Below are positions 1 through 64,000 of a stretch of DNA of 64,000 nt, piece by piece; position 1 is the stretch's first letter, and each line of letters opens with the position of its first letter. The stretch is from Gemmatimonadales bacterium. Lineage in GTDB: Bacteria > Gemmatimonadota > Gemmatimonadetes > Gemmatimonadales > GWC2-71-9. The notes below the pieces were generated by a model that was given only the letters and a program-made list of their open reading frames with translations, was not told where the DNA came from and made no database searches. The stretch covers positions 8,331-72,330 of the forward strand of contig DATBSO010000071.1 in assembly GCA_036559745.1 (NCBI GenBank), in the 5' to 3' direction. The translations under genes were made by a program, and so were the position numbers.

Positions 1-406
1 GACCGCGCATCTCTTCCTCGCACAACTCGCCGCCCTTGATGAGGCTCACGTCCTTGTCGCCGCGGAAGAGCAGACTCTTCGACGGCCCGCGATAGAAGAG
101 ACGGACGAGGAGCGTGTTGATGCTGAACAGCGCGGCCGCCCCGATGACGCCGCCCGAGAGCGAGGTATCGTTGCCGATGATCGCGTTCTGAACGGTATTC
201 GAGAGGGTCAGCAGTACCACGAGGTCGAACGGATTGAGCTGCGCGAGGACCCGCCGGCCGAAGGTTCGCAGCCCGAACACCAGTACGAGGTACACCGCCA
301 CGGGCCGGATGATCTTCTCGGCCCACGTGACAGGGTGGTGGACGGTGTCGGGGGCCCCGAAGTGGATCAGGTTGCCCAGCAGCGTCTGCCAGTCGATCGC
401 ATGCAT
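1..406 (-). CDS. DUF421/YetF-like membrane protein, N-terminal part (gene runs off the window start)
   Basis: My own translation of the minus strand from the ATG at 406-404 gives MHAIDWQTLLGNLIHFGAPDTVHHPVTWAEKIIRPVAVYLVLVFGLRTFGRRVLAQLNPFDLVVLLTLSNTVQNAIIGNDTSLSGG... and stays open to position 1. It is absent from the ORF track because it is truncated. The FGRR-x-L-x-QL-x-x-FDLVV pattern fits my memory of the YetF/DUF421 family. Confidence 0.6.
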   Translation of the reverse strand, partial: MHAIDWQTLLGNLIHFGAPDTVHHPVTWAEKIIRPVAVYLVLVFGLRTFGRRVLAQLNPFDLVVLLTLSNTVQNAIIGNDTSLSGGVIGAAALFSINTLLVRLFYRGPSKSLLFRGDKDVSLIKGGELCEEEMRG

Positions 407-438
407 CGCGCGTCTCCCTCTGGATTAGCTTCCGGCCA

Positions 439-2334
439 ATGGGTAGTCCCCTTGGGCATCCGATAGTACGACCGATCCGCCCGGGTCGTAAGCCTGACCA
501 GCCGCGCCCCGGCTGGCGCGAACGCCTCGAAGCGGTGCGGCACGTGCCGCGTCTCCTCCGGCTCGTCTGGACCACCGAGCCGCGGTACGTGGTGGGCATT
601 CTGCTGTTGCGGATCGGGCGGTCGCTCGTGCCGCTGGCTGTGCTCTGGATCGGCAAGCTCATCGTGGACGAGGTGGTCCACGCGATCGGCACGGCCGGCT
701 CCGGTGCGCCGGTCGATTGGGTCCACCTCGGTGAGCTGCTGGCCATCGAGCTGGCGATCGCACTCACGGGCGAAGGTCTGGCCCGGGCCTCTGCCCTGCT
801 CGAGAGCCTGCTGGGGGATCTCTTCGCGAACCGCACCAGCGTCGAGCTGATGCATCATGCGGCAACGCTCGACCTCGAGCAGTTCGAGAACGCCGACCTC
901 TACGACAAGCTCGAACGGGCCCGACGCCAGACCGTGAATCGCATCGGGCTCTTTACGCTCATGCTCGGAACGGTCCAGGACAGCATCACGCTGATCACCC
1001 TCGGGGCCGCGCTCGCGGCCTACGTCCCGTGGCTGCTCGTGCTCCTGGTCGTGGCCGTCATCCCCTCGCTCCTGGGTGAGACGCACTTCGCCTCGCTCGG
1101 ATACTCGCTGCTGTACTCCTGGACGCCGGAGCGGCGCCAGCTCGACTACCTCCGTTATATCGGCGCCAGTGACATCTCGGCCAAGGAGCTCAAGCTCTTT
1201 GGCTTGTCGGACTTCCTGGTGGGACGGTACGACCGGCTTTCCCGGGAGTTCTATGACGCCAACAAGCGCCTCGCGGTCCGGCGCAGCCTGGTCTCGTCGT
1301 TGTTGGCCGTCATCGGGACGCTCGGCTACTACGGGGCATACGCGGTCATCATCTATCTGACGGTGATCGGCCATCGGGGACCCGCCGGCCTCTTTACCAT
1401 CGGCGTGCTGACGTTTCTCGCCGGATCGTTCCGGCAGAGCCGCGATCTGATCCAGCGGGTGCTGCTCTCGCTCTCGCAGGTGTTCGAAGAGAGCCTCTAT
1501 CTCGACGATCTCTTCAGCTTCCTCGCCATCGAGCCCCGGATCCTCTTCCGGCCCGGCGCGCCGCCCGTGCCCACGCCCATTCGCCAGGGGTTCGTCTTCG
1601 AAGGTGTGGGCTTCAAATACCCCGGGGCGGAGCAATGGGCTGTCCGGGGTCTCGATTTCGCGCTGGCTCCGGGTGAGCGGCTCGCGCTGGTGGGAGAAAA
1701 CGGCGCCGGGAAGACGACACTGGTCAAGCTCCTCGCCCGTCTGTACGACCCGACCGAGGGGAGAATCCTCCTGGATGGCGTGGATCTCCGGGAGTACGAC
1801 CTGCTCAGTCTCCGGCGAAACGTCGGGGTCATCTTCCAGGACTTCGTGCGCTACGACTTCCTGTTGAAGGAGAACATCGCGGTCGGCGACATCGAGGGGA
1901 TCGATGACCAGCCGCGCATCGAGACGGCCGCGGCGCGGAGCCTGGCCGACACGGTGGCCCAGCGACTTGCGGGACGATACGATCAGATGCTCGGACGCCG
2001 GTTCGAGGGAGGAGTCGACCTCTCCGGCGGTGAATGGCAGAAGGTCGCGCTGGCGCGCGCGTACATGCGCGATGCCCAGCTCCTGATCCTCGATGAGCCT
2101 ACCGCCGCGCTCGATGCCCGTGCGGAGTACGAGGTCTTTCTGCGCTTCAGCGAGCTGACTGCTGGACGGATAGCGGTCCTGATCTCCCACCGGTTCTCGA
2201 CCGTGCGTATGGCCGACCGGATTCTCGTGCTCCAAGGCGGCCGAATGGTGGAACAGGGGACCCACGAGGCTCTGGTGGCGGCCCGTGGCCTTTATGCGGA
2301 GCTGTTTCAGCTCCAGGCGGCCGGCTACCGGTAA
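439..2334 (+). CDS. ABC transporter, fused permease/ATP-binding protein (MsbA-like exporter)
   Basis: The N-terminal half is hydrophobic. Walker A is GENGAGKTT, the ABC signature is LSGGEWQKVALARA and Walker B is LLILDEPTAALD. ATG start at 439. Confidence 0.92.
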   Translation: MGSPLGHPIVRPIRPGRKPDQPRPGWRERLEAVRHVPRLLRLVWTTEPRYVVGILLLRIGRSLVPLAVLWIGKLIVDEVVHAIGTAGSGAPVDWVHLGELLAIELAIALTGEGLARASALLESLLGDLFANRTSVELMHHAATLDLEQFENADLYDKLERARRQTVNRIGLFTLMLGTVQDSITLITLGAALAAYVPWLLVLLVVAVIPSLLGETHFASLGYSLLYSWTPERRQLDYLRYIGASDISAKELKLFGLSDFLVGRYDRLSREFYDANKRLAVRRSLVSSLLAVIGTLGYYGAYAVIIYLTVIGHRGPAGLFTIGVLTFLAGSFRQSRDLIQRVLLSLSQVFEESLYLDDLFSFLAIEPRILFRPGAPPVPTPIRQGFVFEGVGFKYPGAEQWAVRGLDFALAPGERLALVGENGAGKTTLVKLLARLYDPTEGRILLDGVDLREYDLLSLRRNVGVIFQDFVRYDFLLKENIAVGDIEGIDDQPRIETAAARSLADTVAQRLAGRYDQMLGRRFEGGVDLSGGEWQKVALARAYMRDAQLLILDEPTAALDARAEYEVFLRFSELTAGRIAVLISHRFSTVRMADRILVLQGGRMVEQGTHEALVAARGLYAELFQLQAAGYR

Positions 2335-2404
2335 GGGGACGGCCGGGTCACGGGCGCTCGTTACCTTCGCGCTGAGTTGCACTTACCTCACGCGGAGATC
2401 GACG

Positions 2405-2893
2405 ATGCGACGCCTTCTCTTCCTGCTGACTCTTGCCGGGCCGTTGGCCGGCCGGCTCCACGCCCAGCAGCTCGGCACACCCTTTCCCTCGGTCGACCGG
2501 CCGGCTGAACCCACCCATCCGTCGATTCCCGCATTCCCGCGCGGCGAGACCCACCCGGCTGTCCTGGCGTTGGGAGGTGTCGCCGGCGGAGCGGTCGGTG
2601 TGTTCGCAGGCGCACTCGCCGGCGCCAAGCTCACCGAGCACGACTGCGAAGACTGCGCACTGGTCGGTGCGGTCTACGGGGCTATCGCTGGTGGCAGTGC
2701 CGTCCTGCCTCTCGGGGTGCACCTGGCGAATCGCGGCCGCGGAAATTTCGCGTTGTCGCTGTTGAGCTCGCTTGCCATTGGCGGGGTTGGGCTCGCCATT
2801 GCCCACGAGGCCAACTCGGCGGCAGTCATGATTCCGGTGCCAGTACTCCAGGTCGTCTCCTCGATCCTCATCGAGAGGAGAACCGAAGAGTAG
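2405..2893 (+). CDS. hypothetical secreted/membrane protein with Gly/Ala-rich (glycine-zipper-like) segments
   Basis: Internal ATG at 2405 gives the signal-like N-terminus MRRLLFLLTLAGPLAGRLHAQQ. GGVAGGAVGVFAGALAGA and AIAGGSA tracts follow. The upstream part of the track ORF overlaps the ABC gene and was discarded. Confidence 0.5.
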   Translation: MRRLLFLLTLAGPLAGRLHAQQLGTPFPSVDRPAEPTHPSIPAFPRGETHPAVLALGGVAGGAVGVFAGALAGAKLTEHDCEDCALVGAVYGAIAGGSAVLPLGVHLANRGRGNFALSLLSSLAIGGVGLAIAHEANSAAVMIPVPVLQVVSSILIERRTEE

Positions 2894-3016
2894 ACCACGC
2901 GGTCACTTGCCTCCCTCGTCGGTGAACTACGAGCGCCCCAAGGCAACTTGGGGCGCTCAAAGCTTGTATCATACGTTTCGAGCGCAATTGAGAACTTACA
3001 GAGATGGGAGTGCAGC

Positions 3017-4129
3017 ATGACGACGTCGATCAAACCTTCCGCCCTATCCGAGCCCGCATCCAAGGGGCCAGCCGCCTTCCCGACTCTGGGGTACGCAGCC
3101 CGGAGCAACACGACACCGCTGGCGCCGTTCGAGTTCGACCGGCGCATGCCCGGCGCCCACGACGTCCAGATCGAGGTCTTGTATTGCGGTGTGTGCCACT
3201 CGGACGTGCATACGGTCCGCAACGAGTGGGCGGGCACGACGTATCCTGTCGTGCCGGGCCACGAGATCGTCGGACGCGTGACCCGGGTCGGCGACCAGGT
3301 AACCAAGTTCAAGGTCGGCGACTTGGCCGCGGTCGGCTGCCTGGTGTATTCCTGCGGTATCTGCGAGAGCTGCAAGCAGGGGCTCGAGAATTACTGCTAC
3401 ACCGAGCTCGGCGGTACCTACAACAGCCCCGACAAGATCCTCGGCGGGACAACCTACGGCGGATACTCGAAGCACATCGTGGTGGACCAGGGATTCGTGC
3501 TCACGGTCTCGCCCAAGCTCGACCCGGCAGGCACGGCGCCGCTGCTCTGCGCCGGGATCACCACCTACTCGCCGCTGCGCCACTGGGAAGTGGGTCCGGG
3601 TGACAAGGTCGGCGTCGTCGGGCTCGGCGGTCTCGGTCACATGGGCATCAAGTTCGCCCACGCATTCGGGGCTCACACCGTTCTCTTTACCACCTCCCCC
3701 GGCAAGGCAGCCGACGCGAAGAAGCTCGGCGCCGACGAGGTCGTGGTTTCCCGGAACGCCGACGAGATGGCGAGGCACAAGAACAGCTTCGATTTCATTC
3801 TCAACACCGTGGCCGTGTCGCACAACCTCGACATATTCACCGAGCTGCTCAAGGTCGACGGCACCCTCTGCCTGGTGGGAGCGCCGGAGCACCCGCACCA
3901 GTCGCCCACCGTCTTCAATCTCGTCATGCGGCGCCGCGCGATCGCCGGCTCCATGATCGGCGGTATCGCGGAGACGCAGGAGATGCTGGACTACTGCGCC
4001 GAGAAGGGGATCGTGGCGGATATCGAGGTGATCCCGATGCAGCAGATCAATCAGGCGTACGAGCGCATGCTCAACAACGACGTCAAATACCGGTTCGTGA
4101 TCGATCTGGCGTCGCTCAACGCAGAGTGA
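3017..4129 (+). CDS. zinc-dependent NAD(P) alcohol dehydrogenase (cinnamyl-alcohol/YahK-like MDR family)
   Basis: Catalytic Zn motif GVCHSDVHTVRNEW...PVVPGHEIVGRV, structural Zn cysteines CGICESCKQGLENYC and Rossmann motif VGVVGLGGLGHMG. Start trimmed to the ATG at 3017 (MTTSIKP). Confidence 0.9.
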   Translation: MTTSIKPSALSEPASKGPAAFPTLGYAARSNTTPLAPFEFDRRMPGAHDVQIEVLYCGVCHSDVHTVRNEWAGTTYPVVPGHEIVGRVTRVGDQVTKFKVGDLAAVGCLVYSCGICESCKQGLENYCYTELGGTYNSPDKILGGTTYGGYSKHIVVDQGFVLTVSPKLDPAGTAPLLCAGITTYSPLRHWEVGPGDKVGVVGLGGLGHMGIKFAHAFGAHTVLFTTSPGKAADAKKLGADEVVVSRNADEMARHKNSFDFILNTVAVSHNLDIFTELLKVDGTLCLVGAPEHPHQSPTVFNLVMRRRAIAGSMIGGIAETQEMLDYCAEKGIVADIEVIPMQQINQAYERMLNNDVKYRFVIDLASLNAE

Positions 4130-4198
4130 AGGGTGAAGAGTAAGAGGTGAAGGGTGAAAGGGTCCGGGCTCCTGCCCCTTCACCCTTGACCCTTCACC
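4126..4198 (+). terminator. long imperfect hairpin made of GTGAAGGG-type repeats, starting at the adh stop codon (candidate terminator)
   Basis: The left arm is gtgaagggtgaagagtaagaggtgaagggtgaaaggg and the right arm is ccccttcacccttgacccttcacc. I hand-paired about 20 bp with a few mismatches around a 12-nt loop (4163-4174). There is no clear U-run. Confidence 0.45.
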
Positions 4199-4280
4199 GG
4201 TCGTCGGCGTGACCGGCATTTGACAACTCTATCCCGCCTCGCCACCTTGGAAATTCAACCTATCCAAGGAGGTGGAGACC

Positions 4281-6326
4281 ATGAGGGTCTATGGCTCCAG
4301 CGCCATTCGCAATGTGGCGTTCGTCGGCCACGGCGCCAGCGGAAAAACCACCCTAGTCGACGCACTCGCCTTCGTATCCGGCGCCTCCCGACGCCATGGC
4401 TCGATCAAAGACGGCACCACGCTCACGGATTACTCCTCCGACGAAATCGAACGCAAGCACTCAATCAGCCTCGGCCTGGGCTACGCCGAGTGGCTCGACA
4501 CGAAGATCAACCTGATCGACACCCCCGGATACCTCGATTACTTCGGCGAAGTCGTCACCGGCTTGCATGCCGCCGACGCCGCCGTCGTGGTACTGAGCGG
4601 AACCGGGGGGGTCGAAGTGGGCACCGAGAAGGTCTGGGAGGTCTGCGACCAGCTTCACCTGCCGCGCATGCTCTTCGTCTCTCTCATGGACAAGGAGCAC
4701 GCCGACTTCGAGAAGGTGTTTGCCGATGTCAAGGCGCACCTCACGCCGAAGGTCGTGCCGGTCGAGATTCCCATCGGCGAAGGCCATGACTTCCATGGGA
4801 TCATCAACCTCTTCTCGGGTCACTGTCACTTCTATAAGAAGGGGACCAAGAACGGCGAGTACGACGTCGTCCCGATCCCCGATGAATACCAGGCGCGGTT
4901 CCAGGAATACACCGAGCATCTGACCGAGGCGGTCGCCTCGACCGACGATACCCTGATCGAGCGGTATCTCGGAGGCGAGGAGATTCCACGCAGCGAGTTC
5001 ATCGCCGGTGTGAAGAAGGCGATCCTCGCGGGACAGATCGTGCCGCTCTTCTGCGGCAGCGGAGAGCTGACCTATGGGATCCGCACGCTTCTCAAGAAGA
5101 TGGTAGAGCTCCTGCCCTCCGCCGCGGAGGTTCAACCGCCCGTGGAGGCTCCCCTTGTCGGCCGGGTCTTCAAGACGCTTTCGGAGCCCCACGTCGGCGA
5201 TGTGACGCTCTTCCGCCTCCACACCGGCGAGCTCAAGAACGGCGACGAGGTCTGGAATGCCGAGCACGAGGTCGCCGAGAAACTGAACCACCTGTCGATC
5301 CAGCAGGGCAAGGAACGCATCGAGGTGGAGCGCCTGAGCGCGGGCGACATCGGATCCGTCGCCAAGCTGCGCGACACCCACACGGGCGACACCTTCTGCC
5401 ACCGCGACCACCCGGTCCGGCTCCCGCCCATCCCGCTTCCGGATTCGGTCGCCACATCCGCCGTCCTGGTCAAGCAGCGGGGTGAGGAGGACAAGCTCGC
5501 CGCGGGCCTTCACAAGCTCCACGAGGAAGACCCGACCTTCCACTTCGAGTACAGCTCGGAGCTGGGGCAGACATTGATCCACGGCATGGGTGAGCGACAC
5601 TTCGACACGATCCTTCACCGGCTCGAGCGAAAGTTCGGAGTCCACGCGGAGCTGACCCGTCCCCGCGTTGCCTATCGGGAGACGATCAAGGGCAAGGCCG
5701 AGGGCCAGGGGAAGCACAAGAAGCAATCGGGTGGCAGGGGGCAGTACGGCGACTGCTGGATCCGGATGGCTCCGCGGCCTCGAGGCGCCGGCTACGAATT
5801 CCTTGACGAGATCGTCGGTGGCGTGATTCCCAACAAGTACATCCCCGCAGTCGATCGCGGCGTGCAGGAGGCAGCCGAGCGCGGCGTCGTGGCGGGGTAT
5901 CCACTGGTGGACTTCCAGGTGGAGTGCTTCGACGGGTCGTACCACGACGTGGACTCGAACGAGATGTCGTTCAAGATGGCCGGCATTCTCGCGTTCAGGA
6001 ACGTGGCCCCGAAAGCCAGGCCGGTGCTGCTCGAGCCTCTCACCGATATCGAGGTCTGGGCTCCCGACGACGTGCTCGGCGATGTGATGGGGGATCTCAG
6101 CTCACGCCGCGGCCAGATCCTCGGCACGGAGGCCGACGGCAGGCTGACCAAGGTGCGTGCGGTCGTTCCGGAAGCGGAGCTCTACAAGTATTCGACCACG
6201 CTCCACTCGATCACGCATGGCAGGGGCACGCACCGGCAGAAGTTCCACGGGTATGCCGAGGCCCCGCCAGAGGTGGCGGCGAAGGTGGCCGCGGACAACC
6301 AGCGGGAGCACGCGGCAGCCTCATAA
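4281..6326 (+). CDS. elongation factor G paralog (EF-G2-like) with degenerate GTPase motifs
   Basis: G1 is GHGASGKTT and the overall EF-G domain order is present (...HEEDPTF..., ...GRGQYG...). AAGGAGG at 4266-4272 lies 8 nt upstream of the ATG at 4281. The track start at 4272 is a GTG inside the SD sequence. G3 reads DTPGY and G4 reads SLMD (see findings). Confidence 0.85.
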   Translation: MRVYGSSAIRNVAFVGHGASGKTTLVDALAFVSGASRRHGSIKDGTTLTDYSSDEIERKHSISLGLGYAEWLDTKINLIDTPGYLDYFGEVVTGLHAADAAVVVLSGTGGVEVGTEKVWEVCDQLHLPRMLFVSLMDKEHADFEKVFADVKAHLTPKVVPVEIPIGEGHDFHGIINLFSGHCHFYKKGTKNGEYDVVPIPDEYQARFQEYTEHLTEAVASTDDTLIERYLGGEEIPRSEFIAGVKKAILAGQIVPLFCGSGELTYGIRTLLKKMVELLPSAAEVQPPVEAPLVGRVFKTLSEPHVGDVTLFRLHTGELKNGDEVWNAEHEVAEKLNHLSIQQGKERIEVERLSAGDIGSVAKLRDTHTGDTFCHRDHPVRLPPIPLPDSVATSAVLVKQRGEEDKLAAGLHKLHEEDPTFHFEYSSELGQTLIHGMGERHFDTILHRLERKFGVHAELTRPRVAYRETIKGKAEGQGKHKKQSGGRGQYGDCWIRMAPRPRGAGYEFLDEIVGGVIPNKYIPAVDRGVQEAAERGVVAGYPLVDFQVECFDGSYHDVDSNEMSFKMAGILAFRNVAPKARPVLLEPLTDIEVWAPDDVLGDVMGDLSSRRGQILGTEADGRLTKVRAVVPEAELYKYSTTLHSITHGRGTHRQKFHGYAEAPPEVAAKVAADNQREHAAAS

Positions 6327-6329
6327 GAG

Positions 6330-7331
6330 TCAGGGCGTCGTCGTCTCCGACCAGTCGCGGGTCAGGCGCTCGAGGAGACTGACTGCGCCGAGCGCGCGGA
6401 AGCCGTTCTCTGCTTCAGCCTTCCTGGCTGCCGCCTCGTTCGTCCGGCCCAGCCGTCGCAGGGCCAGGGCCGCGATGACCGAGCACTCGGCGGCGAGCAG
6501 GACCGTTCCGCGCTCGTGCGCAGTCGCCCTCGCCGCTTCGGCGCGCTCGAAGGCGGTCGCGTACTCACGCGCGCGCAATGCGGCGAGGGCGCCTACGCGC
6601 TGTGCCTCCGCCACACCGATCTCGTCCCCCGCCTCCTCCGCCCAGCGCCCTGCCCGTTCCAGCTCCAGGCCCGCCTGATCGAACTGAGCTCGTTCCACCA
6701 TCAGCTCGGCGCGTCCGGTCGTGGCGAGGGCAAGGAGACCCCGCTCGCCCACCAGCTCCGCGTGCCTGAGCGCCATCGTGGTGGCGTCCTCGGCGTTCCG
6801 CCAGTCGCCGAGCTGACGGAAGATCAGCCCGAGATTGTGGTACGACTCGGCCGCCCCACGACGGTCGCCGAGTCGCTGATAGGCCAGCAACGCCCCGCGA
6901 TACAAGCCGAGCGCCTCCTCCGGCCGGCCCCGCACGTGCAGCGCCGAGGCGAGGTTGTTGTTCGCGCGCGCCGCGAGCAGGCTGTCGCCCACCTGATTGG
7001 CCAGCCCGAGCGCCTGGGCCAGAACTCGCTCCGAATCCTGCATCCGCCCGCGCTCGAAGTAGATCACACCGAGAAGGTTGAGCGACCGGAGCCTGCCATC
7101 GGCGTCGCCGCGGGCATGAAACTGTTCGAGCGCGGATCCTGCGAGCTCCTCGGCGACACCCAGCTCACCCAACCGAGTGGCCGCGGTTGCGGCCAGCAGC
7201 TGGGCGTCCGGTCGCGAGGCCGCCACGCCGGGCGGCAGACCGCGGAAGGCGGCCAGCGCATCGGCGAAGCGCCCCGTCCGCGTTAACTCGCGGAGCGGGC
7301 CGGTCGCGTCGTCGGCGGGGGTGGCGACCAT
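6330..7331 (-). CDS. TPR-repeat protein
   Basis: Repeated A-x-x-Y-x-x-A/L helical-pair pattern, for example ESYHNLGLIFRQLGDWRNAEDA. It is the last gene of the minus-strand cluster 10166-6330 and resembles the N-terminal TPR region of the 14490-16106 protein. Confidence 0.75.
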   Translation of the reverse strand: MVATPADDATGPLRELTRTGRFADALAAFRGLPPGVAASRPDAQLLAATAATRLGELGVAEELAGSALEQFHARGDADGRLRSLNLLGVIYFERGRMQDSERVLAQALGLANQVGDSLLAARANNNLASALHVRGRPEEALGLYRGALLAYQRLGDRRGAAESYHNLGLIFRQLGDWRNAEDATTMALRHAELVGERGLLALATTGRAELMVERAQFDQAGLELERAGRWAEEAGDEIGVAEAQRVGALAALRAREYATAFERAEAARATAHERGTVLLAAECSVIAALALRRLGRTNEAAARKAEAENGFRALGAVSLLERLTRDWSETTTP

Positions 7332-7342
7332 TCGGCCTTTAC

Positions 7343-7966
7343 CTAGTACGCCAGCGCATACCGGCTGAACCCCTCCAGTTCGGCCTCGATCTCCTTCAGG
7401 TCCTTCACCACGGCAGAGCCGAGTCGGACGAAGGGATCGGTGAGCGTCTCCTGGCGCCAGATGCCGAGCGTGGTCTCGATGGAATCGTCGTCCTGATTCA
7501 CCTTGCCGTCGTCGTTGAAGTCTTCGTTGGCGTGGTCATAGTGGATCTTGAGCTCAGCCGGCTCGCTCGGAGAGAAGCGAAGGCCGCTCGGCTGCATCTC
7601 GAAGAGGAGCTCGGCGGGATCGACGACGCGAACGTGGACGAGGATCGAATCGCCCTCCTGGAACAGGCTGCCGTCCGGACGCGCGAGGAGCGATTGTGCG
7701 TTGATGCGGAGCCGGAGGTACTCCTCCCCCTGTTTACCTTCGACGTCGGCGAAGAAGATCCGGATCTCGCGATCCTCGCCGCGCTTGGCGTAGAAGCTGT
7801 CTACTGGGTTGAGCAGGGGTGGGCTCGTGTCGGCGAGCCGGACGATGGTGAGCTCCCCCTGGTCCTTGGTATCGCCGGGACCCGGCCCGCTCGAGTCGGA
7901 GCACGACACGACCGTCGCCACGATGGCGACCAGGCCGAGGTGCGAAAGCAACGGGGTGATACGCAT
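7343..7966 (-). CDS. hypothetical lipoprotein ending in GFSRYALAY; paralog of 13916-14482
   Basis: The internal ATG at 7966 gives MRITPLLSHLGLVAIVATVVSCSD, a signal peptide plus lipobox. This start avoids overlap with the upstream enhancer-binding protein (EBP) gene, which ends at 7995. It shares PSGLRFSP...Y and FSRYA motifs with 13916-14482. Confidence 0.65.
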   Translation of the reverse strand: MRITPLLSHLGLVAIVATVVSCSDSSGPGPGDTKDQGELTIVRLADTSPPLLNPVDSFYAKRGEDREIRIFFADVEGKQGEEYLRLRINAQSLLARPDGSLFQEGDSILVHVRVVDPAELLFEMQPSGLRFSPSEPAELKIHYDHANEDFNDDGKVNQDDDSIETTLGIWRQETLTDPFVRLGSAVVKDLKEIEAELEGFSRYALAY

Positions 7967-7994
7967 GGCGACTCCGGGATAAGGGATCGCGGAT

Positions 7995-9335
7995 CTAGTC
8001 CGACTGCCCATCGAGAATGCGCTGCAGGCGCGGCCGCGAGATGCCGAGCCGGCGCGCCGCTTCGCTCTTGTTTCCACCGGTCAATTCCAGCATCGCGCGC
8101 GCGGCGGAGCGCACCAGCATATCGAGAGGCACGGGAAAGGGCAGCGTGCCTCTCGCATCCAGGTCCCGCTCGGGCGGCGGGACCAGCTCCTCGGCCCGCA
8201 AAGTCCCGCGCGGTGAGAGCACCAATGCGCGCTCCACGGCGTTCCGGAGCTCGCGGACGTTCCCCGGCCAGGGGTACGCGCGGAGGACCGCGCGGAGCTC
8301 AGGTGTGAGCGACGGTACCGGGAGTCCATAGGCCGTCGCGATGCGTGTGAGAAACGTCTGCGCCAGGATCTCGACATCGCCCTCCCGCTCCCGGAGCGGG
8401 GGCAACGTCAGGGTGACGACGTTGAGGCGGTAATAGAGATCTTCGCGGAACTCTCCCCGTCTCGAGGCCCCGCCCAGGTCGACGTGGGTCGCGCCGATCA
8501 CCCGGACGTCCATCGGGCGCCCGGCATGGCCGCCCACCCGCCTGATGGTGCGCGACTCGAGCGACCGCAACAGCTTGGGCTGCAGCTCGAGCGGGAGCGC
8601 GCCGATCTCATCCAGGAACAGGGTGCCCCCGTGCGCCAGCTCGAACAGCCCGGGTTTGGCGGCGATCGCACCGGTGAACGCGCCCTTTTCGTGACCAAAC
8701 AGCTCGCTCTCGAGCAACGCCGCCGGAATCGCGGCGCAATTGATTTCGACGAACGGCTGATCCGCCCGAGGACCGGCATAGTGGATTGCCCGCGCCAGCA
8801 GCTCCTTTCCCGTGCCCGTCTCGCCGCCGATCAGCACGGTGACGTCGCGATGCACCGCCACGCGGGCGGCCTGGTCCAGGGTCTGGCGGAGCGCGGGGCT
8901 TCTTCCGACGATCGCCTCGAAGCCGCTCGTGGTCCGCTCGATCTCTGCGAAGCGTCCCGCCTCCACCCGGCCGTTGGCCTGACGCGCCTCCCGCTCCAAC
9001 GAGCGGCGCAGCACGTCCATGTCCTCGGGTAGGGCGAAGTAGTCTCGCGCGCCTCGCTGGACGGCCGCGGCCGCCAGGCGGTGATCGGGAGACGCACCGA
9101 CGAGGTAGACCGGAGTCGCGCCCATTTGGATCTCCGCCAGAAGATCGACCGCCTGTCCTTCCGCTCCGCCCGCAAGCACGAGCACGGCCGAAATCTCCTC
9201 CGGAGGCTTGGGGTCTTCCTCCGGTCTCCACGGGGTGATGCTGGCGCCGAGCTCCCGGGCCAGCTCCGCGAGTGTCACGCGGAAGCTGTCCGAGAGCTCC
9301 ACCAGACCGAGGCGCCAGGCCTGCGCGGTCACCAA
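7995..9335 (-). CDS. sigma54-dependent transcriptional activator (NtrC-family EBP) with atypical receiver-like N-terminus
   Basis: AAA+ Walker A is GETGTGKE. The sigma54-contact loop is EKGAFTGA. The C-terminal HTH is GNKSEAARRLGISRPRL. The track start is a TTG at 9335, with a GTG at 9332 as an alternative. Confidence 0.9.
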   Translation of the reverse strand: MVTAQAWRLGLVELSDSFRVTLAELARELGASITPWRPEEDPKPPEEISAVLVLAGGAEGQAVDLLAEIQMGATPVYLVGASPDHRLAAAAVQRGARDYFALPEDMDVLRRSLEREARQANGRVEAGRFAEIERTTSGFEAIVGRSPALRQTLDQAARVAVHRDVTVLIGGETGTGKELLARAIHYAGPRADQPFVEINCAAIPAALLESELFGHEKGAFTGAIAAKPGLFELAHGGTLFLDEIGALPLELQPKLLRSLESRTIRRVGGHAGRPMDVRVIGATHVDLGGASRRGEFREDLYYRLNVVTLTLPPLREREGDVEILAQTFLTRIATAYGLPVPSLTPELRAVLRAYPWPGNVRELRNAVERALVLSPRGTLRAEELVPPPERDLDARGTLPFPVPLDMLVRSAARAMLELTGGNKSEAARRLGISRPRLQRILDGQSD

Positions 9336-9347
9336 TGGTCCGGGCGA

Positions 9348-10166
9348 TCAGGTATGATTCGGGCCATCCAGATTGCCACCGTTATCGTCCCCGTTCTGGT
9401 GGTGTTCGCCATCGTCGTGCTGACCATCATGATCCTCGTCCTCGAAGACGTCGAGCGCACGGCGGATGTTGTCCTGAACCATACTTTCGTTGGCCTGCCC
9501 GTCGGCGGCTGTCTGGGGATCGACGAGCAAGCCCCCGGCGTCGCGGAACCATGAGTCGAGATCGACGAACAGCGTAAGCTCGGTGGCCGCTGATTCGGCA
9601 ACGGTGAGTGCCGGGCTCAGGTGGATCTCCTCTTCCGCTGTGAGATCGCTCACGAAATCGAACGGCGTACCATCGTAGCTCCCGGCCACGTGGATGCTCA
9701 CGCCGGCGAAGTCGGGATTGGCCTGCAGGAACGCGGCATCGTCCGAGCTCGAAGGCGCGTGGATCTCGAACTCTACCTCGTCATAGGTCCCGGGCGAGAC
9801 GGTCACGCTGAACGCGCGGGCGGCGCCTCCGGTGCCGAGCGGCAGGCTGAGCAGCACTGGACCGAGCTCCAGCTTCTCGCACGCATCATCATTGGGCGAG
9901 TCGCCGCAATCAACAGTGGCCTCGCTCCGCTTGAGCTCGATCTCGCGCAGCACCAGGTCCACTTGGTCGATCACGAGCGTGTGGGTCCCGTCGGTGAACG
10001 TCTCCGGTGCGAGGACTGCCAGAGACGCCCCCGCCGCGCTGGCCGCCGCGCCGCGGGTGGCGAGGTTGAAGTTGATTTGCGGATCGCTGGTCGGACCGCC
10101 GCCGTCGCTGCATGCGGCAGTGAGTACGGCGAACGTCGTCAATACCGCGGGCGCGAAGCGAGACAT
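9348..10166 (-). CDS. secreted lipoprotein (tentatively DUF4382-like) with Asp/His-rich C-terminal tail
   Basis: MSRFAPAVLTTFAVLTAACSDGG is a signal peptide plus lipobox. AAGGAG lies 6 nt upstream of the ATG. The tail is DEDHDGQHDDGEHHQNGDDNGG. The family assignment is from memory only. Confidence 0.6.
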   Translation of the reverse strand: MSRFAPAVLTTFAVLTAACSDGGGPTSDPQINFNLATRGAAASAAGASLAVLAPETFTDGTHTLVIDQVDLVLREIELKRSEATVDCGDSPNDDACEKLELGPVLLSLPLGTGGAARAFSVTVSPGTYDEVEFEIHAPSSSDDAAFLQANPDFAGVSIHVAGSYDGTPFDFVSDLTAEEEIHLSPALTVAESAATELTLFVDLDSWFRDAGGLLVDPQTAADGQANESMVQDNIRRALDVFEDEDHDGQHDDGEHHQNGDDNGGNLDGPNHT

Positions 10167-10213
10167 CCTGAACTCCTTGAGGGATGAGGTCGGTGGTCGT
10201 TGACCCCTGGTAA

Positions 10214-10229
10214 GGCAACGCCCATGCCT
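10214..10229 (-). promoter_or_regulatory. sigma54 (-24/-12) promoter for the 10166-6330 operon
   Basis: The minus strand reads AGGCATGGGCGTTGCC, against the consensus TGGCACG-N4-TTGCW. GG and GC have the correct spacing (G-to-G 11 nt). The -12 element lies about 49 nt upstream of the ATG at 10166. Confidence 0.6.
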
Positions 10230-10280
10230 GTCTCGCCCGTTGGTATAACACTCTATTTGATAATTACTTAGACAGTGCGT

Positions 10281-10328
10281 GATAGGTTGGTAATCTCATA
10301 GCACTGTCACGTTCCGTTCCAACCTATC
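10281..10328. promoter_or_regulatory. perfect 10-bp inverted repeat GATAGGTTGG-N28-CCAACCTATC (candidate EBP upstream activating sequence or operator)
   Basis: Read directly: arms at 10281-10290 and 10319-10328 in an AT-richer intergenic region. The centre lies about 100 bp upstream of the predicted sigma54 transcription start for the minus-strand operon. It also lies about 45 nt upstream of the GTG start of the plus-strand SBP gene. Confidence 0.4.
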
Positions 10329-10372
10329 ATATCATGATGCACCATGGGGTGCACTCGAAACAAGGAGGATCG

Positions 10373-11986
10373 GTGGGACGCTCGACCGCCAGGCTCGCGA
10401 CTCTAATGATAGGACTAGGCATGACCCAGCCTGCGTGCACGAGGGAAGCCGAGCCCTGCGAGAAATGCGGTACCGTCGTCATCGCCGCGACCGGCGACCC
10501 GACCGCGATCTTTCCCCCGCTCGCCGGCGAGACCGTTGCCCGCGACATCGGGGACCAGGTCTACGAACGGCTTGCCGATCTGGCCCCGGGCGGCGCCCCC
10601 ATCGACAGCACCGCCTACCAGCCGAGACTCGCGAGCAGGTGGGAACGGTTGGACTCGGTGACGTGGCGGTTTCACCTTCGTCCCGGCGCTCGTTGGCAGG
10701 ATGGTCGCCCGGTGACGTCGGAAGACGTCCGATTCTCCTTTCGGGCCTTCAGTGATTCGGTCATCGACCCGCCGGCACGGTCGTATCTCGAGAATCGCAT
10801 CACCGTCGTGCCCGAGGACTCCTCCACGTTCGTCCTTCGCTTTGCCGCGCCTTCATCGGAACAGCTCTACGATGCCACCTATCATGTTCGCATCGTACCC
10901 AGCCATGTCTGGGCTTCCAAACCCAGTTCCTCCTGGACCGAGGACACGACGGTGGCCAATCTCGTCGGGAGCGGCCCTTATCGTGTAAGCGCCTGGCGGC
11001 GTGGCCAGTTCGTCACCCTCGATGCCGACACCACCGGCGGAAAGTCTCCGGCCATTCGCCGCGCGATCTGGCGGTTCGCGCCCGATCCCGATGCCGCGCT
11101 CAACCTCGTACTGAGCCACGAAGCCGATCTGCTGGAAACGGTCGGCAGTCCGGAGCGGGCGCTCCGGGTGGCCGCCGATACCACGCTTCGCCTCGTTCCC
11201 TACGCCGCCGCCGTTTATGGCTTTCTCGGTTTCAAGATCGCCGGCGCCGGCGACCGCCCACATCCGATCCTGTCCGATCGCGCGACGCGTCGAGCCCTCG
11301 CCGCTGCAATCGACCGGCGCACGCTCGCCCGCTCCCTGTTCGGCCCCGAAGCCAAGGCGCCGCCCGGGCCGATGTCGCAATTGCTGTGGATCTGGAATGA
11401 CAGTATCGCGACGATCGCGTTCGACACCGCGGCGGCGGCGGCGGCACTCGAGGAGGCGGGATGGCGCGCAGGAGGCGGCAAGGCTCGCACGCACGCGGGG
11501 AAGCCGCTGACGTTCGACATTCTCGTCCCCAGCACGAGCTCCGGCCGCAGACAGCTCGCGCTCTTGATGCAGGAGATGTGGCGACGGGTCGGTGTCGACG
11601 TGACGGTGACGGCGGTGGACTTCCCGGTCTTTCAGCAGCGGCTCGCGCGCGGACGTTTCGACGCGTACATCGGCGCCTGGCTGGATGAGCCGAGCCCTCG
11701 GGGCCTGGCGGACCAGTGGACCCGCGCGGGATGGGCGGCCCTCAATTACGGCCACTATTACAACCCGCACTTCGATGCACTCTTCGCGAAGGCAGATCGT
11801 GTTGCCGACGTGCCCAGCGCCAGAAGACTCTATCGCGAAGCGATGGACACCCTCAACGCCGACGCGCCCGGGATCTTTCTCTATGCCCCGGCCAATATCG
11901 CCGTGGTATCGCGCCGCATCGAGGGAGTGGATATCAACCCGTACGGATGGGCCAGTGGACTCCCGGCGTGGAGAGCCGTGCGGTAG
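10373..11986 (+). CDS. ABC transporter substrate-binding protein, family 5 (peptide/nickel type)
   Basis: The length and pattern fit family 5 (...WRFHLRPGARWQDGRPVTSEDVRFSF...). AAGGAGG lies 6 nt upstream of the GTG at 10373, which gives VGRSTARLATLMIGLGMTQPAC, a signal with lipobox. The track start at 10334 lacks an SD sequence. Confidence 0.8.
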   Translation: MGRSTARLATLMIGLGMTQPACTREAEPCEKCGTVVIAATGDPTAIFPPLAGETVARDIGDQVYERLADLAPGGAPIDSTAYQPRLASRWERLDSVTWRFHLRPGARWQDGRPVTSEDVRFSFRAFSDSVIDPPARSYLENRITVVPEDSSTFVLRFAAPSSEQLYDATYHVRIVPSHVWASKPSSSWTEDTTVANLVGSGPYRVSAWRRGQFVTLDADTTGGKSPAIRRAIWRFAPDPDAALNLVLSHEADLLETVGSPERALRVAADTTLRLVPYAAAVYGFLGFKIAGAGDRPHPILSDRATRRALAAAIDRRTLARSLFGPEAKAPPGPMSQLLWIWNDSIATIAFDTAAAAAALEEAGWRAGGGKARTHAGKPLTFDILVPSTSSGRRQLALLMQEMWRRVGVDVTVTAVDFPVFQQRLARGRFDAYIGAWLDEPSPRGLADQWTRAGWAALNYGHYYNPHFDALFAKADRVADVPSARRLYREAMDTLNADAPGIFLYAPANIAVVSRRIEGVDINPYGWASGLPAWRAVR

Positions 11987-11992
11987 GACTGT

Positions 11993-12968
11993 CTAAATCG
12001 CCGCGAACCAGCCCATGGCCCCATGCTCGGCCATCCCGCGCTGGTGAGGGTGGAACATGTACCTGCCGCGACGAGGAAGCCGGAACTCGATGATCGCCCG
12101 CTCGGCCTGCGCCAGCGTCACCACGTCCGTCCGCTCGTCCGGGACCACCCTGGTTCCGCTGCGGTAGACGTCGAAGGTCTCGGCATGGAGATGGAATGAG
12201 GCGACCGGGTCGCCACCCACCATGTTGAGCAGATACACCCGCACCAGCTCGCCCACCGGCACCTTGATCGGGAAACGCTGAAAGAAGCCGGCCACCCCGT
12301 TCCATCCGTAGAGCTCGTTACGCCCGTCGCCGTCGACGTCGAATCCGCTGAGGACGAGCGCGACCTCATGGGCAGGAGGCCTGGCGCGGGGTGGATCCAC
12401 TACCATGAGGCCGTAGAGTCCTCGCGAGATATGATCGGCCGCCGGCGTCGCGTCGCAGTGATAGGGATGGAGACCGAACGGGCCGGCGGTCATGTGATAG
12501 GTCGTTTCGCAGCCTGGAGGGACCGGTTCCCAGCCATCTTCGGATATCTCGTGTCGACCATGGAGGTGAAGATTGTGAGGGCGCGTGCCGAGGTTGCGGA
12601 GCCGGATCGCGAGCGAGTCCCCTTCGCGAGTCCTGAGCAACGGCCCCGGTATGGCCCCGTTGAAGGTCCACGCACCCAGGGTCACCCCCCGCGCCACCTC
12701 GACCGGCTGTTCGGACACCCAGAGATCGATCGCATGACGCGCCACGCCCCCCGCGGGACGGTGGCGGCAGGAGCGTCGCGCCATCGAGCGCATGAGGACC
12801 CAGGCCATCCGGCGGCACCGCGCCATGCGCGTAGTCCGCCGTGGGCAGGGGCCCGCGCGGGAGCGAGTCGGCGGCGGGGTGCCTGAGGCCGAGCAGCGTG
12901 ACACCGAGAGCGCCGGCACCAGCCCCCAGCGCCAGTCGCAACGCCTCGCGTCGGGTGACGTTCGACAT
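11993..12968 (-). pseudogene. Tat-exported two-domain cupredoxin protein (NirK/multicopper-oxidase family) with an apparent frameshift at a G6 run
   Basis: The frame starting at 12968 encodes a twin-arginine signal, MSNVTRREALRLALGAGAGALGVTLLG. The frame starting at 12919 encodes the cupredoxin domains (HNLHLHG, YHCDATPAADHISRGLYG, MFHPHQRGMAEHGAMG). That second frame looks non-protein-like before ...RHAIDLWVSEQ. The two frames meet at CCCCCC, 12747-12752 on the plus strand. Confidence 0.6.
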
Positions 12969-13513
12969 CAGAACGCCCCGTAGACCACGGTGGCCGCGGC
13001 CAGCACGGCGAGATACACGAGGATCGAAGAGAACAGTCCGCCCACCCAGGCTCGCGTCAGGCTTCGCTGCTGACCGCGGGCGCCCCAGGCACAGAGAAGA
13101 ATGAGAATCGGCGCAAGCCAGAACGTGGCGCTGCCCAGCAGCCGTCCGCCGATGCCGGGTGACCTGGTGCGATGGTTGGCCGCGCTCAGCTGCATATCCA
13201 GCGAGCGCTCCGCGCCGGGCGGCAGTTGCGCCTGGGCCAGATCGAAGCGCAGGCTCTCGAAGACCTTCATCGCCGGCTGGGCGGGCGCGGTCGCCGCGGA
13301 TGCCATGGTCGGTTGCGAGGGAGGTACCGGTTGGGAGCGCCAGTCAGGAAAAGTTCTCCGCTCGACCGTCAGGCCGCGATAGAAGACGTGGGAGAGGATC
13401 GGTAGCGGGTCGAGACCCAGCGGAAGGCGGAGCCCTCCGCACGGCTGGAGGAGCTGCACGCCGGCCGGTGCCCCGACCTCGTACCGGTTACCAACGCGGG
13501 GCGTCGGGAGCAT
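12968..13513 (-). CDS. hypothetical membrane protein, translationally coupled to the cupredoxin gene
   Basis: The ORF stop overlaps the ATG of the Tat-signal ORF (ATGTCGAAC.. / ..TGA). The C-terminus has two hydrophobic helices (FWLAPILILLCAW, LFSSILVYLAVLAAATVVYGAF). The start is uncertain: ATG at 13513, or the Pro-rich extension up to 13636. Confidence 0.45.
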   Translation of the reverse strand: MLPTPRVGNRYEVGAPAGVQLLQPCGGLRLPLGLDPLPILSHVFYRGLTVERRTFPDWRSQPVPPSQPTMASAATAPAQPAMKVFESLRFDLAQAQLPPGAERSLDMQLSAANHRTRSPGIGGRLLGSATFWLAPILILLCAWGARGQQRSLTRAWVGGLFSSILVYLAVLAAATVVYGAF

Positions 13514-13770
13514 GATGGATCCGTTCAGGGGGGACGGGGGCGGGAGAATATGCGGGCCGGTGGAGACTCCCGGAAGAGGTGGGTGCGGTGTGGAGACGAG
13601 GGGCGGGCTCAACAGGTGAGGGGGGTGCGCCACCATGGAACAGCGATCACACTGTATAATGAGGTGACATCAGTATTTTGGCGACCAATGACACAAACAT
13701 CTATATGAGCTAGTGGTTGCAAGATATGCAATATTTGGCAGTATCATTTTTTGACATAGTAAGCCCCCAA

Positions 13771-13786
13771 AGGCACAGACCTTGCC
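13771..13786 (+). promoter_or_regulatory. sigma54 (-24/-12) promoter upstream of lipoprotein + TPR/HD-GYP genes
   Basis: The plus strand reads AGGCACAGACCTTGCC, with GG at 13772-13773 and GC at 13784-13785 at correct spacing. It is nearly identical in pattern to the 10229-10214 element. The start codon at 13916 is about 120 nt downstream. Confidence 0.6.
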
Positions 13787-13915
13787 TTTACTCCCGGCGC
13801 AGCACCGTCCGCGTACCGACATCCCCGTTCCTTCGGCGGCCCGGGGATGTTCGGCGGCCCTCTTCGGAGGGCCGCGGTATCGTCGCAAGGCAAGGACCTC
13901 AACCGGGAGTATCGT

Positions 13916-14482
13916 ATGTGGAAGTGGACCAGGAAGGCCTCATTCCTCGTCCTTGGCCTTGTGATGCTCACGGCCGGGGTCAGCTGTACCTCCGAGGACA
14001 GCCTCGGGCCTTCGACTGATAATGTGGGTTCCGTGACGCCGGAGCAGAATGCGCTGCTCGCCGGGACAGTGAACAACCTGGCCAGCGCGCTGAAGAACCT
14101 GCACCTGCTCTCGTGCTCGACCCAGCCGTACGCGGTGACGACCAAGGTGGTCGGTCCACAGGGTGGTGTGATCGTTGTAGGGACCCATCGCCTCATCATC
14201 CCGGCCGGCGCGCTCAACCGCGCGGTCACCATCAAGGCCGAGCAGGTTCCCGGCAACGTCAACTCCGTGCGCTTCAGCCCGGAAGGCCTGCAGTTCTCCA
14301 GGCCCGCGACCGTCCAGCTCAGCTATAGCAACTGCTCGGTGCTCCTTGGCGTGCTCAAGCGCGTGGCCTACACCAATGAAGAGCTCAGGATTCTCGAGTT
14401 GATTCCGTCGCTCGACTTGACCAACCTGCGTACCGTCACCGGCACGGTCCGGCACTTCTCGAGGTACGCCGTCGCATGGTAA
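13916..14482 (+). CDS. hypothetical lipoprotein ending in HFSRYAVAW; paralog of 7343-7966
   Basis: ATG at 13916 preceded by GGGAG. MWKWTRKASFLVLGLVMLTAGVSCTSED is a signal peptide plus lipobox. It shares FSPEGLQFS...Y and FSRYA motifs with 7343-7966. Confidence 0.65.
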   Translation: MWKWTRKASFLVLGLVMLTAGVSCTSEDSLGPSTDNVGSVTPEQNALLAGTVNNLASALKNLHLLSCSTQPYAVTTKVVGPQGGVIVVGTHRLIIPAGALNRAVTIKAEQVPGNVNSVRFSPEGLQFSRPATVQLSYSNCSVLLGVLKRVAYTNEELRILELIPSLDLTNLRTVTGTVRHFSRYAVAW

Positions 14483-14489
14483 GGAGCAC

Positions 14490-16106
14490 GTGAGCTGGGA
14501 GCCACGATCGTCTTCCGCCGCGCGGTCGCCTGAGGAAACTCCGGCCGATCGCGCGGCGGAGTTATTGTCGAAGGCGATAACCAGCGAGCGTGCCGGCTCC
14601 GTCGAGGATGCGGTCGCGGGATATCGGGCGGCCATCGCGGAGGCGGAGCGCCTCGGCGACCAGCGGACCAACGCCGAGGCGCTGCGGCGACTGGCGGTGC
14701 AGCATCATCACCGTGGGGAGCGGGACGCCGCCCGCGAGCTCTCGCAGCGGAGCTATACGATCGCCACCGATCTCGGCGATGATGTCCTCGCGGGTGAGGC
14801 GCTCAACGTCCTCGCCGGTTTCGCCTTCGAGAGTGGCGCCATGAGCGACGCCCGCACCCGTTATCTCGAGGCGTTGGCTCTCGGCGGGTCCAATCCCCTG
14901 CTCCGCGGGCGCATCGAGCAGAACCTCGGCATCCTCGCCAACATCCAGGGTGACCACGGCGACGCGCTGATTCACTACCGGCGCTCCCTCGCCGCCTTCG
15001 AGAGCTCGGGCGAGGACAAGGGCTGCGCCATCGCCTTTCACAACCTCGGCATGGTGAGCGCCGACCGGCAGCTCTGGGAGGATGCCGACCGGTATTTCCG
15101 CCGGAGTCTGGAGATCACGAGACAGGTCGGTGATGTCCACCTCGAAGGCCTCTGTCTCCTCAACCACGCCGAAGTGCACGTCGCCCGCCAGCGGTTCGAG
15201 GAGGCGCGGGGCAACGCCGAGGCGGCGCTGGCCATCTTCGAGCAGCTGGGAGCCAGGCTCGACAAAGCCGACGTCTACAAGGTGCTCGGTGTGGTATACC
15301 GGGAAACCGGACGGCACGCCCTGGCGGAGTCGCGCCTGCGGGCGGCGATCGACCAGGCGGTGACGACGGGCTCGGTTCTGAGTGAGGCCGAAGCCTCGCG
15401 GGAGCTGGCGCGGCTGTATCAGACGATGGGCAGGAACCAGGAGGCGCTGCGCCTTCTGAGCGCCGCCCACCGGCTCTTCACCCGGCTCGATGCCCGGGTG
15501 GATCTCGTCGATGTGGCGTCGAAGGTCCACCGCCTGGAGGACACCTACCTGGCGGTGGTACGCGAGTGGGGACAATCAATCGAATCGGCGGACAGCTATA
15601 CGTTCGGCCACTGCGAGCGGGTCGCCACCTATGCGATCGCGGTGGCGGAGCAGTTGGGGAGCGACGAGAGCCAGCTCACCGCCATCCGGCTCGGCGCCTA
15701 TCTGCACGACGTCGGCAAGGTCAAGGTTCCGCACGAAATCCTGAACAAGCCGGGGCGACTCACCGATCAGGAGTTCGAGGTCATCAAGCAGCACCCCGTG
15801 TGGGGTATCGAGCTCCTGGCGACGATCGAGTTTCCCTGGGACATCAAACCCATGATCCGGTCCCACCACGAGAAATACGATGGAACCGGGTATCCCGACC
15901 GCATGCGCGGCGACGAGATACCGATCGCGGCTCAGATCGTGTGCATCGCGGACGTCTACGACGCGCTGACCACGACCCGGAGCTATCGCGGGGCGATGTC
16001 GAGGGAGGAGGCGCTCGGAAAAATGGAGGAGTCGCGCCACTGGTGGCGGCCCGACGTGTACGGCGCCTTCAGGCGATCGATGGAAATGGTTCCCCGAGCG
16101 GCGTGA
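14490..16106 (+). CDS. TPR-repeat protein fused to an HD-GYP domain (likely c-di-GMP phosphodiesterase)
   Basis: The GTG start is preceded by AAGGAG (14481-14486). The C-terminal domain contains HCERVA...YLHDVGKVKVP...HHEKYDGTGYPD, the HD and GYP signatures. The N-terminal ~330 aa are TPR-like. Confidence 0.88.
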   Translation: MSWEPRSSSAARSPEETPADRAAELLSKAITSERAGSVEDAVAGYRAAIAEAERLGDQRTNAEALRRLAVQHHHRGERDAARELSQRSYTIATDLGDDVLAGEALNVLAGFAFESGAMSDARTRYLEALALGGSNPLLRGRIEQNLGILANIQGDHGDALIHYRRSLAAFESSGEDKGCAIAFHNLGMVSADRQLWEDADRYFRRSLEITRQVGDVHLEGLCLLNHAEVHVARQRFEEARGNAEAALAIFEQLGARLDKADVYKVLGVVYRETGRHALAESRLRAAIDQAVTTGSVLSEAEASRELARLYQTMGRNQEALRLLSAAHRLFTRLDARVDLVDVASKVHRLEDTYLAVVREWGQSIESADSYTFGHCERVATYAIAVAEQLGSDESQLTAIRLGAYLHDVGKVKVPHEILNKPGRLTDQEFEVIKQHPVWGIELLATIEFPWDIKPMIRSHHEKYDGTGYPDRMRGDEIPIAAQIVCIADVYDALTTTRSYRGAMSREEALGKMEESRHWWRPDVYGAFRRSMEMVPRAA

Positions 16107-17184
16107 AGTGCGCGACGAGGCCGGCATCGTCCTGCGGCTGCCGGTAGACGTAGCGCTCTCCCCGGAAATTCCGCAGTACCACTTCCTCGTCGGTCATGCT
16201 GATGACGTATTCCGGCAGCAGCGGGATCTTGCCGCCGCCCCCGGGGGCGTCGATCACGAAGTACGGATTGGCGAGCCCGCTGGTCCATCCTCGGAGGGCC
16301 TCCATGATCCGTATGCCGGCCTGAACCGTCGTCCGGAAGTGCTCCGCGCCCGCCACCTGGTCGGCCATGTAGATGTAGTAGGGCCGGACCCGCGCCATCA
16401 GCAGGCGCTGCATCAGCTCCTTCATCACCGCTGGGTCGTCGTTCACACCCTTGAGGAGGACGGTCTGGCAGCCGAGCGGGATGCCCGCATCGGCCAGACG
16501 GCCCAGTCCGGCGACCGCGGCGGGCGTGAGCTCATCGGGGTGATTGAAATGGGTGTTGATGAATAGCGGGTGGAACCGCTTCAGGGTCGCGCACAGCTCG
16601 GGTGTGATCCGCTCCGGCAAGTGGCAGGGGATCCGGCTGCCGATCCGGATGATCTGGAGATGCGGGATCGCCCGGAGCCGGGTGAGGATGGCCTCGAGCC
16701 GCCGGTCGTTGAGCAGCAGCGGGTCGCCACCGGACATGATGACGTCCCGGATCTCGGTGTGCTCCTCGAGGTACTGGAAAGCGGACTCGAACTGCGACAT
16801 CGGGATCTTTTCCGGATCGCCCACTTTCCGGCGGCGGGTACAGAACCGGCAATAGGTGGCGCATACCGGGCTCACCAGGAAGAGCGCCCGATCGGGATAG
16901 CGGTGTGTGATGTTGGGGACGGGGCTGTCGGCGTCCTCGTTGAGCGAGTCCACGATCCCGTCCACGACCTCGAGCTCTTCGACGCTCGGCACGTACTGAC
17001 GCCACATGGGGTCGCCGGGGGACTTGATCAGGTCCACCATCGCCGGTGAGATCCGGAACTCGAAATTGTCGGCCGCCAGCCGGAGCCGATCGAGGTCGGG
17101 GAAGTGTTCCGGGCCGAACTTGGCGGCGAGCGCCTCGAGGGACGCGATCGAATTCTTCTTGAGGACTTCCTGCCAGGTCTCCAT
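16069..17184 (-). CDS. KamA-family radical-SAM amino acid 2,3-aminomutase (lysine 2,3-aminomutase-like)
   Basis: CATYCRFCTRRRKVG is the CxxxCxxC cluster in KamA context. SGGDPLL and a PLP-region-like pattern are present. The N-terminus METWQEVLKKNSIASLEAL is typical of KamA. GGGGGAGG SD upstream. Confidence 0.88.
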   Translation of the reverse strand: METWQEVLKKNSIASLEALAAKFGPEHFPDLDRLRLAADNFEFRISPAMVDLIKSPGDPMWRQYVPSVEELEVVDGIVDSLNEDADSPVPNITHRYPDRALFLVSPVCATYCRFCTRRRKVGDPEKIPMSQFESAFQYLEEHTEIRDVIMSGGDPLLLNDRRLEAILTRLRAIPHLQIIRIGSRIPCHLPERITPELCATLKRFHPLFINTHFNHPDELTPAAVAGLGRLADAGIPLGCQTVLLKGVNDDPAVMKELMQRLLMARVRPYYIYMADQVAGAEHFRTTVQAGIRIMEALRGWTSGLANPYFVIDAPGGGGKIPLLPEYVISMTDEEVVLRNFRGERYVYRQPQDDAGLVAHFTPLGEPFPSIA

Positions 17185-17200
17185 GACTGCCGCCTCCCCC

Positions 17201-17701
17201 TCAGCCCGCAGGGGTCGAAAGAGACTTCACGTAGACGACCTGATCGTCACCGTCATCGTAGAAGTTGGGGATGATACTGGTGCTGCGATAGCCCCGGGCC
17301 TCGTAGAACGCCCGGGTCGGCAGGTAATCGGGCCGCCCGGCCGTCTCGACGACGATGAGCCGGGCGACCCCCGCGAGGCGGCGCTCCATTTCCCGAAGCA
17401 GGGCGCTGCCGATGCCGCAGCCATGGACCGCGGGGTCGACCGCCATCCAGTAGAGATCGTAGGTACCGACGGTACAGGGAGTGGGACCCCAGCAGATCCA
17501 GCCGGTGAATTGGCCGTCCAGCTCGGCGGCGAGGGCGGAGTAATCGGGGGAGCCCGAGACGGCCGCGTCGAACACCTCGAGCGCGATGGCCGTCTCGTTC
17601 GCGCGAAAGAGGCCGGCCGCTCTGGTGATTTCCTCGAGACGCGGCCGGTCGGCGGCGCGGAGGCTTCGGAGGGCCGGCGAGGCGGTGACCGCGCCGCTCA
17701 C
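17201..17701 (-). CDS. GNAT-family N-acetyltransferase
   Basis: The acetyl-CoA motif region is VDPAVHGCGIGSALLREMERRL...ARGY. The GTG start at 17701 overlaps the stop of the upstream ATP-grasp gene (GTGA). The longer track ORF would overlap that gene by about 100 nt. Confidence 0.8.
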   Translation of the reverse strand: MSGAVTASPALRSLRAADRPRLEEITRAAGLFRANETAIALEVFDAAVSGSPDYSALAAELDGQFTGWICWGPTPCTVGTYDLYWMAVDPAVHGCGIGSALLREMERRLAGVARLIVVETAGRPDYLPTRAFYEARGYRSTSIIPNFYDDGDDQVVYVKSLSTPAG

Positions 17702-18708
17702 GCGGCGGACACCCCACTGACGAGGGCGGCGGCGGCCGAGCTGCTCTGGGAGCGCATGAGCGCCTCGTCGACGACCTGCATGACCAGCTCGTCGTAGCTC
17801 CACCCGAAGGCCCGCCCCATCCGGGCGAGGCCCGCGTTGCTCGAGAGGTCGGGGCAGGGATTGACCTCGAGGACGTAGGGCTGCCCGTCGTCGTTCACCC
17901 GGAGGTCGACCCGGCCGTACCCTTCGCCGCTCGACACGTGCATCCAGGCATCGCGCGCCACGTCGGTGATCCGCTTGGCCAGGTTCTCGTCGATGGTGGC
18001 GGGACAGATAGGAAGGGTGCCCTCGTCTTCAGGGCTCCCCGGAATCCACTTCGCTGCGTAGCCGACGATCGGCCAGGTCCCCTCGGGCATCCCCTCGAAG
18101 TTGATCTCGGCGATGGGCAGCATCCGCTTGCCGACGAAGCCCACGTTGAACTCCCGGCCAGGCACGTACTCCTGCACGAGCACCTCTTCGAACTGCTCCA
18201 GCATCTGGGCGACCCGGCGCTTGAGGGCCCGCTTGGACGTGCAGACGGCGCCGTTGTCGATGCCCACGCTGGCGTCCTCGGCCGCCGGCTTCACGATGGC
18301 CGGCAGGGGGAACTCCGCGGGGCTCTTGTTGGCCTGCGCCAGGGTGAAGGCGGGGACCGGGAGTCCGGCGGCGGCCAGGAGCGTGTTGGCGACGTGCTTC
18401 CGGTGGGCGATGGTGGTGGCCCAGTGGCGGCACCCGGTGAAGGGAACGCCCGTGAGCTCGAGCGTGCCCACGACGAAGTCCTCGAAGCGGGCGTGCCCGT
18501 TGATCCCCTCGCAGAGATTGAAGACGAGGTCGGCCCGCCGGGCGCGGGAGAGCCAGCGGAACTCGCCAAGGCGGAGCGCGAGCAGCTCCACCTCGTGGCC
18601 CCGGCGCCGGAGAACATCCCGGATCTCGTGGACGTTACCGACGACCGCGGCTACGTCCTGCGCGCTCCACTCGTCGCTGCCAGCATCGTACAAGATCGCC
18701 ACACGCAT
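17698..18708 (-). CDS. ATP-grasp ligase, D-Ala-D-Ala-ligase-like family (copy 2)
   Basis: The pattern is ...FPLPAIVKPAAEDASVGI...VLVQEYVPGREFNVGFVG...YGRVDLRVNDDGQPYVLEVNPCPDLS... The ATG directly follows the TGA of the upstream gene. Confidence 0.8.
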   Translation of the reverse strand: MRVAILYDAGSDEWSAQDVAAVVGNVHEIRDVLRRRGHEVELLALRLGEFRWLSRARRADLVFNLCEGINGHARFEDFVVGTLELTGVPFTGCRHWATTIAHRKHVANTLLAAAGLPVPAFTLAQANKSPAEFPLPAIVKPAAEDASVGIDNGAVCTSKRALKRRVAQMLEQFEEVLVQEYVPGREFNVGFVGKRMLPIAEINFEGMPEGTWPIVGYAAKWIPGSPEDEGTLPICPATIDENLAKRITDVARDAWMHVSSGEGYGRVDLRVNDDGQPYVLEVNPCPDLSSNAGLARMGRAFGWSYDELVMQVVDEALMRSQSSSAAAALVSGVSAA

Positions 18709-19812
18709 TCAGGCTACCTCCGCCAGGAGTGATCGTCCGCTGATCCGGCGCCATGCGATATCGGCGACGGTGCGGATGAGTTCGTCGTAACTGATTCCAG
18801 CGGCGCGAGCAGCCTTTGGAAAACAGGAATTGTCCCGCGGGTCAGGCAAAATGCCCGGCAGCGGGTTCAGTTCGACGACCATCGGGCGATTGGTGGCGTC
18901 ACAACGAATGTCGACGCGGCACCAGTCGCGGCATTCCAGTGCGTGGTAGGCCGCCAATGCGGCGGCGCGAACATCCTCGGCCAGTGCTTCGGGAATTCGG
19001 GCCGGGCACTCGAAAATCTCCAGGGGATGGCGCGGCGAGTCCCACAGCCACTTGGCCTCGTAGCCGTAGATCGGCGGCGCACCCTTGGGTAGTGTATCAA
19101 ATCGCATGCCGACAATGGGCAGGCAATACGCGTCGTCGTCGTTGCCGAGCACCGCCACGGTGAATTCGGGGCCGGGCAAATAGGTCTCGATCAGCACGGG
19201 CTCGGCGTAGGTCGCGAGGAGATTGGAGACCTGACGGACGAGCTGCGTCCTCGTCTTGCAGACGCTGCGCACGCTCACGCCTTTACCGCTTCCCTCGAAG
19301 GCGGGCTTCACGAAAAGCGGAAAGGGAAGCTGGACCGCGCGTGCGTCGTCGGAATGCTTGGCCAGAACGAAGGGGGCAGTGGGCACGCCGTGATAGGCGA
19401 GCACTTCCTTGGCGCGCCGCTTGTCGAGCGCGAGGCCGAGCGTCAGTGGGTCCGAGGCGTGGCACGGGATGCCGAGAAATTCGCAGATGGCCGGTACGTG
19501 GCCCTCGCGGTTCGGGCCGTAAAGTCCCTCAGCGATGTTGAAGACGAAGTCGGGCCGAATGAGTGCGAGGCGCGCGGGAAACGACGTGTTCGCCTCGAGG
19601 CGATAGACCGTGCCGACACTCTCGAGCGCGCGCTCGACCGCGTCGATAGTCGCGGGCTCATCCCATTCAGCATAGAGATCGGGTTGGGAGAGATCGGCGC
19701 GGAGGGACCGACTGGAAGGCTCGTCGGAAGAGGGGGAGTCGGGAGTTGCCCCGGCTGGACTAGCCGGCGCCTCGGGTTTGAGATTGAAGGCGAGTCCGAT
19801 CCGAACTGCCAA
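18709..19812 (-). CDS. ATP-grasp ligase, D-Ala-D-Ala-ligase-like family (copy 1)
   Basis: The pattern is ...FPLFVKPAFEGSGKGV...VLIETYLPGPEFTVAVLG...WCRVDIRCDATNRPMVVELNPLPGILP...GISYDELI. The TTG start at 19812 has GAGGG 5 nt upstream. Confidence 0.8.
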   Translation of the reverse strand: MAVRIGLAFNLKPEAPASPAGATPDSPSSDEPSSRSLRADLSQPDLYAEWDEPATIDAVERALESVGTVYRLEANTSFPARLALIRPDFVFNIAEGLYGPNREGHVPAICEFLGIPCHASDPLTLGLALDKRRAKEVLAYHGVPTAPFVLAKHSDDARAVQLPFPLFVKPAFEGSGKGVSVRSVCKTRTQLVRQVSNLLATYAEPVLIETYLPGPEFTVAVLGNDDDAYCLPIVGMRFDTLPKGAPPIYGYEAKWLWDSPRHPLEIFECPARIPEALAEDVRAAALAAYHALECRDWCRVDIRCDATNRPMVVELNPLPGILPDPRDNSCFPKAARAAGISYDELIRTVADIAWRRISGRSLLAEVA

Positions 19813-19825
19813 AGGCGCCCTCTAC

Positions 19826-19858
19826 AAAAAAGGCCGTCCGCGAAAGACGAGCCGGACG
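19826..19858 (-). terminator. hairpin + U-run downstream of thyX (candidate intrinsic terminator/attenuator)
   Basis: The minus strand reads CGTCCG-gctcgtctttcg-CGGACG followed by GCCTTTTTTG. The stem is 6-7 bp, the loop 12 nt and the T-run six residues. It ends only about 13 nt upstream of the ATP-grasp start codon. Confidence 0.35.
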
Positions 19859-19923
19859 AGTGAGTATTTGGACGAAACTAAAGTAAGAAAAACCGTTCGG
19901 ACGCACAATAGGTTTTTTGAATT

Positions 19924-20721
19924 TCAGACCTTATGAAATTCGACCCGACCCGCCTCACTCCCATCCGCCGCAACGTAAATCGAGAAGTCGCCGAAGAGCG
20001 CGGGCGCCTCCCGTTGAAGCAGACGAAGGCAGACGACCGCCATGCGACGGATCTCGAGCTCGGCGCCTTCTCCGAGGCGAAGCTCGAGCATGGTACGCCA
20101 CGCTCGGACGTTCGCGCTCGCCACGATCTTCACCTCGGTCGCGTTGGGTAGCACGCTTCGTGCCGCTTCGCGCGCCATCTTCCGGCGATGAATGGCATCC
20201 GGCACGCTCGCGTACCGCGTGATCAGCCGCTCGACCGCGGCCACGTAGGCCGCCTGTGCGGCCGTCACCTGCGCGGTCCACTCCTCCTCGAGCCGCTGGT
20301 CGCCGATCACGGCCGGCGGCATCACGAATGCCGCATGCGATTCGTCGACGTAGCGCTGGCTCAGCTGCGACCAGCCCCACCCCGCTCGATGTCGCACCAG
20401 CTCGTGGCTGCACGAGCGGGAGATCCCCTCGATCAGCACGACGTACTGGGCGTGCTCGAAGACCGACCCGTGTCCCTGGCGCAGAATGTTCCGGAGGTAG
20501 TCGGCGGTGGTCCTGCCAGCCGGGTTGTGCTGGCTCATGTAGCAGAGTCGACCCGCGAACTCGGCCAGCCGCTCCCCGTCGGTCGACTCGCCCTTCCAGG
20601 AAACCGGAAGATGCGCCGGCTCGATGAACTGGGGGCGGGCGATGAGGGTGACGCGGGGCTCGCGGATGATCTGTATGGGCTCGAGGGTCATGGCCGAAGG
20701 CTCTCGACTGACGGTTGTCAT
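19924..20721 (-). CDS. thyX: FAD-dependent thymidylate synthase
   Basis: The ThyX signature is ELVRHRAGWGWSQLSQRY (RHR-x7-S-x-x-S-x-RY). ATGA start/stop overlap with the upstream gene. Confidence 0.9.
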   Translation of the reverse strand: MTTVSREPSAMTLEPIQIIREPRVTLIARPQFIEPAHLPVSWKGESTDGERLAEFAGRLCYMSQHNPAGRTTADYLRNILRQGHGSVFEHAQYVVLIEGISRSCSHELVRHRAGWGWSQLSQRYVDESHAAFVMPPAVIGDQRLEEEWTAQVTAAQAAYVAAVERLITRYASVPDAIHRRKMAREAARSVLPNATEVKIVASANVRAWRTMLELRLGEGAELEIRRMAVVCLRLLQREAPALFGDFSIYVAADGSEAGRVEFHKV

Positions 20722-22301
20722 ACCAGCTCCAGCCGGTTACGCCCGTACCCGCCGGTCTGCTCGATCTGCCGCAGCGCGCGCGCGATGTCGTCCGGGAGAG
20801 TGATGGCCTGCGCGCCCGCCTTCAAATGGCTGAGGGGCGGCTCGCCGGTGGGAAGGATAATGCCGGGGTTGAGAATTCCGAGGGGATCGAAGGCGCGCTT
20901 CACCCGCTCGAACAGCGCCACGATCTCCGGACCGTAGATGCGCGGAAGGAATCCGGCCCGCAGTCGTCCATCGCCGTGCTCTCCCGATGGCGTTCCGCCG
21001 AGCCGCACCACCGCGTCCGTGACCTCTTGCAGAAGGTGAGCCACACCTGTCTCCCATCCCGCATCGGTGACCCGCGGCAGGAGATTGACGTGAATGTGCC
21101 CGTCTCCCGCGTGTCCGAAGATCACGACCGGGATGTTGAGCGCTGCCGCCCGCTCCCGGACGAAACGGACGTAGGCCCCCATCTCGGCCACAGGAACACA
21201 GGCGTCCTCGATCACCTGGAGCGATCGCCGGTCCTCCGGCAGACCCGCCAGAATCGGACTCGCTGCGTGGCGCAGCGCCCAGAGTCGTTGTGACGCGTCG
21301 GCGGTGAGGCCGGTGTCCACTGCAGAGGCCCACGGTCGCACGGCCGCCGCGGCCGCGTCCACGGCGGCTCTCACTTCGGTGGGTGTCTCACCCTCGACTT
21401 CCACCAGCACGACTGCTTCAGCGCCGCGCTCGCCCACGAGCTCGAGGAAGGTTCGGTCGAGCAGCTCCACTGCCGACGGCCCGATCTGAAGCAGGGCGGC
21501 CACGACGTCCGCGAGCGGGTCGAGCGACCGTAATGCGAGCTTGAGACCACCGCGCGACGGCGGTACCGGGTCCAGCCGCCACTCCACCGCTGTCACGACC
21601 GCGAGCGTGCCCTCGGCGCCGATCACGAGATCGAGTGGATCCCCCGACGCGAGGTACGCGTCCAGGGCGTAGCCCGAGGAGTTCTTCCGGGTGTGAGGGT
21701 AGCGGGCGTTGATCTCTGATGCGGCGGCACGAATGGCCGGTGCGGCTTCGTCCTCGAAGCGCCGGATCGCCACCGACCCCGCCGATGACCGTCGCCGCAG
21801 CTCGGTTGCTTCGCCATCGGCCGTGACGGCTTCCACGGCCTCGATCCACCGGCGCACGCTGCCGTAGCGGACGGAGCGGGCCCCGGCGGCGTTCGTGGAG
21901 ACGACCCCGCCTGAGGTGGCCCACGCGGCGCTCGATGGATCGGGCGGAAGCCGGAGTCCGGCTTTGTCGGCTTCGAAGTTGAGACGGGCCAACGGCACAC
22001 TGGCACTGGTCCTCGCGATTCGATGCGTCGGGTCCATTTCGAGTCGTCTCGGGAGTCCCGTCAGGTCGACGATGACCCCGTCACCGACGTTGCCGCCACC
22101 CATCGCGCTTCCCGCCCCGCGAGGCACCAGGCTCACGCCGAGGCCGGCTGCCCAGCGGACCACGGAGGCCACATCCTCCCGGTCCGCCGGGACGCATACG
22201 GCCGAGGGGAGCATGCGGAAGATGCCCGCGCCCTCCGCGTACGCGGCGCGCGCGCGTCGGTCGGTGCGGAAGACTCCTCGAATCGGCGGAGGCGGCAGCA
22301 T
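20718..22301 (-). CDS. FAD-linked oxidase (GlcD/D-lactate dehydrogenase-like)
   Basis: The N-terminal FAD-binding PCMH-type pattern is VSLVPRGAGSAMGGG. The C-terminal pattern is ...VIFGHAGDGHIHVN...GTPSGEHGDGRLR..., typical of the GlcD family. Confidence 0.8.
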   Translation of the reverse strand: MLPPPPIRGVFRTDRRARAAYAEGAGIFRMLPSAVCVPADREDVASVVRWAAGLGVSLVPRGAGSAMGGGNVGDGVIVDLTGLPRRLEMDPTHRIARTSASVPLARLNFEADKAGLRLPPDPSSAAWATSGGVVSTNAAGARSVRYGSVRRWIEAVEAVTADGEATELRRRSSAGSVAIRRFEDEAAPAIRAAASEINARYPHTRKNSSGYALDAYLASGDPLDLVIGAEGTLAVVTAVEWRLDPVPPSRGGLKLALRSLDPLADVVAALLQIGPSAVELLDRTFLELVGERGAEAVVLVEVEGETPTEVRAAVDAAAAAVRPWASAVDTGLTADASQRLWALRHAASPILAGLPEDRRSLQVIEDACVPVAEMGAYVRFVRERAAALNIPVVIFGHAGDGHIHVNLLPRVTDAGWETGVAHLLQEVTDAVVRLGGTPSGEHGDGRLRAGFLPRIYGPEIVALFERVKRAFDPLGILNPGIILPTGEPPLSHLKAGAQAITLPDDIARALRQIEQTGGYGRNRLELV

Positions 22302-22329
22302 GCGGAAAAGATAAGTATCTTCTTCGGGT

Positions 22330-23124
22330 ATGTCGGACAGCCCGCGGGCTCAACTCATCCATATCGACGTCGATCGCCGGCTCGGCCACGAGTGGGACGA
22401 CTGGGACGGCCGCGCGCTGCCCAATGAGGGGAACTTCGATTCCTCTCCCGGCCTCTTCTTCGCCTGGTCCGCCCTGGCGCTCGCGGTCGCGATGGGCGCT
22501 GCCGCCGCCGTGCTGTTCGTAGTCGCGCCCCGCCTCGAAGCCGTGCATCCGCTGCTCGCCCGCCTGCTCTGGGGTGGGCTCGCCGTCGTCGGAGTCCTCT
22601 TCTGGGTCTGGTGGGCCGTTCTCTTCCTTTCCTATCGTGCCGGCAAGCCGCTGCTTCCCGAGTCGCTCGCGGAGCGCGGTCCGTTCCTGGCTCTCATGCG
22701 ACACACGTCGGCGATGGCGGAACGGTTCGGGCGGCGGGACTGGGTGGAGAACGCGGCCGTAAAGGTCTACAACGCGCTCGCGCTGCGGCGCGGCCGGAAA
22801 GTGGGCAAGGGTGAGCTGCTCCTGCTCATTCCACGCTGCCTCTCGAAGGAGACCCTGGACGGCGTCCTGGGCATCGCCGGCAAGTATGGCGTTCCGGTCT
22901 TCGTGGCGACGCGGGGGCAGCTCGCCCGCCGGGTGATCCGGGAACGGCGACCGCGTGCCGTGGTAGCGGTGGCGTGTGAACGGGACATGGTGAGCGGATT
23001 GCACGACGTCGCGGGGAAGGTGCCTGTACTCGGACTCACCATGACGCTGCCGGCGGGACCCTGCAAGGATGCGCTGATCGACCTCGGGCGGCTCGAGGAC
23101 TGGGTCAAGTCCTACGTCGTCTAG
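22330..23124 (+). CDS. DUF116-family membrane protein
   Basis: N-terminal TM helices are followed by LLLLIPRCLSKE...VFVATRGQLARR...AVVAVACERDMVSGL. This matches my memory of DUF116. Confidence 0.6.
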   Translation: MSDSPRAQLIHIDVDRRLGHEWDDWDGRALPNEGNFDSSPGLFFAWSALALAVAMGAAAAVLFVVAPRLEAVHPLLARLLWGGLAVVGVLFWVWWAVLFLSYRAGKPLLPESLAERGPFLALMRHTSAMAERFGRRDWVENAAVKVYNALALRRGRKVGKGELLLLIPRCLSKETLDGVLGIAGKYGVPVFVATRGQLARRVIRERRPRAVVAVACERDMVSGLHDVAGKVPVLGLTMTLPAGPCKDALIDLGRLEDWVKSYVV

Positions 23125-23125
23125 C

Positions 23126-23680
23126 TCAATCCGGCTCCGCCGGGGTTTCGTCATCGGGTTCCGGCGCCGGCTCCTCACCTGGACGAGCCCCCTGCTGCGC
23201 CGGCGCCGTTACCGGTGGTCCCCCATATCCCTTCAACATGTCTTCCAGCGCCGCGTGCACTTTCGCGGCGACCGGATGGTCTTTCGGGACTTCCCGCTCG
23301 AGCTCACGCGGCGGAAGTGACGGGTCGGCGAGCGGCCGATACACCGTCTCCACGGTGAGGAGCGAGTAGCCCGGCCGCCCGGGATCGGCCCAGGCGCGCA
23401 CTCTCACGATACGAGTCCCCATGGGCCGGTGGGCGGTCGGCTTGCCGCTGGAATGGTCGAACCAACGGCTCTCGATGAACCCGTCGCGCAGCTCGACCCG
23501 CTCGGCGGGGATGGACTCGGTCTGCATGACCTCCGCGAGCCGCTTTGTCGCGTCGAGTGGGGAGATGCGGATCTCCACCGTCTCCGCCTCCGGCAGCGGC
23601 GCGAAGGTGGGCCGCGTCGTGGCGGGCTGGCACGCCAAGAGTCCTGGAAGCGCCACCGCCAGCGTGGCTCGCATGTTCAA
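23126..23680 (-). CDS. hypothetical lipoprotein
   Basis: MNMRATLAVALPGLLACQ is a signal peptide plus lipobox. The track start is a TTG at 23680, overlapping the upstream stop as TTGA. An ATG at 23674 is an alternative. Confidence 0.55.
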   Translation of the reverse strand: MNMRATLAVALPGLLACQPATTRPTFAPLPEAETVEIRISPLDATKRLAEVMQTESIPAERVELRDGFIESRWFDHSSGKPTAHRPMGTRIVRVRAWADPGRPGYSLLTVETVYRPLADPSLPPRELEREVPKDHPVAAKVHAALEDMLKGYGGPPVTAPAQQGARPGEEPAPEPDDETPAEPD

Positions 23681-24318
23681 TCCTTGTGCGGGGGCGTGCC
23701 CGGCGCGTGCGTATGCCCGGCGTTCGGTGCCGTCGCGGAATCGGAGGGTGCCGGCGCGGCCCCGGCATCGTGATGGTCGCCGTCCTGATGCTCACCGTCG
23801 GTATGCTCCGCCTCTCCCGCTTCGCCCTCTCCATCGTGATGGTGGCCTGCTTCCCGCTCGTGTATCTCGCCTTGCAGCACCGCCGTGGGAATACCGGCCG
23901 CGTGATCGAAGACGAGCTTCCCGCCGAACGAGGCGGTCGCGAGGAGCGCGCCCAGCCCTGCGAGTGAGAGCACGAGGGCAAGATTCCGCTCGCCCGATCC
24001 CATCTTGCTCTCCCGGAGGATGCGCCACAGAGCGACGACGGCGAAAATGCCGAGCGTGACGAACGCCAGTTTCTCGTGCGTCTCCATGATCCGGTGGACC
24101 GCCTCACCATGCGCGATGTGCTCCTCTGCCTGCAGCCCCGACAGTACCGCCAGAATGCCGCCGACTGCGCCCACGATCATCGTCCAGTAGCCGACCGTCC
24201 GGAACGACGCCCGCTTGGTAACGGCCGCCAGAATGTCGAAGATCACCGCCACCAGAAGCAACGCGGCGGGAAGATCGTTCAACGCGGCGTGCAGACGGGG
24301 CCAGTCGTAGCCGAACAT
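23677..24318 (-). CDS. DUF2231-like membrane protein with His/Asp/Glu-rich C-terminal tail
   Basis: The ATG at 24318 is preceded by AGAGGAGACC. Four hydrophobic helices are present. The tail is HEREAGHHHDGEGEAGEAEHTDGEHQDGDHHD...GHTHAPGTPPHKD. The longer track ORF (to 24621) looks like non-coding read-through. Confidence 0.6.
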   Translation of the reverse strand: MFGYDWPRLHAALNDLPAALLLVAVIFDILAAVTKRASFRTVGYWTMIVGAVGGILAVLSGLQAEEHIAHGEAVHRIMETHEKLAFVTLGIFAVVALWRILRESKMGSGERNLALVLSLAGLGALLATASFGGKLVFDHAAGIPTAVLQGEIHEREAGHHHDGEGEAGEAEHTDGEHQDGDHHDAGAAPAPSDSATAPNAGHTHAPGTPPHKD

Positions 24319-24328
24319 GGGGTCTCCT

Positions 24329-25225
24329 CTAGAGGGCCAGGTCGATCGGGATCGGGGGATCGGAAGCATAATCATAAAACCCACGACCGCTCTTCCGGCC
24401 GAAGAGCCCGGCGCCGACCAATCTCCGCAGCAGCGGGGGCGGCGCGTACCGGGGCTCGCGGTACTCCTCGAACATGATCTCCGCGATGCGGGCCGCGGTA
24501 TCGAGCCCGACGAAATCGAGCAGGGTGAGCGGGCCCATCGGGTGTCCGCAGCCGAGTTGCATGCCACGGTCGATGTCGGGAATGGAGGCGACCCCATGCT
24601 CCAGGGCACGGACGGCATCAAGCAGGAAGGGGATAAGCAGCAGGTTGACGATGAAGCCGGATCGGTCGCGGGCGACGATCGCCTCCTTCCCGAGCCGGCG
24701 GGCGAACGTCATCACGCGCTCGAAGCTCTCGCGCGAGGCGGTGACCGGCCGCACCACCTCTACCAGCGGCATGAGGGGCACGGGATTGAAGAAATGAAGG
24801 CCGACGAAGCGGTCGGGTCTGCTCGTGGCGGAGGCCATCGCGCCGATCGGCAGACTCGAGGTATTCGACGCGAAAATCGTCTCTCGGGGGGTGATGGCAT
24901 CGAGCTCGGTCCAGAGACGATTCTTGAGCTCGAGATCCTCGGTGACGGCCTCGATCACGATCCCGCTGTCCGCCAGCTCGGCGAGATCGGTGGTGAAACG
25001 GAGGCGCTCGAGCGCGCCTTCACGCGCCGATGGATCGAGCTTTCCCTTGTCCACCAGCCTGGCGAGTGACTTCTCGATCGCCGCCCTGCCCTTGTCGAGC
25101 AGCTCCGGCGTGATGTCGCGGACCGCCGTGGGGAATCCCGCCGTGGCCGCGGCCTGCGCGATCCCCGACCCCATGAGACCACATCCCAACACACCGACGG
25201 TGGTGATTTCGTTGATCGGCGCCAT
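24329..25225 (-). CDS. hbd: 3-hydroxyacyl/3-hydroxybutyryl-CoA dehydrogenase
   Basis: From the ATG at 25225 the sequence reads MAPINEITTVGVLGCGLMGSGIAQ (NAD Rossmann), then ...HFFNPVPLMPLVEVV... The 507-aa track ORF is an artefactual extension. Confidence 0.88.
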   Translation of the reverse strand: MAPINEITTVGVLGCGLMGSGIAQAAATAGFPTAVRDITPELLDKGRAAIEKSLARLVDKGKLDPSAREGALERLRFTTDLAELADSGIVIEAVTEDLELKNRLWTELDAITPRETIFASNTSSLPIGAMASATSRPDRFVGLHFFNPVPLMPLVEVVRPVTASRESFERVMTFARRLGKEAIVARDRSGFIVNLLLIPFLLDAVRALEHGVASIPDIDRGMQLGCGHPMGPLTLLDFVGLDTAARIAEIMFEEYREPRYAPPPLLRRLVGAGLFGRKSGRGFYDYASDPPIPIDLAL

Positions 25226-25239
25226 TGGGGGGCTCGTGA

Positions 25240-26067
25240 TCAGGAGCGCAGGGACTTGAGCACTTCGTCGGCGAGAAGGCCGAAGACGCCCGGCCGCCTG
25301 CCGGGCAACTGGTGCTCGGGACGAGTGGCTCCATGCTCGAGATGGTCGAGCGCGCGCTCGAGGCCGAGCTGGAGTCGCTGGAGGGCAGCACGGAATCGCC
25401 GCGCTGTGGCGTAACCCGCGACGAGCGCGACAGGCGTGACGGCGATCGCGACCGGCAACAGCGCGCCGAGGACGACGAGGAGACCTGTCCCGGCCACGCC
25501 CCCGGCGGCGATCGCGGCGCCACCGCCTACCAGCTCCGCACGCGCCTTCCGGGCCGTCGCGCTCAGCACGACGTGTGACCGTTCCGTGCCGAGCGGCAAT
25601 ATCGTCGCCGAGACGGTGTCGGCCCGGGAAAGCATGAATGGTGGAAGGCTTCGGATCGCGGCGGTGGAACGGCGAAACGCCGCCGCCATTCCACCCACCG
25701 GCTCCCACACGATCCGCCCGGGCTGCTGCCGCTGCACGCACAGGAGCTCGTTCTTCTCGACCCACCCCAACAACGAGCGTTCGGCCTTCTCGACCGTGCC
25801 GGGGACGGCTCGCTGCGCCATCACCGTGGAAGGTCCGGCGACGCGCTCCCACGGCCCCGAAGGGTCGAGGTCGACGCGCGTCCGTTCCTCCAGCAGCGCC
25901 TGCTGCAGGTAGCGGTCGGGGATGCCGACCTCCCGGCCGAGTGCCAGCACATCGTCGGGCGACAGCGCCTGGCCGATGTCGCGCTCACCCGCCTGGAGCT
26001 CCGCCGCGCGTTGGAGGATTCGTTCGAGCGCCGGACGGTCGATGCCGGCTGGCTTCCCCTCGGCCAT
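25240..26067 (-). CDS. hypothetical membrane protein downstream of the SPFH gene
   Basis: The ATG at 26067 lies 1 nt after the SPFH stop. A soluble N-terminal domain (MAEGKPAGIDRPALERILQRAAELQ...) is followed by Gly/Ala-rich TM helices (GGGAAIAAGGVAGTGLLVVLGALLPVAIAV). I did not recognise the family. Confidence 0.5.
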   Translation of the reverse strand: MAEGKPAGIDRPALERILQRAAELQAGERDIGQALSPDDVLALGREVGIPDRYLQQALLEERTRVDLDPSGPWERVAGPSTVMAQRAVPGTVEKAERSLLGWVEKNELLCVQRQQPGRIVWEPVGGMAAAFRRSTAAIRSLPPFMLSRADTVSATILPLGTERSHVVLSATARKARAELVGGGAAIAAGGVAGTGLLVVLGALLPVAIAVTPVALVAGYATARRFRAALQRLQLGLERALDHLEHGATRPEHQLPGRRPGVFGLLADEVLKSLRS

Positions 26068-26068
26068 A

Positions 26069-26932
26069 CTACTCCTCGCGGCCCGTTTGCGCGGAGCCGA
26101 TCCGGAGCTTCGACATGAGGTCCGCGAGCTCGCCGGACGGAAGCGCCTTGCCCGGGGGGTCGATCTTGTCCGGATCGGGGGGTGAGGCCGGCCTGACGCC
26201 ATGGAGGAACGGCTTGAACAGCTCGATCGGGATGGGGAAGAGCGTCGTGGAGTTGTTTTCCGCGGCGATCTCCGTGACGGTCTGGAGATAGCGCAGCTGG
26301 AGGGCGATCGGCTCGAGCGCGAGAACATGGGCGGCCTGTGTGAGCGCCTCTGACGCCTGCAGCTCGCCCTGGGCCGCGATAACCTTGGCGCGGCGTTCCC
26401 GCTCGGCCTCCGCCTGGCGCGCCATGGCCCGTTTCATCTGATCGGGCAGATCGACGTCCTTCACCTCCACGGCGGAGACCTCGATCCCCCAGGGATCGGT
26501 GCGCTCGTCGATGATCTTCTTGAGCACGCCGTTGATCTTCTCCCGATCCGAGAGCAGCTCGTCGAGCTCCACTTCACCCAGCACCGAGCGCAGCGTCGTT
26601 TGAGCCAGCTGGCTCGTCGCGTACAGGTAGTCTTCGATCTCGATAATGGCCTTGGCCGGATCGGTCACCCGCATGTAGAGGACCGCGTTCACCTTGACGG
26701 AGACGTTGTCCCGGGTGATCACGTCCTGCGGCGGGATGTCCAGCGCCATGATCCGGAGCGAGACCCGCTTCTGCCTCGAGAATCCCGCGGGCAGGAAGAT
26801 GAGACCCGGCCCCTTGGTGCCCCAGTACCGTCCCAGGAAAAACGCGACGCCGCGCTCGTACTGCTGCACGACGCGAAGGCTCAGGAATGAGTAGATGACC
26901 GCGACGGCCACTGCCGGCATCAACAGGTCCAT
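26069..26932 (-). CDS. SPFH/band-7 (stomatin-like) protein
   Basis: From the ATG at 26932 (GAGGGGA SD): [36 protein letters not shown]...[11 protein letters not shown]...[12 protein letters not shown]. Confidence 0.88.
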
Positions 26933-26939
26933 GGTCCCC

Positions 26940-28148
26940 TCATTCCTGGAAGGCCTCGACGACGACCGCGGCACCCTGACCGCCGCCGATGCAGGCCGCG
27001 CCCAGACCGTAACGTCCACCGGTGCGCCTGAGTGCGTGGAGCAGATGAAGCGTGATCCTGGCCCCGCTGGCCCCGAGCGGATGCCCGATGGCGACCGCGC
27101 CGCCGTCGACGTTGGTCCGCTCCCGATCGAGGTTCAGCGTCTGTTCGACGGCGAGATACTGCGCCGCGAACGCCTCGTTGATCTCGACCAGATCCATCTG
27201 CGCGAGGGTGAGCCCCGCGGATGCGAGCGCTCGGCGGGATGCAGGCACCGGGCCGATGCCCATGATGGTGGGGTCCACTCCCGCCGTGCCCCACGCGACC
27301 AGCCGACCGATCGGCTCGAGGCCGTGTGATGATGCGAACTCACCGCTCGCCACGACCAGCGCGGCGGCGCCATCGCAGATGCCTGACGCATTGCCGGCGG
27401 TCACCACGCCGTCCTTCCGGAAATACGGCGGCAGCTTGGCGAGGGCCTCGGGCGTCGTGCCGGGGCGCATGTGCTCGTCGGCGGCCCAGAGATCGGTCTG
27501 TCGCGTCTTGCGGTTCTGCACCCCCACCGGAACCACTTCATCCGCGAACACGCCGGCGTCCCATGCCGCCTTGGCCCGCGATTGGCTCAGCGCGGCGAAA
27601 CAGTCCACTGCTTCCCGCGAGATCCGGTTCTGCTCGGCGAGCCGCTCTGCCGTCTCGGCCATCGAGAGTCCGCAGTTGGCGTCGCGCAGGGCCTCCCACA
27701 GCGTGTCCTCGAGCGGAGATGGTGGACCGAGCCGGAGACCCCAGCGCGCCCCACGTACCACGTGCGGAGCCTGGCTCATCGACTCGGTTCCACCGGCGAG
27801 CACCACTTCCGACCCACCCAGCAGAATCTGCTGTCCCGCCTGGATCACCGCCTCGAACCCGGATCCGCAGAGCCGGTTGACGGTGAGCGCGGGGGTCTCG
27901 ATTGGGACACCGGTCTTGAGGCCGATGTGTCGCGCCAGATACGGGGCGTCGGCGGAGGTCTGGAGGACGTTGCCGAACACGACGTGGTCCACCGCGCCCG
28001 GTTCCACCCCCGAGCGGTCGAGGGCCCCGCGGGCCGCGATGCTCCCGAGCTCGGTAGCGGAAAAATCCTTGAGTGCGCCGCCGAACGAGCCGAAACCGGT
28101 ACGCACCCCGGAGAGAAAGACCACGGGGGACGGGCGTGGGGAGGTCAT
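26940..28148 (-). CDS. acetyl-CoA C-acetyltransferase (thiolase II)
   Basis: From the ATG at 28148: ...[15 protein letters not shown]..., active-site region [11 protein letters not shown], and C-terminal [16 protein letters not shown]...ACIGGGQG. Confidence 0.9.
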
Positions 28149-28162
28149 CTCCGAAACATAAG

Positions 28163-29419
28163 TCAGATGACCGTACCGTTCGGCACGACCCCGTTCTTGG
28201 GGATGATGACGATCCCGTCCCGGACGTAGTAGTTGGGGCCGTCGAAGTCCGCCGGCTTCCCATCGGGGGAAATGCGGACGTCGTCGCCGATCCGGGCGTT
28301 CTTGTCCACGATCGTCCCCTCGATCCAGGCGCCGTGACCGATGCCCATCGGTGGGGCTCCGAGCGGGCCGAAGCGGTCCGGCGTCTCGTAGAAGTCGAGC
28401 CCCATCACGAGCGCATTTCGAATCGTCGCGCCCGATTCGATCCGGCTCCGGACGCCCAGGAGCGAGTGCTCGATGTCGGCGTCGTTGATGATGCATCCGT
28501 CGGCGATGACCGAGCGCTCCACCCGGCTCTTGATGATCTTCGTGGCCGGCAGAAATCGGGCGTGGGTGAAGATGGGCATGGTGGCATCGTAGAAATTGAA
28601 CCGAGGCAACGGCTCACAGAGATCGAGGTTCGCCTCGTAAAACGAGCGGATGGTTCCGATGTCCTCCCAGTACCCGCGGTGACGGAAGGCGTACACCCGC
28701 CGCTCTTCGATCAACCTCGGGATCACGTGCTTGCCGAAATCGGCCTCGTTGCTGAGCAGCGCGTCGGTGAGCACGTCGCGGTCGAAGACGTAGATGCCCA
28801 TCGACGCGGGGAGGTCGTCCGGGTGGCCGCGGAGCGACGCCAGCACAGCCGGATCCTTGGGCTTCTCCACGAAGCGGGTGATTCTCCCGTCGTCCGCCAC
28901 CTCCATGATGCCGAACGCCTTGGCCGCCTCCGCCCGGACGGGGGTCGTGGCCACCGTCACCTCGGCCCCGGTGGCGACGTGCTGCTCGATGACGCCACGG
29001 AAGTCCATCTGGTAGAGCTGGTCGCCGGAGAGAATCAGGACCAGGCGGTGGGGATAGGAATCGAGATGCATCAGGTTCTGCCGTACGGCGTCCGCCGTGC
29101 CCTGGTACCAGTCCATCCGTCCCGGGCGTTGCTCCGCGGCCAGGATCTCGACGAATCCGGGCTGGAATGTGTCGAAGCGGTAACTCTCCTGGATGTGGCG
29201 GTGCAGCGAGCCGCTGTTGAACTGAGTGAGCAGGAAGATCCGGCGCAGGTCGGAGTTGAGGCAGTTGCTGATCGGGATGTCCACCAGACGGTACTTCCCC
29301 GCGAGGGGCACGGCCGGCTTGGAGCGGTCCTTCGTCAGCGGGAAGAGTCGCGTGCCCGCGCCGCCCCCCATGATCACGGCGACGACATCGTGGGGACGAA
29401 CGGAGATGTTCCAGGACAC
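28163..29419 (-). CDS. glgC: glucose-1-phosphate adenylyltransferase
   Basis: VVAVIMGGGAGTRLFPLTKDRSKPAVPLAGKYRLVDIPISNCLNS is the classic GlgC N-terminus. A left-handed beta-helix C-terminus follows. Confidence 0.92.
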   Translation of the reverse strand: MSWNISVRPHDVVAVIMGGGAGTRLFPLTKDRSKPAVPLAGKYRLVDIPISNCLNSDLRRIFLLTQFNSGSLHRHIQESYRFDTFQPGFVEILAAEQRPGRMDWYQGTADAVRQNLMHLDSYPHRLVLILSGDQLYQMDFRGVIEQHVATGAEVTVATTPVRAEAAKAFGIMEVADDGRITRFVEKPKDPAVLASLRGHPDDLPASMGIYVFDRDVLTDALLSNEADFGKHVIPRLIEERRVYAFRHRGYWEDIGTIRSFYEANLDLCEPLPRFNFYDATMPIFTHARFLPATKIIKSRVERSVIADGCIINDADIEHSLLGVRSRIESGATIRNALVMGLDFYETPDRFGPLGAPPMGIGHGAWIEGTIVDKNARIGDDVRISPDGKPADFDGPNYYVRDGIVIIPKNGVVPNGTVI

Positions 29420-29473
29420 GGGGGGATCCGGGGTGGCGGGTACCTGTAAGGATAACGCTGGGGCGGGGACCGG

Positions 29474-30145
29474 CTAGCGCCCCCCCAGCGCCCGGCCACA
29501 GTTGACGCAATGACGCCATCCCGCCTCGACGTCAGCGTGGCAGTGAGGGCACACCAGGGCCACCTGGCTCTGGCCGCAGTGGGGACAGAAGTTGAGCGGC
29601 CGATCCGGCAGGCTGCCGCCGCAATACACGCACTGCGACCCGGTCATCTCCTCGGCCGGTATGCAGTCATCATCGGCGATCTCGTCCTCCGGGATCGCCT
29701 CCGGCTCCTCGGTAGGCGCCGGGGCGCGAAGCGAGATGGCCGGCGGCTCGAACGACGGTGCACCCGGCTCGAACATCTGAGTCTGCGCCTCGTAGGCTGA
29801 GGTCTGAAGCGCCAGTGTCACCCGCTCCGGCCGAAGCGTCACCGTGACGTCCTCGAAGCGGTAAACGATTTCCAGGTCGGGGTTGGAGCTCCCCGCCTCG
29901 GCTTCGAACTTCAGCCTGACCTCTTCCGGCTCGGTCCAGAGGTAGTCGCCCTCGCCCGCACAGAGACGCAGGAGCACCATCTCATATTCTTCGCTGGTGT
30001 CGACCTGGAGTACCCGGCGGTTGGTGCGGTACGGAACGATCGAGAAGGGGATCTCGGCCAACGGCACCGGATGGCGCAAGCGGCCGGGGTCGATTGCTGC
30101 CAGATTCAATACGATCCGGCGGAAGAAGCGCTCCAGTTCGGTCAC
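29474..30145 (-). CDS. hypothetical protein with C-terminal double zinc-ribbon
   Basis: The C-terminus is CVYCGGSLPDRPLNFCPHCGQSQVALVCPHCHADVEAGWRHCVNCGRAL, with four CxxC pairs. I did not recognise the N-terminal ~130 aa. Confidence 0.6.
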   Translation of the reverse strand: MTELERFFRRIVLNLAAIDPGRLRHPVPLAEIPFSIVPYRTNRRVLQVDTSEEYEMVLLRLCAGEGDYLWTEPEEVRLKFEAEAGSSNPDLEIVYRFEDVTVTLRPERVTLALQTSAYEAQTQMFEPGAPSFEPPAISLRAPAPTEEPEAIPEDEIADDDCIPAEEMTGSQCVYCGGSLPDRPLNFCPHCGQSQVALVCPHCHADVEAGWRHCVNCGRALGGR

Positions 30146-30219
30146 CGAACTCCTCGTAGTTGGTGCGGCCGGTGAGGCAGGTTAGAAGTCGTCTCCGACA
30201 GTGTCAAGGAAGCGTCTCC

Positions 30220-31074
30220 ATGCGCATTGCTCCTGCCCTCGTCAGCGTCTCGCTGCTCGTCCGCACCGGTGTCGCTGCCGCTCAGGGAACCTGTACGCCA
30301 CCCACCAACTCGAACGAAGCACAGTTGCTGGCCGCATACTCCGCCCCGATCGCCTACGCCTTCACGGGCGGCGCGGAGCCGCTCTCGCCGGGCGGCGTGC
30401 GGTTGACCCTCGAAGGCACCTATCTGCCGGACATCGCCGACGACATACGGATCGCGACGGTCTGCCGGCCCGGCAAGGGCCCCGAGAATACCAACTTCCT
30501 CTTCGCGTATCCGCGGCCACGGGTGGCCGTGGGCCTCCCTGGCGGGTTCGTCTTCGAGGCCAGCTGGATTCCCCCTGTCAGGCTCGCGGAGGTGAAGACC
30601 AATCTGGTAGGGCTGTCACTGGACCGGGGTATTCCGGTCGGTACGGAAGGGACTCGGGTCCTGCTCAGGGCTCATGCGACGTTCGGCGTCGTCCGCGCGC
30701 CCGTGACGTGCGACGACGAGGACCTGGCCGACGTGTCCTCGGAATGCTTTCAGGGCACCAAGTCCGACGACCACTACCATCCGAACATCTTCGGGATAGA
30801 GGGAATTCTGGCCTGGTCGCTCGGGGGTGGCCGCGTCAGGCCGTACATAGGTGGGGGCGCCAACGTGATCCACCCACGCTTCCAGGTGGACTTCACGAAC
30901 CGCTTCGGCGACGTCGACTCCACCAAGGTCGAAGTGGACATGACCCGGGGCGCGTTGTTTGCCGGCGCGACGTGGGCCGCGGCAGCGAGGCTGGGCCTGA
31001 GCGGGGAGATCTACGCGGTCCCCGGCGACGCCGTCACCGGCCGGGTTGCCCTGAGCTACCTGCTGCGGCCCTGA
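30220..31074 (+). CDS. secreted hypothetical protein (possibly outer-membrane beta-barrel)
   Basis: The ATG at 30220 gives the signal MRIAPALVSVSLLVRTGVAAAQG. Alternating hydrophobic beta-strand-like patterns follow. No family recognised. Confidence 0.5.
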   Translation: MRIAPALVSVSLLVRTGVAAAQGTCTPPTNSNEAQLLAAYSAPIAYAFTGGAEPLSPGGVRLTLEGTYLPDIADDIRIATVCRPGKGPENTNFLFAYPRPRVAVGLPGGFVFEASWIPPVRLAEVKTNLVGLSLDRGIPVGTEGTRVLLRAHATFGVVRAPVTCDDEDLADVSSECFQGTKSDDHYHPNIFGIEGILAWSLGGGRVRPYIGGGANVIHPRFQVDFTNRFGDVDSTKVEVDMTRGALFAGATWAAAARLGLSGEIYAVPGDAVTGRVALSYLLRP

Positions 31075-31088
31075 AGCCAGCTTGGCCA

Positions 31089-31718
31089 CTACTCCTCGCT
31101 CGCCAGGGCGAAGCTTTCACCCGCCGCGACCCGACTCTCCAGCGCCGCGAACTCGGCATCCGGGTCGTAGGTGGCGAACTTGCCCTTGCCGCGCTGGTCC
31201 TGGAACCAGGCGTCGAATCCGGACTCGACGATCCCGTCGGAGGTAAGCCGTTCCCGCGCGGCGGTCACGGCGAGGTGGTCGGCGTAGATGTTCTTGGGAT
31301 GATCCTGATGGCCCCGTACCCAGGTCCACTGCACGTCCTCATGGAGCCGCGCCGACTTCACGAGCGCCTGCCACAGCTCCAGGTTTTCGATGGGGCCCTC
31401 TTTCCGCTTCCATCCCCGCCCGATCCACCCCGGTACCCACTCTCGCATGCCCTTCACCAGATACTGGGAGTCGGACACGGCGAGGACGTGGAGCCGTGCG
31501 CCTTTCCGCGAGAGGAGCTGAAGCGCAGCGATGGCTCCGCTCAACGCCATCCGATTGTTGGTCGTCGCGGGGGCGCTGATGTAGAAGTCCCGGCGATGGA
31601 TCTTTCGGCTCCCGCTTCTCGCCTCGATGAGGCCACCGCCGCCCCCGGGGTTCTCGCCCTCGCGGCCGTTACCGAGGCAGCTTTCGTCGAGGTGCAGGAT
31701 CGCGATCCCGCCGCTCAA
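31089..31718 (-). CDS. rnhA: ribonuclease HI with C-terminal extension
   Basis: The pattern is ILHLDESCLGNG...NNRMALSGAIAALQLL...VSDSQYLV...W..RGWK...NLELWQAL...VQWTWVRGHQDHPKNIYADHLA. The TTG start is taken from the track. Confidence 0.85.
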   Translation of the reverse strand: MSGGIAILHLDESCLGNGREGENPGGGGGLIEARSGSRKIHRRDFYISAPATTNNRMALSGAIAALQLLSRKGARLHVLAVSDSQYLVKGMREWVPGWIGRGWKRKEGPIENLELWQALVKSARLHEDVQWTWVRGHQDHPKNIYADHLAVTAARERLTSDGIVESGFDAWFQDQRGKGKFATYDPDAEFAALESRVAAGESFALASEE

Positions 31719-31809
31719 CGGACCGCGCTTTCTTCGAGCTCGTCCATCCGCTCCACGATCCGCCCCATGGGCTGCTCCGGTGTGATGGAACGCTGTCGCG
31801 AGAGCCGGC

Positions 31810-32034
31810 CTACTCGAGCACCTGCATCGCGTCGATCTCGTCCAGAATGAAGGTGAGCTCTTCGCCGGTCATCGGCAGGCGCCCCACCAGTGCCTCATGA
31901 TTTCCCGCGGACGTCAGACGCAGGGCCACGACGATGAATTCGGTCCCCCGCCGCATGAGCGCCACCCGGCGCCCATTGCGTGCTGCATGCTCGAGCTGAT
32001 CCATCCGTTGCGCGGTCCAGCGGAGGCGTGACAT
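31810..32034 (-). CDS. small hypothetical protein (74 aa)
   Basis: An ORF with protein-like composition lies between selD and rnhA on the same strand, 9 nt after the selD stop. No family recognised. Confidence 0.4.
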   Translation of the reverse strand: MSRLRWTAQRMDQLEHAARNGRRVALMRRGTEFIVVALRLTSAGNHEALVGRLPMTGEELTFILDEIDAMQVLE

Positions 32035-32043
32035 GGGGGAATA

Positions 32044-33093
32044 CTACAGCGATCGGACGACGCGGATCTGTCCCGTCGGTCCCGGCGTCAGGCGGCCGAT
32101 CGTCACCGCGGCGGGCGTCGCTTCCGCCTGAAGCGCCTGGAGCAGCGCGGCCTCGTTTTCGGGAGGCACCGCAAGGAGAAGCCCACCCGAGGTCTGGGCG
32201 TCCACGCAGAGGAGCCGGTCGGTCGGGGAAAGGTCCTCGGCCCACTCGACGTCCCCGGCCGCCTCCAGGTTCCGGCTGGTTCCTCCCGGCACGATGCCGC
32301 GGCCGGCGAGGTTCCGGGCGTGATCGAGCACCGGCAGCGCGTCGAAGGCGATCTCCGCTCCCACGCGGCTGGCCGCCAGCATATGTCCCAGATGGCCGAG
32401 CAGACCGAACCCCGTGACATCCGTAGCCGCGCTCACGCCGACCGCGAGCGCCGCGCGGGCCGCACCGTCGTTGAGGGTCGTCATCGAGCGCACCGCCTCC
32501 GCCAGACCCGCTTCGAGAAGGGCATCCCGCTTGAGCGCCGTGGTGAGAATGCCGGTACCGAGCGGCTTGGTGAGGACGAGACGGTCGCCGGCGCAGGCGC
32601 CGCCGTTGGTCAGCATTCGGTCGGGATGGACGTCGCCGATCACGCACATGCCGAAAAGCGGCTCCAGTGAGTCGATCGAGTGGCCGCCGACGATGAGGCA
32701 CTTCGCCCGGTCGGCCACCTCCGCGGCACCGCGGAGCACCTCTCCGAGGAGCTCGAACGGCGCCTTCGACCGCGGCCAACCGACCAGGTTGAGTGCGAAG
32801 AGTGGTGTCCCGCCCATCGCGTAAACGTCGCTCAGGGCGTTGGTCGCCGCGATCGCGCCCCACGTCGCGGGATCGTCCACGATCGGCGTGAAGAAGTCCA
32901 CCGTGGCCACCAGGGCTCGCGTCTCCGTCAGCCGGAAGACCGCGGCGTCGTCCCTGGTAGCCGAGTCCACCAGTACCCGCGCGTCGCTCACGCCGGGGAC
33001 ATGGCGCAGCACCTCGGCAAGCTCCAGCATGCCGAGCTTGCAGGCGCAGCCGGCCCCGTGCGACAGCGCGGTCAGGCGAAAGCGCTCGGTCAC
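32044..33093 (-). CDS. selD: selenide, water dikinase (selenophosphate synthetase), Cys-type
   Basis: From the GTG at 33093 (GGGAAGAGAG upstream; GTGA overlap with the upstream stop): VTERFRLTALSHGAGCACKLG..., followed by AIR-synthase-like domains. The 574-aa track ORF is an artefactual extension. Confidence 0.88.
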   Translation of the reverse strand: MTERFRLTALSHGAGCACKLGMLELAEVLRHVPGVSDARVLVDSATRDDAAVFRLTETRALVATVDFFTPIVDDPATWGAIAATNALSDVYAMGGTPLFALNLVGWPRSKAPFELLGEVLRGAAEVADRAKCLIVGGHSIDSLEPLFGMCVIGDVHPDRMLTNGGACAGDRLVLTKPLGTGILTTALKRDALLEAGLAEAVRSMTTLNDGAARAALAVGVSAATDVTGFGLLGHLGHMLAASRVGAEIAFDALPVLDHARNLAGRGIVPGGTSRNLEAAGDVEWAEDLSPTDRLLCVDAQTSGGLLLAVPPENEAALLQALQAEATPAAVTIGRLTPGPTGQIRVVRSL

Positions 33094-33977
33094 GGTGACT
33101 CTCTTCCCCAGAGTTGCGCCCGCAGCCCGATCAGCGCGCGCTCCTGCTGTGCCATGCCCCCGAATGTGCCGTCCGCGCGCTGGCGCGCGGCCAGGGCGGG
33201 CGCTGCCCGGGCCACGGCCGCTCGCGCATCCGGCAACCCGGTTGCCATCAGCGCCTCGAGGGTATGGAAGAGATCGGCGCTGGGCCAGTCCCCCGACTCG
33301 ACCTGGTTCGCGATCACCAATGCAACGAGGGAGGCGACCACCGGCTGCTGCGCCGGACCGGCCTGCGCGAGCGCGTGAAGACCGGCCACGACCGTGTCCG
33401 GCGCAAAGAAGCCGCTCCAGGTATTCCAGCCGGCGGCGAGCGTGGCGAGGCTCCGAATGTGGCGGTCGACGAGGGGCCGGTCCGCCCCGCCGGTACGGAG
33501 CGCGGCGCGAAGCGCGAGGCAGCTCAAGGCGAAGCGGGCGGCGGGCTCCGCCCGAAACACCTTGCCGTTCGGAAATGTCAGCGGCGCCAGCCGCACACCC
33601 TGCGGTCCCGGCGAGAAGAATCCCTGGATATAGTGCTCGCATGCCCGCTTGGCGTGGCGCTCCTTGTCGCATCCCTCCCCGAACGCGCCAGGCAAGCCTT
33701 GCAGCGCGAGCACCCACCGCATCAGAGCCCTGATCGACGGGTCGTTTTCTCGGCGACCCAGATCGCACAGCTCGTGTATTCGCCAGATCGTCGGTAACGC
33801 CGCGCCACCGACGCTGCCGTCGGGGCGAATCCCGGCCTCCAGCTGGGCCACGAGCGCCTGCCGCAGCTCGGTATCCCCGGGACTCTCGGCCCCCAGCGCG
33901 GCACGGGCGAGCAGCGCCGGCCGCGTGCGCTCGACCCCGAAAAAGAGCGCGAGCCGGTCGCGCGTGGACGACGTCAC
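33090..33977 (-). CDS. hypothetical protein with prenyltransferase/terpene-cyclase-like repeats (tentative), coupled to selD
   Basis: The GTG start overlaps the amidohydrolase stop (GTGA) and the stop overlaps the selD start (GTGA). It contains DGSVGG and DGTFGG motifs and a GEGCDKERHAKRACEHY Cys/His cluster. The fold call is only pattern recognition. Confidence 0.5.
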   Translation of the reverse strand: MTSSTRDRLALFFGVERTRPALLARAALGAESPGDTELRQALVAQLEAGIRPDGSVGGAALPTIWRIHELCDLGRRENDPSIRALMRWVLALQGLPGAFGEGCDKERHAKRACEHYIQGFFSPGPQGVRLAPLTFPNGKVFRAEPAARFALSCLALRAALRTGGADRPLVDRHIRSLATLAAGWNTWSGFFAPDTVVAGLHALAQAGPAQQPVVASLVALVIANQVESGDWPSADLFHTLEALMATGLPDARAAVARAAPALAARQRADGTFGGMAQQERALIGLRAQLWGRESP

Positions 33978-35347
33978 TGCCAGGATGCGCGGAGCGAGTC
34001 CGCGCGGTAGAGCTGGCCGCGGACCATCACCTGTTCGATTGCCAGTGTGTTCTGTATGCGAGACATGGGATCACGTGTGAGCATGAGGAGGTCGGCCGCC
34101 TTGCCCGGCGCGATCAGACCCAGTGAGTCCACGCCGAGGAGCAGCGCACCGTTCCGGGTCGCGGCCAGGAGCGCGGCGCGCGGAGTCAGCCCGGCGGCGA
34201 CGAGAAGCTGCATCTCCAGGTGTTCGCTGTAGCCCGGAATCAGCAGCTGGTTCGCCGCGTCGGTGCCCGCGGCGATGTTGCCTCCGGCGGCGGCGAAGAG
34301 CCGGAGGAAGAGGTCCTGCATGGGTCGAGACCGGCGGAACGCCGCGAAATCGGTGTCGCGCCAGCCGGCGCGCCTGATCATGTCCGGCACGTTCCAGCGC
34401 TGCCGTTCCGCGTCGGGCACGGCGTGGAGCATGGAGTCCTGGAGCACGGTCGAGTCATCCAACCGGCTGAAGGTCTCGTGCAGGACCAGCGTGGGAATGA
34501 TCGCCACCTTCTTGGCGGCCAGCTCGCCGGCGACACGCGCGAGGGCGGAGGAATCGAGCGAGGCCCAGGATCTCTCGAATGCGGTCCATCCCGTGAAGAA
34601 CCCGCTGCGATGCGCGGCGTACAGCGCCGACGCATCGGGTACGGCGGATTCGGGTACGCCGCTCATGTGCTCGATCGAGGCGATCCCCAGCCCCGCGGCG
34701 GTCACGGCGTCGGTGAGACCGAGGTGGCCGGTGACCGGCAGATTGAATGTGGTGGCCTCGTCGAGCACCGCCCGAAGCAGAGTCGGGTCCACTCGGGTGT
34801 ACACCTTGATCAGGTCCACGCCGGCATTCACCAGCCGATCCACCTGCTTGCGGGCTTCTTTCCGGTTGTGCGCGGGAAGCGCGTCGCCGTACGTGGTGGG
34901 CACGCCGTCGATCATCGCGCCGGCGGTGTAGATCCGGGGGCCGGGCAGCGCGCCGGTGTTGACCTCTCGGCGAAGCGCGAGCATCGAGTCCAGCGTCCCG
35001 TGCACGTCCCGGATCGACGTGACCCCCCAGGCGAGGTAGCGCGGGAGCGACCACCGGGCAACGTGGGCGTGGGCGTCGATCAGGCCGGGAACGATCCAGC
35101 GCCCTGTGGCATCGACCTCGACCGTGCGGGAAGGGAGCGTGAAGTCGGCCCGCACGCCGACCGACTCGATGTGTCCGCGCCGGACCACGACGACGGCGTT
35201 GGGCAGCGGCGGACCCCCGGAGCCATCGATCAGCGTGGCCCCGACGAGCGCGGTTCCGTCCGGCGGCAGCTCGCGGCACGCCGAGGCGGTGCAGAGCGTG
35301 AGAAGCGCCCCACACGCGATCGCCGCACGGGAAAAGTGAATTGGCAT
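33974..35347 (-). CDS. secreted amidohydrolase-superfamily metallohydrolase
   Basis: The ATG at 35347 gives MPIHFSRAAIACGALLTLCTASAC (signal plus lipobox). Also present are ...GLIDAHAHV... (HxH metal motif) and ...DLLMLTRDP... near the C-terminus. Confidence 0.8.
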   Translation of the reverse strand: MPIHFSRAAIACGALLTLCTASACRELPPDGTALVGATLIDGSGGPPLPNAVVVVRRGHIESVGVRADFTLPSRTVEVDATGRWIVPGLIDAHAHVARWSLPRYLAWGVTSIRDVHGTLDSMLALRREVNTGALPGPRIYTAGAMIDGVPTTYGDALPAHNRKEARKQVDRLVNAGVDLIKVYTRVDPTLLRAVLDEATTFNLPVTGHLGLTDAVTAAGLGIASIEHMSGVPESAVPDASALYAAHRSGFFTGWTAFERSWASLDSSALARVAGELAAKKVAIIPTLVLHETFSRLDDSTVLQDSMLHAVPDAERQRWNVPDMIRRAGWRDTDFAAFRRSRPMQDLFLRLFAAAGGNIAAGTDAANQLLIPGYSEHLEMQLLVAAGLTPRAALLAATRNGALLLGVDSLGLIAPGKAADLLMLTRDPMSRIQNTLAIEQVMVRGQLYRADSLRASWQ

Positions 35348-35418
35348 GACGAGGGTCGAGAACAGGATGGTGGAAGTGAGCGTGGAACGGTGGGAGATGC
35401 AAGTTCCTCGGGGCGCGT

Positions 35419-35427
35419 TGTTATACT
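35419..35427 (+). promoter_or_regulatory. extended -10 element TGtTATACT ending 7 nt before the GH15 ATG (possible leaderless transcript)
   Basis: Read directly at 35419-35427. There is no SD between it and the ATG at 35434, and the -35 region is poor. Confidence 0.3.
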
Positions 35428-35433
35428 TGGGCC

Positions 35434-37281
35434 ATGACCGACCTTCGTGCGGACTCGGTGGCGGGGCCCATCGAGCGGGCTCCAGTGCGCACGCCACCGA
35501 TCTCGGACTACGGCGTCATCGGGGACATGCGGACCGCCGCGCTGGTCGGTCTCGACGGAGGTATCGACTGGTGCTGTCTTCCGCGTTTCGACAGCGGCAG
35601 CGTCTTCGCCGCGCTGCTCGACCGGGAGCGCGGCGGCACCTGGGCGATCCATCCCCGCGGCGAATGGACGTCCACTCAGCGCTACCTGCCGCGCACCAAC
35701 ATCCTCGAAACGACCTTCCGCACCGCGTCCGGCGTCGCCGTCGTCACGGATTTCATGCCGGTGGACGAGGACGGCCGCCCGTCCGGGCCCCATCCCGAGA
35801 TCCATCGGCAGATTCGCTGTAGCCGCGGGCGGGTGCCGATGCAGATGATCTTCATGCCGAGGTTCGAGTACGGTGCCCGGACCACCCGCCTGGAGTTGCT
35901 TCGCGCCGGCCTCTTCGCCACCGATCGAACCGACCAGGTGCTCACGCTGTCGAGCGCCCGCCCCTTCGAGTGGATCGTCGAACAGTCCTCCGCCGTCGCC
36001 GATTTCGACATCGAAAAGGGAGAGGAGCGCTGGTTGGTCCTCCGGTACGACGACGACGACATCCACCCGGTGGACCGCTACGAGAGCGCGCGGAAACTCG
36101 ACATCACGGCCGCATTCTGGGCGCGATGGGCGGCCGGCGTGCGCTACAGTGGCCCGTTCCGCGGCATCGTCAAGCGTTCAGCCCTTGCCCTCAAGCTGCT
36201 GACGCACGTCGAGACGGGCGCCATCATTGCGGCAGCGACCACCTCGCTGCCCGAGACCATCGGCGGCGGGCGAAACTGGGACTATCGCTTCGTCTGGCTG
36301 CGGGATGCGGCGTTTACCCTCGCCGCGCTCGACGCCGTCGGTCACTATCGCGAGGCCGACGCGTTCATGCGCTTCCTCAAGCGCGTCTGCCGTCACGAGG
36401 GCGGCGGTCACCTGCAGATCATGTACGGCATCGACGGCCGGCGAGACCTGGTCGAGCGCCAGCTCGATCACCTATCCGGCTACCTCGGCTCCCGGCCGGT
36501 CCGCGTCGGAAACGGGGCCGTCGGCCAGCTCCAACTGGACGTCTACGGCGAGGTGCTCGAAACCGCCGACATCTGGCGCCGGAACCACGAGATGACCGAG
36601 GGAACCTGGCGCGTGTTGCGCGGACTGGTGGACTGGGTGAGCGGCAACTGGCACCTCCCCGACTCCAGCATCTGGGAAGTGCGCGGGGAGACGCGACACT
36701 ACGTATTCAGCAAGGTGATGAGCTGGGTGGCGCTGGATCGCGGCGTCCGGATGGCCGAAGAGCTGGGACTCGAATCGAACACCGCGGCATGGAGCACCGC
36801 GCGCGACGCGCTGCACGCGGAGATCATGGAGAAGGGCTGGAGCGAGCGGCACCAATCGTTCGTGCAGGCCTACGGCGACGATGCTCTCGACGCCGCGGCG
36901 CTTGCCATCCCGATGGTTCGCTTCCTGCCCTGGACCCATCCCCGCTCCCAGAGCACGGTGCGCGCCATCGCGCGCGAGCTTACGAGCGCGGACGGTGAGC
37001 TGGTGTATCGCTACCGGCACCCCGACGGGCTCGAGGGAGAGGAGGGGGCCTTCTCGATCTGTACGTTCTGGCTGGCGCAAGGGCTGGCGATGATCGGCGA
37101 CCGGGATCGCGCGGACCGGGTGTTCCGCCGCATGCTGAAGCACGCCAACCACGTCGGGCTGTACTCCGAGGAGATCGACCCGCTCAACGGTCAGTTTCTG
37201 GGCAACTTCCCCCAGGCGTTCACCCACATCGCGCTGATCAACTGCGCGGCGGCTCTCGCCCGCACCGAATCCTCGAAATAG
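35434..37281 (+). CDS. glycoside hydrolase family 15 (glucoamylase/glucodextranase/trehalase-like)
   Basis: ISDYGVIGDMRTAALVGLDGGIDWCCLPRFDSGSVFAALLD and TTSLPETIGGGRNWDYRFVWLRDAAF are characteristic of GH15. Confidence 0.9.
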   Translation: MTDLRADSVAGPIERAPVRTPPISDYGVIGDMRTAALVGLDGGIDWCCLPRFDSGSVFAALLDRERGGTWAIHPRGEWTSTQRYLPRTNILETTFRTASGVAVVTDFMPVDEDGRPSGPHPEIHRQIRCSRGRVPMQMIFMPRFEYGARTTRLELLRAGLFATDRTDQVLTLSSARPFEWIVEQSSAVADFDIEKGEERWLVLRYDDDDIHPVDRYESARKLDITAAFWARWAAGVRYSGPFRGIVKRSALALKLLTHVETGAIIAAATTSLPETIGGGRNWDYRFVWLRDAAFTLAALDAVGHYREADAFMRFLKRVCRHEGGGHLQIMYGIDGRRDLVERQLDHLSGYLGSRPVRVGNGAVGQLQLDVYGEVLETADIWRRNHEMTEGTWRVLRGLVDWVSGNWHLPDSSIWEVRGETRHYVFSKVMSWVALDRGVRMAEELGLESNTAAWSTARDALHAEIMEKGWSERHQSFVQAYGDDALDAAALAIPMVRFLPWTHPRSQSTVRAIARELTSADGELVYRYRHPDGLEGEEGAFSICTFWLAQGLAMIGDRDRADRVFRRMLKHANHVGLYSEEIDPLNGQFLGNFPQAFTHIALINCAAALARTESSK

Positions 37282-37304
37282 CCCGACGACGAACTCTCTC
37301 CGTC

Positions 37305-37670
37305 CTACTTCCCCCGCTTCCTGGCGGACTTCTTCTTTGCCGGCCGGCGCGCGGACTTCTTCGCGGCCTTCTTGGCGGACTTCTTCCGGGCCGACTTCTT
37401 CGGGGGCTTCTTCCTCGCGGGCTTCTTCCTCGCGGGCTTCTTCTTGGCGGCCTTCCTGGCAGCCTTCTTCTTCGCGGGCGCGGCCTTCTTTTTCGCGGCC
37501 TTCTTTCGGGGCTTCGGCGCGGATTTGCTCTCGGAAGCCGGCCGCGCCTCTGCCGCTGGCGCCGCCGCGGGAGCCGGCGAGGGCGTCGGGACCGGCGGCC
37601 GCTCCATGGGGAGCGGATCCATCCACCCAGAGCCCGACCAGCCCATTTCCATATAATGAAGGTCCGCCAT
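37305..37670 (-). CDS. histone H1-like Lys/Ala/Pro-rich basic protein
   Basis: Of the three overlapping frames, this one has AAGGGAG 8 nt upstream of its ATG. It gives ...KPRKKAAKKKAAPAKKKAARKAAKKKPARKKPARKKPPKKSARKKSAKKAAKKSARRPAKKKSARKRGK. The DNA contains 15-nt tandem repeats. Confidence 0.65.
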   Translation of the reverse strand: MADLHYMEMGWSGSGWMDPLPMERPPVPTPSPAPAAAPAAEARPASESKSAPKPRKKAAKKKAAPAKKKAARKAAKKKPARKKPARKKPPKKSARKKSAKKAAKKSARRPAKKKSARKRGK

Positions 37671-37747
37671 CTAAGCACTCCCTTCCAACGCGTTTGCGGC
37701 GTGACCCGCCGTTGGTGATAGGGCGCGAAGGCGCCTGCGAAGGTACC

Positions 37748-37783
37748 GGGATATAACTTGCACATCTTCGAGTCTTGTGCAAG
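37748..37783 (+). promoter_or_regulatory. weak sigma54-like element CGGGATATAACTTGCA overlapping an 8-bp inverted repeat (CTTGCACA-N11-TGTGCAAG)
   Basis: GG at 37748-37749 and GC at 37760-37761 are at correct spacing. TTGCA is a perfect -12 element but the -24 element is poor. IR arms at 37757-37764 and 37776-37783. It lies about 180 nt upstream of the GTG at 37942. Confidence 0.3.
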
Positions 37784-37941
37784 GCTCGGCCATTCGCCCT
37801 CAAATGCGACCCGCTCCGGCCGTTGGGCCGGACGCCTAACGCGAACTGGCGTAATCGGTTCGGGGTCGTTGGTGCGACCGGAACATCTCGGCGCTATTAT
37901 TCGTCGGGTTTAATCACCCCCCTCCCTTCACCGGCGATACC

Positions 37942-40173
37942 GTGAGACCCTTCCGCATCGGATCGGACGGCGTGCTCCGCCATCCCTTACAGCGGGTCCT
38001 TTGCTTCCTGGCGCCGATCGCGGTCGCGTTGTCGGCCGTTCCGGCGCGCGCGCAGTCCGCCGCGGAGTTGCAGGTCACGCCCGAGACCATGACGCTGGGC
38101 GTCGGCCAAAAGCAGAGGATCTTTGCCGCGGCCTACGATCGCCAGGGCAACCTCATCTCCTCGGCGAAGTTCTTGTTCTGGAGCTCCGACACGCTCATCG
38201 CCAAGGTCGCGCCCGACGGCACCGTGATCGGTGTAAGCCCCGGACTCGCGAAGGTCGAGGCCCGGCTGCAGGCCCGCCGCGCATCACTCGCGGTTCTCAT
38301 TACAGGGACGCAACGTGGCGCCGAGTCGGGACAAGGCGGAGCGCCGCCCGGCTCGGTCCTCGCCCTCGACCCCGGCTCGCTGGTACTGCTGCCCGGCGAG
38401 ACCGTTGCCATCACGCCGCAGGGCCTACAGGACGACGGCTCGCCGGCCGCGACTGGCCGCGTCACATGGAAGTCGCTCAAGCCAGAAGTGGCGACGGTGG
38501 ACTCGAATGGCGTCGTCGTGGCCGTCGGGGCGGGCAAGAGCATCATCCAGGCGTCCACCTCGACGGGTCTCATGGCCACGGCTCCGGTGGACGTCGTCCC
38601 GGCCGAGGTCGCGTTGTCGGACGCACGCCTGGTGTTGGCTCCCGACGATATCGATACGCTTCGCCTCCGTGTTCCATCCCAGGGAAATCGTGAAGCCCGA
38701 GGAGCGGTCCGCTGGGCGTCGGCCGATACTAACGTGGCATCCATCGATAGCATGGGGGTCGTCACCGCCCGGAAGTCGGGTCAGACCGAGATCATCGCCG
38801 GTGGGTTCGGCCAGGAGCATCGCGCTCCTGTCCTGGTCCACCGGTTGCCGCAGTCGCTGGTCGTCTCCCCCCGTCAGACCGCCGGGGCCGTGCTCATACC
38901 ATTTCAGGGCACGCGCAAGTTCACCGCCGTGGCGGAGGCGGCGGACTCGACCCCGATCCCCGAAGCGCGGGTGACCTGGGAAGTCGGCGACACCACCGTC
39001 ATCGTCCGCGACTCGGCCAAGAGCACCATCACCGCGAGGGCCCCAGGCTCGAGCACCCTGAGCGCGCGTCTCCGTGGGTTCGAACCGATCGTCTGGACCA
39101 TTCAGGTCGTTCCCGGGATTCTGTCGCTCGATCGCCCGCGCGTGGGTCTCGCGCCGGGAGAGCACACCACGCTTGCCGCCCGCCTGCTCGATGACCAGGG
39201 CAAGACGGTCGGCCCGACGGGCCCGGCGGAATGGGTTAGTGAGAAGACGGCGGTGGCGACGGTGTCCGCTACCGGCGAGGTCGTCGCGGTCGCGCCGGGC
39301 AAGACGGTGGTGACGGTGTCGACGCCGTGGGGCGGAAAGGCAAGCGCCGAAGTCTTCGTGGTGTCCGATCTGCTCGTCACGTCGAGCCGCACCGGCACCC
39401 CGGGGATCTACCAGGTCAGAGCCAGTGGCCCCGATTCGCTTGTTCCGCTGCTGGTGGACAGCACGGCCAATATCCAGGCGGTCCTTTCGCCCGACCGTAC
39501 CCGCATCGCACTCAGCTCGAGCCGGGCGGGGAGCCCCGACATCTGGGTCGTAGACGCCGATGGCCGGAACCCTCATCGGCTCACCACCGATCCGGGCATC
39601 GAAGGCGAGCCGGCCTGGACCCCGGACGGCACCCGGCTTGTATACACCGCGACGTTCAAGGCCGGTCCCCCACAGCTCGCCACGATCAGGGTGGATGGCA
39701 CCGACAACCGCACCCTGACCGCGACCCCCACCGGCAACTACTCTGCGGAGGTCTCGCCCAAGGGGTCGTCCATCGCGTTCGTCTCTACCCGCGATGGGAA
39801 TCCCAGGATCTACACGATGGGGCTGGATGGAAGCGGACAACGTCGCCTGACCAAGGGGTCCGACAAAGAGGCCAGACCGCGGTTCCTTCCGAACGGCGAT
39901 CTGATCTACGCGTCGGAAAAGGGCGGGGGCAGCCGGATCCAGCGGCTGGCAGCGGGGTCGGATCAGACGAACACGGTCGTCGAGACCAACCAGACGGTCA
40001 TTACCTTCGACATCTCGAGAGATGGTGCACGCGTGGCCTATACCGCGGGGAAGCTTGCGCAACCGGGGAAGAAGAACCGGCTTGCGCTGCTGGTTCAGCC
40101 GCTCGCGGCTCGCAGCACACCGGTACCGGTGCCGCTGCGTCCCGGGGAACAGATTCTCAGCGTGTCGTTCTGA
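37942..40173 (+). CDS. secreted protein with several Big_2-type Ig-like domains and a C-terminal TolB-like (PD40) beta-propeller
   Basis: The signal is LCFLAPIAVALSAVPARAQS. The Big_2 pattern repeats (...A.V...G.V.gv..G.a.i.a...). The C-terminus has PD40-like repeats (SPDRTRIALSS..G.PDIWVVDADG, WTPDGTRLVY, SPKGSSIAFVSTRDGNPRIY). Confidence 0.8.
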   Translation: MRPFRIGSDGVLRHPLQRVLCFLAPIAVALSAVPARAQSAAELQVTPETMTLGVGQKQRIFAAAYDRQGNLISSAKFLFWSSDTLIAKVAPDGTVIGVSPGLAKVEARLQARRASLAVLITGTQRGAESGQGGAPPGSVLALDPGSLVLLPGETVAITPQGLQDDGSPAATGRVTWKSLKPEVATVDSNGVVVAVGAGKSIIQASTSTGLMATAPVDVVPAEVALSDARLVLAPDDIDTLRLRVPSQGNREARGAVRWASADTNVASIDSMGVVTARKSGQTEIIAGGFGQEHRAPVLVHRLPQSLVVSPRQTAGAVLIPFQGTRKFTAVAEAADSTPIPEARVTWEVGDTTVIVRDSAKSTITARAPGSSTLSARLRGFEPIVWTIQVVPGILSLDRPRVGLAPGEHTTLAARLLDDQGKTVGPTGPAEWVSEKTAVATVSATGEVVAVAPGKTVVTVSTPWGGKASAEVFVVSDLLVTSSRTGTPGIYQVRASGPDSLVPLLVDSTANIQAVLSPDRTRIALSSSRAGSPDIWVVDADGRNPHRLTTDPGIEGEPAWTPDGTRLVYTATFKAGPPQLATIRVDGTDNRTLTATPTGNYSAEVSPKGSSIAFVSTRDGNPRIYTMGLDGSGQRRLTKGSDKEARPRFLPNGDLIYASEKGGGSRIQRLAAGSDQTNTVVETNQTVITFDISRDGARVAYTAGKLAQPGKKNRLALLVQPLAARSTPVPVPLRPGEQILSVSF

Positions 40174-40180
40174 CGGGCCG

Positions 40181-41218
40181 ATGAAGGCGCTGGTGCTGAC
40201 CGGGATCGGCGGCCTGGACCACGTCGCCGTTGCCGATATTCCCGAGCCTCCGCCCCCCGGCCCCGGTGAAGCGCTGGTAGGCATTCACTCTGCGGCGCTC
40301 AACCGTCTCGATCTCTTCATTGCCGAGGGACTGAAGGGCATCACGCTCGAGCTTCCACACGTCATCGGCTCTGATGGCGCGGGTATAGTCGAGCAGGTGG
40401 GTTCCGACGTGTCCACCGTGCGCCCGGGCGACCGGGTCATGATCCATCCGGGGATTTCGTGCGGACGGTGTCCCGCCTGCACGAGCGGCGAGGACTCTCT
40501 TTGTTCCTCGTTCTGCGTCGTCGGAGAACACCGTAGCGGGACTGCCGCGGAATACATCGTGCTGCCGGCGCAGAATCTCGCGCCCGTGCCGCCGGCGATG
40601 CCGTGGGATCGGGCCGCCGCGTTCTCACTCGCGACCCTCACCGCCTGGAGAATGCTCACCACACGCGCGCGTCTGATCGCCGGCGAGACGGTCCTGATCT
40701 GGGGGATCGGTGGCGGCGTGGCGATGGCCGCGCTGCAGGTGGCCGTGCTCCTCGGCGCCCGTGCGATCGTCACCAGCGGCTCCGACGACAAGCTCGCGGT
40801 CGCCGCCCGTGAAGGCGCAACGGCGACGATCAATCACTCGGCGGCCGACGTGCCCGCCGAGGTGAAGCGTCTCACGGGCGGCCTCGGAGCCGACGTCGTG
40901 GTGGACAGCGTCGGCGAGCAGACCTGGCAGAAGTCGCAGCGCTCGTTGCGCCGTGGAGGCCGCTTGGTGGTCTGCGGGGCCACCAGCGGCCCACACGTCT
41001 CTATCGACCTGCGTCGGCTCTTCTGGCATCAGTGGAACCTCCTGGGCTCGACCTTGGGCAATCGCCGCGAGTACGCCGAGATCGTGCGCCTGGTGCATGA
41101 AGGGAAGCTCTGGCCGGTGGTAGACCGCTCGGTCCCGCTGGCCGACGGCCGATCGGCGGTCGAGCGGCTCCATCGGGGGGAACAGACGGGTAAACTCGTG
41201 ATCGAGGTGGCCTCGTGA
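40181..41218 (+). CDS. zinc-type alcohol dehydrogenase / quinone oxidoreductase family (MDR)
   Basis: From the ATG at 40181: MKALVLTGIGGLDHVAV..., then ...GSDGAGIV..., CGRCPACTSGEDSLC and GIGGGVAMAALQ. Confidence 0.85.
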   Translation: MKALVLTGIGGLDHVAVADIPEPPPPGPGEALVGIHSAALNRLDLFIAEGLKGITLELPHVIGSDGAGIVEQVGSDVSTVRPGDRVMIHPGISCGRCPACTSGEDSLCSSFCVVGEHRSGTAAEYIVLPAQNLAPVPPAMPWDRAAAFSLATLTAWRMLTTRARLIAGETVLIWGIGGGVAMAALQVAVLLGARAIVTSGSDDKLAVAAREGATATINHSAADVPAEVKRLTGGLGADVVVDSVGEQTWQKSQRSLRRGGRLVVCGATSGPHVSIDLRRLFWHQWNLLGSTLGNRREYAEIVRLVHEGKLWPVVDRSVPLADGRSAVERLHRGEQTGKLVIEVAS

Positions 41219-41940
41219 ACGAACTGTGGGAGCGGCTCCGCGTGGGCGCCCAGCAGATCGGCAGCGTGATGCCTGCGCTGCTCGGCGCCACGGTCATCCT
41301 GCTGACCGGATACTTCCTCGCCCGGCAGATCCAGCGCTGGGCCGACGACGTCCTGAAGCGACTCGACTTCAATCGGATGGCGGCGGCCGGCGGCCTCGAC
41401 GAAGTGGTGGGCCGCACCGGGTCTCGTCTCGACCCGGTCCGGGCGCTGGCCAAGCTGATCTTCTGGCTGGTCATGCTCGTCGTGATCCTGCTCGCCAGCA
41501 CCGCGCTCGGCCTCGAGAGCATCAATCAGATGTTCGGCACGATGCTCGGCTTCATCCCGACGCTGATCGCCGCCATCGTGATCGTGATTCTCGGCATGAT
41601 CGTCGGGGAGTTCGTTCGCGGGGTGATTCTTGCGTCGGCTGGGACCGTCGCGGGCGTGCCCACCCTCGCCAAGATGGCGAAGGGCGCGGTCGTGCTGGTG
41701 TCGATGTTCCTGGCGCTCGAGCAGGTGGGGGTCGCGGGCGAGATCATCACCGCCGCGTTTACTCTCGTCGTCGGGGCGGTGGCGCTGGCCTTCGGGCTCG
41801 CGTTCGGGCTCGGCAATCGCGAGCTGGCGGGTGAGATTACCCGGCGGTGGTTCGAGGAGGGTCGCCGGCGCGACCGGCGCCGGACCGATCATCCCGGTCC
41901 CAACACGCCCCCGGGTGACGAGCCGCCGATTCTCGACTGA
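41215..41940 (+). CDS. membrane protein with conserved-TM-helix repeats (mechanosensitive-channel-associated family, tentative)
   Basis: The GTG start overlaps the upstream stop (GTGA). Four to five TM helices are present, with repeated ...LAKLIFWLVMLVVIL... and ...LAKMAKGAVVLVSMFLALEQVG... patterns. Confidence 0.55.
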   Translation: MNELWERLRVGAQQIGSVMPALLGATVILLTGYFLARQIQRWADDVLKRLDFNRMAAAGGLDEVVGRTGSRLDPVRALAKLIFWLVMLVVILLASTALGLESINQMFGTMLGFIPTLIAAIVIVILGMIVGEFVRGVILASAGTVAGVPTLAKMAKGAVVLVSMFLALEQVGVAGEIITAAFTLVVGAVALAFGLAFGLGNRELAGEITRRWFEEGRRRDRRRTDHPGPNTPPGDEPPILD

Positions 41941-41949
41941 TGGCCTGCT

Positions 41950-43053
41950 TCATACCTTGAAGCGGCCCACGCTCCGAAGTCCGTTGGCTTCTTTGATTGT
42001 GGCGTAGAGCGCGCCGCCCTTCCCGAACCCGGCCAAGGTCGCTCCGGCGGGGAACGTCACTTCACGCAGCCACCCGCCACTTCTGTTGACCACGTCGTAC
42101 ACCAGTGGCGATCCCTCTTGCGCGCGCGGCCGCTGCAGCCAGATATCGCCGTTCGGGCTCGCCAGCGCGAAATCAAAGGGAGGCTTGGTCTCCGCGAACG
42201 GATACTCGATCTTGAGCTCCTGCGGCATGCCGTGCTCCTTGCCCCGCTCCCGCACCTGCGCCAGCACCCGCTCGCGGTCGGCCTGGGTGACTGGAACCTT
42301 CGTGTAGTCGCGACTCTTCCCCTGCATCCACTTCCCATCCGCGGCGCGCCAGTCCACCCGGTTCTCGTTGCCCCGCGCCACCCACGCTGTCCCGTCCAGG
42401 AGCACTCCGAAAAAATCGTTCGGTGAGAAGACCTTGACCGCCTCCTGTGACTGCTCGCCGAACGTGGCGCTGCCGTACTCGGGTGCACGCAGGTGCGCCA
42501 CGGTGTCCACCTTCCCCGCCTTGAGCCCGATGCGGAGAACCGGGATGCTGTCGGGGTGGAAGACCCTGCCGATCTCTCCGCCGCCGATCACTGCCTTGTA
42601 ATCGATCTTGTAGCCGTTCCCCACCGTGTCGTAGACCAGGACGGGTTCCGGTCCTGCGGCCTTCACAGTCGTGACAACGGAGATCGGCTCTCCCTTCTCG
42701 CTCCAGAGCGTGGTACGCTGGGCTGCGAAGTCCACCAGCGCGATCGTGTCGCCTGCCAGGTGAGCCACCCAGCCGGGGAACTTGTACTGCCCCGCCGGCG
42801 CGCTCGCCGGGAGGCTGTCTACCCGCGAGCCGAGTGTGTCGGTCTTGCCGCTGGCGAGATCCGCGGTGATGAAGAGCTTGTTGCGGGTATCGGCGAACGC
42901 GATCCTGCCGTCGCCCAGCTCGACGACGTTGCTGATCTGGCCGAACGTCACCGGGAGCTTCCGTTCGAGCTTCACGCCCCCCTGGCTCTCCGCGGCCTTG
43001 CAGGCGAATGCGGCAAGCACCACGAGCACCGACATGGCAGGGACAAGCCTCAT
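41950..43053 (-). CDS. hypothetical secreted protein, tandem paralog A
   Basis: The ATG at 43053 gives MRLVPAMSVLVVLAAFACKAAES. It shares ENRVDWR..DGKW, KPPFDF and GDIWLQ motifs with 43097-44173. Confidence 0.6.
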   Translation of the reverse strand: MRLVPAMSVLVVLAAFACKAAESQGGVKLERKLPVTFGQISNVVELGDGRIAFADTRNKLFITADLASGKTDTLGSRVDSLPASAPAGQYKFPGWVAHLAGDTIALVDFAAQRTTLWSEKGEPISVVTTVKAAGPEPVLVYDTVGNGYKIDYKAVIGGGEIGRVFHPDSIPVLRIGLKAGKVDTVAHLRAPEYGSATFGEQSQEAVKVFSPNDFFGVLLDGTAWVARGNENRVDWRAADGKWMQGKSRDYTKVPVTQADRERVLAQVRERGKEHGMPQELKIEYPFAETKPPFDFALASPNGDIWLQRPRAQEGSPLVYDVVNRSGGWLREVTFPAGATLAGFGKGGALYATIKEANGLRSVGRFKV

Positions 43054-43096
43054 GCGATCATTCCTCCAAAGGTCGAGCAGTGTCGGACGCCGCACG

Positions 43097-44173
43097 TCAT
43101 TGAGGTGCAGCCTCCGGGGGAACCATGAATCTGAGGAGATGGGCGCCGTCGCGTGACGGGGCCGCAACGAGGACCGTCCCATCCCCGATGGCCACGATCC
43201 GTCCCCGTCCCGGCACATGGATTTCCCGCCGCAGCCGTCCCAGGGTATCCACCACATGGTATCGCCGCGTCGAATCGATCGGCGCGCGACTCTTCTCGAG
43301 CCAGACCTCGCCGTGCGGTGCGGTGAAGCCCGCCTCGAACGGCGGCTTGACGGCGGCAAAGGGAAGCTGCTCGGCGGTGCTTCGAAGCTCCGGCGGATAG
43401 TTGCGGAGAAACATCTCCCGGTCGTAGCGCGTCACCTCGAGGACCCTGTCGGGAAGTGGTTCCCCGCGAAGCCAGTTGCCTCCGGGATCGCGCCAGAGCA
43501 CGCGGTTCTCGTAGACCCGGGCGACCCAGACCGCTCCATCTGGCACGATGCCCCAGCGATCGGCTCCGCTGAAGACCCTCCGCTCGAATCGGCGCCCCGC
43601 GTCACCCACCACTTCGGCCAGGTCGAGCGGGGCCAGTCGCGCGACCGTGTCCGCCTTGTCCGCACCGGGTCCCGCACGCACCACCACCGACGAGTCCCGG
43701 TTGCCTTGCCCGTCCGCGCCCGGTCGAGGCGCGATCTCGTAGTAGAAACGTCCCGAGTCATCGCGGGCGCGTGGAAGGACCCCGCGCAACTTGTCCGATG
43801 CGGGCATCGCGCCGGCCGCCCGGCCCTCGAGCGTCCAGAGCGTGGTTCGGCGGAGGCCCCAGTCGTTGACGAATAGCGTATCGCCGGCCCGGAACAGACC
43901 CGCGGCGTTGCGGATCTCCTCGGCGCCGCGCCCACCCAATCGCTCGACCTTGTGTGACGCGAGGTCGGCAATGGCCGCGGCGTCGTCGCCAGGTGTCAGA
44001 ACAGCCCAGCGATCGCCCCCGAGCCACGCGGCTTCGGACACGTCGCGGAACGATGTGATCAGGCTGTCGGTCGGCGCCCCCAGCCGAACGACGGGGGCGG
44101 CCGGTTTTGGCCCTCCGCACCCCGGCAGCGCGAGGAGCGCCACCGCGAGCGCGGGGGACAGGCGGGCGAGCAT
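43097..44173 (-). CDS. hypothetical lipoprotein, tandem paralog B
   Basis: MLARLSPALAVALLALPGCGG is a lipobox signal. It shares ENRVLWRDPGGNW, KPPFEA and GEVWLE motifs with 41950-43053. Confidence 0.6.
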   Translation of the reverse strand: MLARLSPALAVALLALPGCGGPKPAAPVVRLGAPTDSLITSFRDVSEAAWLGGDRWAVLTPGDDAAAIADLASHKVERLGGRGAEEIRNAAGLFRAGDTLFVNDWGLRRTTLWTLEGRAAGAMPASDKLRGVLPRARDDSGRFYYEIAPRPGADGQGNRDSSVVVRAGPGADKADTVARLAPLDLAEVVGDAGRRFERRVFSGADRWGIVPDGAVWVARVYENRVLWRDPGGNWLRGEPLPDRVLEVTRYDREMFLRNYPPELRSTAEQLPFAAVKPPFEAGFTAPHGEVWLEKSRAPIDSTRRYHVVDTLGRLRREIHVPGRGRIVAIGDGTVLVAAPSRDGAHLLRFMVPPEAAPQ

Positions 44174-44213
44174 GGCGGGTAATGTAACCGCGGGTGGCCC
44201 CGCGGCGATCAGG

Positions 44214-44972
44214 TCAGCGAAGCAGCTCCTCGAACAGCGCCAGCGCCCTCGGGTCTTCGCTTTGCCCGAGCCAGAAGATCGCCGACTTGCGGAGCTCGCC
44301 GTTGGGGTTCGAGCGGGCGATGTGGATGAGGACCGGGACGCCCTCTATCTCGGGGCGCTGCGACAAGGCGAACACGGCCTGCTTGCGCACCTCGATTTCC
44401 CCGGTGTCGTCGCCAGCGATCGAGTCGAGCCCACGGGTGGCGGCCACACCTGCAGCCTGGCCCAGCCAGAACACGGCGTGCTTCCGAGTTTCGATCGGCA
44501 CCGTGGTCCGGTGCGCCAGGGCGATGAGTCTCGGCCAGATGACGGTGCTATCGGCCAGCGTGGCGGCCGTGATCAAGGCCTCGCCGTCCGTCGCGCGCTC
44601 GGCCAGCACCAGGAGATCGTTTGCCGTCTTCCCGGCCGGAAGGGTGCCGAGGTCGGTGACGGTGCTGGTGGCCTGACGCCAGCGGCCGCCGACGTAGGTG
44701 TGGGCATCGCTCACGACACCGTTCGTCACCCGCAGCGACAGTCGCACCGGACCGCGCTCGCATCCCCCTTCCCATTCGTCATCGTCGTCCACGATCGAGA
44801 TGCTGTTGGCGCCGTTGCCGCACACACCCGGGCGCGCGGCGAAGCTCAGCCGGAATTGCCCGTCGCGTGAAGTGGTCACCCGCTGCGCCAGATCCTGAGC
44901 CGTCAGGGCCGCCGGCAACGCCAGCAGCACCGCCGCGAACCGTATCGCACCATGCATGGGAGTCGTCCTCAT
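44214..44972 (-). CDS. secreted HEAT-repeat protein (short)
   Basis: The signal is MRTTPMHGAIRFAAVLLALPAALTAQD. Three units of the (R/K)K-x-A(V/I)FWLGQ repeat are present. ATGA overlap with the upstream gene. Confidence 0.65.
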   Translation of the reverse strand: MRTTPMHGAIRFAAVLLALPAALTAQDLAQRVTTSRDGQFRLSFAARPGVCGNGANSISIVDDDDEWEGGCERGPVRLSLRVTNGVVSDAHTYVGGRWRQATSTVTDLGTLPAGKTANDLLVLAERATDGEALITAATLADSTVIWPRLIALAHRTTVPIETRKHAVFWLGQAAGVAATRGLDSIAGDDTGEIEVRKQAVFALSQRPEIEGVPVLIHIARSNPNGELRKSAIFWLGQSEDPRALALFEELLR

Positions 44973-46465
44973 GGCTGCTCGATCATGTCTTGGAGCGCCT
45001 TCGCCGCGCGCGGATCGTCGCTCTGCCCGAGCCAGAAGATGGCCTTCTTCCGGAGCTCGGTGTCGGGGTCGGTCTTCGCGACCTCAAGCAGTTTGTCCAC
45101 GGCAGCGGGCTCGTCCCGCTGGGAATAGACGAAGATGAGTTGCTCGCGCATCTCGCGGCCGGGCATCGTCGGGTACAGGGCGAGAAGATCGGCGAGCGGG
45201 GCGTCCGACTGGCCGGCCCAGAAGAGCGCCTTCTTGCGGAGCTCGATCGGCTGGGCGCCATCCTTCGCAACGCCCAGAATCCACCGCGCGTTGTCCGGCC
45301 CGTCAGACTGCGAGAGCGAGGAGAGCACCTTCTCCCGCAGGTTCTCTTCCTTGAGCTTGCCGTAGAGCGAGCGCAGGAACGCGTCGTTGTCTTTCCCACC
45401 CTGCTGTCCGATCCAGAAGATGACCTTCTCTCGGAGGTTCTCGGACAGATCGGGCCGCTCGGCGTACGTTCGCAGCGCCTGCTGGGCACGGGGACTGTCA
45501 ACCTGCGAGAGCGCGAAGACGGCCTTCTCCTGCAGCGCCTGATCCTTAGAGGTCCGGAGGATCGAATCGAGCGCGCTCACGGCCTTCTCGGTGCCGACCT
45601 GGGAGAGCCAGAACACCGACTGCTCTCGGACCTCGTGGTCGGGATCGTTGCGGGCCGCCCCGAGCAGGATGTCCTCTACGCCGGGGGTATCCTGCTGAGA
45701 GATGATGAATACAGCCTGCCGCCGGAGACACACCGACTTGGGATCCCGCCGCGCGAGGACCTTCTGCAGGATCGGTCGCGCGCGGGCCTCATCCATCTGC
45801 TGGATTGCATTGAGGACCGCAGATCCGGTGTCGTCATCGTCATCGCATCCACGACCGCTGGGGGGTGTCGGCGGAGTGGGTGGCGTTGGCGGAGTCGGCC
45901 CCACGGGTGGAGTCGGCGGCGTCCGAGGGGTCACGCTCACCGGCGGTGTAGGCGGCGTCGGCGGAGTGGGCGGCGTCGCGACGGTTTGCGCCACCGAGTC
46001 GAGGTATGCCCTCATCGCCGGATCGCCGCGGCGGGCCAGTTCTCCCTGGATCCGCCGTTCGAGTGCTGCCGCGTCTCCCCGCGTCGCCGCCTGCGAAAAA
46101 CGCTGGCGCTGCGTGTCGAGCGACTGCAATGCCTCACGCAACTGTGGCGTGCTCCCGAGCCGGTAGAGCGCGAAGGCGCGCCAGTAGTACGAGTCCGCGA
46201 CGTACCCCGATTTCGGAAACTTGGCCGCCACTTCCGCGAACAGATCGGCCGCACGGCGATAGTCACGCTGGTTGAGCGCCTCCCGCGCGGCCTGGTACAG
46301 CGAGTCACCGGGATCGCCCGGGAGCCACGCGGCCCGCGCCGTCGAGTCGTCTCCGGCGACGCTCGCTTCAGCTCTCGGCCCCGGTGTCTGCAGCACCGGC
46401 GTCCACCAACCACCGACGCCCAGCGCCGTGGCGACCAGCATTCCGAATGGCATCCGGGACATCAC
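44969..46465 (-). CDS. secreted protein: TPR-like N-terminus, Pro/Thr linker, about 8 HEAT-like repeats
   Basis: The linker is TPPTPPTPPTPPVSVTPRTPPTPPVGPTPPTPPTPPTPP. The repeating unit is ..EKA(V/I)F(W/A)(L/I)(G/S)Q.. about every 30-37 aa. The start is GTG at 46465 or ATG at 46462, overlapping the anti-sigma stop. Confidence 0.65.
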   Translation of the reverse strand: MMSRMPFGMLVATALGVGGWWTPVLQTPGPRAEASVAGDDSTARAAWLPGDPGDSLYQAAREALNQRDYRRAADLFAEVAAKFPKSGYVADSYYWRAFALYRLGSTPQLREALQSLDTQRQRFSQAATRGDAAALERRIQGELARRGDPAMRAYLDSVAQTVATPPTPPTPPTPPVSVTPRTPPTPPVGPTPPTPPTPPTPPSGRGCDDDDDTGSAVLNAIQQMDEARARPILQKVLARRDPKSVCLRRQAVFIISQQDTPGVEDILLGAARNDPDHEVREQSVFWLSQVGTEKAVSALDSILRTSKDQALQEKAVFALSQVDSPRAQQALRTYAERPDLSENLREKVIFWIGQQGGKDNDAFLRSLYGKLKEENLREKVLSSLSQSDGPDNARWILGVAKDGAQPIELRKKALFWAGQSDAPLADLLALYPTMPGREMREQLIFVYSQRDEPAAVDKLLEVAKTDPDTELRKKAIFWLGQSDDPRAAKALQDMIEQP

Positions 46466-47097
46466 AAAGCTCCTTGCGTTGGGGACGTACCCGCGGGCAC
46501 GGCGGTCCGAAGACGCGGCAGCACACTGCCTCGCTCGATGCCCTTCTTGATCAGATCCAGATCCTGCGCCCTCGGTTCGGGCGAGAGCTGCGCGATCTCG
46601 GCCAGCACCAGCTCGAGGTCTTCCAGCAGCAGGCGAACCTTGCGGTCGTTCGCCGCCGGCGAGTCCAGCAGCAGCCGGTTGCTCGCCAGGAGCTCGCGGG
46701 CGGTCGCGGAAGCCAGGCGCTCGTTGCCGCCGGTCCGGGTCGATGCCCGGAAGAGCGTGAGGAACGTCTCGGCCTGGCTCAGATGGTCGATCGCTGTGAG
46801 ACGATAGGCCGTCGCGTTCACGGTTCGCGGGCTCCAGTCAGTCGCCACCGTCGGCCCGTCGTGCCTCACCGTCAGTCGCCCGATGCCCACACCCAGCAGA
46901 AGCACCGCGGCTGCGGCGGCGATCCAGACGAGCGGGCGCCGGGTGGCCGCCCACGGGCGCCGGTACCACCGGCGTTGCGCCGCGATCGCCGCCCACATCG
47001 CCTCGCGCGGGGGCTCGGGCGGCCGATTGTAGTCCTGGGCCACCGATCGCACCAGCTCGTCCATTCGATCGTCGTCTCGGTCGTGGTTGTCGCTCAT
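46462..47097 (-). CDS. putative anti-sigma factor (single-pass membrane protein)
   Basis: It lies immediately downstream of the ECF sigma gene. A cytoplasmic acidic N-terminus is followed by one TM helix (LVWIAAAAAVLLLGVGIG). The ATG at 47097 is preceded by AGAGGGA. The call rests on position and architecture only. Confidence 0.5.
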   Translation of the reverse strand: MSDNHDRDDDRMDELVRSVAQDYNRPPEPPREAMWAAIAAQRRWYRRPWAATRRPLVWIAAAAAVLLLGVGIGRLTVRHDGPTVATDWSPRTVNATAYRLTAIDHLSQAETFLTLFRASTRTGGNERLASATARELLASNRLLLDSPAANDRKVRLLLEDLELVLAEIAQLSPEPRAQDLDLIKKGIERGSVLPRLRTAVPAGTSPTQGAL

Positions 47098-47128
47098 CCG
47101 TCCCTCTGAGTCCTCTGCGCCTTCTGCG

Positions 47129-47770
47129 TCATTCCCTGGCGAAGTCGGCCAGTGCTTCACGAAGCTTGGCTCTGGCGCGAAAGAGCTGGGCCTTGGAGGT
47201 CCCGGCCTGCACGCCGAGCGCGCCGGCGATCTCCTCGTGGGTGTAGCCCTCCACGTCGTGCATCACGAACACCGTCCGATATCCCTCCGGCAGATCATCG
47301 ATCGCCTGCGTCAGGCGCTCCTTCAGGTCCGGCTCCGCCTCTCGTGGCGTGATTCCGATGACCGGCGCGTCGTCCAACGTCACTTCCCGCTCTTTCGATC
47401 GCTTCGTTTTTCGGAGCCCGTTCAGCGTGATCGAGATCGCGATCGAGCAGAGCCAGGTGGACAGCGCCGACTCGAACCGGAACTCGCCCAGCCGCTGGAA
47501 CGCCCGGATGAAGGTCTCCTGGACGTAGTCCTGCGCGCGGTCCAGGTCCCCGGCCATCCGATAGGCGAGACGGAACACCCGACCCACGTGCGCGTCGTAC
47601 AGTGCGCGCTCGGCGCTGGGATCCCCTGCCAACACTCTGCCGATCAGCTCTCGGTCGTCCACAGGCTCCAGCGCGTGAGGGTCGTGGGCGGTGACTGGTC
47701 CTCTGACACGCCACCCCCGGAAAGGGTTGGCCGGGCTGGTCCGAGCAACCCTTTGGGCCGCTCCGCGCAT
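47129..47770 (-). CDS. ECF-type RNA polymerase sigma-70 family factor
   Basis: Region 2 is ...LYDAHVGRVFRLAYRMAGDLDRAQDYVQETFIRAF. Region 4 is LPEGYRTVFVMHDVEGYTHEEIAGALGVQAGTSKAQLFRARAKLR. The start is uncertain: I chose the ATG at 47770, and the track start at 47941 runs through an AT-richer, non-coding-looking stretch. Confidence 0.85.
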   Translation of the reverse strand: MRGAAQRVARTSPANPFRGWRVRGPVTAHDPHALEPVDDRELIGRVLAGDPSAERALYDAHVGRVFRLAYRMAGDLDRAQDYVQETFIRAFQRLGEFRFESALSTWLCSIAISITLNGLRKTKRSKEREVTLDDAPVIGITPREAEPDLKERLTQAIDDLPEGYRTVFVMHDVEGYTHEEIAGALGVQAGTSKAQLFRARAKLREALADFARE

Positions 47771-48069
47771 CTCAGCAAACGTTGCAGGGCGTTGAGCTCC
47801 GAGACAACCGTTGACCCAGCGAGGCGGGAAATGGTCCAGATCAGAAGCAGGGATCCAGTGATGGTATATGAACTTATCGACGGAGGGGGACAGCCGATCG
47901 GTGAGGTCAGAGCCCCAGACGGGGAGCCTTTGATGGGCCATGGTGAAGGCACGGTCTACCTGCGGCGTGAGACGTACCGGGGGACTGGCCGGGACTGAAA
48001 CGTTTCGCGATCGTTCGTGGTAGTACGGGGAGTCGCGCCGATTCTCCCATCTGCCTACAGGACGGTGCC

Positions 48070-49764
48070 ATGCGCCCCGCTTTCGCCCGGCTGTTCGCTC
48101 TTACCCTTTTGCCGGTCGTCGGGGCGTGCGGAGGATCCGGCACAACGGGAGCTCCTTCCGGCCCCTCCCCACGGTCGGCAACCACCGCCGAGATCACACC
48201 AGCCGATCTCAAGATCCGTGAATCCATATTCTCTGATGACTCGATGCTCGGCCGCCGGGCCGGGACCGCGGGAAATGTCCGCGGCAACGCGTACATCGTC
48301 AGCGAGCTCACGCGGCTCGGTGTGAAGCCAGGTGGGGACGCAGGTGGGTTCCTGCAGGCGGTACCGATGGTGAGCTACGCCGTGGATACCGCGAAATCGA
48401 AGCTCGGCAGCGGCTCCGCGACGCTTTCCGCTTTTCGGGAGTATTACCCCTACCAGGATTCGTTCGACGCTCCGGCCCGCCCCATCAATGGGGCGCAGGT
48501 AGTCTACATCGGCTCGGCGGCGGACTCGGCCTCGCTCCCGGAGCGCGAGGCACTGCGGGACAAGGTCGTCGTGTTCCGGAGCCAGCCCAACGGCACCTCG
48601 CTCGGCGGCCCCGATCTCGGGCCTAAGGGACGTCTCGGTCTCGTCGCGGGGATCGTATTCACCGACATGGACCCGCTCATCGAGACGTACAGCGACTACT
48701 TCCGCGCGCCCAAGCTGATCGTGAAGCATGCATCGGCCGCGCCGGCCGGCGTAACCCAGCCGCGTCTGCTGTTCGTCAGAACCGACGCCATCCCCCTCCT
48801 GTTCGGCAAACCGCTCGACCAGCTCCGCCCCGGCGATAGTGGCACCGCCCTCAAGGGCGACGTCGCCTTTGCGCCGACCGAGCTGGCCGCCAGCAACGTC
48901 GTGGGCATCGTCGAGGGGTCCGATCCCGCCCTCCGCGGAGAGTACGTCGCTCTTGGGGCGCACAACGACGCCATCGGCATCGTGTCTCCGGTGGACCATG
49001 ATTCGCTGCGCGCGTACAACACGGTGGTGCGGCCGCGTGGCGCGAACGACCCGGTTGCCGAGCCCACACCCGAACAGTGGAGCCGCATCAAGGCGATCAT
49101 CGACAGCATGCGTCGGCTCCGTCCGGCCCGCGTCGATTCGATCGTCAACGGCGCTGATGACGACGGATCGGGCTCCATGGGGTTGCTCGAGGTCGCCGAG
49201 GCGATGAGCAGGAGCGCGGCGAAGCCAAAGCGATCGCTGCTCTTCGTCTGGCACACCGGGGAAGAATCGGGCCTCCAGGGCAGCCGGTGGTTCACCGATC
49301 ACCCGACCGTTCCGCGCGACTCGATCGTAGGTCAGATCAACATCGACATGATCGCGCGCGGAGGTCCCGGTGACGAGGCGAAAGGCGGCCCGGGCTACGT
49401 TCAGGCCATCGGCTCACGCCGGCTGTCCACCGAGCTCGGGGATCTGGCGGAAAAGGTGAACACCGAGGGGAAGCATGGCCTGGAGTTCGACTACACGTAC
49501 GATGCGGATGGGCACCCGGACAACTTCTACTGCCGCAGCGACCACTACATGTACGCGCGGTACGGGATTCCTATCGCCTTCTTCAGCACCGGCGGCCATC
49601 GCGACTACCACCAGGTGACCGACGAGGCCCAGTACCTCGACTTCGAGAAGTTCGCCCGGGTCACCGGGTTCGTCGCCGACCTCGCCACCCAGGTGGCGAA
49701 TCTCGACCACCGGCTGGTCGTGGACAAGCCGAAGCCGGACCCCGAGGCGCCGTGTAAGCAGTAA
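48070..49764 (+). CDS. M28-family metallopeptidase (aminopeptidase), lipoprotein
   Basis: MRPAFARLFALTLLPVVGACGG is a lipobox signal. GADDDGSGSMGLLEVAEA and HTGEESGLQGSRWF are M28 zinc-ligand regions. Confidence 0.85.
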   Translation: MRPAFARLFALTLLPVVGACGGSGTTGAPSGPSPRSATTAEITPADLKIRESIFSDDSMLGRRAGTAGNVRGNAYIVSELTRLGVKPGGDAGGFLQAVPMVSYAVDTAKSKLGSGSATLSAFREYYPYQDSFDAPARPINGAQVVYIGSAADSASLPEREALRDKVVVFRSQPNGTSLGGPDLGPKGRLGLVAGIVFTDMDPLIETYSDYFRAPKLIVKHASAAPAGVTQPRLLFVRTDAIPLLFGKPLDQLRPGDSGTALKGDVAFAPTELAASNVVGIVEGSDPALRGEYVALGAHNDAIGIVSPVDHDSLRAYNTVVRPRGANDPVAEPTPEQWSRIKAIIDSMRRLRPARVDSIVNGADDDGSGSMGLLEVAEAMSRSAAKPKRSLLFVWHTGEESGLQGSRWFTDHPTVPRDSIVGQINIDMIARGGPGDEAKGGPGYVQAIGSRRLSTELGDLAEKVNTEGKHGLEFDYTYDADGHPDNFYCRSDHYMYARYGIPIAFFSTGGHRDYHQVTDEAQYLDFEKFARVTGFVADLATQVANLDHRLVVDKPKPDPEAPCKQ

Positions 49765-49854
49765 AAGGTCGGAAAAGACGGAAAGGTCGGAAAAGACGGA
49801 AGGGTGGGGTGGTCCTTTCCGTCTTCTCCGTCTTTTCCGCCTTCTCCGTCCTTT
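49764..49854 (+). terminator. 91-nt extended hairpin built from a perfect 18-nt tandem repeat and its inverted copy, starting at the peptidase stop codon
   Basis: AAAGGTCGGAAAAGACGG occurs twice in tandem (49764-49781 and 49782-49799). The loop is 49805-49813. The right arm cctttccgtcttctccgtcttttccgccttctccgtccttt pairs over about 45 positions with roughly 7 mismatches (hand-paired). A pyrimidine/T-rich tract follows. Confidence 0.55.
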
Positions 49855-49907
49855 CTTTTCTCCCCCCGACTTGCCACGTTTCTCCGACCAGACTTCACGG
49901 AGATCGT

Positions 49908-50420
49908 ATGTCGTTCCGGCCCCGTCTCGCCTTCGGCGCGGCCCTGCTTTGCGCACTCGCGGTCCCGCTCCACGCCCAGGGTCAAGGCACAAGGCTCAGC
50001 CCGGCGGAGCGCCAGGAATTGATGAGCCATCGGCTCACGATGGACAACGTCAAGAAGATGGTCGACGCCTCGGGGAAGCTGAGCGAGCTGTCACAGAAGG
50101 ACCCCAAGCTCGGGGACGTGCGTGAAGGCGAGGAGGCAAAAAGCCTTTCGGAGCTCGTCACCAAGATGGAAGCGCTGCCGCCGGTCAAGGCGGCAATCGC
50201 GAGCAGCGGGATGACGACCCGGGACTACGTCCTCACCATGTTCGAGCTCCAGATGGTTCATTCCGCGGTCGCGCTGAGGCAAATGGGGGGCGATGCGGCG
50301 AAGGGTGCAGAGAAGCTTCCGGTGTCGGCGGAGAACGTGCAGTTCTTCACGACCCACCGCACCGAGCTCGACCCGCTCCTGAAGTCCATGGAATCCGACG
50401 GCAGCAAGGGGGGCGAGTAG
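49908..50420 (+). CDS. secreted hypothetical protein
   Basis: The ATG at 49908 is preceded by GGAG. The signal is MSFRPRLAFGAALLCALAVPLHAQG. The upstream part of the track ORF lies inside the hairpin and was discarded. Confidence 0.55.
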   Translation: MSFRPRLAFGAALLCALAVPLHAQGQGTRLSPAERQELMSHRLTMDNVKKMVDASGKLSELSQKDPKLGDVREGEEAKSLSELVTKMEALPPVKAAIASSGMTTRDYVLTMFELQMVHSAVALRQMGGDAAKGAEKLPVSAENVQFFTTHRTELDPLLKSMESDGSKGGE

Positions 50421-50546
50421 ACTAAGCAGTTGTTCTCCAACAATTTGTAGCCCGCCTTCAGGCTTGTCCCGGGGACCCCGATCCGGGTATTTTTCAGGGG
50501 TTCCCGGCAGCTTCCTGCCACCGTTTCTCGCCTCAGACCGACGCCC

Positions 50547-53038
<2,492 letters not shown>

Positions 53039-53042
<4 letters not shown>

Positions 53043-54010
53043 CCGTGGCGGCCGCGCCGCCGGTCGGCATCGACGCGCTCCGGTCCGCGGCCCAGGTGCT
53101 CGAAGGCGTGGCCGTCCGCACGCCGCTGGTCGAGGTTCCGGGGTTGTCGGAGCGACTGGGTTGGCCGGTGCTGCTCAAGTGCGAGCAGCTCCAGCCCATC
53201 GGTGCCTTCAAGATCCGCGGCGCATACAACGCGATATCGCGTGTGGCGGCGCAGGGCCGCGTCACAGGCGTCGTTACTCAATCAAGTGGAAACCACGGCC
53301 AGGCCGTGGCCTTCGCTGCGCGCGCGTTCGGGCTCCGGGCCGTGATCGTCATGCCGGGGTCGGCGCCCCGCATCAAGGTCGAGGGCATCCGGCGCCATGG
53401 CGGCGAGGTCGTCTTCGCCGGCGCGACCCGGAGCGCCGAGCAGCTCCAGCGAGCCGAGGAGATCGCCGCCCGGGATGGCCTCGAGATGGTGCCCCCATTC
53501 GAGCACCCCGACGTCGTGGCCGGTCAGGGAACCTGCGGGCTCGAGATCCTCGATCAGCGTCCAGACGTCGACACCATTCTGGTCCCCGTCGGTGGCGGCG
53601 GGCTGATCGCCGGAATCTCGGTCGCCGTCCGGGCCCTTCGGCCCTCGACCCATCTCATTGGCGTCGAGCCGGCCGGAGCGGCCAAGCTTGGCGCCGCGCT
53701 GGCGGCCGGAGAGCCGACAATGCTGGACAGCACCGGCAGCGTCGCCGACGGACTATTGCCCCGATCGGTTGGACGCCTGACCTTTTCGATTCTCCGGCAG
53801 GTGGTGCGCGAGGCGGTGCAGGTGAGCGACGACGAGATTCGAGGCGCGGTGCGTTTCCTCTATCGAGAGGCCAACCTGTCGGTCGAGCCGTCGGGCGCGG
53901 TCGGTGTCGCCGCCCTTCTTGCGGGGCGAGTGCGCGCTCAGGGACCCGCCGTCATCGTGGTGAGTGGCGGTAACGTGGACCCCGATATCCTTGCGGGCCT
54001 GGTGCGCTGA
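53039..54010 (+). CDS. PLP-dependent threonine/serine dehydratase family (IlvA/serine racemase-like, no ACT domain)
   Basis: PLP-lysine region is [27 protein letters not shown] and GGGGLIAG are also present. The GTG start overlaps the gyrA stop (GTGA). Confidence 0.85.
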
Positions 54011-55440
54011 TGCCCCTCGCTCCAAAAATCCTCGTCGCCGACGACGATCAGGCGTTGTCGCGCACGCTCTCCTGGATCCTCAAGGAGAACGGCTACGAGG
54101 TCCTCACCATCCCGGGCGGCGAGCGCCTGTTCGAGCACCTCCAGGCCGAGCCGTTCGATCTGCTCCTGCTCGACATCATGATGCCCCGGGTCGACGGCCT
54201 CCAGCTTCTCCAACGGGTCAAGGCCGATCCCCGCTTCAAGGATCTGCCCGTGCTCATGATCTCCTCGATGCCGCCCGAGGAGGCCACGGTCCGCTCCCTC
54301 GGGCTCGGCGCCGCGGACTTCATCCCCAAGCCCTTCCGCGTGCGAGAGCTGCTCGCCCGGGTCAAGGCCCACCTGCGGGTCGGCCGTGAGCTCAACCAGG
54401 CCCGCGCGGAAGCCCGCACCCGGTCCGAGATGATCGACATCATGCAGGAGGTCACCGCGTCGTTGAAGCCGGAGGAGATCTACCAGATCCTCGTCCGGCG
54501 CGTGGCACAGGGGCTCAACATCTCCCGATGCTCGATTGTCATCGCCGGCCCCGAGGAGGAGACCGGCAGGGTGGTCGCGGCATTCGAAAACCCGATGCTT
54601 CACAATCTGCCCGTCGACCTGAAGCGCTATCCGGAGATCCAGCGCGCCCTCGACACTGGCGAGGTAGTGCTCGTGCGCGATACCACGACCGATCCGCTCT
54701 ACACCGGCGTCCGCCAGGAGTGGCTGGCGGAGGGCAAGCCGGTCGAGACGCGCTCGGCCATCGCGCTCCGATTCTCGCTCCGCCAGGAGCCGGCCGGCGT
54801 CTTCTTCCTCCGGACCACCACCGAGGACGCGCCCCTCAACGAGCAGGACGTGAGCTTCGCCGAGCAGGTCATCAGCGCCGCGGTGGCGGCGCTGGAGCGG
54901 GCCTACGACCTCGAGAGCGCGGTCATGGGCCAGGAGCAGATGCGTCACCTGGCCGAGACTGATCCACTCACCAACTGCTTCAACCGGCGCGCGCTGATGG
55001 AAAAGCTGGAGCAGGAGATGGATCGCGCGGCCCGCTACGCCACCATGCTCACCGGCATGATGATCGACATCGACAACTTCAAGCAGATCAACGACACCCA
55101 CGGCCACCTCGTGGGCGACAAGGTGCTGAAGCAGCTCGCCAATCTCCTCAAGCGCGAGCAGCGGTCCGTGGACATCGTCGCCCGCTACGGCGGCGAGGAG
55201 TTCGTGGTCCTGCTGCCCGAGACCACCAACACCGAGTCGCGGAACTTCGCCGAACGTATTCTCCGGCGAGTCGCGACCCACGATTTCGGCGAGGCCGGCC
55301 ATCCGGTCCGCGTGACGATCAGCGTCGGGATCGCATCGTACCCCGACGAGCGCGTCACCGACGGAGACTCGCTCCTGCGTCTCGCCGACACGCACCTCTA
55401 CCGGGCCAAGAGCGACGGCCGGAACCGAATTCGCGATTGA
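54010..55440 (+). CDS. response regulator receiver + GAF-like + GGDEF diguanylate cyclase
   Basis: The receiver is ILVADDD...LLLLDIMMPRVDG...KP. The GGDEF domain contains ...DHFKQINDTHGHLVGD-like IDNFKQINDTHGHLVGDKVL and RYGGEEFVVLLPET. The ATG shares 1 nt with the upstream TGA. Confidence 0.9.
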   Translation: MPLAPKILVADDDQALSRTLSWILKENGYEVLTIPGGERLFEHLQAEPFDLLLLDIMMPRVDGLQLLQRVKADPRFKDLPVLMISSMPPEEATVRSLGLGAADFIPKPFRVRELLARVKAHLRVGRELNQARAEARTRSEMIDIMQEVTASLKPEEIYQILVRRVAQGLNISRCSIVIAGPEEETGRVVAAFENPMLHNLPVDLKRYPEIQRALDTGEVVLVRDTTTDPLYTGVRQEWLAEGKPVETRSAIALRFSLRQEPAGVFFLRTTTEDAPLNEQDVSFAEQVISAAVAALERAYDLESAVMGQEQMRHLAETDPLTNCFNRRALMEKLEQEMDRAARYATMLTGMMIDIDNFKQINDTHGHLVGDKVLKQLANLLKREQRSVDIVARYGGEEFVVLLPETTNTESRNFAERILRRVATHDFGEAGHPVRVTISVGIASYPDERVTDGDSLLRLADTHLYRAKSDGRNRIRD

Positions 55441-56459
55441 GCAACCGGCGCTGTCCCCGGTGTCAGACGGTGTACCAGCCACCAGCCCGGTACTGCGTCA
55501 AGGACGGGTCACCGCTGGTGGACGAGGAGACCGGCGCTGAGGGCGAAGCCGATACCATCCCGGCCGAGGAGGCCAACCGCTACGCGACGCTGGCCGGCAA
55601 GGTTCTCGATGGGCGGTACCAGGTGGACAAGCGGCTCGGCGAAGGTGGGATGTCCTACGTCTACCACGCGAGAGACATAGAGACCGGCGATACGGTCGCG
55701 CTCAAGATCCTTCTGCCCCGTCTCTCCCGCGATCCCGCCGCGGTCGAGCGCCTCCGCCGCGAAGCGTCGATCGCCGAACGCTTCAATCACCCCAACGTCT
55801 GTCCCATCCTCCGGCTCGGCGAGAGCTCGGATCGCATGCTCTATCTGGTCATGCCCTACCTCGAGGGCGAGGCCCTGAGCGACCGGGAAGCCACCGTCGG
55901 ACCGTATCCGCTGAGCGAAGGGATCTCCATCCTGGTCCAGGTCTGCCGCGGCCTCCAGCACGCGCACGATCTCGGCATCGTCCACCGCGACCTCAAGCCA
56001 GAGAACATCATGCTCGTGCCGGAGCCGGACGGTCCGCGCGCCGTGGTGATGGACTTCGGCCTCGCGAAGCAACGGCGTGCCGGCCCCGAGCTTGCCAAGC
56101 TCACCGCCACCGGGATCGTGTTGGGGACGCCCGAGTTCATGAGCCCGGAACAGATCCGGGGGAAGCCGCTCGACGGCCGAAGCGACGTCTACGCCCTCGG
56201 TGTCCTCGCCTTCGAGCTGTTCGCCGGACAGCTGCCGTTCAATGGAAAGTCGGCCCAGGAGATGATGATCGCCCGACTCCGCGGCTCGCCCAAGCGTCTT
56301 CGCCAGATCCGCGAGGATGTCCCGGGCAAGCTGGAGGCGGTCATCGAACGCTGTCTCACGCTCGAGCCCGCCGGTCGGTACCAGACGATGGACGAGTTGG
56401 GACATGCCTTCGAGGCGGTCGTGAGCACGGGAGTGCTGGGGAGGATATTCGGGCGCTGA
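55437..56459 (+). CDS. Ser/Thr protein kinase with N-terminal zinc-ribbon
   Basis: CPRCQTVYQPPARYCVKDG, the VALK lysine, the catalytic loop HRDLKPENIM, and DFGLAK. The TTG start overlaps the upstream stop (TTGA). No TM segment seen. Confidence 0.88.
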   Translation: MSNRRCPRCQTVYQPPARYCVKDGSPLVDEETGAEGEADTIPAEEANRYATLAGKVLDGRYQVDKRLGEGGMSYVYHARDIETGDTVALKILLPRLSRDPAAVERLRREASIAERFNHPNVCPILRLGESSDRMLYLVMPYLEGEALSDREATVGPYPLSEGISILVQVCRGLQHAHDLGIVHRDLKPENIMLVPEPDGPRAVVMDFGLAKQRRAGPELAKLTATGIVLGTPEFMSPEQIRGKPLDGRSDVYALGVLAFELFAGQLPFNGKSAQEMMIARLRGSPKRLRQIREDVPGKLEAVIERCLTLEPAGRYQTMDELGHAFEAVVSTGVLGRIFGR

Positions 56460-56575
56460 GTTGGAACTCCAAATCATTGCTTAGAATAGATTTGCCACAT
56501 TTGCAGCCCCTCGCCGTTCTCGGCAAAGTCCTCCCTATTAGTCAGTCATTTTGGCCGAAAATCAGGCCTCGCTCC

Positions 56576-56592
56576 CGGCACGGTGAGTGCTT
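56576..56592 (+). promoter_or_regulatory. sigma54-like -24/-12 element CGGCACGGTGAGTGCTT upstream of hsp20
   Basis: GGCACG is a perfect -24 element (GG at 56577-56578). GC at 56589-56590 is at correct spacing, and the -12 element reads GTGCT rather than TTGCT. It lies about 57 nt upstream of the start at 56649. Confidence 0.4.
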
Positions 56593-56648
56593 CCTGGTCA
56601 GCCAGTCGACGGAAGCCGCACTGACCAACTCAACCCAAGAAGCGAGGC

Positions 56649-57110
56649 ATGACCATGTTTGTCACAACCCGGCGTTCATTGGAGCCTTTCGCCGGCCTCC
56701 GGCGCCTGAACAGCGTGCTCGATGAGGCCTTAGGCAACTGGGCCTTCCAGCCCGAGAACGGCAGCGCCATCACGGCTTCGTGGACCCCCGCCGTGGACGT
56801 CTTCGAGGACAAGAACACCGTCAAGATCGTGGCGGAGCTCCCCGGCGTGAAGTCGGAGGACGTCAAGCTGAGCATCGAGAATCAGGTGCTCACGATCCGC
56901 GGCGAGAAGAAGCAGGAGGCCGAGGAGAAGACCGAGCGCGTCCATCGCTATGAGCGCAGTTACGGCATCTTCGAGCGGGCGTTCGCGCTGCCCAGCACCG
57001 TGGATCCGGACAAGATCGAGGCTCGGCACCAGGACGGTATCCTCACCGTCACCGTACCAAAGGCCGAGAAGGCACGGCCCCGCGAGATCCCGGTCAAGGC
57101 CGGGAGGTAA
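56649..57110 (+). CDS. small heat-shock protein (Hsp20/alpha-crystallin family)
   Basis: The alpha-crystallin domain is WTPAVDVFEDKNTVKIVAELPGVKSEDVKLSIENQVLTIRGEKK...ERSYGIFERAFALP...GILTVTVPK. Confidence 0.92.
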   Translation: MTMFVTTRRSLEPFAGLRRLNSVLDEALGNWAFQPENGSAITASWTPAVDVFEDKNTVKIVAELPGVKSEDVKLSIENQVLTIRGEKKQEAEEKTERVHRYERSYGIFERAFALPSTVDPDKIEARHQDGILTVTVPKAEKARPREIPVKAGR

Positions 57111-57162
57111 CCCTCCGTAGTTCTACGGACCCGCGCTCCGGACCCGCGCGGATTACCCTCCG

Positions 57163-57195
57163 GGAGGGCACACCATACGTTGGTATGTGCCCTCC
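57163..57195 (+). promoter_or_regulatory. perfect 10-bp stem GGAGGGCACA / TGTGCCCTCC that encloses the hemA GTG start codon
   Basis: Read directly: arms at 57163-57172 and 57186-57195 with a 13-nt loop. The GTG start (57187-57189) sits in the 3' arm. An SD-like GGAGGG forms the 5' arm. Confidence 0.45.
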
Positions 57196-58386
57196 CATCT
57201 TCCCTTCCATGTTATTGGGGTCAGCCACCATAGTGCCGGGGTGGCGCTGAGGGAGCAGTTCGCCCTCACGCCTCCTCAGATCACGGCCTGGCTCGAGCAG
57301 TTGAAGGAAGAGAGACTGACCGCTCTGCTTCTCTCGACCTGCAATCGATGCGAGCTGTATTGGTGCGACGAAAGGGATCGCGAATCCTCGTTCCGCGATT
57401 TCGCGGCCTCCCGCGGCGTGAGCGGGGCCGTGGGGCTGGAGCGCTGGGAAGGACTCGATGCGATCCGCCATCTCTTCCATGTCGCCGCAGGTCTCGATTC
57501 CCAGATCCTCGGCGAAACCGAGATCCTCGGTCAGGTCCGGCGCGCCTTCGACCTCGCACGGGCCGCCGGGACCACCACGCGGGAGATGGACCTCCTATTT
57601 TCCGCGGCCCTCGCCGCGGGACGGCGGGTACGCCGCGAGACCTTGCTCGGACGCCACCCCTCATCGGTCAGCTCCGCCGCGGTGGATCTCATGGCGAGCT
57701 GTTTCGGCGGAGAGCTGACTGGGCGGCGGGTCGTGGTGCTTGGCGCGGGGGAGGCAGCAGAAGCCGTCCTCCGGACGTTGCATTCGCGCGGCGCCGCCGG
57801 TGTCACCCTCGTCAACCGCAATCCCGGCCGGGCGACGGTCCTCGCGGAGGCATGGGGCGCCATCCCCCGCGCATGGGATGATCTCACTTCGCTGGCCGCC
57901 GACGCCGATCTCCTGACCGTCGCCACCTCATCCTCCCGGCCGGTTCTCTCGGTTGCCGAGTTGGAGCAGACCGTGGCCCGGCGGAACGGCCGTCCTCTCC
58001 TCGTGATGGACCTCGCGGTGCCACGGAATGTCGAGCCCGCGGCGCGCGGGATCGCCGGGATCCGGCTCTTCGACCTCGACGATCTCCAGCGGCTCTGCTG
58101 CCCCGCCGCGGACACGCAATCCGAGGCGCTCGCTGAGGCGCACCGGGTGTTGGGAGAGGAATTCGGCAGGCTGGAAGAGACGCTCCAGGGACACCGGTCG
58201 GCACCGCGACTCGCGGAGCTGCATCGCCTCGGCGCGACCGTGGCGGAGCAGGAGGCAGCGTGGGCGCTCGATCAGCTCGCGGAATTGTCCGAGCGTGAGC
58301 GTGAGGTCGTGCGGGAGATGGCGGACCGGGTCGTACGGCGAGTCCTGTACCCGGTCAGCCGGTCGCTGCGGCAGCCGGAGCGGTAG
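57187..58386 (+). CDS. hemA: glutamyl-tRNA reductase
   Basis: VIGVSHHSAGVALRE...LLSTCNRCELYW contains the catalytic Cys motif. An NADPH Rossmann motif VVVLGAGEAAE is present. GTG start taken from the track. Confidence 0.9.
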   Translation: MPSHLPFHVIGVSHHSAGVALREQFALTPPQITAWLEQLKEERLTALLLSTCNRCELYWCDERDRESSFRDFAASRGVSGAVGLERWEGLDAIRHLFHVAAGLDSQILGETEILGQVRRAFDLARAAGTTTREMDLLFSAALAAGRRVRRETLLGRHPSSVSSAAVDLMASCFGGELTGRRVVVLGAGEAAEAVLRTLHSRGAAGVTLVNRNPGRATVLAEAWGAIPRAWDDLTSLAADADLLTVATSSSRPVLSVAELEQTVARRNGRPLLVMDLAVPRNVEPAARGIAGIRLFDLDDLQRLCCPAADTQSEALAEAHRVLGEEFGRLEETLQGHRSAPRLAELHRLGATVAEQEAAWALDQLAELSEREREVVREMADRVVRRVLYPVSRSLRQPER

Positions 58387-59455
58387 CCCCGGAGCCCACT
58401 TTCGGTAGTGCGCGGCATGATGGATTGACGCAGCCCGGGCACCGGTCGGGATACTGCGTCGAGTGAAGACGCCCCGACGCAAGATGCTCGCGCACGATGT
58501 CGGCAAGCGCATCCACGAAGTCCGGCCGGTCGTTGAGCGCCGGCACGCGCTGGAAATTCGAGATCCCTACCCGTTTCGCCAGCCCGCCGTATTCCCGGTC
58601 CAGCTCCGACAGCGTCTCGATGTGATCGCTCGTGAACGCGATCGGCACCACCAGCACGTCCTTGTAACCCTTCTCTCCCAGCTGCCGGATCACCTGCTCC
58701 GTGTGCGGCCCCAGCCACCGCACCGGCCCGACCTCCGACTGGTAGGCGAGCAGATACGGATTGGGCGCCGCGAGACGGTCGATCACGCGCTGCACGCTCG
58801 CGCCGATTTCCTGGGGATACGGATCGCCCCGGTCGACGATGTGCAGGGGGAGGGAGTGGGCGCTGAAGAGCAGAAGCACGCGGTCGCGCGTCTGCGCCGG
58901 ATACCGCTGCAATCCCTCGCGGACGGTGCCGGTCATCGCGTCAATGAAGCCCTCGTGCAGCGGCCAGCGGTCGATCAGGCTCCACGCGAAGCGGCCGTTC
59001 ACGCCGGTGCGGTCGAGGGCGCGCCACAGCTCGTTGAGACTCGATCCGGTGGTGGCACAGGAAAACTGGGGGTACTGCGTGAACGCGACTGCCCGCTCGA
59101 CCCCGTCGTCGGCCATTGCACGGAGGGCGTCATCGCTCGTCGGGGTTACGTAGCGGAAGGCCACGTAAAAGGCATGCGGCGCGGTGGCGGGCGACAGGCG
59201 GTCGAGCCGCTCCACCATCCCCCGTCCCTGCGCCGTGGTGTAGCGAAGGATCGGTGAGCCCCCACCGATCGCCTGGTACAGCTCCCGCACCTTGGGCGCG
59301 CGGCGCTTTGCGATGAAGGGACCCAGCCAGCTCTGAAGGGGGAGTTTGATGATCTCGCGGTCGGCGAACAGCTCGATCAGGAACGGCTCCACCTGATCGA
59401 GTGTGGCCGGCCCGCCCAGATTCATCATGACGATGCCGGTTTTGACTCTTCCCAT
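58355..59455 (-). CDS. hemH: ferrochelatase
   Basis: The N-terminus is GIVMMNLGGPATLDQVEPFLIELFADREII. Also ...LLFSAHSLP... and ...AFTSDHIETL... Its 3' end overlaps the hemA 3' end by 32 nt (convergent genes). Confidence 0.92.
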   Translation of the reverse strand: MGRVKTGIVMMNLGGPATLDQVEPFLIELFADREIIKLPLQSWLGPFIAKRRAPKVRELYQAIGGGSPILRYTTAQGRGMVERLDRLSPATAPHAFYVAFRYVTPTSDDALRAMADDGVERAVAFTQYPQFSCATTGSSLNELWRALDRTGVNGRFAWSLIDRWPLHEGFIDAMTGTVREGLQRYPAQTRDRVLLLFSAHSLPLHIVDRGDPYPQEIGASVQRVIDRLAAPNPYLLAYQSEVGPVRWLGPHTEQVIRQLGEKGYKDVLVVPIAFTSDHIETLSELDREYGGLAKRVGISNFQRVPALNDRPDFVDALADIVREHLASGRLHSTQYPDRCPGCVNPSCRALPKVGSGATAPAAAATG

Positions 59456-59459
59456 GGGC

Positions 59460-60134
59460 TCAATATAAGCCGGGCGACCCGCCCCCGATCACACCGGTCT
59501 CGAGGGCGAAGCGCGTCAGGTCGGCGACGGTCCTGAGCCGCAGCTTGCGCATCATGCTCTCTCGGTGGGTCTCCACGGTCCGGTGGCTGATCCCCAGCTC
59601 GGACGCGATCTCCTTGTTGGTCTTCCCGCTGGCCACCCGCTCCAGAACCTCGCGCTCCCGGCCCGTCAGCTGCGCCAGCAACCCGGCCGGCGACTCGGCC
59701 TCCTGCCCGCGCACCACGGCCGTCAGCCGCTTCGCGATCGGCGGGCTGAAGTACGACTCTCCGCTGCTCACGGCCCGGATTGCGCCACGGAGCTCGGTGG
59801 CCGCGGTGTCCTTGAGGAGGTACCCGTGTGCTCCCGCCCGAACGCTCTCGAGCACGTATTCCGTGTTGTCATGCATGCTAAGGATGAGCACCCGTGTGTC
59901 TGGGCTGCGCTCGCGAAGCTCCGCGGCGACGCGAAGGCCGGAGTCTCCCGGCATGGAGATGTCGAGCACGGCGACGTCCGGCGCGAGCGCGAGCGCGAGG
60001 GCGAGCGCCTCCGCTCCGTTCGACGCCTCACCGACCACCTCGAAACCAGGCTCCCCTTCGAGTACGTGCCGGATACCGGTCCGCACGATGGCGTGATCGT
60101 CGGCGACGAGGACGCGGATCACGGGTTCGGTCAT
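59460..60134 (-). CDS. NarL/FixJ-type response regulator (receiver + LuxR HTH)
   Basis: The receiver is RVLVADDHAIVR...VAVLDISMPG. The HTH is LTGREREVLERVASGKTNKEIASELGISHRTVETHR. Confidence 0.92.
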   Translation of the reverse strand: MTEPVIRVLVADDHAIVRTGIRHVLEGEPGFEVVGEASNGAEALALALALAPDVAVLDISMPGDSGLRVAAELRERSPDTRVLILSMHDNTEYVLESVRAGAHGYLLKDTAATELRGAIRAVSSGESYFSPPIAKRLTAVVRGQEAESPAGLLAQLTGREREVLERVASGKTNKEIASELGISHRTVETHRESMMRKLRLRTVADLTRFALETGVIGGGSPGLY

Positions 60135-61912
60135 GCGCGCCCCTCGCTCGTCACGGGGACCTCCACCTCGAGCCAGGCCCCGCCGCCCGGCCGGGGTCCG
60201 AAGCGCACGCGGCCTCCGAGGGCGTTGATCCTCTCCCGCATGCCGGCAAGACCCATGTGCTCGTCATCCTCGAGGAGCCCGGACGCCGCGACAGCGGCGG
60301 GGCCGCGACCATCGTCTCCAACCTGGAGCGTCACGCCCCGGGGGCTCATCGCGAGCCCGATGTCCACGGAATGGGCGCCGGCGTGTCGCAAGACATTGGA
60401 CAGCGCCTCCTGGAGCGCCCGGAAGAGCGCCAGCTCCGCTTCTTCGGAGAGTGGCGGGAGCGAATCAGGCGCGGCCAGCCGGATGTCGATGCCGCTCCGA
60501 TCGGCGAACTCGGCGGCGAGCGAACGGAGCGCCGGCAGGAGACCGAGGTCGTCGAGCAGCGACGGCCTGAGGTCGTTGGTCACGCTCCGGATGCTCCTGA
60601 TGCCGGTATCGATCAGACCAAGAACCGTGTCCAGACGCGTCGCCTGCGGATCGGAGACCTCGTCCCTCAGCACACCCAGCTCCATCTTCACGGCCGAAAA
60701 TACCTGGGCCGTCTCATCGTGCAGCTCGCGCGAGAGGCGCCGGCGCTCCTGCTCGTTCTGCTCGACCATACGCGCGGAGAGCCGGGCCAGCTCGACCGTG
60801 CGGATCTCGAGCCGGGCATAGAGGTCGGCATTCTCGAGCGCCGCGCCGACCTGCTGGCCCAGCGCGACGAGAAAGCGATCGTCGAGCGCCGTGAAGGGGT
60901 CGCGCGCGTCGCCGACGATGACCAGCGCGCCGATCACCTGCTCTCGGCGAAAGAGTGGAAGCACCGCGGCATAGGGATAGGGCGCCGAGTCGCCGTTCCG
61001 CCACGCCTGGCTCACCTGTGGTCGCCCGGTCTGCAGCGCGCGTCCCAGAACCAGCGCGGCGGTTCCCCGCGGTTCTGCCCCGTCGGGCTCGTGATACACC
61101 CCGGCGCTGCGGGCGAGACGTGGGCCACTCTCCGACATGAGGTACAGCGCGCTCCCGCGGACGGCGGGCAGGGTGAGCGGGCGGGCCAGCAGCGCGGCGA
61201 GCACGTCCTGCTCCCGTCCCGCCGACTGGAGGTCGCCCGAGAGAGCGGAGAGCGCGCTCAAGCCGCCCCGCAGATCATCGAGCACCAGCAACAGGATGCC
61301 CGCACCGATCGCCAGGGTGAAGACGATGTCGAGGTAATAGCCCCACGGCGTCCATGCTCCGCGGGCTCGAAGGAAGGGATAGTCCAGGTGGTGCAGCCCC
61401 CAGAGCCCGAACGAGACCGCGAGCAGCGTGGCGCCACTCGAGGCCACCCGCCGGCGATACCGGTAGAAGGCCCACCCCGTGCCGAGCGTCGCGAGACTCA
61501 GGAACAGGACGGCGGGCCCGGCGGCCCAGAGAAACTGATCGAGCCGGTAGATCGCGATGTAGGACCAGAGGGGAGGAAAGAGAAGAAGGGCGAAATACCA
61601 CGATCGCCACTGCGCGGCCTGGGAGAAAACGAGAGCGGCGTAGAGCAGCGCGAGCGCCGTCCAGCCCGTGATCACCTGATGCCAGTAGAGCCAGATCCAG
61701 TTGCCGGTGAGAAGAAAACTCGAGATGGCCCCGATCCGTACCACGTACAGGGCCCACGCGCCGGCCCATCCGGCGAAGTACGGCTTCCGATACCGGTGAT
61801 AGAGGAACGCGCAGAGCAGTGCCACCGCCGCGGTGAGGACCGCCTGCAGCAGCGCGGCATGAAGCTCCTCGGTCGCCGTGGCCGGAACGTGGCCTTGCAT
61901 GTGGCGAAACAA
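60131..61912 (-). CDS. sensor histidine kinase (multi-TM N-terminus, GAF, HisKA_3, HATPase)
   Basis: The H-box is RRLSRELHDETAQ. The ATPase region is ...NVLRHAGA...GDDGRG...GLAGMRERINALGG. About 6 N-terminal TM helices and a GAF-like segment are present. The track start is a TTG at 61912, and an ATG at 61900 is more likely. ATGA-type overlap with the response regulator gene. Confidence 0.88.
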   Translation of the reverse strand: MFRHMQGHVPATATEELHAALLQAVLTAAVALLCAFLYHRYRKPYFAGWAGAWALYVVRIGAISSFLLTGNWIWLYWHQVITGWTALALLYAALVFSQAAQWRSWYFALLLFPPLWSYIAIYRLDQFLWAAGPAVLFLSLATLGTGWAFYRYRRRVASSGATLLAVSFGLWGLHHLDYPFLRARGAWTPWGYYLDIVFTLAIGAGILLLVLDDLRGGLSALSALSGDLQSAGREQDVLAALLARPLTLPAVRGSALYLMSESGPRLARSAGVYHEPDGAEPRGTAALVLGRALQTGRPQVSQAWRNGDSAPYPYAAVLPLFRREQVIGALVIVGDARDPFTALDDRFLVALGQQVGAALENADLYARLEIRTVELARLSARMVEQNEQERRRLSRELHDETAQVFSAVKMELGVLRDEVSDPQATRLDTVLGLIDTGIRSIRSVTNDLRPSLLDDLGLLPALRSLAAEFADRSGIDIRLAAPDSLPPLSEEAELALFRALQEALSNVLRHAGAHSVDIGLAMSPRGVTLQVGDDGRGPAAVAASGLLEDDEHMGLAGMRERINALGGRVRFGPRPGGGAWLEVEVPVTSEGRA

Positions 61913-61966
61913 AGGCTAAGAATCGGGGCCGCGCAACTCGACCATCTCACCCGCGGAAGTTGCCCT

Positions 61967-63676
61967 ATGCGCCCAGCGCTCGGCCGGTTCGCTCGCGCAT
62001 TACCCATGGCGCTCGTCCTCGCGGGCTGCCGTCCCGAGCCGCTCGCCTCCGGGCGGCCGCCGTGGGACACCTTCGTCTCCGGGTTTCTCGAGACCTATTT
62101 CAAGAACAATCCGACCGTCGCGGTCGACCGGGGCCGCCACGAGTTCGATGGACGGCTCCCCGACTGGAGCGAGACGGGATTGAAGACGTGGATCGCGCGG
62201 CTGCACCAGCTCCGCGACAGCGCGGCGGCGTTTCCCCTCCCGGAGTCGGACACCACGCGCCGTTTCGAGCGCGACTATCTCATATCGAGAATCGACCAGG
62301 ATCTCTTCTGGCGTGAAAAGGCCGACTGGCCGCATCGGAACCCGGAGTTCTACTCCAGCGCCATCGATCCGAGTACGTATGTCACTCGTGAGTACGCCCC
62401 GGCAGCCGATCGGATGAGGGCGTTCTCCCGCTATGCCGGCAATCTGCCGGCCGCACTGGCCCGCGTCCGGTCCAACATCCGGACACCGATGCCGAAGGCG
62501 TACGCGCAGATCGCCTTCGGACGCGCCTCCGGCCTCGCGGAGTATCTGGAGATCTCCGTTCCCCAGGCCTTTGCGGACGTGTCCGACAACACGCTGCGCC
62601 GGGAGTTCGATTCCACCCGCACGCGCGCCGCCACGGCGCTGCACGAGATGGCCACATGGTTCAGGGAGGAGGGCAAGCGAGGCACTGATGCGTATGCCAT
62701 CGGGCCCGAGCGCTTCTCCGAGATGCTGAGGATGACCGAGGGCGTGGATGTCCCGCTCGACTCGCTCGAGCGCCGCGGCCGCGAGGACCTGGACAGGAAT
62801 CTCGCGGCCCTCAAGGACGCCTGTGCAGGCTTCGCGCCCGGGGCGACGCTCGGAGCGTGCGTTCGCCGGATGAACGCGCATAAAGTGCCGGGGAGTCCGG
62901 TGGCGACTGCGCGACGGCAACTCGACACGCTCGAGGCATTCGTCAAAGCCAAGGATCTGGTGTCGGTGCCCGGCACCGAGCGCGCGGAGGTCCGCGAGGC
63001 GCCGCCGTACAAACGGTTCAACTTCGCCTACATCGACATCCCTGGAGCGTACGAGAAGAATCTCCCCTCGATCTACTACATCGCGCCGGCCGATCCCGCG
63101 TGGCCCAGGGAGAAGCAGCAGGCCTATGTCCCCGGCATCGCCGATCTGTTCTTTGTCAGCGTACACGAGGTGTGGCCCGGGCACTTCCTCAATCTCCTGC
63201 ACTCCAATCGGGTGGGCTCGACGTTCGCTCGGGTCTTCGTGGGATACGCCTATGCCGAAGGGTGGGCGCACTACGCCGAGGAGATGATGTGGGATGCCGG
63301 GTTCGGCGATGGCAGTCCCGAGATGCATATCGGCCAGCTCACCAACGCCCTCATGCGCGACGTGCGCTTCTTGTCGGCGATCGGTCTGCACGCCAGAGGC
63401 ATGACCGTGGCGGAATCGGAACGGCTGTTCAGGGAGGAGGCCTTCAAGGACGCCGGTGGCGCCGAGCAACAGGCGCTGCGCGGCACGTACGATCCGGCGT
63501 ACCTCAACTACACGCTGGGGAAGATGATGATCCGGAAGCTCCGGGATGACTGGACCGCCACGCGAGGTGGCCGGGACGCATGGCGGGACTTCCACGACCG
63601 CTTTCTGAGCTACGGCGGTCCACCCCTCCCGCTGGTGAGAAAGGCGATGCTCGGCGACGCGAAGGGGCTGCTCTAG
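61967..63676 (+). CDS. DUF885-family lipoprotein (putative metallopeptidase-like)
   Basis: The ATG at 61967 gives MRPALGRFARALPMALVLAGC (lipobox). HEVWPGHF and EGWAHY motifs fit my memory of DUF885. The 5' two-thirds of the 1260-aa track ORF is antisense to the two-component genes and was discarded. Confidence 0.75.
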   Translation: MRPALGRFARALPMALVLAGCRPEPLASGRPPWDTFVSGFLETYFKNNPTVAVDRGRHEFDGRLPDWSETGLKTWIARLHQLRDSAAAFPLPESDTTRRFERDYLISRIDQDLFWREKADWPHRNPEFYSSAIDPSTYVTREYAPAADRMRAFSRYAGNLPAALARVRSNIRTPMPKAYAQIAFGRASGLAEYLEISVPQAFADVSDNTLRREFDSTRTRAATALHEMATWFREEGKRGTDAYAIGPERFSEMLRMTEGVDVPLDSLERRGREDLDRNLAALKDACAGFAPGATLGACVRRMNAHKVPGSPVATARRQLDTLEAFVKAKDLVSVPGTERAEVREAPPYKRFNFAYIDIPGAYEKNLPSIYYIAPADPAWPREKQQAYVPGIADLFFVSVHEVWPGHFLNLLHSNRVGSTFARVFVGYAYAEGWAHYAEEMMWDAGFGDGSPEMHIGQLTNALMRDVRFLSAIGLHARGMTVAESERLFREEAFKDAGGAEQQALRGTYDPAYLNYTLGKMMIRKLRDDWTATRGGRDAWRDFHDRFLSYGGPPLPLVRKAMLGDAKGLL

Positions 63677-63677
63677 T

Positions 63678-64000
63678 CTACGGCAGCGGCCAGGGTGGAA
63701 GCTGGCCGTTCGGCGTCAGCGTGTCGATCAGGCTCGGCAGCGCGGTGGCGACCGCCACGCTGACCCTTCCGGTGGTCGTCCCGAGCTTGGCGGCGAGCTG
63801 CTCGAGGCGTGTGGCGCCGAGGACCCGCTGTACCTGTGGTGGGGAAATGGGCTGATTGGGGCCGGGTCCGATCCATGACGCCATCATCCGGCCGAGCCCT
63901 GCTGCATAAAAGGCTTGTGCCAGACCGGACACCCCGCCGACCTGCGGATCGTTGAGCAAGGCCGTGAGGTGGTTCTGAAGGTCCGGGGGCAGCCCCGCGG
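63678..64000 (-). CDS. YidB/DUF937-like protein, C-terminal part (5' end beyond the window)
   Basis: ...GLAQAFYAAGLGRMMASWIGPGPNQPISPPQVQRVLG...LPSLIDTLTPNGQLP resembles the YidB family. The frame stays open upstream of the track TTG start through position 64000. Confidence 0.6.
   Translation of the reverse strand, partial: AGLPPDLQNHLTALLNDPQVGGVSGLAQAFYAAGLGRMMASWIGPGPNQPISPPQVQRVLGATRLEQLAAKLGTTTGRVSVAVATALPSLIDTLTPNGQLPPWPLP

Follow-up and report, generated by a model that had tools for sequence, protein, structure and literature searches.

A conserved cassette of two Ddl-like ATP-grasp ligases, a GNAT acetyltransferase and a KamA-family aminomutase, with a predicted acetylated beta-lysine product

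Introduction

A KamA-family lysine 2,3-aminomutase working with a GNAT acetyltransferase is known from AblA/AblB, the pair associated with N-epsilon-acetyl-beta-lysine, an osmolyte. In the EpmB/EpmA system a KamA-family enzyme again makes beta-lysine, which a ligase attaches via an amide bond, and this is the precedent for protein modification by beta-lysine. Beta-lysine is also a building block in several antibiotics, and streptothricin is inactivated by GNATs at its beta-lysine amine. The combination of a GNAT with ATP-grasp peptide-bond formation, leading to a small acetylated peptide solute, is found in Ngg/AsnO, the system for N-acetylglutaminylglutamine amide.

The cluster described here, from a soil Gemmatimonadales bacterium, consists of four tightly packed minus-strand genes encoding two ATP-grasp ligases (AG1 and AG2), a small GNAT and a KamA-family aminomutase (KamA). 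The likeness to AblA/AblB lies in the aminomutase, which keeps the lysine-binding residues, and in its GNAT partner, but the aminomutase scores under the AblA cut-off, the 166-aa GNAT is a member of the PDB 2R7H family with no AblB model among its matches, and two ATP-grasp ligases are integral to the set, being even fused to KamA and GNAT in other genomes. With Ngg/AsnO the cluster shares its logic, and AG1-AG2-GNAT fusions (P0455, P0474) resemble the bifunctional Ngg; it differs in having two ligases, both of the Ddl branch, and a radical-SAM aminomutase that would supply a beta-amino acid, and the genes conserved alongside it in the contexts examined include no amidotransferase such as AsnO. 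The EpmB/EpmA scheme would also be the same, but position 330 of the cassette aminomutase is Asp, as in Clostridium subterminale lysine 2,3-aminomutase (LAM), where EpmB has Glu; the ligases are ATP-grasp enzymes and not, as EpmA is, a lysyl-tRNA-synthetase paralogue, and there is no efp gene nearby. The genes that accompany kamA in lysine fermentation (kamA-kamDE-kdd-kce-kal), for the B12-dependent 5,6-aminomutase and the catabolic steps downstream, were absent both from the 64-kb stretch of DNA that was analysed (the window) and from the gene tables compiled for the other contexts. Full-text searches of a literature library, on the cluster's enzyme families and on PDB 2R7H with guessed locus tags, turned up no paper in which the cluster is described or given a product, in keeping with the initial annotation, which had put it forward as a candidate undescribed pathway.

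Gene organisation

The coordinates that the initial annotation gave for the four reading frames, with their spacing and overlap, were all correct, and its assignments to the Ddl-like ATP-grasp, GNAT and KamA families are borne out by the domain matches (Table 1). The TTG start of AG1 is conserved among close relatives, and its stop codon directly precedes the ATG of AG2, the junction reading gccTGAATGcgt. The GTG start of the GNAT gene sits in gcGTGAgc and gives a 4-nt overlap with the AG2 stop that is also present in relatives; an earlier start at 17803, taken from a mechanical ORF list, was rejected because it falls within AG2 and relatives share the overlap. A 16-nt gap containing GGGGGAGG follows the GNAT gene and leads to KamA, which bears CATYCRFCTRRR. 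The cluster is flanked by ThyX, an FAD-linked oxidase and a TPR-HD protein. As noted previously, EpmA, EF-P, an NRPS and a precursor-peptide ORF are not adjacent, and neither an EF-P nor a genuine Ddl homologue was found in the whole window. The organism is known from metagenomes only, and RNA runs contain just fragments from relatives.

Table 1. Features of the locus, with positions numbered from the first nucleotide of the window
Feature	Position	Strand	Size and start	Basis
ATP-grasp ligase 1 (AG1), Ddl-like	18709..19812	-	367 aa, TTG start	PF07478, E 1e-33
ATP-grasp ligase 2 (AG2)	17698..18708	-	336 aa	PF07478, E 6e-26
Small GNAT N-acetyltransferase	17201..17701	-	166 aa, GTG start	PF13508, PF00583
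KamA-family radical-SAM, PLP-dependent lysine 2,3-aminomutase	16069..17184	-	371 aa	PF12544, PF04055, TIGR00238
Promoter-like motif	19880..19908	-		TTGTGC-N17-TACTTT, conserved upstream of AG1
Structured 5' leader	19813..19879	-		Terminator scan, alignment, RNA folds

The ligases

Both ligases carry the source annotation D-alanine--D-alanine ligase. The best-scoring Ddl model, NF002378, is also the most permissive (cut-off 243), and against it AG1 reached 172.9 bits and AG2 140.3 bits; both lay further under the cut-offs of the remaining Ddl and Van models. AG2 is a paralogue of AG1 (36% identity), and the two are 24-34% identical to E. coli DdlB, whose numbering is used here for the ligases. 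The equivalents of DdlB K97, K144, E187, K215, R255, D257, E270 and N272 do not vary among AG1, AG2 and their orthologues; the catalytic residue set is complete, which marks both proteins as catalytically competent members of the ATP-grasp superfamily and speaks for two real ligation steps. The fold and this residue set are common to DdlA, DdlB and VanA, which provide the nearest solved structures, but the cassette ligases have longer loops and both have Trp in place of the omega-loop Tyr216. AG1 keeps Ser150 and Ser281 and has Cys at position 282 (Leu in DdlB); in AG2 both serines are replaced by Ala and position 282 is Gly. No mur or fts gene context was found near the ligases. The model scores, the change at Tyr216 and the lack of a cell-division gene context together speak against genuine cell-wall Ddl enzymes, a possibility that the initial annotation had raised against its own proposal. 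The solved relatives of the ligases are Ddl/VanA-type small-molecule ligases only, and a small-molecule substrate is therefore favoured.

Aminomutase and acetyltransferase

KamA belongs to the family defined by TIGR00238 (277 bits, cut-off 199) and matches PDB 2A5H with E 1.6e-107. The specific aminomutase model that scores highest is AblA (TIGR03820), at 429.6 bits where the cut-off is 525.4, and KamA is also under the curated cut-offs of the glutamate and arginine aminomutase models. With the EpmB model (TIGR03821) it scored 226 bits, short of the cut-off at 369.3, which disposes of the suggestion that the enzyme might group with EpmB. In LAM numbering KamA retains C125, C129 and C132 (CxxxCxxC), R134, D293, D330 and the PLP lysine K337. 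Asp293 and Asp330 are the residues that bind the epsilon-ammonium group of lysine in LAM; Ruzicka and Frey are said to have found Lys and Asn at these two positions in glutamate 2,3-aminomutase. Both aspartates are retained in 14 of the 15 other cluster-linked KamA copies aligned, P0326 having Gln at 293, and K337 is retained in nearly all the cluster-linked copies checked, the lysine being shifted by one position in distant paralogues. Since D293, D330 and K337 are kept and AblA is the specific model that fits best, beta-lysine is favoured over beta-glutamate as the probable product, in line with the earlier opinion that it was the likeliest one.

The GNAT had only four NCBIfam matches at E <= 0.01, namely RimI, PRK03624 and two AAC(6') models, all of them under their cut-offs; the AblB model (TIGR03827) was absent from the four, and by this comparison the enzyme is not AblB. 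Its nearest solved relative is 2R7H (E 2.7e-27), a structural-genomics entry named 'putative D-alanine N-acetyltransferase of GNAT family', which falls in the same subfamily, as does the GNAT that forms the C-terminus of the deacetylase fusions described below (E 1.2e-37). A literature search found neither a paper on 2R7H nor a substrate assigned to it, and the name looks like a guess made in annotation.

The top NCBIfam match of the GNAT, RimI, is a weak one (41 bits, with the cut-off at 86), but it could be read as a sign that the ligases place beta-lysine on a macromolecule, either a protein, in the manner of EF-P beta-lysylation or of RimK-type tailing, or a cell-envelope polymer, with the GNAT modifying the same target. 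EpmA/EpmB provides the precedent and AG2 has faint TTL-family matches on its domain. Nevertheless, this arrangement is quite unlikely, as none of about 90 loci, nor the window, has EF-P, EpmA or a candidate target gene beside the cassette, the ligases fall in the Ddl branch, where the characterised enzymes act on free small molecules, and not in that of RimK, TTL and LysX, and the deacetylase to which the GNAT is fused elsewhere is of the acetylpolyamine type.

Conservation, distribution and natural fusions

Among species-representative genomes with enough DNA around the locus to be informative, the AG1 and AG2 genes were adjacent in 71 out of 71 loci, and all four genes occurred in the same order in 55 of these. 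The four-gene arrangement is not due to chance, because the same genes recur so often in the same order. When the locus neighbourhoods were scored, an adjacent KamA was missing in 8/71 and an adjacent GNAT likewise in 8/71; in such loci either the gene lies elsewhere in the genome or the core ligase pair works without it. The KamA position is occupied by a distant KamA-family paralogue in three loci (L006, L012 and L013), which points to a need for an aminomutase in the cassette.

The conservation that the initial annotation had left as a test of its proposal proved to extend across Gemmatimonadota and at least nine other phyla, the set spanning at least ten bacterial phyla in all. It was found in Ignavibacteriota, Bacteroidota, Rokubacteria, Desulfobacterota, Gammaproteobacteria, Spirochaetota, Omnitrophota and Planctomycetales, and one fused ligase carries a Myxococcota label. 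Outside the genome scan the set was present in all ten contexts examined, with a different gene order; the taxon labels, where given, were Desulfoferrobacter, Gammaproteobacteria, Spirochaetes, Omnitrophica and Planctomycetales. Just these four families are common to the loci of Gemmatimonadota and those of Ignavibacteriota, Bacteroidota and Rokubacteria. Inheritance of the cassette in Gemmatimonadota is vertical and its housekeeping surroundings (FAD oxidase, thymidylate synthase) are fixed, and the identity of the proteins declines smoothly from 90% to 50%. Carrier genomes come from soil, groundwater, sediment and freshwater, and nothing links the cassette to salt or drought.

Natural fusions cover each neighbouring pair of activities (KamA-ligase 1, ligase 1-ligase 2 and ligase 1-ligase 2-GNAT) and so tie the four activities into one pathway. 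AG1 is the ligase that is joined to KamA in other lineages, in P0267, P0300, P0312, P0492, P0496, P0497, P0505 (36 members), P0509 (22 members) and P0514, and in the reverse order, AG1-KamA, in P0326. Fusions of AG1 to AG2 number dozens in many lineages, with AG2 at the C-terminus of AG1. In L085, L088, L212 and L214, which represent several phyla, the GNAT is fused to, or lies beside, an acetylpolyamine-amidohydrolase-like deacetylase domain. This domain is nearest to acetylpolyamine amidohydrolases when fused (E 1e-62 to 1e-66); the protein-deacetylase-like HDAH/HDAC catalytic-domain entries gave about 1e-33, and the tandem-domain HDAC6 entries up to 1e-57. This closeness to enzymes of acetylpolyamines also speaks for a small-molecule substrate.

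That the four genes are incidental neighbours, an AblA/AblB-type N-epsilon-acetyl-beta-lysine osmolyte pair beside spare D-Ala-D-Ala ligases, is scarcely credible. AblA is the best model for KamA and the ligases are annotated as D-alanine--D-alanine ligase, as that explanation would have it, but the thresholds of the AblA, AblB and Ddl models are all missed, the ligases have Tyr216 replaced by Trp and further substrate residues unlike those of Ddl, and the KamA-ligase 1 and ligase-GNAT fusions in many independent lineages contradict it.

Proposed pathway

It is slightly more probable than not that the four genes form one self-contained biosynthetic cassette yielding an N-acetylated di- or tri-amide that contains beta-lysine. 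In such a pathway KamA would convert L-lysine into beta-lysine by radical-SAM/PLP chemistry, the substrate being predicted from the residues retained. AG1 and AG2, probably as a heterodimer mimicking the Ddl homodimer, would each form a single amide bond via an acyl-phosphate intermediate, and from what is suggested of their substrates ligase 1 would receive beta-lysine straight from the aminomutase and ligase 2 would lengthen the product using common amino acids or further beta-lysine. The GNAT would then acetylate a free amine, most likely the alkylamine at the end of beta-lysine's side chain, the one that carries the acetyl group in N-epsilon-acetyl-beta-lysine. What results is most likely an undescribed acetylated beta-lysine compound, in chemistry and role presumably small, cytoplasmic and similar to compatible solutes or polyamines, and the acetyl group may be removable again in those lineages with a fusion of GNAT and the acetylpolyamine-amidohydrolase-like domain. 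Of the acetylated beta-amino-acid pathway put forward initially, the coupling of the enzymes is upheld by the fusions and nothing that had been named as grounds for rejecting it was found; the product itself is unproven. Points against this reading are the loci that lack an adjacent KamA or GNAT, the habitats of the carriers, which show no tie to salt or drought, and a leader with no recognisable ligand-binding domain or Rfam match.

A divergently transcribed MFS transporter adjoins the cassette in two gammaproteobacterial loci (L084, L088) and would suit an exported product, which counts against a cytoplasmic solute. The compound might then be a bioactive beta-lysine peptide, an antibiotic or signal, with the GNAT giving self-protection and the deacetylase activation in a streptothricin-like manner. 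The pairing of acetyltransferase and deacetylase domains in L085, L088, L212 and L214 would fit, and the known beta-lysine antibiotics and the inactivation of streptothricin by GNATs are parallels. An exported peptide is still unlikely, given the vertical inheritance in a fixed housekeeping neighbourhood within Gemmatimonadota, the lack of a transporter, tailoring enzyme or regulator conserved with the cassette across phyla, and the number of enzymes, since four would be very few to make an antibiotic.

Sigma-54 enhancer-binding proteins, which are typical of nitrogen-controlled genes, adjoin the cassette in L086 and L213. They would suit a cyanophycin-like nitrogen-rich reserve, a beta-lysine oligomer or polymer primed by one ligase and elongated by the other, in which acetylation would mask the free amines and the deacetylase would expose them again. 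The ligases are indeed paralogous, the genes conserved with them include none for a second building block, and domains for reversible acetylation exist. This is, however, very unlikely: we know of no Ddl-branch polymerase, no dedicated depolymerase or granule protein is nearby, and the sigma-54 neighbour occurs in two loci only. A small acetylated beta-lysine amide is thus the reading that we prefer.

Promoter-like motif and leader

The promoter-like motif upstream of AG1 lies inside a longer block, CTATTGTG-N13-TTTCTTACTTT, and occurs once in the window. About 32 Gemmatimonadales genome loci carry it at a constant distance upstream of ligase 1, and in a metagenome scan all high-GC matches to it were upstream of this operon; from the spacing of its hexamers, the one feature considered, it may function as a promoter. 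The leader that follows had no match in Rfam 15 (whole window at the gathering score, 19700-20000 at E <= 1) and contains no recognisable ligand-binding domain. A terminator scan found a GC-rich hairpin (19835-19858) with a U6 tract (19826-19831), and a Shine-Dalgarno sequence, GAGGG, lies immediately 5' of the AG1 start. In an alternative structure the U tract is paired with the Shine-Dalgarno sequence (19817-19834), and folds give both pairings. A regulatory role for the leader is plausible, and the conserved promoter-like motif, together with the hairpin and U tract beside the ribosome-binding site, suggests conditional expression in Gemmatimonadales; regulation of its own would fit a self-contained cassette. 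The leader block is near-invariant in an alignment of relatives, and RNAalifold recovered both hairpins from 28 leaders, with compensatory changes in the GC stem.

Organisation and conservation of the cassette

Four minus-strand open reading frames lie at exactly the coordinates read by the initial annotation from the sequence alone, and the families it had named were confirmed with Pfam and NCBIfam: two Ddl-like ATP-grasp ligases (AG1 and AG2), a small N-acetyltransferase (GNAT) and a radical-SAM aminomutase (KamA). The whole four-gene system is smaller than 4 kb and therefore directly expressible in E. coli. The G+C content of the window is about 67%, the nearest relatives of the window proteins all carry the label Gemmatimonadales, and the spacer between GNAT and KamA is 16 nt long and includes GGGGGAGG. 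The 3' end of KamA is overlapped over 38 nt (16069-16106) by a convergent gene for a TPR and HD-domain protein, and the junction shows no terminator-like site.

Features of the cassette and its borders (window coordinates)
Feature	Position	Strand	Remarks
AG1 (ligase 1)	19812-18709	-	TTG start, kept in close relatives
AG2 (ligase 2)	18708-17698	-	ATG immediately after the AG1 TGA
GNAT	17701-17201	-	GTG start shares GTGA with the AG2 stop codon
KamA	17184-16069	-	carries CATYCRFCTRRR
Leader and promoter-like motif	19813-19908	-	motif, then structured 5' leader
Promoter-like block	19880-19908		single occurrence in the window
GC hairpin of the leader	19835-19858
ThyX (PF02511)	19924-20721	-	syntenic slot next to the cassette, on its upstream side
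TPR and HD-domain gene (PF13487, HD_5)	14490-16106	+	convergent with KamA

Conservation was assessed by a scan of one genome per species (GTDB), for which the query was an eight-sequence alignment of AG1 relatives, and an AG1 relative was encoded at 596 of the 600 pattern matches. Gene order was read in the best 80 of these loci, at least 596 in number, and 71 of the 80 had enough downstream DNA to be informative. AG1 adjoins AG2 in all 71, and the order AG1-AG2-GNAT-KamA is found in 55 of them, so that the cluster, put forward on the strength of a single sequence, proves to be kept in the same order in related genomes. Eight of the 71 are without GNAT and eight without KamA, and at one locus (L014) a single ORF holds both AG2 and GNAT. 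The loci are mainly from Gemmatimonadota, the other phyla among the scanned loci being Ignavibacteriota (L074, L075, L081), Bacteroidota (L082) and Rokubacteria (L078, L079). When flanking ORFs were compared all-against-all, these four families were the only ones common to the loci of Gemmatimonadota and those of these other phyla; synteny of the cassette with an FAD oxidase and a thymidylate synthase is limited to Gemmatimonadota. It is nearly certain that the four genes are functionally coupled. Small ORFs beside the cassette in several loci were considered as possible precursor peptides, but they are unrelated to each other and a precursor peptide is thus unlikely to be part of the cassette. 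Nor is the cassette rare, as the genome scan indicates and as do the 904 AG1 relatives retrieved at E <= 1e-30 from 1.84 billion representatives of 50%-identity clusters. It is prominent in the Gemmatimonadales, an abundant, nearly uncultured soil group whose physiology is little known.

The slot just upstream of the cassette, filled by ThyX in the window, holds ThyX homologues in six sampled Gemmatimonadota loci (L005, L012, L023, L042, L061, L066) and is occupied instead by ThyA plus DHFR in L001 (5928-7225) and L002/L003 (4802-6081 in L002), a non-homologous replacement of thymidylate synthesis in the same position.

The aminomutase

KamA scores above the cut-off for the general KamA-family model only. 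Its best specific model is AblA (430 bits, cut-off 525), with lower scores for the glutamate enzyme (379, cut-off 650), the arginine enzyme (305, cut-off 600) and EpmB (226, cut-off 369), so that it does not group with EpmB. The protein matches the structure of lysine 2,3-aminomutase (LAM) of Clostridium subterminale (PDB 2A5H, E 1.6e-107), with the cluster cysteines, R134, D293, D330 and the PLP lysine K337 (LAM numbering) all conserved. D293 and D330 bind the side-chain ammonium of lysine, and glutamate 2,3-aminomutase has other residues at both positions. Linked KamA copies of other phyla and the fusion proteins likewise have these residues, with the sole exception of one cluster representative (P0326) that has Gln at position 293. 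Since the lysine-binding residues are kept in the window KamA, the linked copies and the fusions alike, the product of the enzyme is likely to be beta-lysine. At three loci, L006 (12700-14091), L012 (12631-13968) and L013 (same position), the place of KamA is taken by a distant KamA-family paralogue of 446-464 aa (CPQYCGHCTRMD) that misses every curated cut-off, that of the general family model included, and the remaining three cassette proteins are about 85% identical to those of the window. This is a paralogous displacement, and that a relative stepped into the place of KamA argues for an aminomutase being a required part of the cassette.

The ligases

AG1 and AG2 share 36% identity, their identity to E. 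coli DdlB is 24-34%, and Ddl and VanA enzymes are the only relatives with solved structures. K97, K144, E187, K215, R255, D257, E270 and N272 of DdlB are invariant in both, and because these are the catalytic residues both ligases should be functional and form, between them, two ATP-dependent amide bonds. The possibility that they are genuine Ddl enzymes was ruled out, as both fall far short of all curated Ddl and Van thresholds and their substrate sites differ: Tyr216 of DdlB is Trp in both, the omega loop is longer than in Ddl, and Ser150 and Ser281, which in DdlB contact the amino-acid substrates, are kept in AG1 and are both Ala in AG2. A search of the 64-kb window for a genuine ddl or efp gene found neither. 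Because Ddl works as a homodimer and fusions of AG1 to AG2 are frequent, it is reasonable to suppose that AG1 and AG2 may form a heterodimer. AG1 also has, at residues ~12-45 (window 19680-19780), a low-complexity insertion rich in Pro, Ser and Ala that follows the first strand and precedes the conserved AEWD motif; it differs in length and sequence among orthologues and is missing from AG2 and DdlB.

Fusions and distant neighbourhoods

Many of the AG1 relatives from the cluster-representative search are proteins of 650-730 aa in which an AG1-like half is followed by an AG2-like half, and KamA-AG1 and AG1-KamA fusions also occur among them. When one fused ligase served as query in a word-index search, triple AG1-AG2-GNAT fusions (P0455, P0474) were added, as were more KamA-AG1 fusions (P0505, P0509, P0514), some of them clusters of 22-36 sequences, and the labels in the matches were Gammaproteobacteria, Spirochaetota, Planctomycetales, Omnitrophica and Deltaproteobacteria. 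Cluster look-up, which yielded hardly any organism names for the fusion proteins, labels one fused ligase, P0258, as Myxococcota. A tblastn search of plasmids gave no match to the fused ligase. In all ten neighbourhoods of distant relatives that were examined KamA adjoins fused or split ligases, which are followed by GNAT, and unlike the window order KamA comes first. That each neighbouring pair of activities has been fused, and in independent lineages, is strong evidence from gene architecture for a single pathway, and the fusions suggest for it an unusually clear and testable order of KamA, AG1, AG2 and GNAT. At locus L214 KamA and the ligases are separated by a CxxCxxCC protein (PF03692), and in P0501 a PF03692 domain is fused to a ligase.

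Acetyltransferase and deacetylase

The AblB model was not among the NCBIfam matches of GNAT. The protein falls into one family with PDB 2R7H (E 2.7e-27), a structural-genomics entry titled 'putative D-alanine N-acetyltransferase' on which no publication was found in the searchable literature. At L085 (11587-13872), L088 (10195-12447) and L212 (4984-7251) GNAT and a Hist_deacetyl domain form a single fused protein, and at L214 (5519-7799) a separate GNAT gene adjoins one for a deacetylase that itself shows a weak GNAT match, so that the pairing spans Gammaproteobacteria, Omnitrophota, Planctomycetales and a further lineage. The best solved relatives of the deacetylase domain are acetylpolyamine amidohydrolases (3MEN, 9GKZ, 6PHR, 3Q9B; E 1e-62 to 1e-66), whereas HDAH and HDAC catalytic-domain entries match at about 1e-33, although tandem-domain HDAC6 entries reach 1e-57. 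This nearest kinship suggests that the substrate is a small alkylamine, for example the beta-lysine side-chain amine, and that acetylation would be reversible.

Leader and transcription

Conservation is higher over the 110 nt that precede AG1 than beyond them, and this stretch contains the promoter-like block CTATTGTG-N13-TTTCTTAnYTT. In a metagenome scan with this motif every high-GC match stood in front of this operon, and no wider regulon was found, the matches outside the operon being chance occurrences in AT-rich DNA. Leaders were found at genome loci L021, L023, L025, L026, L028 and L038 and at metagenome loci L098, L099, L118, L121, L122, L144, L166, L193 and L207. The short class, to which the window belongs, consists of the block, a GC hairpin, a U6 tract and a Shine-Dalgarno sequence with which the U tract can pair alternatively. 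In the long class, found in the clade of genome loci that have no KamA beside the cassette and also in metagenome contigs related to them, an outer helix encloses the hairpin; compensatory changes occur in 5 of the 15 pairs, and 88.8% of cells are paired, a share that drops to 30-48% once the partners are slid. The leader looks like an attenuator or translational control element and, with no match in Rfam, may be a new cis-regulatory RNA.

Root and rhizosphere metatranscriptomes yielded short fragments only, mostly 88-95% identical and strongest over KamA; three contigs from these RNA runs (X29, X31, X26) lie chiefly on that gene (window 16180-16890). At most, homologues are transcribed in these samples, and DNA carry-over is possible.

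Proposed pathway and product

In the pathway proposed here KamA would turn lysine into beta-lysine, AG1 would couple this to a partner, AG2 would add a further unit and GNAT would cap a free amine. Among the genes conserved with the cassette there is none for another building block, so the coupling partners should be common metabolites or beta-lysine itself. On balance the product is expected to be a small-molecule amide. The cassette would work like an extension of AblA/AblB and shares with Ngg the logic of a GNAT plus an ATP-grasp enzyme, yet it was found to fall outside AblA/AblB as well as Ddl, EpmB/EpmA, Ngg/AsnO and lysine fermentation. The searchable literature, in which comparative-genomics operon surveys are incompletely covered, returned only papers on AblA/AblB or unrelated reviews; it assigns no product to the four-gene cluster, and as far as it shows both the architecture and the product of this beta-lysine-based small-molecule pathway are undescribed. 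To our knowledge four uses of beta-lysine have been recognised, namely lysine fermentation, the N-epsilon-acetyl-beta-lysine osmolyte of AblA/AblB, the modification of EF-P and the building blocks of antibiotics, and the cassette would add a fifth. Only tentatively do we extend this to a widespread and hitherto unrecognised class of metabolites, acetylated beta-lysine amides that would be made by heterodimeric Ddl-like ligases and switched in charge by the acetyltransferase and deacetylase; in the Gemmatimonadales the leader RNA would then control the cassette by sensing substrate or product.

The product may serve as a compatible solute, a polyamine-like molecule, a nitrogen reserve or an exported compound; a stress solute or polyamine surrogate would be relevant to the survival of drying by soil bacteria. 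The neighbouring genes give weak hints that diverge: MFS transporters occur at two gammaproteobacterial cassette loci, whereas genes for sigma-54 enhancer-binding proteins closely precede the cassette in two Desulfobacterota-like contigs (L086, 5284-6702; L213, 2892-4349, where the gene adjoins one for a large hybrid histidine kinase) and betaine-type catabolic genes lie close to L085 and L086. A second gene set, which may be linked to the cassette or may reflect common descent of the two genomes, lies immediately downstream on the opposite strand in two gammaproteobacterial genomes (L084, 11385-15733; L088, 12610-17208) and encodes an AstE/AspA-like hydrolase, a RimK-like ATP-grasp enzyme, a 7TM inactive transglutaminase and a RimB-like retropepsin.
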